Virus record (IMG/VR): IMGVR_UViG_2690316273_000014
Origin: a virus
Lineage: Duplodnaviria; Heunggongvirae; Uroviricota; Caudoviricetes
Direction: 5' to 3' (one strand)
Length of the DNA stretch: 10,824 nucleotides
Shown here: positions 1 through 10,824 of the stretch, piece by piece
Layout: every line of letters begins with the position of its first letter
How positions within the stretch are numbered: position 1 is the first letter of the stretch
Translations under genes and position numbers: made by a program
The notes under the pieces: generated by a model
Told to the model about the DNA's origin: nothing
What the model saw: only the letters and a program-made list of their open reading frames with translations
Databases searched by the model: none

Positions 1-1284
1 CTACTTCTTCGCCTCTGCAACCACTTTGCTACCCACGCCGCGGTTATTGTATTCCCACATGCGGTTGTAGTTAGTGTCATTCAGATTGCGCTGTACTTCG
101 TCGTTATCATCAACGCTGCCGGTGTTACCCGCAAACGGACGATTAGAGATCACCGCATCAGCCCACGGTTTGGCTGTGTTAAAACCTTCGTTGATGGCGC
201 TATCACGGATCACTACCTGACCGTTGGTATTGGCATCAACATCCAGCGAGCGGCCCAGTTGCGCCACGCCATCACCGGAAGCATTGAAACGGCTGTTTAC
301 GGCGAGGAAACCGTAGTAAATGTTGGACAGCGTAGCCGGTGCAAACACATACGCTTCTTGCTGGGTACGGGAGTTCACCACGCGGAATTCGGTGTTATCG
401 AACACCACTGCGCCGCGACCAGAAACGATATCCACATCCCCTTCAATATAGCTGTTGGTCACCAGCGTACGCGGCTGGCGATTCGTTTCCAGACGGTTCT
501 GCACACCGCTGTTGGTGACAAAGAAGGTGTTCTGACGACCGAGAATGTTGACGTTATTGATCTGCACTTTGTCGCCATCAGTACGCAGTGCCACCGCCGG
601 ATGGTTACCCGCATCTACGCTATCGCCCAGCGTGTTTTCGATGGTCAGGTTTTGCAGTTGCAGGCCATTGTTTTGTGACCAGAAGACCGCAGAGCAGAGA
701 ACACCGATACTGTCGCTGCGTTTACTCTGGCAGCTATCGTACATATACCACGCCGGTTTACCTGGCATATATTTGCCGCGCGGGTTGACGTCGTGACGCC
801 AGTCGGCAGGGCTCATGCCACCATCAAGGGAAAGCCCAATCTTCACATCAATCGGTTTTTCACCTGTACCGTACAGAGTAATTCCACCCGGAGCGGCAGG
901 GACATACACCGTTCCCTGATACTCACCAGGCATCACGGCAATATACTGGCGCTTGTTGGTACGCTTGATAATTGCCGCATCTACCGCCGCCTGAATCGTG
1001 GTATGCGTTACACCTTGAGTACCCGCCGGGCCGACAACAAAGTCAGGTTGCGCAGGCAGGGTAATCGGGGAAGGATTCCACGCTGCCGCACCTGGTGTCA
1101 GGGATGCAAAATAGTGTTGAGCATCGAAATTCTGCGCTTCTTTTGCCGACAGAATCGGGCGAGAAGAGGTACCAGGCGCGGTTTGATCAGAAGGACGTTG
1201 ATCGGGCGGTGTTGAGCTACAGGCGGTCAGCGTCACGCCAAAAGCCAATGCCAGCGCCAGACGGGAAACTGAAAATGTGTTCAC
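1..1284 (-). CDS. ybhC: Host outer-membrane lipoprotein YbhC (pectinesterase-like / acyl-CoA thioesterase family), complete
   Basis: Complete 427-aa ORF with stop at 1..3. N-terminus MNTFSVSRLALALAFGVTLTAC looks like a lipoprotein signal with lipobox cysteine. Recognised from memory as E. coli YbhC, the gene on the gal side of lambda attB; no search run. Confidence 0.85.
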   Translation of the reverse strand: MNTFSVSRLALALAFGVTLTACSSTPPDQRPSDQTAPGTSSRPILSAKEAQNFDAQHYFASLTPGAAAWNPSPITLPAQPDFVVGPAGTQGVTHTTIQAAVDAAIIKRTNKRQYIAVMPGEYQGTVYVPAAPGGITLYGTGEKPIDVKIGLSLDGGMSPADWRHDVNPRGKYMPGKPAWYMYDSCQSKRSDSIGVLCSAVFWSQNNGLQLQNLTIENTLGDSVDAGNHPAVALRTDGDKVQINNVNILGRQNTFFVTNSGVQNRLETNRQPRTLVTNSYIEGDVDIVSGRGAVVFDNTEFRVVNSRTQQEAYVFAPATLSNIYYGFLAVNSRFNASGDGVAQLGRSLDVDANTNGQVVIRDSAINEGFNTAKPWADAVISNRPFAGNTGSVDDNDEVQRNLNDTNYNRMWEYNNRGVGSKVVAEAKK

Positions 1285-1322
1285 AGGTTGCTCCGGGCTA
1301 TGAAATAGAAAAATGAATCCGT

Positions 1323-1430
1323 TGAAGCCTGCTTTTTTATACTAAGTTGGCATTATAAAAAAGCATTGCTTATCAATTTGTTGCAACGAACAGGTCACTA
1401 TCAGTCAAAATAAAATCATTATTTGATTTC
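1323..1430. mobile_element. attL: Prophage left attachment site attL (B-O-P'): 15-bp core plus P' arm with IHF and Int arm-type sites
   Basis: Exact lambda core GCTTTTTTATACTAA at 1331..1345, preceded by host-like tgaagcct and followed by phage-like gttggcattataaaaaagcattgc. IHF-like TATCAATTTGTTG at 1371..1383. Arm-type-like repeats caGGTCACTATCAGTCAAAATAAAATCATTAT at 1391..1422. Int begins immediately after. Confidence 0.9.
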
Positions 1431-2489
1431 AATTTTGTCCCACTCCCTGCCTCTGTCATCACGATACTGTGATGCCATGGTGTCCGACTTATGCCCGAGA
1501 AGATGTTGAGCAAACTTATCGCTTATCTGCTTCTCATAGAGTCTTGCAGACAAACTGCGCAACTCGTGAAAGGTAGGCGGATCCCCTTCGAAGGAAAGAC
1601 CTGATGCTTTTCGTGCGCGCATAAAATACCTTGATACTGTGCCGGATGAAAGCGGTTCACGACGAGTAGATGCAATTATGGTTTCTCCGCCAAGAATCTC
1701 TTTGCATTTATCAAGTGTTTCCTTCATTGATATCCCGAGAGCATCAACATGCAATGTTGTAGGGATGGCAATTTTTACGCCTGTTTTGCTTTGTTCGACA
1801 TAAAGATATCCATCTACGATATCAGACCACTTCATTTCGCATAAATCACCAACTCGCTGCCCGGTAACAACAGCCAGTTCCATTGCAAGTCTGAGCCAAC
1901 ATGGTGATGATTCTGCAGCTTGATAAATTTTCAGGTATTCGTCAGCCGTAAGTCTTGATCTCCTTACCTCTGATTTTGCTGCGCGAGTGGCAGCGACCGG
2001 GTTTGTTGTTATATGGCCTTCAGCTATTGCCTCTCGGAATGCATCGCTCAGTGTTGATCTGATTAACTTGGCTGACGCCGCCTTGCCCTCGTCTATGTAT
2101 CCATTGAGCATTGCCGCAATTTCTTTTGTGGTGATGTCTTCAAGTGGAGCATCAGGCAGCCCCCTCCTTATTGCTTTAATTTTGCTCATGTAATTTATGA
2201 GTGTCTTCTGCTTGATTCCTCTGCTGGCGAGGATTTTTTCGTAGCGATCAAGCCATGAATGTAACGTAACAGAATTATCACTGTTGATTCTCGCTGTCAG
2301 AGGCTTGTGTTTGTGTCCTGAAAATAACTCAATATTGGCCTGTATTGCTTCAGTGATTGCTATCCTCCTGTCTCGGCCTAAACCAAACTCTTTACCCGTC
2401 CTTGGGTCCCTGTAGCAGTAATATCCATTGTTTCTTATATAAAGGTTAGGGGGTAAATCCCGGCGCTCATGACTTCGCCTTCTTCCCAT
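1419..2489 (-). CDS. int: Lambda-type integrase (tyrosine recombinase), 356 aa
   Basis: ORF translation MGRRRSHERRDLPPNLYIRNNGYYCYRDPRTGKEF...RGREWDKIEIK matches lambda Int as recalled, same length. Sits next to the attL P' arm. Confidence 0.97.
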   Translation of the reverse strand: MGRRRSHERRDLPPNLYIRNNGYYCYRDPRTGKEFGLGRDRRIAITEAIQANIELFSGHKHKPLTARINSDNSVTLHSWLDRYEKILASRGIKQKTLINYMSKIKAIRRGLPDAPLEDITTKEIAAMLNGYIDEGKAASAKLIRSTLSDAFREAIAEGHITTNPVAATRAAKSEVRRSRLTADEYLKIYQAAESSPCWLRLAMELAVVTGQRVGDLCEMKWSDIVDGYLYVEQSKTGVKIAIPTTLHVDALGISMKETLDKCKEILGGETIIASTRREPLSSGTVSRYFMRARKASGLSFEGDPPTFHELRSLSARLYEKQISDKFAQHLLGHKSDTMASQYRDDRGREWDKIEIK

Positions 2490-2685
2490 TTCTGATCCTC
2501 TTCAAAAGGCTACCTGTTACTGGTCGATTTAAGTCAACCTTTACCGCTGATTCGTGGAACAGATACTCTCTTCCATCCTTAACCGGAGGAGGGAATATCC
2601 TGCATTCGCGCACCCATCGACGAACTGTTTCAAGGCTTCTTGGGCGTCGCTGGCGTGCGTTCCACTCCTGAAGTGTCAAGTACAT
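2467..2685 (-). CDS. xis: Excisionase Xis, 72 aa
   Basis: MYLTLQEWNARQRRPRSLETVRRWVRECRIFPPPVKDGREYLFHESAVKVDLNRPVTGSLLKRIRNGKKAKS matches lambda Xis as recalled. Its 3' end overlaps the int start by 23 nt, as in lambda. Confidence 0.95.
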   Translation of the reverse strand: MYLTLQEWNARQRRPRSLETVRRWVRECRIFPPPVKDGREYLFHESAVKVDLNRPVTGSLLKRIRNGKKAKS

Positions 2686-2724
2686 CGCAAAGTCTCCGCA
2701 ATTACACGCAAGAAAAAGCCGCCA

Positions 2725-2892
2725 TCAGGCGGCTTGGTGTTCTTTCAGTTCTTCAATTCGAATATTGGTTATGTCTGCATGTGCTATCTGCGCCCATATC
2801 ATCCAGTGGTCATAGCAGTCATTGATGTTCTCTGCTTCGATAACTCTGTTGAATGGTTCTCCATTCCATTCACCTGTGACTCGGAAGTGCAT
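2725..2892 (-). CDS. Small hypothetical protein, 55 aa (lambda orf55-like)
   Basis: Below the 60-aa track cutoff; translated by hand from ATG at 2892 to TGA at 2725..2727: MHFRVTGEWNGEPFNRVIEAENINDCYDHWMIWAQIAHADITNIRIEELKEHQAA. Length and position upstream of xis fit lambda orf55; the sequence match itself is not verified. Confidence 0.5.
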   Translation of the reverse strand: MHFRVTGEWNGEPFNRVIEAENINDCYDHWMIWAQIAHADITNIRIEELKEHQAA

Positions 2893-3134
2893 TTATCATC
2901 TCCATAAAACAAAACCCGCCGTAGCGAGTTCAGATAAAAGAAATCCTCGTCAGTGCGAGGATGCTGTTCATTGCTGCTATACACTTTTTTGCTCTCAACG
3001 TAAGCGGTAGCTCATTCTGTTGGGTTGGTGCAGTTGCTTTTAGGAAATGCTATTTACCCCTTAAACGTCGGCTGAAAGAGCTAAAATCCATGCAAAAAAT
3101 TTACGCAATTTTGTGTATTATTGTGCAGTAAGTA

Positions 3135-3737
3135 ATGAGCTATTTTCTGCGCAAAAAATGGATGGTAAATTTGTCCGGGGCAGGAAAAATTTTATGGGCG
3201 CTAAACATGAAAAAAGATTTGTATCCTTATTTGATTTGCATGACAGTTTCAGGCCTGATCTTTATTTTCTTTTTCTTCTGGTGGCGGGCAGATATTTACA
3301 GGGTCACGTTTCTTAATCAGAGTATATCCCACTATTACATTCTGTTTAGCATGGGAATAGCTTTTCTGTTATCTCTGTTTTGGGTTAAGAAGGGGATAGT
3401 AAAACAAAGCGGCTGGAAGAGTCTGTCAGCATACCTTAAGGTTTATGCAGGGATGTGCATATTTGCTGGATTTTTTCTGATTATACCCCTTACAACACTA
3501 ACTTATTTTTTGCCTGGAGAGACATCGTCTTATGTTGCACCGTATCGGTATACTTCCGGTAGTTCAAAAAGTTGTTCTGGAGCTGAGGTGGATGACCCCG
3601 ATCTACATGAGAATATTCGCATTTGCTATCCGTATGGCAATTATGAGTACGATAATATTATCTATGTTGAAAAGAAAATTAATACATTAGGTGCGGTAGT
3701 AACATATGCACAGACCGCGCGTGATGATACTGAATGA
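3135..3737 (+). CDS. Hypothetical integral membrane protein (about 3 predicted TM helices plus C-terminal soluble tail); opposite-strand accessory gene in the ea/b region
   Basis: 200-aa ORF on the strand opposite to all neighbouring early genes. Hydrophobic stretches LICMTVSGLIFIFFFFWW, YYILFSMGIAFLLSLFWV and VYAGMCIFAGFFLIIPLTTLTYFL. Region is visibly AT-rich. Start is uncertain: ATG at 3135, 3162 or 3207, none with a strong Shine-Dalgarno. Possible promoter elements TTTACG/TATTAT near 3101..3125 are weak. No lambda gene is recalled here. Confidence 0.5.
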   Translation: MSYFLRKKWMVNLSGAGKILWALNMKKDLYPYLICMTVSGLIFIFFFFWWRADIYRVTFLNQSISHYYILFSMGIAFLLSLFWVKKGIVKQSGWKSLSAYLKVYAGMCIFAGFFLIIPLTTLTYFLPGETSSYVAPYRYTSGSSKSCSGAEVDDPDLHENIRICYPYGNYEYDNIIYVEKKINTLGAVVTYAQTARDDTE

Positions 3738-3771
3738 GATAGTATATAGCGGGCAAGTTTTAGTTAATTTA

Positions 3772-3803
3772 TCGAGGTAATATAATTTACCTCGACTCGT
3801 TTA
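3772..3803 (+). terminator. Candidate intrinsic terminator downstream of the + strand membrane ORF
   Basis: Perfect 9-bp inverted repeat TCGAGGTAA (3772..3780) / TTACCTCGA (3787..3795) with loop TATAAT, followed by T-rich CTCGTTTATTCTGG. The T tract is interrupted and the stem is AT-rich, so strength is uncertain. Confidence 0.4.
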
Positions 3804-3947
3804 TTCTGGTATTAATATTTCGCTTTACGATCGATTTTTATCTGATGATATTATGCGGTTTTCATATACTGACTTACTGTCTTTTCTCCGTTAGCGATTT
3901 TCTCCTGCTCAGCGATGATTTTATCTTTGGCTTCTAGTTAATTTCGC

Positions 3948-4169
3948 TCACTTCGAACCTCTCTGTTTACTGATAAGTTCCAGATCCTCCTGGCAACTTG
4001 CACAAGTCCGACAACCCTGAACGGCCAGGCGTCTTCGCTCATCTATGGGATCGCCACACTCACAACAATGAGTGGCAGATATAGCCTGGTGGTTCAGGCG
4101 GCGTATTTTTATTGCTGTGTTGCGCTGTAATTCTTCAATTTCTGATGCTGAATCAATGATGTCTGCCAT
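3948..4169 (-). CDS. DksA/TraR-family C4-type zinc-finger protein (phage TraR-like), 73 aa
   Basis: MADIIDSASEIEELQRNTAIKIRRLNHQAISATHCCECGDPIDERRRLAVQGCRTCASCQEDLELISKQRGSK has a CxxC-(x17)-CxxC arrangement and a size typical of TraR-like proteins. GGAAG sits 4 nt upstream of the ATG. Confidence 0.75.
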   Translation of the reverse strand: MADIIDSASEIEELQRNTAIKIRRLNHQAISATHCCECGDPIDERRRLAVQGCRTCASCQEDLELISKQRGSK

Positions 4170-4220
4170 CTTCCATTAATCCCTGAATTGTTGGTTAATA
4201 CGCTTGAGGGTGAATGCGAA

Positions 4221-4245
4221 CAATAAAAAAGGAGCCTGTAGCTCC
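4221..4245 (-). terminator. Candidate intrinsic terminator in the leftward transcript, upstream of the TraR-like gene
   Basis: On the - strand: hairpin GGAGC-tacag-GCTCC (plus 4231..4245) directly followed by TTTTTTATT (plus 4222..4230). Stem is short (5 bp, GC-rich). Confidence 0.45.
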
Positions 4246-4267
4246 CTGATGATTTTGCTTTTCATGC

Positions 4268-4483
4268 TCACCGTTCCTTAAAGACGCCGTTTAACATGCC
4301 GATCGCCAGGCTTAAATGAGTCGGTGTGAATCCCATCAGCGTTACCGTTTCGCGGTGCTTCTTCAGTACGCTACGGCAAATGTCATCGACGTTTTTATCC
4401 GGAAACTGCTGTCTGGCTTTTTTGATTTCAGAATTAGCCTGACGGGCAATACTGCGAAGGGCGTTTTCTTGCTGAGGTGTCAT
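4268..4483 (-). CDS. Hypothetical protein, 71 aa from ATG at 4483 (track gives a 93-aa version from ATG at 4549)
   Basis: ORF in the leftward operon between the orf63-like gene and the TraR-like gene: MTPQQENALRSIARQANSEIKKARQQFPDKNVDDICRSVLKKHRETVTLMGFTPTHLSLAIGMLNGVFKER. No recognisable motif. Start choice unresolved and Shine-Dalgarno weak for either. Confidence 0.4.
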   Translation of the reverse strand: MTPQQENALRSIARQANSEIKKARQQFPDKNVDDICRSVLKKHRETVTLMGFTPTHLSLAIGMLNGVFKER

Positions 4484-4559
4484 TGAACAAGTCCCATGTC
4501 GGCAAGCATAAGCACACAGAATATGAAGCCCGCTGCCAGAAAAATGCATTCAGTGGTTG

Positions 4560-4751
4560 TCATACCAGGTCTCTCTCATCTGCTTCTGCTTTCGCCACCA
4601 TCATTTCCAGCTTTTGCGAAAGGGATGTGGCTAACGTATGAAATTCTTCGTCTGTTTCTACTGGTATTGGCACAAACCTGACTCCAATTTGAGCAAGGCT
4701 ATGTGCCATCTCAATACTCGTTCTTAACTCAACAGGAGATGCTTTGTGCAT
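4560..4751 (-). CDS. Small hypothetical protein, 63 aa (lambda orf63-like by size and position)
   Basis: 63-aa ORF overlapping the downstream end of the orf60a-like ORF by 28 nt, the same overlap recalled for lambda orf60a/orf63. Sequence identity to lambda orf63 not verified. Confidence 0.55.
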   Translation of the reverse strand: MHKASPVELRTSIEMAHSLAQIGVRFVPIPVETDEEFHTLATSLSQKLEMMVAKAEADERDLV

Positions 4752-4906
4752 ATCGCCTCCCGTTTATTATTTATCTCCTCAGCCAGCCGCTGGGCTTTCA
4801 GTGGATTTTGGATAACAGAAAGGCCGGGAAATACCCAGCCTCGCTTTGTAACGGAGTAGACGAAAGTGATCGCACCTACCCGGATATTATCGTGAGGATG
4901 CGTCAT
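4724..4906 (-). CDS. Small hypothetical protein, 60 aa (lambda orf60a-like by size and position)
   Basis: ATG at 4906 overlaps the exo stop codon (4903..4905) in an ATGA arrangement, giving 60 aa, as recalled for lambda orf60a. The track's ATG at 4912 would add two residues. Confidence 0.55.
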
Positions 4907-5583
4907 CGCCATTGCTCCCCAAATACAAAACCAATTTCAGCCAGTGCCTCGTCCATTTTTTCGATGAACTCCGGCACCATCTCGTCAAAACTCGCCATGT
5001 AATTTTCATCCCGCTCAACCACGACATAATGCAGGCCTTCACGCTTCATTCGTGGGTCATAGTTGGCAAAGTACCAGGCATCTTTTCGCGTCACCCACAT
5101 GCTGTACTGCACCTGGGCCATGTAAGCCGACTTTATGGCCTCGAAACCACCGAGCCGGAATTTCATGAAATCCCGGGAGGTAAACGGGCATTTCAGTTCA
5201 AGGCCGTTGCCGTCACTGCATAAACCATCGGGAGAGCAGGCGGTGCGCATACTTTCGTCGCGATAGATGATCGGGGATTCAGTAACATTCACGCCGGAAG
5301 TGAACTCAAAGAGGGCTCTGGCGTCGTTCTCGTACTGTATTCCCCAGGCCAGCGCCTTAGCGTTAACTTCCGGAGCCACACCGGTGCAAACCTCGGCAAG
5401 CAGGGTGTGGAAGTAGGACATTTTCATGTCAGGCCATTTCTTTCCGGAGCGGGGTTTTGCTATCACATTGTGAACTTCTGAAGCGGTGATGACGCCGAGC
5501 CGTAATTTGTGCCACGCATCATCCCCCTGTTCGACAGCTCTCACGTCGATTCCGGTACGCTGCAGGATAATGTCCGGTGTCAT
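4903..5583 (-). CDS. exo: Lambda exonuclease (Red-alpha), 226 aa
   Basis: [65 protein letters not shown]...GFVFGEQWR matches lambda Exo as recalled, with a few apparent substitutions. 4-nt overlap with the bet stop. Confidence 0.97.
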
Positions 5584-6365
5584 ACAGCCACCTTCTGTTC
5601 AGAGGCTTTCTGTTTCAGGAATCCAAGAGCTTTCATTGCTTCTGCCTGTGTCAGTTCTGACGATGCGCGAATGTCGCGGCGAAATATCTGGGAACAGAGC
5701 GGCAATAAGTCGTCATCCCATGTTTTGTCCAGGGCAATCAGCAGAGTGTTAATCTCCTGCATGGTTTCATCGTTAACCGGAGTGATGTCGCGTTCCGGCT
5801 GGCGTTCTGCAGTGTATGCAGTATTTTCGACAATGCGCTCGGCTTCATCCTTGTCATAGATACCAGCAAATCCGAAGGCCAGACGGGCACACTGAATCAT
5901 AGCTTTATGCCGTAACATCCGTTTAGGATGCGACTGCCACGGCCCCGTGATTTCTCTGCCTTCGCGGGTTTTGAATGGTTCGCGGCGGCATTCATCCATC
6001 CATTCGGTAACGCAGATCGGATGATTACGGTCCTTGCGGTAAATCCGGCATGTACAGGATTCATTGTCCTGCTCAAAGTCCATGCCATCAAACTGCTGGT
6101 TTTCATTGATGATGCGGGACCAGCCATCAACGCCCACCACCGGAACGATGCCGTTCTGCTTATCAGGGAAGGCGTAAATTTCTTTCGTCCACGGATTAAG
6201 GCCGTACTGGTTGGCGACGATCAACAATGCGATGAACTGCGCATCGCTGGCATCGCCTTTAAATGCCGTCTGGCGAAGAGTGGTGATCAGTTCCTGTGGG
6301 TCGACAGAATCCATGCCGACACGTTCAGCCAGCTTCCCTGCCAGCGTTGCGAGTGCTGTACTCAT
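5580..6365 (-). CDS. bet: Bet single-strand annealing protein (Red-beta), 261 aa
   Basis: [66 protein letters not shown]... matches lambda Bet as recalled, same length. Overlaps exo by 4 nt; gam ends 5 nt upstream. Confidence 0.97.
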
Positions 6366-6370
6366 CCGTT

Positions 6371-6667
6371 TTATACCTCTGAATCAATATCAACCTGATG
6401 GTGAGCAATGGTTTCAACCATGTACCGGATGTGTTCTGCCATGCGCTCCTGAAACTCAACATCGTCATCAAACGCACGGGTAATGGCTTTTTTGCTGGCC
6501 CCGTGGCGTTGCAAATGACCGATGCATAGCGATTCAAACAGGTGCTGGGGCAGGCCTTTTTCCATGTCGTCTGCCAGTTCTGCCTCTTTCTCTTCACGGG
6601 CTATCTGCTGGTAGTGACGCGCCCAGCTCTGAGCCTCAAGACGATCCTGAATGTAATAAGCGTTCAT
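6371..6667 (-). CDS. gam: Gam (RecBCD inhibitor), 98-aa short form
   Basis: [60 protein letters not shown]...[10 protein letters not shown] matches lambda Gam from the internal start. Strong AGGAG Shine-Dalgarno precedes this ATG. Confidence 0.92.
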
Positions 6668-6788
6668 GGCCGAACTCCTGAAAATGGCTGTGAAAATATC
6701 GCCCGCGAAATGCCGGGCTGATTAGGAAAACAGGAAAGGGGGTTAGTGAATGCTTTTGCTTGATCTCAGTTTCAGTATTAATATCCAT
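6636..6788 (-). other. Out-of-frame remnant of the Gam long-form N-terminal extension, overlapping the 3' remnant of kil (6743..6793)
   Basis: ORF from ATG at 6788 reads [34 protein letters not shown], the recalled lambda GamL N-terminus, then continues [16 protein letters not shown] to a stop at 6636..6638 instead of joining MNAYY. The kil C-terminal coding frame ([16 protein letters not shown]-stop, ending 6743..6745) is present in another frame but has no in-frame ATG. Confidence 0.6.
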
Positions 6789-6921
6789 TTTTTGGGACTC
6801 CTGGCTGATTAAGTATGTCGATAAGGCGTTTCCATCCGTCACGTAATTTACGGGTGATTCGTTCAAGTAAAGATTCGGAAGGGCAGCCAGCAACAGGCCA
6901 CCCTGCAATGGCATATTGCAT
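6778..6921 (-). CDS. cIII: CIII (FtsH inhibitor) with altered C-terminus, 47 aa
   Basis: Hand translation from ATG at 6921: [47 protein letters not shown]-stop. First 46 residues match lambda CIII as recalled (54 aa), including the amphipathic core. AAGGAG Shine-Dalgarno upstream. Confidence 0.85.
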
Positions 6922-6993
6922 GGTGTGCTCCTTATTTATACATAACGAAAAACGCCTCGAGTGAAGCGTAATTGGTATGCGGTAACGCCGCGC

Positions 6994-7362
6994 TCAGGCG
7001 GCCTTGATAGTCATATCATCTGAATCAAATATTTCTGATGTATCGATATCGGTAATTCTTATTCCTTCACTACCATCCATTGGAGGCCATCCTTCCTGAC
7101 CATTTCCATCATTCCAGTCGAACTCACACACAACACCATATGCATTTAAGTCGCTTGAAATTGCTATAAGCAGAGCATGTTGCGCCAGCATGATTAATAC
7201 AGCATTTAATACAGAGCCGTGTTTATTGAGTCGGTATTCAGAGTCTGACCAGAAATTATTAATCTGGTGAAGTTTTTCCTCTGTCATTACGTCATGGTCG
7301 ATTTCAATTTCTATTGATGCTTTCCAGTCGTAATCAATGATGTATTTTTTGATGTTTGACAT
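6994..7362 (-). CDS. ea10: Ea10-like early protein, 122 aa
   Basis: 122-aa acidic ORF MSNIKKYIIDYDWKASIEIEIDHDVMTEEKLHQINNFWSD... between cIII and the N-proximal cargo, the position and size of lambda ea10. GAGGA Shine-Dalgarno before the ATG. Identity recalled with moderate certainty. Confidence 0.6.
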   Translation of the reverse strand: MSNIKKYIIDYDWKASIEIEIDHDVMTEEKLHQINNFWSDSEYRLNKHGSVLNAVLIMLAQHALLIAISSDLNAYGVVCEFDWNDGNGQEGWPPMDGSEGIRITDIDTSEIFDSDDMTIKAA

Positions 7363-7380
7363 CTGTTCATATCCTCACAG

Positions 7381-7408
7381 ATAAAAAATCGCCCTCATCT
7401 TGGAGGGC
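7381..7408 (-). terminator. Candidate intrinsic terminator in the pL transcript, just upstream of ea10
   Basis: On the - strand: hairpin GCCCTC-caagat-GAGGGC (plus 7391..7408) followed by GATTTTTTAT (plus 7381..7390). Would be overridden by N antitermination. Confidence 0.5.
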
Positions 7409-7550
7409 AAAGAAGATTTCCAATAATCAGAACAAGTCGGCTCCTGTTTAGTTACGAGCGACATTGCTCCGTGTATTCACTCGTTGGAATGAATACACAG
7501 CGCTGTGTTTATTCTGTTGTTTGCGTGAAAATGAAATCCGCCTGAGCGGG

Positions 7551-8432
7551 TTATGACCACTTTTTGTTTGGGTTTCGTTGGTGAGCGTGGTTTACAGGAT
7601 TATTTGATATACCCCATAACTCTGACTCGCTTATCTCTACACGAGAGAAAGACCTGCTTTCTTTCAGTTCTTTTATAAACCTAGAACCTAAGATGACATC
7701 TATTGTACCAGAAAGTTCTTGTAAAAGATCTTTGTTTTTTCTGAGGAAGAAAATATCTTCTTTATATTTAATTTTTACATAGAATTTATTCTGTATTTTT
7801 AATATATCAAAGCATGGCAGATATCTATATCCCTCATATTTTCGCCACTGCTTAACAATTATAACATCTTTTTCATTTACTGCATTAATCAGCCCAAGAC
7901 CAAGTACAGGTATGAATATTCTATTGTCTGCCGAAAGCGTACAATTATCACCACCAGGCAAATATGTATAAATCATGTCGGAATTTTTATACGCATCAAC
8001 GAATGCACGTAAGAAGCGTACATATTTTTGCCATCCGTTTATACCGAATTTACCATATAAGTATTCTTTATTTGTTAGAAGAAAACTATTTGTATCAGGA
8101 TCCTTATCTACAGACCTGTCGATAAGATCTCCAACTACGTTTACAAAGTCAAAGACAGAGTTTAATAAGAACAATTGTCTTTCAGTAGGGCGAATTTCAA
8201 TTATGTAGCCAGGATGAAGACGATATTGCATCTGCTTACGAAGTATACCGAACGCTTGGGTCCGAGCATCTGAAAGCAACTTCTTGTCGCCATCGCCGTG
8301 AGCATTGTTTCTAATAAAACTGATATAATTTGCTAATTTTTCAGCCTCTTTTTTGTGTTTTTTTCGCTCTGATGCTGAGTCTATTGGTTTTGGTATGGAC
8401 TTGTAATCAATCTTCTTCATTACGTACCTCAT
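7551..8432 (-). CDS. Hypothetical 293-aa protein occupying the sieB/ral slot directly downstream of N; candidate superinfection-exclusion / abortive-infection / anti-restriction cargo
   Basis: Long uninterrupted ORF whose ATG (8432..8430) overlaps the N stop codon (8431..8429) as ATGA. Markedly AT-rich and lysine-rich, unlike the flanking lambda-like genes. No similarity to lambda SieB or Ral recognised and no motif confidently identified. Followed by a short hairpin plus T-rich tract at 7520..7549. Confidence 0.75.
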   Translation of the reverse strand: MRYVMKKIDYKSIPKPIDSASERKKHKKEAEKLANYISFIRNNAHGDGDKKLLSDARTQAFGILRKQMQYRLHPGYIIEIRPTERQLFLLNSVFDFVNVVGDLIDRSVDKDPDTNSFLLTNKEYLYGKFGINGWQKYVRFLRAFVDAYKNSDMIYTYLPGGDNCTLSADNRIFIPVLGLGLINAVNEKDVIIVKQWRKYEGYRYLPCFDILKIQNKFYVKIKYKEDIFFLRKNKDLLQELSGTIDVILGSRFIKELKESRSFSRVEISESELWGISNNPVNHAHQRNPNKKWS

Positions 8433-8752
8433 GCCAATGGAATGGATTCCCCTTTAACCTTTTGTCTTCCTTGACAAGTTATACCGAACTCACCTGGCTT
8501 GCTATACCAAACTCGATGATTCTTGCGCTCAATACGTTGCAGGTTGCTTTCAATCTGTTCGTGGTATTCAGCCAGCACCGTAAGGTCTATCGGATTCAGT
8601 GCGCTTTCTACTCGTGATTTCGGTTTGCGATTCAGCGAGAGAATAGGGCGGTTAACTGGTTTAGCGCTTACCCCAACCAACAGGGGATTTGCTGCTTTCC
8701 ATTGAGCCTGTTTCTCTGCGCGACGTTCGCGGCGGCGTGTTTGTGCATCCAT
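8429..8752 (-). CDS. N: Antitermination protein N, 107 aa
   Basis: From ATG at 8752: MDAQTRRRERRAEKQAQWKAANPLLVGVSAKPVNRPILSLNRKPKSRVESALNPIDLTVLAEYH..., including the arginine-rich boxB-binding motif. Diverges from lambda N in the C-terminal third. The track ORF extends upstream to 8884, but the N start is internal. Confidence 0.93.
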   Translation of the reverse strand: MDAQTRRRERRAEKQAQWKAANPLLVGVSAKPVNRPILSLNRKPKSRVESALNPIDLTVLAEYHEQIESNLQRIERKNHRVWYSKPGEFGITCQGRQKVKGESIPLA

Positions 8753-8909
8753 CTGGATTCTCCTGTCAGTTAGCTTTGGTTGTGTGTGGGAGTCGTAGTC
8801 CTGAACGAAAACACCCCGCAATGGCACATTGGCAGCTAATCCGGATTCGCACTTCCGGCCAATGCTTCGTTTCGTATCACACACACCAAAGCCTTCTGCT
8901 TTGAATGCT

Positions 8910-8940
8910 GCCCTTCTTCAGGGCTTAATTTTTAAGAGCC
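8910..8940 (-). promoter_or_regulatory. nutL: nutL site (boxB hairpin and boxA-like element)
   Basis: On the - strand, boxB GCCCTGAAGAAGGGC (plus 8910..8924) and an upstream boxA-like GCTCTTAAAAATT (plus 8927..8940), lying between pL and N as in lambda. Confidence 0.85.
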
Positions 8941-8985
8941 TCACCTTCAATGGTGGTCAGTGCGTCCTGCTGATGGCTTAAAATT

Positions 8986-9053
8986 ACAAGGAAGATTGTA
9001 TGTTGTAAACAAGAAATATTGTAAAAAGGGGCGTGAAAAACAAACTCCATTGT
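8986..9053. promoter_or_regulatory. 434-type left operator region (three 14-bp ACAA...TTGT sites) with pL
   Basis: Three 14-mers with the 434 operator outline: ACAAGGAAGATTGT (8986..8999), ACAAGAAATATTGT (9009..9022), ACAAACTCCATTGT (9040..9053). Promoter hexamers for pL not assigned with confidence. Confidence 0.7.
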
Positions 9054-9103
9054 TTTTAAACGGAAAATAGTTTGTTTTTTTGTTATCGAGATTGAGGTGG
9101 GGA

Positions 9104-10456
<1,353 letters not shown>

Positions 10457-10464
10457 GACATTCC

Positions 10465-10496
10465 CGCTCTTACACATCCCAGCCCTGAAAAAGGGC
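10465..10496 (+). promoter_or_regulatory. nutR: nutR site (boxA CGCTCTTAC and boxB hairpin)
   Basis: boxA CGCTCTTAC at 10465..10473 and boxB GCCCTGAAAAAGGGC at 10482..10496, immediately downstream of cro. A hairpin TGTATGC-(8 nt)-GCATACA at 10520..10541 lies in the tR1 / cII-leader region. Confidence 0.85.
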
Positions 10497-10575
10497 ATCA
10501 AAATAAACCACACCTATGGTGTATGCATTTATTTGCATACATTCAATCAATTGTTATCTAAGGAAATACTTACAT

Positions 10576-10824
<249 letters not shown>

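Follow-up and report, generated by a model that had tools for sequence, protein, structure and literature searches.

A single-gene membrane-protein cassette shared by phage 434-type and P2-like prophages: a tentative candidate for envelope-level phage exclusion

The window (the whole 10,824-nt stretch of DNA analysed) carries, in its early-left region, DNA that matches phage 434 at 99.6% identity; the gene described here is labelled hypothetical or putative membrane protein in that phage. In lambda the corresponding slot is bounded by xis/orf55 on one side and by the orf61-orf63-orf60a-exo block on the other, and it is occupied by ea8.5 and ea22, leftward members of the pL operon whose products are soluble. 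In the window this place is taken by a rightward membrane-protein cassette that opposes the pL operon, together with a probable Ea22-like relic (Table 1). An earlier note on this DNA had described this replacement by an opposite-strand gene in an AT-rich block and the lack of any leftward ORF of 60 aa or more, and it was right in both respects. GC content is 0.33-0.41 across 3000-3900 and 0.44-0.55 in the flanks (38.4% for the gene itself, between flanks of 48.5% and 50.1%). The minus strand has no ORF of 40 aa or more across 2985-3947 and none above 30 aa within the cassette, and Rfam gave no RNA family within the cassette.

Table 1. Features in and around the cassette (positions are those of the window)
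Feature	Position	Strand	Remarks
Leftward terminator hairpins, tL4 of phage 434	2912..2962	-	Just outside the cassette
56-aa ORF	2961..3131	+	Probably no gene; 'putative membrane protein' in one 434 record
Constrained leader	3090..3206	+	~117 nt; promoter and 5' UTR candidate; travels with the gene
Three direct repeats	3099..3128	+	10-bp phasing, consensus ATTGTGCA[A/G]; candidate regulator sites
24-codon N-terminal extension	3135..3206	+	Spurious; belongs to the non-coding leader
Extended -10-like element	3163..3171	+	TGGTAAATT; position kept among variants
Membrane-protein CDS	3207..3737	+	176 aa, MKKDLYPYL...DDTE; conserved Met start and codon-level selection
Hairpin	3772..3795	+	9-bp stem, 6-nt loop; weak intrinsic-terminator candidate, 35 nt past the stop codon
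ead/Ea22-like relic	3857..3941	-	28 codons, LEAKDKIIAEQEKIANGEKTVSQYMKTA*; probable, by likeness to Ea22-like pseudogene

In a P2-like prophage (L023) the cassette is flanked by an Ea22-like pseudogene whose sequence LETKDNRIAELEKIATDY resembles the relic, and a blastn comparison of positions 3894-3937 with another variant (L017) gives 77% identity (E = 4e-4). It is a probable remnant of an ead/Ea22-like gene. The resemblance is confined to this flanking segment, and the cassette protein itself had no Pfam match to the ead/Ea22-like family. On the other side of the cassette, terminator-like minus-strand sites lie at 2962-2943 and 2931-2912, and the record M60848 marks t-L4 at the equivalent position. 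Transcripts from pL would traverse the cassette antisense before reaching these hairpins.

The coding sequence is shorter than the longest open frame. The 200-aa ORF of the earlier note exists mechanically (3135..3737, + strand), but the real product has 176 residues. In alignment A1 the Met encoded by the ATG at 3207 is the start in all divergent homologues, all of which are missing the 24-codon extension, and the RefSeq length for a 96%-identical allele (WP_000711110.1) is likewise 176 aa. The extension contains two in-frame stops in a 96%-identical allele (L021), in seven other contexts the frame stays open for only 1-10 codons before the conserved ATG, and AlphaFold2 gives the extension (residues 1-24) a pLDDT below 50. 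The reading frame is intact in at least five independent contexts. Values of dN/dS for the gene against homologues of 57-98% identity are 0.08-0.16, and the comparison between the window and L021 alleles (98% identical) gives 0.08, with 7 synonymous and 2 non-synonymous changes. The gene is real and under strong purifying selection. A 1991 call, 'ORF-22+' (M60848), lies in another frame (ATG 3194), to which codon-level conservation gives no support. The 56-aa ORF upstream spans a mosaic junction, and homology to the P2-borne cassettes begins in patches at 3039 and becomes unbroken only at 3070; this ORF is probably not a gene. The corrected annotation, with 176 aa in place of 200 or 188 and the 56-aa ORF probably spurious, touches many database records.

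The leader is far better conserved than neutral sites. It shows 79% and 62% identity to P2-borne copies in which four-fold degenerate sites of the coding sequence show 46% and 30%, and upstream of 3090 the similarity to these copies falls to 39-50%. A promoter region at 3000..3140, as previously suggested, overlaps this conserved candidate region only in part. An extended -10-like element of the form TG[G/A]TAA[A/T]TT (TGnTAAWTT) stands 44-47 nt before the ATG in every prophage-borne variant examined, and two variants (L018 and L020) keep it even though the rest of their leaders is unalignable. The motif by itself is not rare (4 matches vs 1.4 expected), and a generic sigma-70 scan found nothing upstream of the gene. 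From the element, transcription is predicted to begin near 3178, a point that lies past the alternative start codons at 3135, 3162, and 3171. The direct repeats are retained in P2-borne cassettes, and one variant (L005) has a clean deletion of one unit. The architecture of the cassette suggests that it may be expressed independently of pL. Strand-specific RNA-seq exists for strain EDL933 (PMC4048457).

At the other end of the gene is the perfect 9-bp-stem hairpin that had been noticed before. Its arms (3772-3780 and 3787-3795) are 9 nt each and 100% complementary, and a scan flags the site as terminator-like. The tail, CTCGTTTATT, is poor as a U-tract, and the 78-nt trailer is more stably folded than its shuffles (z = -2.25 on the + strand and -3.4 on the - strand). 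In L021 an A-to-G change at stem position 4 leaves a G.U pair in the + strand RNA. The hairpin is kept in close alleles only, being degenerate in L017 and missing from Salmonella cassettes, and it is a weak candidate for a terminator.

The product is predicted to be an inner-membrane protein with three transmembrane (TM) helices and a cytoplasmic N-terminus, as judged from the AlphaFold2 model and charge counts. The model places the helices at residues 29-53, 62-85, and 94-125, and hydropathy concurs, which agrees with the roughly three TM segments of the earlier note. The full-length model has a mean pLDDT of 81.7 and the model of the C-terminal domain alone one of 87.9, and net charge is +1.3 for the N-terminus, +2.8 for loop 2, and -1.3 for the C-terminal domain. 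This domain of ~70 aa is predicted, on the same grounds, to be a periplasmic five-strand beta-barrel displayed alongside the TM1-TM2 loop. It contains exactly two cysteines in 19 of 19 members, C147 and C164 in the numbering of the 200-aa ORF. The core of the beta-domain is the most conserved part of the protein (mean identity 66%, 21 of 67 positions invariant), and TM2-loop2-TM3 is the least conserved (32-37% identity, 1 of 62 invariant). A fold search with the domain placed small envelope-anchored beta-barrels at the top (DUF1093, SlyB, BcR97A, and YhhM), all envelope proteins and mostly without known function.

The homology and structure searches that the earlier note had recommended yielded 71 homologues, but no relative in Pfam (0 families at E <= 0.1), NCBIfam (no match), or PADLOC-DB 2.0 (0 defence families at E <= 0.1), and no PDB or fold relative for the protein (sequence against the PDB gave nothing below E = 0.59). 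PHROGs returned only phrog_1416 (90 aa, without functional annotation), which matches no more than the C-terminal 88 residues, a consequence of the many truncated gene calls. Truncation to 81-112 aa is frequent, and a single form of 112 aa occurs on at least 1,000 contigs; copies therefore often decay. The family forms 61 clusters at 50% identity among 1.84e9 representative proteins, with the same architecture in all. Of 5,426 complete E. coli genomes, 905 (~1 in 6) contain the whole region, O157:H7 and O104:H4 strains among them. The only isolated phages with the gene among 50,697 phage records are 434, 2B8, and mEp332, and other lambdoid phages have in common with the region only window positions 2900-2988. 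The lambdoid copies are almost clonal (97-99% identity) and therefore, by themselves, say little about selection.

More divergent copies occur in P2-like prophages, where the cassette recurs with its leader and part of its trailer, bearing out the proposal that it is a self-contained unit. Variants of 77%, 69%, and 57% identity lie between the portal gene gpQ and gpA, and this slot holds 14 of 80 viral-contig loci, in four sequence classes. The P2 contexts show the same GC offset (gene 38-43%, surroundings 52-56%). The cassette is mobile between lambda-like and P2-like prophages, and the gene is its phage 434 version. The gpQ-gpA slot has been described as the old/tin anti-phage hotspot in P2-like prophages (PMC9122126), a location that applies to the homologues and not to the window copy. 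Entry #4 in Table S5B of Rousset et al. 2022, which carries the label '3 TM' (no Pfam) and accounts for 470 of 18,150 loci, belongs to the same family, with 52% identity over 163 residues (E = 1e-55), and the L017-type allele WP_000711113 is also in their locus list (PMC9122126). Entry #4 has the same length and three TM segments but sits in P2-like prophages, whereas the prophage of the window copy is lambdoid, of the 434 type. The table of cloned systems of that study does not include the sequence of entry #4 (PMC9122126). The most abundant cargo of the same hotspot is ParM/StbB plasmid-stability genes (PMC9122126), so location alone is no proof of an anti-phage role. Two further variants (44-47% identity) adjoin an integrase, with an HNH protein or a HipA-like kinase. 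In Klebsiella, Enterobacter, Pantoea, and Serratia there are lone copies of host-like GC content among ordinary genes or, in Pantoea, on megaplasmids. These non-prophage positions suggest that the ancestral role may be unrelated to phages.

Two traits used to recognize morons, deviant GC content and presence in some but absence from close phages (PMC3594210), are both found here. We tentatively propose that positions 3090-3800 are a single-gene moron cassette, AT-rich and consisting of its own constrained leader, the 176-aa gene, and the weak hairpin terminator candidate, and that the gene encodes an envelope-level exclusion protein, as the locations of its homologues suggest. Because pL is repressed in a lysogen, the cassette would there depend on its own promoter for transcription; in the lytic cycle, convergent transcripts from pL would cross it in the antisense direction. 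The TM helices would serve as an anchor, and the conserved periplasmic module may bind a DNA-delivery component of the incoming phage (tape-measure, tail-tip, or ejection proteins) or the host entry site. Genome entry by competing phages would thus be blocked and the cell not killed, a superinfection exclusion (Sie) like that of HK97 gp15 or P22 SieA brought about by an unrelated protein. A more guarded extension of this proposal is that the protein is the founding member of a new envelope-level phage-exclusion family, in which a disulfide-bonded periplasmic OB-like barrel on three TM helices intercepts DNA delivery and whose members pass between lambdoid and P2-like prophages as cassettes that bring their promoter along.

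Known exclusion proteins share parts of this design. P22 SieA (~162-164 aa) has three predicted TM segments, is found exclusively in the inner membrane, is expressed from the prophage, and blocks DNA injection (PMC10883804). sieA has its own promoter directed against the neighbouring genes (PMC10883804; P22 record), an arrangement predicted for the cassette gene as well. SieA acts on specific phages, by way of their ejection proteins. SieA differs in that a long soluble segment separates TM1 from TM2 and hardly any C-terminal domain is present, whereas in the cassette protein the TM segments are closely spaced and followed by the conserved C-terminal domain. Of the three SieA sequence types (A-C), the direct comparison covered that of P22, and homology to it was rejected (hhalign of A1 against P22 SieA, probability 0.2%; BLASTP, E = 12); PHROGs gave no functionally annotated match. 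HK97 gp15 is a small inner-membrane Sie moron whose gene lies within the tail operon; its homologues are for the most part encoded in Enterobacteriaceae chromosomes, away from prophages (PMC3594210), a distribution comparable to that of the cassette protein. Both are single small genes of deviant GC content, inserted in lambdoid prophages and encoding inner-membrane products, with expression signals of their own that in the cassette are candidates. The cassette protein differs in its three TM segments and 70-aa periplasmic beta-barrel and in its location in the early-left ea region or the P2 gpQ-gpA slot; the exclusion by gp15 is demonstrated, whereas that by the cassette protein is putative. 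No YebO-like (HK97 gp15) homology was found in the Pfam and PHROGs searches. Nor did Pfam, at E <= 0.1, match the immunity proteins to pore-forming colicins, which are inner-membrane proteins with 3-4 TM segments. Those immunity proteins are not known to have a periplasmic beta-domain, and no exclusion phenotype besides immunity is known to have been ascribed to this region of 434.

Other functions would also account for parts of these data. Lambda Bor and Lom benefit the lysogen, and the cassette gene may similarly be an envelope lysogenic-conversion gene with no role in defence, its periplasmic domain protecting or modifying the host envelope (as an orphan immunity protein against a bacteriocin, T6SS, or CDI toxin, or in stress tolerance). 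This is possible but rather unlikely. The lone copies at non-prophage chromosomal positions and on Pantoea megaplasmids point in this direction, as do the envelope proteins at the top of the fold search and the general resemblance of a periplasmic domain with two invariant cysteines to many periplasmic immunity proteins. Against it, Pfam gave no colicin or other immunity family, the phage-borne copies cluster in slots documented or typical for anti-phage cargo, and HK97 gp15 shows that chromosomal homologues are compatible with a Sie role (PMC3594210). The membrane-disrupting abortive-infection (Abi) effector, which the earlier note gave as a second option after superinfection exclusion and in which the three TM helices permeabilise the inner membrane on sensing infection so that the cell dies before phage release, is less likely than an envelope-exclusion moron and indeed improbable. 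Such a role is consistent with a single-gene cassette within defence hotspots and with the many TM-only effectors of defence systems that are thought to act via cell suicide (PMC9122126), but it fits poorly with a protein in which the helices diverge most and the periplasmic domain least. There is also no sensor domain or partner gene, the neighbours differ in every context, and carriage in the E. coli genomes is stable, apparently with the gene's own promoter.

A role in the phage's own life cycle is likewise a distant prospect. The gene is convergent with the pL operon, making transcriptional interference possible, and a CII-activated rightward transcript at the establishment of lysogeny could modulate, as antisense RNA or through its product, the pL operon or the entry or exit of the phage's own DNA. 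The CPT record of phage 434 annotates a 'CII box' (TTGY-N6-TTGY, 3111-3124) that overlaps the direct repeats. We did not accept it as evidence, since the pattern shows no enrichment (6 matches vs 2.9 expected in the window) and the half-sites are the non-canonical TTGT rather than TTGC; the true pI and pRE boxes are located elsewhere. Furthermore, the same repeats are retained in P2-like prophages, which have no CII, the presence of the gene in only three isolated phages indicates that it is dispensable for lambdoid growth, and purifying selection acts on the protein and not merely on the act of transcription. Least probable of all is that the cassette is a hitch-hiking remnant with no present function in 434-type prophages. 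The frequent truncation and the near-clonality of the lambdoid copies speak for this reading; the low dN/dS, both across the sequence classes and between the window and L021 alleles, the constrained leader, and the frame kept intact across contexts speak against it.

If the function of the protein is not related to phages, the cassette is an ordinary lysogenic-conversion moron. If the protein does exclude phages, it would represent a structurally new and very common single-gene exclusion family, and a function would be provided for an abundant entry of the P2-hotspot catalogue and for an unnamed gene of a classic phage. Should it be the founding member of such a family, that family would already be represented in phage 434 and in about one-sixth of complete E. 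coli genomes, and would rank fourth in abundance among the cargoes of the P2 defence hotspot. Given this prevalence, a phage-excluding cassette could affect phage susceptibility and the host range of phages used in therapy.

The window corresponds to the left arm of a lambdoid prophage of the 434 type sitting at the lambda attachment site; between its orf55-like and TraR-like genes lies a cassette made up of a leader, a membrane-protein gene and a hairpin. The TraR-like gene and other early genes were confirmed with Pfam and PHROGs. Identity over 2900-3950 is 99.6% with both complete records of phage 434, 99.7% with phage 2B8 and 98.6% with mEp332, and the entire stretch is found in 905 of 5,426 complete E. 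coli genomes, including O104:H4 and O157:H7, whose copy occupies the CP-933K site adjoining ybhC. The earlier note had described a rightward 200-aa ORF in an AT-rich block occupying the slot in which lambda carries the leftward genes ea8.5 and ea22, and this description holds. The ORF is present (3135..3737), the GC content of the block is 0.33-0.41 versus 0.44-0.55 in its surroundings, and the minus strand contains no ORF of 40 aa or more at 2985-3947 and none above 30 aa inside the cassette. Since the tL4 terminators lie beyond the cassette, transcripts from pL would traverse it antisense.

Features of the window and of related loci (window positions unless a locus is named)
Feature	Position	Strand or direction	Remark	Source
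ybhC	1..1284	minus		ORF list
int, xis, orf55-like gene		leftward	after ybhC	ORF list
tL4 terminators	2912-2962	leftward	immediately past cassette	1991 record
Three 10-bp-phased direct repeats, ATTGTGCA[A/G]	3099-3128		upstream of cassette gene	
Cassette gene (176 aa)	3207..3737	plus	predicted start ATG 3207	
Hairpin	3772-3780 / 3787-3795		9-bp arms, 100% complementary, 6-nt loop	
Ea22-like relic	3857-3941	minus	probable relic; between hairpin and TraR-like gene; reads LEAKDKIIAEQEKIANGEK...	
TraR/DksA zinc-finger gene	3948..4169		past orf55-like gene	ORF list
exo, bet, gam, kil/cIII, N, 434 cI, cro			after TraR/DksA gene	ORF list
Lambda cIII thermoregulator	6876-6934			Rfam
DUF2528 protein (122 aa)	6994-7362	minus	PF10800, E = 2e-47	
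293-aa ORF	7551-8432	minus	directly after N	
hex	9104-9580	minus	directly downstream of 434 cI	
Two small ORFs, Salmonella P2-like prophage L005	5284-5888		between portal gene and cassette	
Two small ORFs, Salmonella P2-like prophage L018	5227-5831		between portal gene and cassette	

Three other ORFs of this arm are of interest. The 293-aa ORF lies in a block of GC 0.30-0.35, in the lambda slot of ral and sieB; over its final 20 residues it matches the C-terminal end of Nun, the HK022 termination factor (phrog_5632, E = 7e-5), its remainder is phrog_12139, of unknown function, and the CPT 434 record names it 'Nun C-terminal peptide-containing protein'. This ORF is perhaps a second unit of the moron type and possibly encodes an exclusion factor that acts on transcription. 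The ORF in the lambda rexAB slot has a hydrophobic N-terminal stretch (phrog_2651) and is Hex in the 434 record, a 'repressor protection protein' that shields repressor from RecA-dependent proteolysis; the record calls an earlier start codon wrong, and the mechanical 158-aa ORF overlaps the end of cI. The position of the DUF2528 protein is annotated in the same record as an Ea10-like ssDNA-binding protein.

The membrane-protein gene on the opposite strand is real, but its length of 200 aa is not, as four results place the start at ATG 3207 (M25 of the longer ORF). Divergent homologues from Salmonella, Klebsiella, Enterobacter and Cedecea (43-77% identity) are all 169-180 aa long and start at M25 with a near-invariant MKK.SYP.L, and in seven other genomic contexts only 1-10 codons are open upstream of the conserved ATG. 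The 72-nt "extension" contains two in-frame stops in the 96%-identical allele of E. coli ECCNB20-2, which is 176 aa in RefSeq, and only residues 1-24 have a pLDDT below 50 in the AlphaFold2 model. Other gene calls on the 434-type allele start at ATG 3162 or TTG 3171, and both are ruled out by the second stop of the ECCNB20-2 allele. Judged by its codons, the corrected reading frame is certainly a gene, because dN/dS is 0.08-0.16 in every unsaturated comparison (Nei-Gojobori, five sequence classes). Existing annotations conflict: RefSeq gives 200 or 176 aa, phage 2B8 has fragments only, the CPT 434 record gives 188 aa from a TTG and a separate 56-aa ORF, and the 1991 record gives "ORF-22+" in another frame. 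Truncated calls of 112 and 81 aa are very common for the P2-type allele (clusters P0086, P0088 and P0093; the 112-aa form is on at least 1,000 contigs), which probably explains why phrog_1416 models just the C-terminal 90 residues.

Homology between the window and L017, an E. coli P2-like prophage with a 77%-identical protein, is unbroken over 3070-3844 and patchy beyond, reaching 3039 and 3937. Over the 117 nt 5' of the ATG, identity is 79% with L017 and 62% with a P2-borne Salmonella copy, while only 46% and 30%, respectively, of four-fold degenerate coding sites are identical, and upstream of 3090 identity drops to 39-50%. The leader is thus constrained non-coding DNA, and the drop marks 3090 as the 5' edge of the mobile unit. 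In all prophage-borne variants examined, TG[G/A]TAA[A/T]TT occurs 44-47 nt 5' of the ATG, a position kept even in the 57% Salmonella class, where the rest of the leader cannot be aligned. The motif resembles an extended -10 element with a predicted transcription start near 3178, from which only ATG 3207 would be usable. Because the motif alone is not rare (4 matches versus 1.4 expected) and a generic scan found no promoter upstream of the gene, this candidate promoter is inferred from positional conservation. The direct repeats are conserved in P2-borne copies, one Salmonella copy having a clean one-unit deletion. Their position overlaps what the CPT record marks as a "CII box", a reading rejected here as the pattern is not enriched and P2-like phages have no CII.

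On the 3' side, the perfect hairpin reported in the earlier note folds as predicted, and an A-to-G change in the ECCNB20-2 allele retains a G.U pair in the plus-strand RNA. The hairpin is degenerate in L017, missing from Salmonella copies and poor in its U-tract, and is a weak terminator candidate rather than a family feature. The minus strand beyond it resembles LETKDNRIAELEKIATDY of an ead/Ea22-like pseudogene, disrupted by a frameshift, next to the cassette in P2-like prophages, so the statement that the cassette replaces ea22 is essentially right, with a probable relic left behind. The shared relic indicates that the cassette moved between the two phage types together with part of an Ea22-like gene.

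In P2-like prophages, the 77% variant (E. coli) and the 69% and 57% variants (Salmonella) occupy the interval from portal gene gpQ to replication gene gpA. A survey of viral contigs yielded 80 loci, 65 of them lambdoid (64 carrying a near-clonal 434-type allele and one a 47% variant), 14 in the P2 slot, falling into four classes by sequence (78, ~69, 67 and 52%), and one in neither. The two most divergent phage-borne copies adjoin an integrase and also neighbour either an HNH-domain protein or a HipA-like kinase. Rousset et al. (PMC9122126) showed that the gpQ-gpA interval, known as the old/tin locus, is a hotspot of anti-phage systems. In their Table S5B, entry #4 (470 of 18,150 loci in E. 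coli, label "3 TM", without a Pfam domain) belongs to the family (52% identity, E = 1e-55); its sequence is absent from the table listing the systems they cloned, which suggests an entry that was catalogued only. Several Salmonella P2-like prophages have a pair of small ORFs in the same orientation (81 and 119 aa, without a Pfam domain) next to the cassette, which look like a separate cargo unit because they are missing from L017 and from L006. At the CP-933K site of E. coli O157:H7 PA20 the prophage has decayed (int frameshifted; bet truncated and fused straight to ninE/ninF/ninG; N, cI, cro, O and P lost) and the membrane-protein gene is intact. The 96%-identical allele in the dsdC-torI region (L021 and L024), intact in a KplE1/CPS-53-like remnant beside defunct genes for an IS4 transposase and a YqaJ-type recombinase, is another instance of the gene outlasting its prophage. 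The family is small: clustering at 50% identity gives 61 clusters in a set of 1.84 billion representatives, with no informative fusions among them.

The AlphaFold2 model (mean pLDDT 81.7) has three transmembrane helices, in agreement with the earlier count of about three, a short strand within the loop that joins TM1 and TM2, and a beta-domain of five strands (129-195 in the 200-aa numbering). Net charges over 19 members (N-terminus +1.3, loop 1 +0.3, loop 2 +2.8, C-domain -1.3) fit a predicted topology with a cytoplasmic N-terminus and a periplasmic loop 1 and C-domain, and the exactly two cysteines of the C-domain in 19/19 members likely form a disulfide. Conservation is highest in the beta-domain core (66% mean pairwise identity; 21/67 positions invariant, including the motifs SCSGA.V and I.ICYP.G.Y), and TM2, loop 2 and TM3 together show 32-37% identity with 1/62 positions invariant. 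The helices have the look of an anchor, and the working part looks to be the periplasmic module. The homology search called for earlier brought up homologues but no relative of known function in Pfam, NCBIfam, PADLOC, PHROGs or, by sequence, the PDB; PHROGs returned a single family of unknown function and the other four nothing.

Envelope-level superinfection exclusion is the preferred reading, at somewhat less than even odds. A real and mobile gene of established location and predicted architecture would, in a lysogen, be expressed from its own candidate promoter to yield an inner-membrane protein, and in the inferred topology the periplasmic barrel would hinder the DNA-delivery apparatus of incoming phages, or their entry site. 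Both phage 434 and lambda need ManYZ for DNA entry (PMC6832061). The closest working analogues are HK97 gp15 and P22 SieA. SieA has nearly the same size and number of transmembrane segments as the cassette protein, but it is not homologous and its layout differs.

Lone copies with a host-like GC content of 52-55% amid ordinary genes of Klebsiella and Enterobacter, alongside others on Pantoea megaplasmids and a Serratia plasmid, bear on a different possibility. The chromosomal copies favor an envelope function unrelated to phages, for example toxin immunity or stress tolerance, which is somewhat unlikely; HK97 gp15 also has chromosomal relatives, so such copies do not argue against exclusion. 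The membrane-acting abortive infection effector suggested earlier is improbable: the way conservation is distributed speaks against it, as does the absence of a sensor or partner gene. A role in the phage's own cycle is just as doubtful. That the gene is a functionless remnant is very hard to reconcile with the purifying selection on it.

Visible in phage 434 since 1991, the gene carries a hypothetical annotation, and its family has been counted in the P2 hotspot without a name or assay of its own. The finding is real and modestly interesting: a new uncharacterised family in a familiar kind of element, the prophage moron encoding an inner-membrane protein. It provides a corrected gene model and a testable exclusion hypothesis, and it links the 434 gene to the abundant "3 TM" entry of the P2 hotspot.

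Follow-up and report, generated by a model that had tools for sequence, protein, structure and literature searches.

The DNA analysed here, a stretch of 10,824 nt that we call the window, carries a derived 98-bp deletion, very probably formed at the AAAAAATGGAT repeats of a phage 434-like prophage, and the deletion very probably makes a kil null allele that does small damage to the neighbouring genes and can be tolerated by the phage.

The window is the left arm of a phage 434-like prophage at the lambda attachment site beside ybhC. BLAST analysis of the whole window placed the host gene ybhC at positions 1-1284 and the beginning of the prophage at about 1331, and phage 434 matched the window at 99.3% identity across 87% of its length, beginning at the attP core. 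The 434 immunity region, lambda-type int/xis genes and the ybhC flank were all found. The closest prophages in complete E. coli genomes, such as those of EC12 and 19KM2326N, occupy the same site and are 99.6-99.7% identical to the window (99.7% for EC12 in the whole-window comparison), and the ybhC flank and prophage are common to 80 complete genomes. The annotations of 434 and EC12, together with the ORF lists, showed that the minus strand carries int, xis, several small genes, exo (4903-5583), bet (5580..6365; 261 aa, intact and downstream of gam), gam, cIII, ea10 (6994..7362; DUF2528, 122 aa, upstream of cIII in the pL operon), the Nun-peptide gene, N, hex and the 434 repressor gene, and that the plus strand carries cro and cII. 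The gene order matches the cIII-kil-gam region of phage 434 (OL657226.1) and lambda (NC_001416, 33187-33463), and the DNA over cIII, the gam leader, gam and bet is 99.7% identical to 434 and about 99% identical to lambda-like sequences. An AT-rich gene of 289-293 aa (7551-8432, minus strand) separates N from ea10, at the place that ral, orf28 and sieB take up in lambda. The 434 record describes its product as a protein that contains a C-terminal peptide of Nun and resembles the HK022 Nun transcription terminator; no Pfam family is recorded for it. An ORF for a 200-aa putative membrane protein (3135-3737, plus strand) is intact in both the window and phage 434, and its EC12 counterpart, with a 1-nt difference at 3505, is annotated as a frameshifted pseudogene.

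Exactly 98 bp that are present in phage 434, in lambda and in the most similar E. coli prophages are absent from the window, at 6782/6783-6793. Multiple alignment of the window with 434 and lambda revealed one clean gap of 98 columns in otherwise near-identical sequence, and the full-length comparison with EC12 also placed a gap of 98 nt at window position 6782. When the 651 nt from 6350 to 7000 were used as the query, the best 40 phage matches were all split in two pieces that spanned 748-749 nt. The junction (6783..6793, minus strand), as located by the alignment, the gap against EC12 and the repeat positions in 434, consists of the single surviving copy of an 11-bp direct repeat, AAAAAATGGAT. 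It reads CCCAAAAAATGGATATTAATACTG on the gene strand, and a wider gene-strand reading across the junction region gives ...CAGCCAGGAGTCCCAAAAAATGGATATTAATACTGAAACTGAG.... The first-pass annotation of this DNA, made from the sequence by itself, had proposed that roughly 100 bp and about the first 33 kil codons were lost; the size agrees with the 98 bp found, and the coding loss measured here is Kil residues 1-31. Its proposed check, an alignment with the lambda region, contains the expected gap, and both lambda and 434 differ from the window in spacing. It had also read the cIII stop codon as falling 8 nt past the long-gam ATG with no space left for kil, as we find with the TAA at 6780..6778, which starts 8 nt after the A of the ATG at 6788.

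In the kil+ relatives 434, EC12 and 19KM2326N, two perfect copies of the 11-bp direct repeat AAAAAATGGAT frame the 98-bp segment: the first lies at the start codon of kil, and the second follows 98 nt further downstream, at the long-gam ATG (6208-6218 and 6306-6316 in 434, locus L001; spacing 98). In 5 kb of the 434 pL operon, no other direct repeat of at least 11 nt has its copies within 200 nt. The kil-side copy of the lambda reference, AAAGAATGGAT, is imperfect, and among the kil+ IMG/VR contigs listed, 80 of 120 had the perfect 434-type repeat and the other 40 the lambda-type mismatch. The proposal that the deletion arose between repeats at the kil and gam starts is therefore sound for 434-type parents, in which the repeat is a perfect 11-mer, and less exact for the lambda reference. 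Short-direct-repeat deletions in E. coli are known as a slipped-misalignment, RecA-independent class. The window resembles them in several features: the parental repeat is perfect, one copy is kept, the length of the deletion equals the repeat spacing (98), and there are no filler bases, so that the 98-bp loss bears what we take to be the signature of deletion between short direct repeats. Misalignment or recombination between the two perfect AAAAAATGGAT copies would produce it, whether by replication slippage or by a Red-mediated or RecA-mediated route. Slippage promoted by secondary structure was considered and rejected, because the 135-nt 434 segment holds no hairpin of note between the repeats (DNA fold z = -0.72; 46 of 200 shuffles were as good).

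We used a 57-nt junction probe, designed so that kil+ DNA matches it at most at 72%, to search for the deletion elsewhere. No full-length junction match was found in 5,426 complete E. coli genomes (1,147 partial matches in 1,083 genomes) or in 50,697 phage records (105 partial matches), and the exact junction was found 0 times in the GTDB representative genomes, IMG/VR and the JGI metagenomes; IMG/VR holds the kil+ configuration on at least 120 contigs. The possibility that the allele is unique to the window was nevertheless rejected when an exact-protein look-up of the truncated CIII protein found at least 24 contigs. About 20-26 contigs encode the exact 47-aa CIII (EHY3389929.1, ENR8362146.1, HFF1488291.1 and HGX4267816.1 are among its accessions); they come from draft assemblies at NCBI, from Logan and from one metagenome at ENA. 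Intact CIII and Kil are each present on at least 1000 contigs, so that the truncated CIII is rarer than the intact one by a factor of about 50 or more. The junction was identical in 10 of 10 retrieved loci, which had been assembled independently (NCBI, Logan, ENA), and one of these loci (L007, GCA_019575435.1) matches 9,986 nt of the window at 100% identity. That the gap is an artefact of assembly or sequencing has nothing in its favor beyond the general possibility, and its probability is negligible: the k-mers used by assemblers are much longer than an 11-bp repeat, and the same 47-aa CIII and the same junction come from separate assemblies. A natural kil deletion had not been reported earlier in the literature that we searched; one candidate report, PMC5727415, was rejected because it matched the word 'killing' only.

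The direction of the change is also clear. The nearest relatives are kil+ with identical flanks, and 19KM2326N even shares the gam-leader haplotype of the window; the state without kil is therefore the derived one. The opposite direction, in which the kil-less state is ancestral, kil was inserted in lambda, 434 and their relatives, and the 11-bp repeat is the footprint of the insertion, would fit the direct repeat that flanks the 98-bp segment like a target duplication, and also the last 15 codons of kil, which share the gam leader in a different frame, as could be expected of an overprinted gene. The carriers, however, are nested in kil+ haplotypes at 99.6-100% identity, truncated CIII is the far rarer form, and the junction is in no reference genome or phage collection searched. 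An ancestral kil-less state is thus very improbable and, for the window, effectively refuted. The 98-bp deletion is real, derived, rare and not private to the source genome.

What remains of kil is its 3' end. A tblastn search matched Kil residues 32-47 only, at 6793..6746, with 100% identity over 16 aa, and three-frame translation showed these codons to be followed by the stop (6745..6743) and to have no in-frame start, the whole remnant covering 6743..6793 on the minus strand. The frame is closed by a stop 6 codons upstream, with no ATG, GTG or TTG in between, and a complete Kil ORF with a start and a ribosome-binding site is absent from the window. The presence of a C-terminal kil stretch without an in-frame start had been noticed in the first-pass annotation and is borne out by both methods; the 'orphan kil 3' end' is, however, the gam leader itself, so it is not independent evidence of a deletion. 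Neither a second kil copy nor a KilR-like substitute was found in the window, which covers 10.8 kb of prophage, or in ten related loci; an intact kil elsewhere, which would have spoken against the proposed loss, is thus missing from the window. A 42-aa Kil that begins at Met6 (protein P0019) is recorded on 269 contigs, which could be explained by alternative start calling or by loss of the first ATG; Kil without its N-terminal 5 residues is reportedly still active, although weaker. Kil, a protein of 47 aa, inhibits division in a manner that depends on FtsZ and ZipA. Its helix-turn-helix core, residues 4-38, is required, and losing either helix or the turn abolishes activity (PMC11762379). In the window, helix 1, the turn and most of helix 2 are deleted. 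Because the remnant comprises residues 32-47 without a start and the core 4-38 is required, the allele is predicted to be a null, and we strongly infer that Kil activity is lost.

The deletion also changes the end of cIII, which overlaps kil. The truncated gene (6778..6921, minus strand; ORF list and alignment) encodes 47 aa, of which residues 1-46 are native and are followed by Tyr and a TAA stop (...PKNGY*). Intact CIII has 54 aa and ends in ...PKNGSNNYGYPD; comparison with the window ORF showed that the native C-terminus, SNNYGYPD, is missing and that the last 8 residues have been swapped for a single Tyr, as the earlier annotation had read. [quoted passage not shown] Pfam PF02061 (FtsH inhibitor CIII) is recorded for the exact 47-aa product. 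The lambda cIII RNA thermoregulator (Rfam RF01804; 6876..6934, minus strand) is intact and full-length, with a cmscan score of 88.5 bits against a gathering score of 50 and a match to model positions 1-59 of 59. Since residues 1-46 are native and the thermoregulator is intact, the 47-aa CIII is probably still active, a prediction that we hold with moderate confidence. Loss of the last 8 residues could affect the stability of CIII or its recognition by FtsH. A 47-aa 'partial' CIII, P0005, was considered as a second truncation allele and rejected because it is a contig-end fragment only.

On the other side of the junction, the short form of gam is intact. GamS (98 aa; 6371..6667, minus strand; ORF list and PF06064, the RecBCD inhibitor family) has no differences from 434 and keeps its own ribosome-binding site, AGGAG at 6675-6679; it corresponds to Gam residues 41-138, which are active (PMC5218532). 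The ATG at 6788 had been read in the first-pass annotation as the beginning of a Gam long-form extension, and this reading failed: translation from there runs out of frame with GamS for 50 codons (6636..6788, minus strand; ...HSGSS*). The resulting 'long Gam' leader, which is frameshifted relative to GamS, crosses the GamS Shine-Dalgarno sequence and start codon and reaches its own stop 29 nt past that ATG, and its exact product is recorded on 17 contigs. It is out of frame because of an extra T at 6681-6684 (A4 rather than A3 on the plus strand), which comparison with EC12 and alignment identified together with a T>C change at 6686 as a gam-leader polymorphism (6681..6686, minus strand). The in-frame 40-residue GamL extension (138 aa) is thus missing from the window, and it is in frame in two other carriers of the deletion, L005 and L013.

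We rejected the leader frameshift as a change that compensates for the deletion. The same gam-leader haplotype is found in the kil+ strain 19KM2326N, and beside another inhibitor gene in SK1144, and the 50-codon leader state is found in 25 of 81 kil+ IMG/VR contigs among those listed. As it is present in kil+ genomes too, the frameshift is unrelated to the deletion, and with 25 of the 81 kil+ viral contigs out of frame, GamL is not conserved as a coding feature in lambdoid phages.

The deletion nonetheless changes what stands in front of the leader, since it joins the ribosome-binding site and Met-Asp start of kil to the gam leader. The former kil Shine-Dalgarno sequence, AGGAG (6798..6802, minus strand), which is annotated as the kil ribosome-binding site in 434 (L001 6199-6203), lies 9 nt upstream of the ATG at 6788 and now heads the ORF that begins MDINTE. 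The fusion yields the 50-codon ORF in the window and full-length 138-aa GamL on the two other backgrounds. In L005 (6134-6550) and L013 (809-1225), the kil Shine-Dalgarno sequence and ATG are in frame with the 138-aa GamL; in kil+ phages, the long-gam ATG has no obvious ribosome-binding site. L005 and L013 are therefore predicted to make a long Gam isoform from a strong start. Translation from the kil ribosome-binding site across the GamS start could alter Gam levels. In sum, the window shares CIII residues 1-46, the cIII RNA thermometer and GamS with 434 and lambda, and it differs from them in lacking the 98 bp, the kil start and Kil 1-31, in its CIII of 47 rather than 54 aa, and in the placement of the kil ribosome-binding site on the gam-leader ORF.

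Comparison of the carriers, based on a table of variable sites over 2.1 kb, showed that the deletion is carried on three sequence backgrounds at two integration sites. Background A comprises the window, L004 and L006-L012, and matches the kil+ strain 19KM2326N. Background B is L005; of the variable sites scored in the 2.1-kb comparison, a single one separates it from phage 434. Background C is L013, which has a lambda-like ral-cIII arrangement without ea10; the kil+ sequence most similar to it, that of strain 2018-10-2CC, shows 99.4% identity and has 98 nt more. Outward from the junction, the first sites that tell the backgrounds apart are about 100 nt away on the downstream side and 190-250 nt away on the upstream side. 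Either the deletion has occurred recurrently, or it has been transferred on patches shorter than about 350 bp, and we give recurrence a clear though modest preference, because any deletion at the 11-bp repeat yields the same junction.

A single origin followed by spread to the other backgrounds by short-patch homologous recombination is the less probable reading, although by no means a slight one. It would account for the exactly identical junction of all carriers and would suit the high mosaicism of lambdoid phages, of which L004, with its pL operon next to a different integrase at icd, is an instance. It would also explain why L013 has CCCAAAAAATGGAT at the kil start, as the other carriers do, and not the CCCCAAAAATGGAT of its closest kil+ relative, 2018-10-2CC. 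On the other hand, on each flank of the deletion the closest polymorphisms already switch, with L005 tracking 434, L013 the lambda-like ral-cIII backbone and the window 19KM2326N, so that double crossovers within less than about 350 bp would be needed twice, and the perfect 11-bp repeat at 98-bp spacing is a natural substrate for recurrent deletion. Recurrence thus remains the reading that we prefer.

In L004 (9398-10766 and 10880-12130), the background-A pL operon is joined to a different, 380-aa integrase and excisionase by icd, not ybhC, and this arrangement is a mosaic exchange of the integration module. Because background A has been joined in this way to another integrase, the allele has persisted long enough for such an exchange. 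A more far-reaching reading, in which the 11-bp repeat is a built-in hotspot at which lambdoid prophages shed Kil repeatedly, each time independently, under host-level selection, and in which rewiring of the kil start to the gam leader makes the deletion a two-in-one regulatory switch, is doubtful in our judgment. If it were true, L005 and L013 would overproduce long Gam, and the window would make a 50-residue leader peptide across the GamS start.

The window prophage is damaged on its other arm as well. The cII gene (10576..10767, plus strand) is truncated after codon 64 of 97, as shown by translation and by comparison with EC12 cII, and is followed by the terminal 57 nt of IS100 (IS21 family; 10768..10824, plus strand). 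The multi-copy match, the match to the end of an annotated IS100 and the junction sequence identify this as the istB-proximal end of the element, inserted in cII, and the window ends inside the element. A CII'-IS fusion ORF is created, which ends at the last base of the window. L006, which is 4 substitutions away from the window across 10 kb, has an intact cII, and there this end of IS100 (36-92), oriented as in the window, abuts codon 47 of O. The IS100 positions in the window and L006 reflect either two insertions or an IS-mediated adjacent deletion. Six other carriers have cII, O, P, ren and ninB intact within the retrieved flanks, so the kil deletion preceded the IS100 decay and is not tied to it. 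Any link between the deletion and prophage decay would accordingly be specific to the window lineage.

Published work on kil suggests what the loss would mean for the host. When a defective lambda prophage in which pL alone is expressed becomes derepressed, the cells filament and die, and deletion of kil restores colony formation (PMC3961180). With pL derepressed in the absence of Kil, the host would be spared the filamentation and death that Kil causes, and on the basis of this published biology, better survival of transient or abortive induction is to be expected. It is thus reasonable to suppose that loss of kil would stabilize the prophage. The phage would tolerate the loss, kil being dispensable: kil- lambda is viable, and its lysis comes about 30% earlier at an undiminished yield (PMC3961180). 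A lysogen induced without completing the lytic cycle would be favored, and incomplete induction seems likely in the window lineage, where IS100 interrupts cII, or O in the sister genome. The survival benefit may therefore matter in this lineage, because its prophage is damaged on the other arm. A selective benefit of the deletion is plausible, though we propose it with low confidence. The rarity of the allele, on about 20-26 contigs against thousands that are kil+, argues against a strong general advantage.

We weighed two other accounts of how the allele came to be kept. The deletion could be a neutral or slightly deleterious passenger in a decaying prophage, unselected, and we regard this as a serious contender that falls a little short of an even chance. 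The allele is rare, short-repeat deletions arise spontaneously, and the window lineage has IS100 in cII and its sister has IS100 in O, all as would be expected of a passenger. Yet the same lesion is found on three backgrounds and at two attachment sites, mostly with intact early genes; of the pL genes, it hits the only one that is known to be lethal to the host when induction is non-productive (PMC3961180); and it spares the functional cores of both overlapping neighbors. The other account places the advantage on the side of the phage, such that kil- phage with a shorter latent period outgrow kil+ phage in some conditions. The earlier lysis with unchanged yield (PMC3961180) is in line with this account, and most carriers have seemingly complete early regions and together occupy two integration sites, consistent with a circulating viable phage. 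We consider a phage-side advantage unlikely, given that kil is kept in the overwhelming majority of lambdoid phages and that no free-phage record among those searched has the deletion.

The natural allele can be compared with laboratory kil- alleles of lambda, namely the mutants of Greer 1975 and an in-frame deletion of codons 20-26 (Haeusser et al. 2014, PMC3961180). All are loss-of-function lesions in the same gene, and the phenotype expected of both kinds is the same: no filamentation, survival of the host when a non-lytic prophage is derepressed, and a viable phage. The 7-codon deletion of Haeusser et al. was engineered to be non-polar and leaves cIII and gam untouched (PMC3961180). In contrast, the natural allele has lost the cIII/kil overlap, has a changed CIII C-terminus and a re-targeted kil translation start, and arose spontaneously at a direct repeat in wild isolates. 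It is otherwise an ordinary prophage gene loss, an event of a well-understood class in a well-studied gene.

The value added is modest and consists of evidence for a deletion hotspot on several backgrounds and of natural near-isogenic pairs. Laboratory studies depend on engineered mutants; the allele is a clean kil null from nature in which both overlapping genes keep their functional cores. L005 paired with phage 434, and the window paired with the 19KM2326N prophage, are near-isogenic kil+/kil- sets with which the cost and gain of Kil for lysogen and phage could be measured in wild backgrounds. The allele also marks the site of the pL operon that is most prone to short-repeat deletion, which is relevant to strains with defective lambda or 434 prophages in which induction survivors are selected, for example recombineering hosts.

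Other prophages of E. coli encode proteins that are comparable to Kil. KilR of Rac and DicB of Qin are small prophage inhibitors of FtsZ-dependent division that, like Kil, are toxic when derepressed. The cryptic prophages Rac and Qin retain their inhibitor genes under repression, whereas the window prophage has had its inhibitor gene destroyed. In SK1144 (L015 466-672), the kil position is occupied by a gene for a 68-aa 'phage encoded cell division inhibitor', KilR-like by eye, which ends at the same point of the gam leader as kil does. The cIII/kil slot appears to be an exchangeable division-inhibitor cassette with a mosaic boundary inside the gam leader.

Follow-up and report, generated by a model that had tools for sequence, protein, structure and literature searches.

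We put at roughly 0.55 the probability that gp48 of Escherichia phage 434 is a Nun-class transcription-elongation arrest factor, in which the arrest peptide would be carried by a new kind of targeting head. The protein ends with the peptide VNHAHQRNPNKKWS (aa 276-289; 7554..7595, minus strand), a Nun-type RNA-polymerase arrest tail identical at 14 of 14 positions to residues 96-109 of HK022 Nun. The initial annotation of the gene recognised no known domain in its product, a view which has to be revised for two parts of the protein: the C-terminal 14 residues are those of HK022 Nun, and the body has a predicted fold resembling the REC lobe of TnpB/Cas12. The Nun-like C-terminus as such is already on record, since the product (CPT_434_48) is designated as "Nun C-terminal peptide-containing protein" in the 2022 GenBank record of 434; the 434 genome announcement contains no discussion of gp48. 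A literature search retrieved neither functional work on gp48 nor any description of a TnpB-like head or of a two-class modular distribution of Nun tails, and no paper linking TnpB with Nun or describing RuvC-less REC-lobe proteins.

Gene boundaries, genomic context and occurrence

The window, i.e. the whole 10,824-nt stretch of DNA that was analysed, begins with the host gene ybhC (1-1284, minus strand) and continues into a lambdoid prophage, the genes of which are arranged in the order int, xis, exo/bet/gam, kil, cIII, ea10, ORF, N, pL/oL, hex, 434 repressor and 434 cro. Escherichia phage 434 (OL657226/OL657227) is 100% identical to it across positions 7380-9000. The ORF reported initially at 7551..8432 is present on the minus strand and comprises 293 aa when counted from the first ATG, and this ATG (8432-8430) does overlap, as ATGA, the TGA stop codon of N (8431-8429). 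As the start codon, however, the second ATG at 8420 is likely, because the annotation, the register of the PHROG 12139 profile, which begins at residue 5, and all homologs, which start at the equivalent Met, agree on it. On the basis of the annotation, the profile register and the homolog alignments, the coding sequence of gp48 (UMO75312.1) is thus 7551..8420 on the minus strand and specifies 289 aa plus stop. The N/gp48 junction (8421..8432, minus strand), as seen from the sequence and the homologs, contains the upstream in-frame ATG, the N stop TGA and a GAGG Shine-Dalgarno sequence (8430-8427), which sits 6 nt ahead of ATG 8420. The same arrangement (...ATGAGGTa.g.aATG) is found in the homologous locus L004, and the junction is identical in the full-length E. 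coli prophage copies surveyed. Translational coupling to N, as proposed previously, or re-initiation is therefore plausible in view of a start located 8 nt past the N stop, but it would not proceed through the ATGA.

The N antiterminator itself (8429..8752, minus strand; 107 aa according to the ORF list and the 434 record) carries a lambda-type arginine-rich motif (ARM), and in E. coli prophages it is always linked to gp48. Lambda matches only the N region and window positions 7380-7522, where the lambda features are N, ral and sieB; hence the assignment of the gene to the ral/sieB slot was correct, the lambda counterpart of the place of gp48 lying between N and ea10. The foreign composition noted initially was borne out as well: the GC content of gp48 is 0.346 (GC3 0.304), whereas N has 0.488 and the prophage part of the window 0.446, and the homologs are likewise AT-rich relative to their own loci.

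That gp48 is a real gene and not a chance ORF follows from the identity to 434, the occurrence in E. coli and the existence of diverged homologs with pN well below pS. It was found in 117 of 5426 complete E. coli genomes, chromosomal in every case, and 29 of the 33 copies on viral contigs are preceded by a 434-type N with 97-100% identity and the same junction. The gene is absent from lambda imm434, a laboratory hybrid, which may be the reason why it has never been studied. Diverged members share 68% (P0003), 47% (P0005), 42% (P0004) and 37% (P0006) identity with gp48, and the homolog of L158 (290 aa) is clearly diverged, too; as the family comprises very few members, comparative evidence is limited.

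Several copies are interrupted. The A7 homopolymer at window positions 8358-8364 (minus strand, gp48 codons 19-21) is shortened to A6 in L032 and extended to A8 in L033-L035, causing a frameshift; such changes of tract length could reflect on/off switching by slippage, pseudogenisation or an assembly error. Three prophage copies (L036:1-48, L037:288-348 and L038:246-306) are truncated near codon 107, and the sequence ahead of them (...gttggagtcattacc) is presumably an IS1 terminal repeat.

The Nun-type tail and its genomic distribution

The last 20 residues of gp48 match the C-terminus of the PHROG family "Nun-like transcription termination factor" (PHROG 5632), and the last 14 are identical (14/14) to HK022 Nun in the structure 6ALG (chain N). 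Nun residues 87-109 are the only part of the protein visible in the elongation complex, and all known arrest determinants are located there (Kang et al. 2017, PMC5386594). The identity covers N97, H98 and H100, which touch the rudder, the RNA and the template strand, R102, which pairs with the C-terminal carboxylate, and K106, K107 and W108, which occupy the pocket between the hybrid and the downstream DNA (PMC5386594), as well as the C-terminal Ser. The equivalents of Nun H93 and R94, which contact the upstream DNA duplex (PMC5386594), are missing: gp48 has N-N-P there, and these positions vary across the family. In Nun, the R94A substitution strongly weakens binding to RNAP, but does not lower maximal arrest (PMC5386594).

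Every full-length family member, including that of L158, keeps the tail, VNHAH.R....KKW(S), at 37-68% overall identity. In the comparison of 434 with L002, pN was lowest in the tail (0.11-0.13 vs 0.41-0.47 in the body), while synonymous sites were saturated along the whole gene, tail included. The tail has thus been selected rather than recently copied and, judged by this codon comparison, it is the most strongly selected part of gp48. The same analysis rejected a reading of the tail as nothing more than a recombination scar specific to 434. The tail is preceded by an acidic linker (aa 221-275; 7596..7760, minus strand) with a pI of 5.0 and a pLDDT below 50, whose family-conserved motif KESRSFSRVEISES is kept in both subfamilies.

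The DNA comparison showed that the segment 7484..7595 (minus strand) is nearly identical to HK022 DNA comprising the end of nun and the sequence downstream of it, 434 and HK022 sharing the tail codons and 67 nt after the stop (95.5% identity). HK022 (L005:2765-2850) diverges from 434 about 67 nt past the stop, near an annotated IS903 transposase gene, and the sequence at this break resembles an IS903 end. In the homologs, a canonical intrinsic terminator is located 5-25 nt past the stop. It is degenerate in 434 and HK022; in 434 its degenerate form is a hairpin, CCGC-TCAG-GCGG, with an interrupted U-tract right after the stop (7528..7549, minus strand). Further downstream, a comparison identified an intergenic block (7380..7522, minus strand) common to lambda and more than 300 lambdoid phages, at which the gp48 cassette has its left mosaic boundary; the block includes the terminator annotated at 7381-7410. 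The gp48-ea10 intergenic RNA (window 7363-7560, minus strand) folds well (z = -4.7) and contains a long perfect hairpin (GTGTATTCA...TGAATACAC); since it is mostly shared with lambda and more than 300 lambdoid phages, hundreds of phages without gp48 having the shared block, it is considered unrelated to the gene.

When viral contigs were scanned with the back-translated tail motif, at least 120 stretches were obtained, representing at least 64 distinct proteins. Among the matches listed, the motif is followed by 0-1 residue at the C-terminus, with a single chance hit as the exception, and two classes can be distinguished: proteins of 79-123 aa with diverse arginine-rich N-termini, and the gp48 family of ~290 aa. 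The key tail residues are invariant across these two unrelated classes of heads among the matches listed. Nearly all of the 50 distinct tail genes with enough upstream sequence among these matches are preceded either by an N-like gene, at a distance of up to about 50 nt, or by the gene of a cI-like repressor, at 260-420 nt, and the sampled upstream neighbours of Nun-tail genes were N-like in 10 of 10 cases.

In the matches listed, the ARM of the small tail protein is usually unlike that of the adjacent N. Classical Nun, for instance, follows an N with the motif GTAKSRYKARRAELIAERR, presumably of phi21 type, and a tail protein with a lambda-N-like ARM follows an unrelated N; such a mismatch points to a logic of targeting the transcripts of other phages. 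In five contigs (L050, L051, L080, L151 and L155) the classical 112-aa Nun is encoded 2 nt past an N gene with this GTAKSRYKARRAELIAERR motif, so that nun is not confined to N-less, put-dependent phages like HK022. Hafnia phage Pocitis76 (L006:2123-3165) has a tRNA-Gly gene just upstream of N and, after N, two tandem small genes, each with a different arginine-rich head and a Nun-type tail, one of these heads being nearly the lambda N motif.

The gp48 homologs themselves occupy either type of location. In L004, L115, L132 and L158 an N gene ends 1-22 nt before them, the arginine-rich motifs of these N genes being different. The homologs of L002 and L039 come directly after a cI-like repressor gene, with no N gene, and the gap of ~310 nt can be aligned to the sequence between cI and nun of HK022, operator/promoter block included. 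This gap holds a stretch of ~75 nt nearly identical to HK022, and the stretch, part of an HK022-like leader, is presumably where putL lies. The position of the gene is exactly that of HK022 nun, behind pL and the leader.

Predicted head domain

AlphaFold modelling with a 12-sequence family alignment gave a confident core at residues ~10-220 (pLDDT mostly 80-95), residues 221-289 being of low confidence. According to the model, the alignment and the pI, the protein begins with a basic helical hairpin (aa 16-65; 8226..8375, minus strand), with helices at 16-38 and 43-65 (pLDDT 81-95) and a pI of 9.9 for residues 1-66. The following domain (aa 67-220; 7761..8222, minus strand) is similar in its predicted structure to the REC lobe of TnpB/Cas12 and consists of a strand (72-77), four helices (80-145, REC-like) and a beta-rich part with one helix (152-217, WED-like). 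In TnpB, the REC lobe is made up of the WED OB-fold barrel with a four-helix REC domain inserted between beta1 and beta2 (PMC10097598), and this feature is matched by the gp48 prediction. A Foldseek search with the model placed Cas12k and Cas12f at ranks 1-5 with weak E-values of 0.05-0.25. In hhalign, the family core aligned to 68 natural TnpB REC lobes with E-values of 0.002-0.004, vs 0.27-0.51 for reversed controls, at a probability of only 5-9%; the alignment is collinear and pairs conserved motifs (YIIEIRPTERQ with FVVRLYPNAAQ, IFIPVLGLGLI with LKLPKLGWVKT), sequence identity of the head to TnpB being about 10%.

The Pfam, NCBIfam and PADLOC scans of gp48 and all family members produced no match, nothing relevant was found with the family profile among PDB sequences, and within PHROG only family 12139 (of unknown function) and the Nun tail match gp48. 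The OrfB_IS605 and Zn-ribbon domains of Pfam are not matched, and gp48 has no room for a RuvC or TNB lobe: the RuvC domain with its D-E-D nuclease residues and TNB zinc finger is missing, the WED-like part being followed by the linker and the tail. The body of gp48 is predicted to have a TnpB/Cas12 WED+REC fold devoid of the nuclease lobe, on the basis of AlphaFold models built from shallow alignments (12-13 sequences) and with marginal sequence support.

The N-terminal sequence SERKKHKKEAEKLANY resembles the lambda N motif RRRERRAEKQAQW, and its reading as an ARM was considered and rejected: it is lysine-rich and not conserved, and the aromatic residue is Cys in P0003/P0004. A boxB-binding N-terminal ARM was not found in gp48 by comparison with Nun either, the Nun profile and the PDB sequence matching only the last 20-27 residues.

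An exhaustive search retrieved distant relatives (P0010-P0016) with 25-33% identity over residues 72-220, which have neither the hairpin nor the Nun tail, the N-terminal hairpin thus being found only in the Nun-tail subfamily. They belong to a sister subfamily (P0010-P0023; e.g. L041:3039-3704 and L042:4069-4734) with the same REC-lobe-like head, a basic linker and another conserved C-terminus, either ...S.Y.RVDF..L.GK.V.GG..E.GKKR or ...IWT[VI]SGG.P..GK[KR]R. It sits on contigs resembling conjugative elements, with genes for ParB, ArdA antirestriction, SNase, RadC and SRAP as its neighbours. The viral and reference-genome collections contained no loci of the distant relatives, and their context in the protein database was uninformative on mechanism. 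The sister subfamily may represent a second head-plus-effector-peptide design.

Proposed function and rival explanations

As HK022 Nun does, the tail of gp48 would block translocation by threading into the active-site cleft of the E. coli elongation complex. It is connected by the ~55-residue, presumably flexible linker to a folded head of ~150 residues, predicted to consist of WED and REC and to have no nuclease lobe, and this head, together with the basic N-terminal hairpin, would bind a specific nucleic-acid feature. A candidate ligand is a short DNA motif accommodated in the WED-REC cleft, as in TAM recognition; alternatively, the OB-fold WED domain might bind a structured RNA. With the head bound, the tail would be concentrated locally around particular elongation complexes, and RNAP would be arrested there. 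Because the tail has no counterparts of H93/R94, and R94A weakens RNAP binding of Nun, arrest by gp48 should depend more on recruitment through the head than it does in Nun. RNAP binding, RNAP arrest and exclusion are what we infer for gp48 by analogy. Its most likely role is to exclude or handicap competitors, whether phages or mobile elements, as suggested by analogy to Nun and to the small proteins of this slot that combine a foreign ARM with a Nun tail. The exclusion or abortive-infection function suspected initially is therefore supported as far as an anti-phage function is concerned, by the Nun peptide and the nun slot. Abortive infection and restriction alleviation, by contrast, are without evidence, since no similarity of gp48 to SieB, Ral or any PADLOC defence model was detected.

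HK022 Nun and gp48 have in common the last 14 residues, arrest determinants included, their location at the extreme C-terminus after a flexible segment, a place as the first or second gene of the early leftward operon, the shared downstream DNA and, as would be expected, a polymerase-jamming peptide tethered to selected elongation complexes. Members of the Nun family, however, are small (~80-125 aa; Nun itself 109-112 aa) and have no globular domain, Nun recognising lambda boxB via an arginine-rich helix, whereas gp48, a protein of 289 aa with no ARM and no H93/R94, has a helical hairpin and a confidently folded, TnpB-like domain of ~150 aa. The same tail, the slot after N and the head-plus-tail logic are also seen in the small ARM-containing Nun-tail proteins such as ORF42 and ORF43 of Hafnia phage Pocitis76, but their heads, arginine-rich helices of 20 residues, resemble the N proteins of other phages, and that of gp48 is globular.

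The target, too, must differ from that of Nun. In the 434 record, nutL and nutR are annotated, and the boxB of nutL (GCCCTGAAGAAGGGC) is located at 8910..8924 (minus strand); we take the boxB and boxA of both sites to match the lambda sequences, GCCCTGAAGAAGGGC being that of lambda nutL. Since 434 itself depends on lambda-type nutL/nutR and would otherwise hit itself, the target of gp48 cannot be a lambda-type boxB, a constraint with which a protein devoid of an ARM is consistent.

With TnpB/Cas12 (IS200/IS605 OrfB), gp48 shares the predicted WED barrel and the four-helix REC bundle after the first strand, but not the RuvC/TNB lobe, catalytic residues, TnpA, transposon ends, a detectable omega-RNA or a Pfam OrfB match, and its head carries an RNAP-binding peptide in place of the nuclease. 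TldR and other exapted TnpB/Cas12f regulators are alike in having a TnpB-derived scaffold, often phage-encoded, that controls transcription without cutting DNA. TldRs are bilobed, with an inactivated RuvC lobe, and use a guide RNA for the steric block of a promoter. Unlike them, gp48 keeps the recognition lobe only and would act on the elongating polymerase by a separate peptide. That the head is a TnpB/Cas12 recognition lobe domesticated for RNA-polymerase arrest without the nuclease lobe, and probably without a guide RNA, is a tentative proposal from the predicted fold, to which we give somewhat less than even odds. If true, it would add to Cas12 and TldR a third way in which TnpB has been exapted, one in which only the recognition half is kept and acts on the elongating polymerase; the Nun tail would be a modular "arrest cassette" with interchangeable heads, and the sister subfamily on conjugative elements would be suggested to use the same design with another target.

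A TnpB-like fold also raises the question of whether the head binds a guide RNA which directs the tail to complementary DNA, like TldR. Domestication of TnpB as an RNA-guided transcription factor has occurred repeatedly, and the predicted fold would be in line with such a history. In TnpB, however, the RuvC lobe, missing from gp48, forms much of the surface for the omega-RNA scaffold and of the heteroduplex channel, and omega-RNAs overlap the 3' end of the gene (PMC10097598). Sliding-window folding of six homologs detected no consistent structure inside the gene, so that its 3' part holds no conserved or unusually structured RNA, and the sole element shared by the downstream regions of the homologs is the intrinsic terminator. 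No Rfam match other than the cIII thermoregulator was obtained near gp48, and neither an omega-RNA at or past its 3' end nor a transposon context was found, the contexts being phage early operons with completely different flanks, after N in some phages and after a put-like leader in others. RNA guidance is thus very unlikely. Quite unlikely, as well, is a passive tail, i.e. a recombination remnant shared with nun, the head alone acting, e.g. as a DNA-binding regulator or in anti-defence. The near-identical DNA of 434 and HK022, running from the tail codons to 67 nt past the stop, is indeed a typical mosaic boundary, and distant relatives with the same head have another tail and are found among anti-restriction genes on conjugative-element-like contigs. 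On the other hand, diverged members keep the peptide despite synonymous differences in the tail codons, pN is lowest there, and the motif is always terminal, its key residues being invariant in two unrelated head classes among the matches listed.

Self-regulation, the main alternative, in which gp48 is made together with N from pL and its tail brakes or times the phage's own or host transcription (e.g. by arresting non-N-modified polymerases or limiting leftward transcription in lytic growth or induction), is unlikely, yet it accounts for several features: the tight linkage to N with possible coupling (the 8-nt gap and the Shine-Dalgarno sequence overlapping the N stop), the adjacency conserved across N types, the failure to predict an own promoter for gp48, and the terminator directly after the gene in the homologs. 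Against it, the gene replaces nun in HK022-like phages, and nun mutations leave lytic growth and lysogenisation of HK022 unaffected (PMC4124055). Moreover, the ARMs of the small Nun-tail proteins usually differ from the adjacent N, a signature of targeting other phages, and the frameshifted and truncated E. coli copies suggest that the gene is dispensable for the phage. As for SieB-like abortive infection or Ral-like restriction alleviation, it is favoured by position only, gp48 and the lambda genes occupying the same place on the map, between N and ea10. There is no sequence or predicted structural relationship to SieB or Ral and no PADLOC similarity, membrane segments are not apparent in the model, and the recognisable parts of gp48 point to RNA polymerase and nucleic-acid binding, which makes such an activity extremely unlikely.

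The Nun-class arrest reading has implications beyond 434. Nun has been regarded as a one-off, a small phage protein excluding lambda by means of a peptide tethered to boxB RNA. The survey suggests that the arrest peptide is a portable module located beside N in many lambdoid phages, on ARM heads or on a globular head, and gp48 would then be a compact system for sequence-directed transcription arrest in a classic phage. A further prediction is that the roughly 2% of sequenced E. coli with gp48 would show exclusion phenotypes that are so far unexplained.

With regard to expression, gp48 lies in 434 within the repressed pL operon; expression of nun from the prophage is reportedly described by King et al. 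2000. A sieB-like promoter inside N had been suggested, but a scan of the coding strand at 8432-8900 predicted no sigma-70-like promoter inside or after N, a weak negative. Between hex and pL, the coding strand has no predicted terminator, so that pRM read-through into N and gp48 is conceivable. As the operon is repressed and no separate promoter is predicted, exclusion may need lytic expression or such read-through.

Some other features of the window deserve mention. The hex gene (9104-9508, minus strand; "repressor protection protein") occupies the rex slot, and its published start codon is wrong according to the 434 annotators. The lambda cIII thermoregulator RNA (Rfam RF01804, 88.5 bits) was detected at 6876-6934 on the minus strand, as expected for a lambda-like cIII. 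Finally, an AT-rich ORF of 200 aa (3135-3737, plus strand), annotated as a putative membrane protein, lies in the b-region opposite to int/xis and is moron-like.
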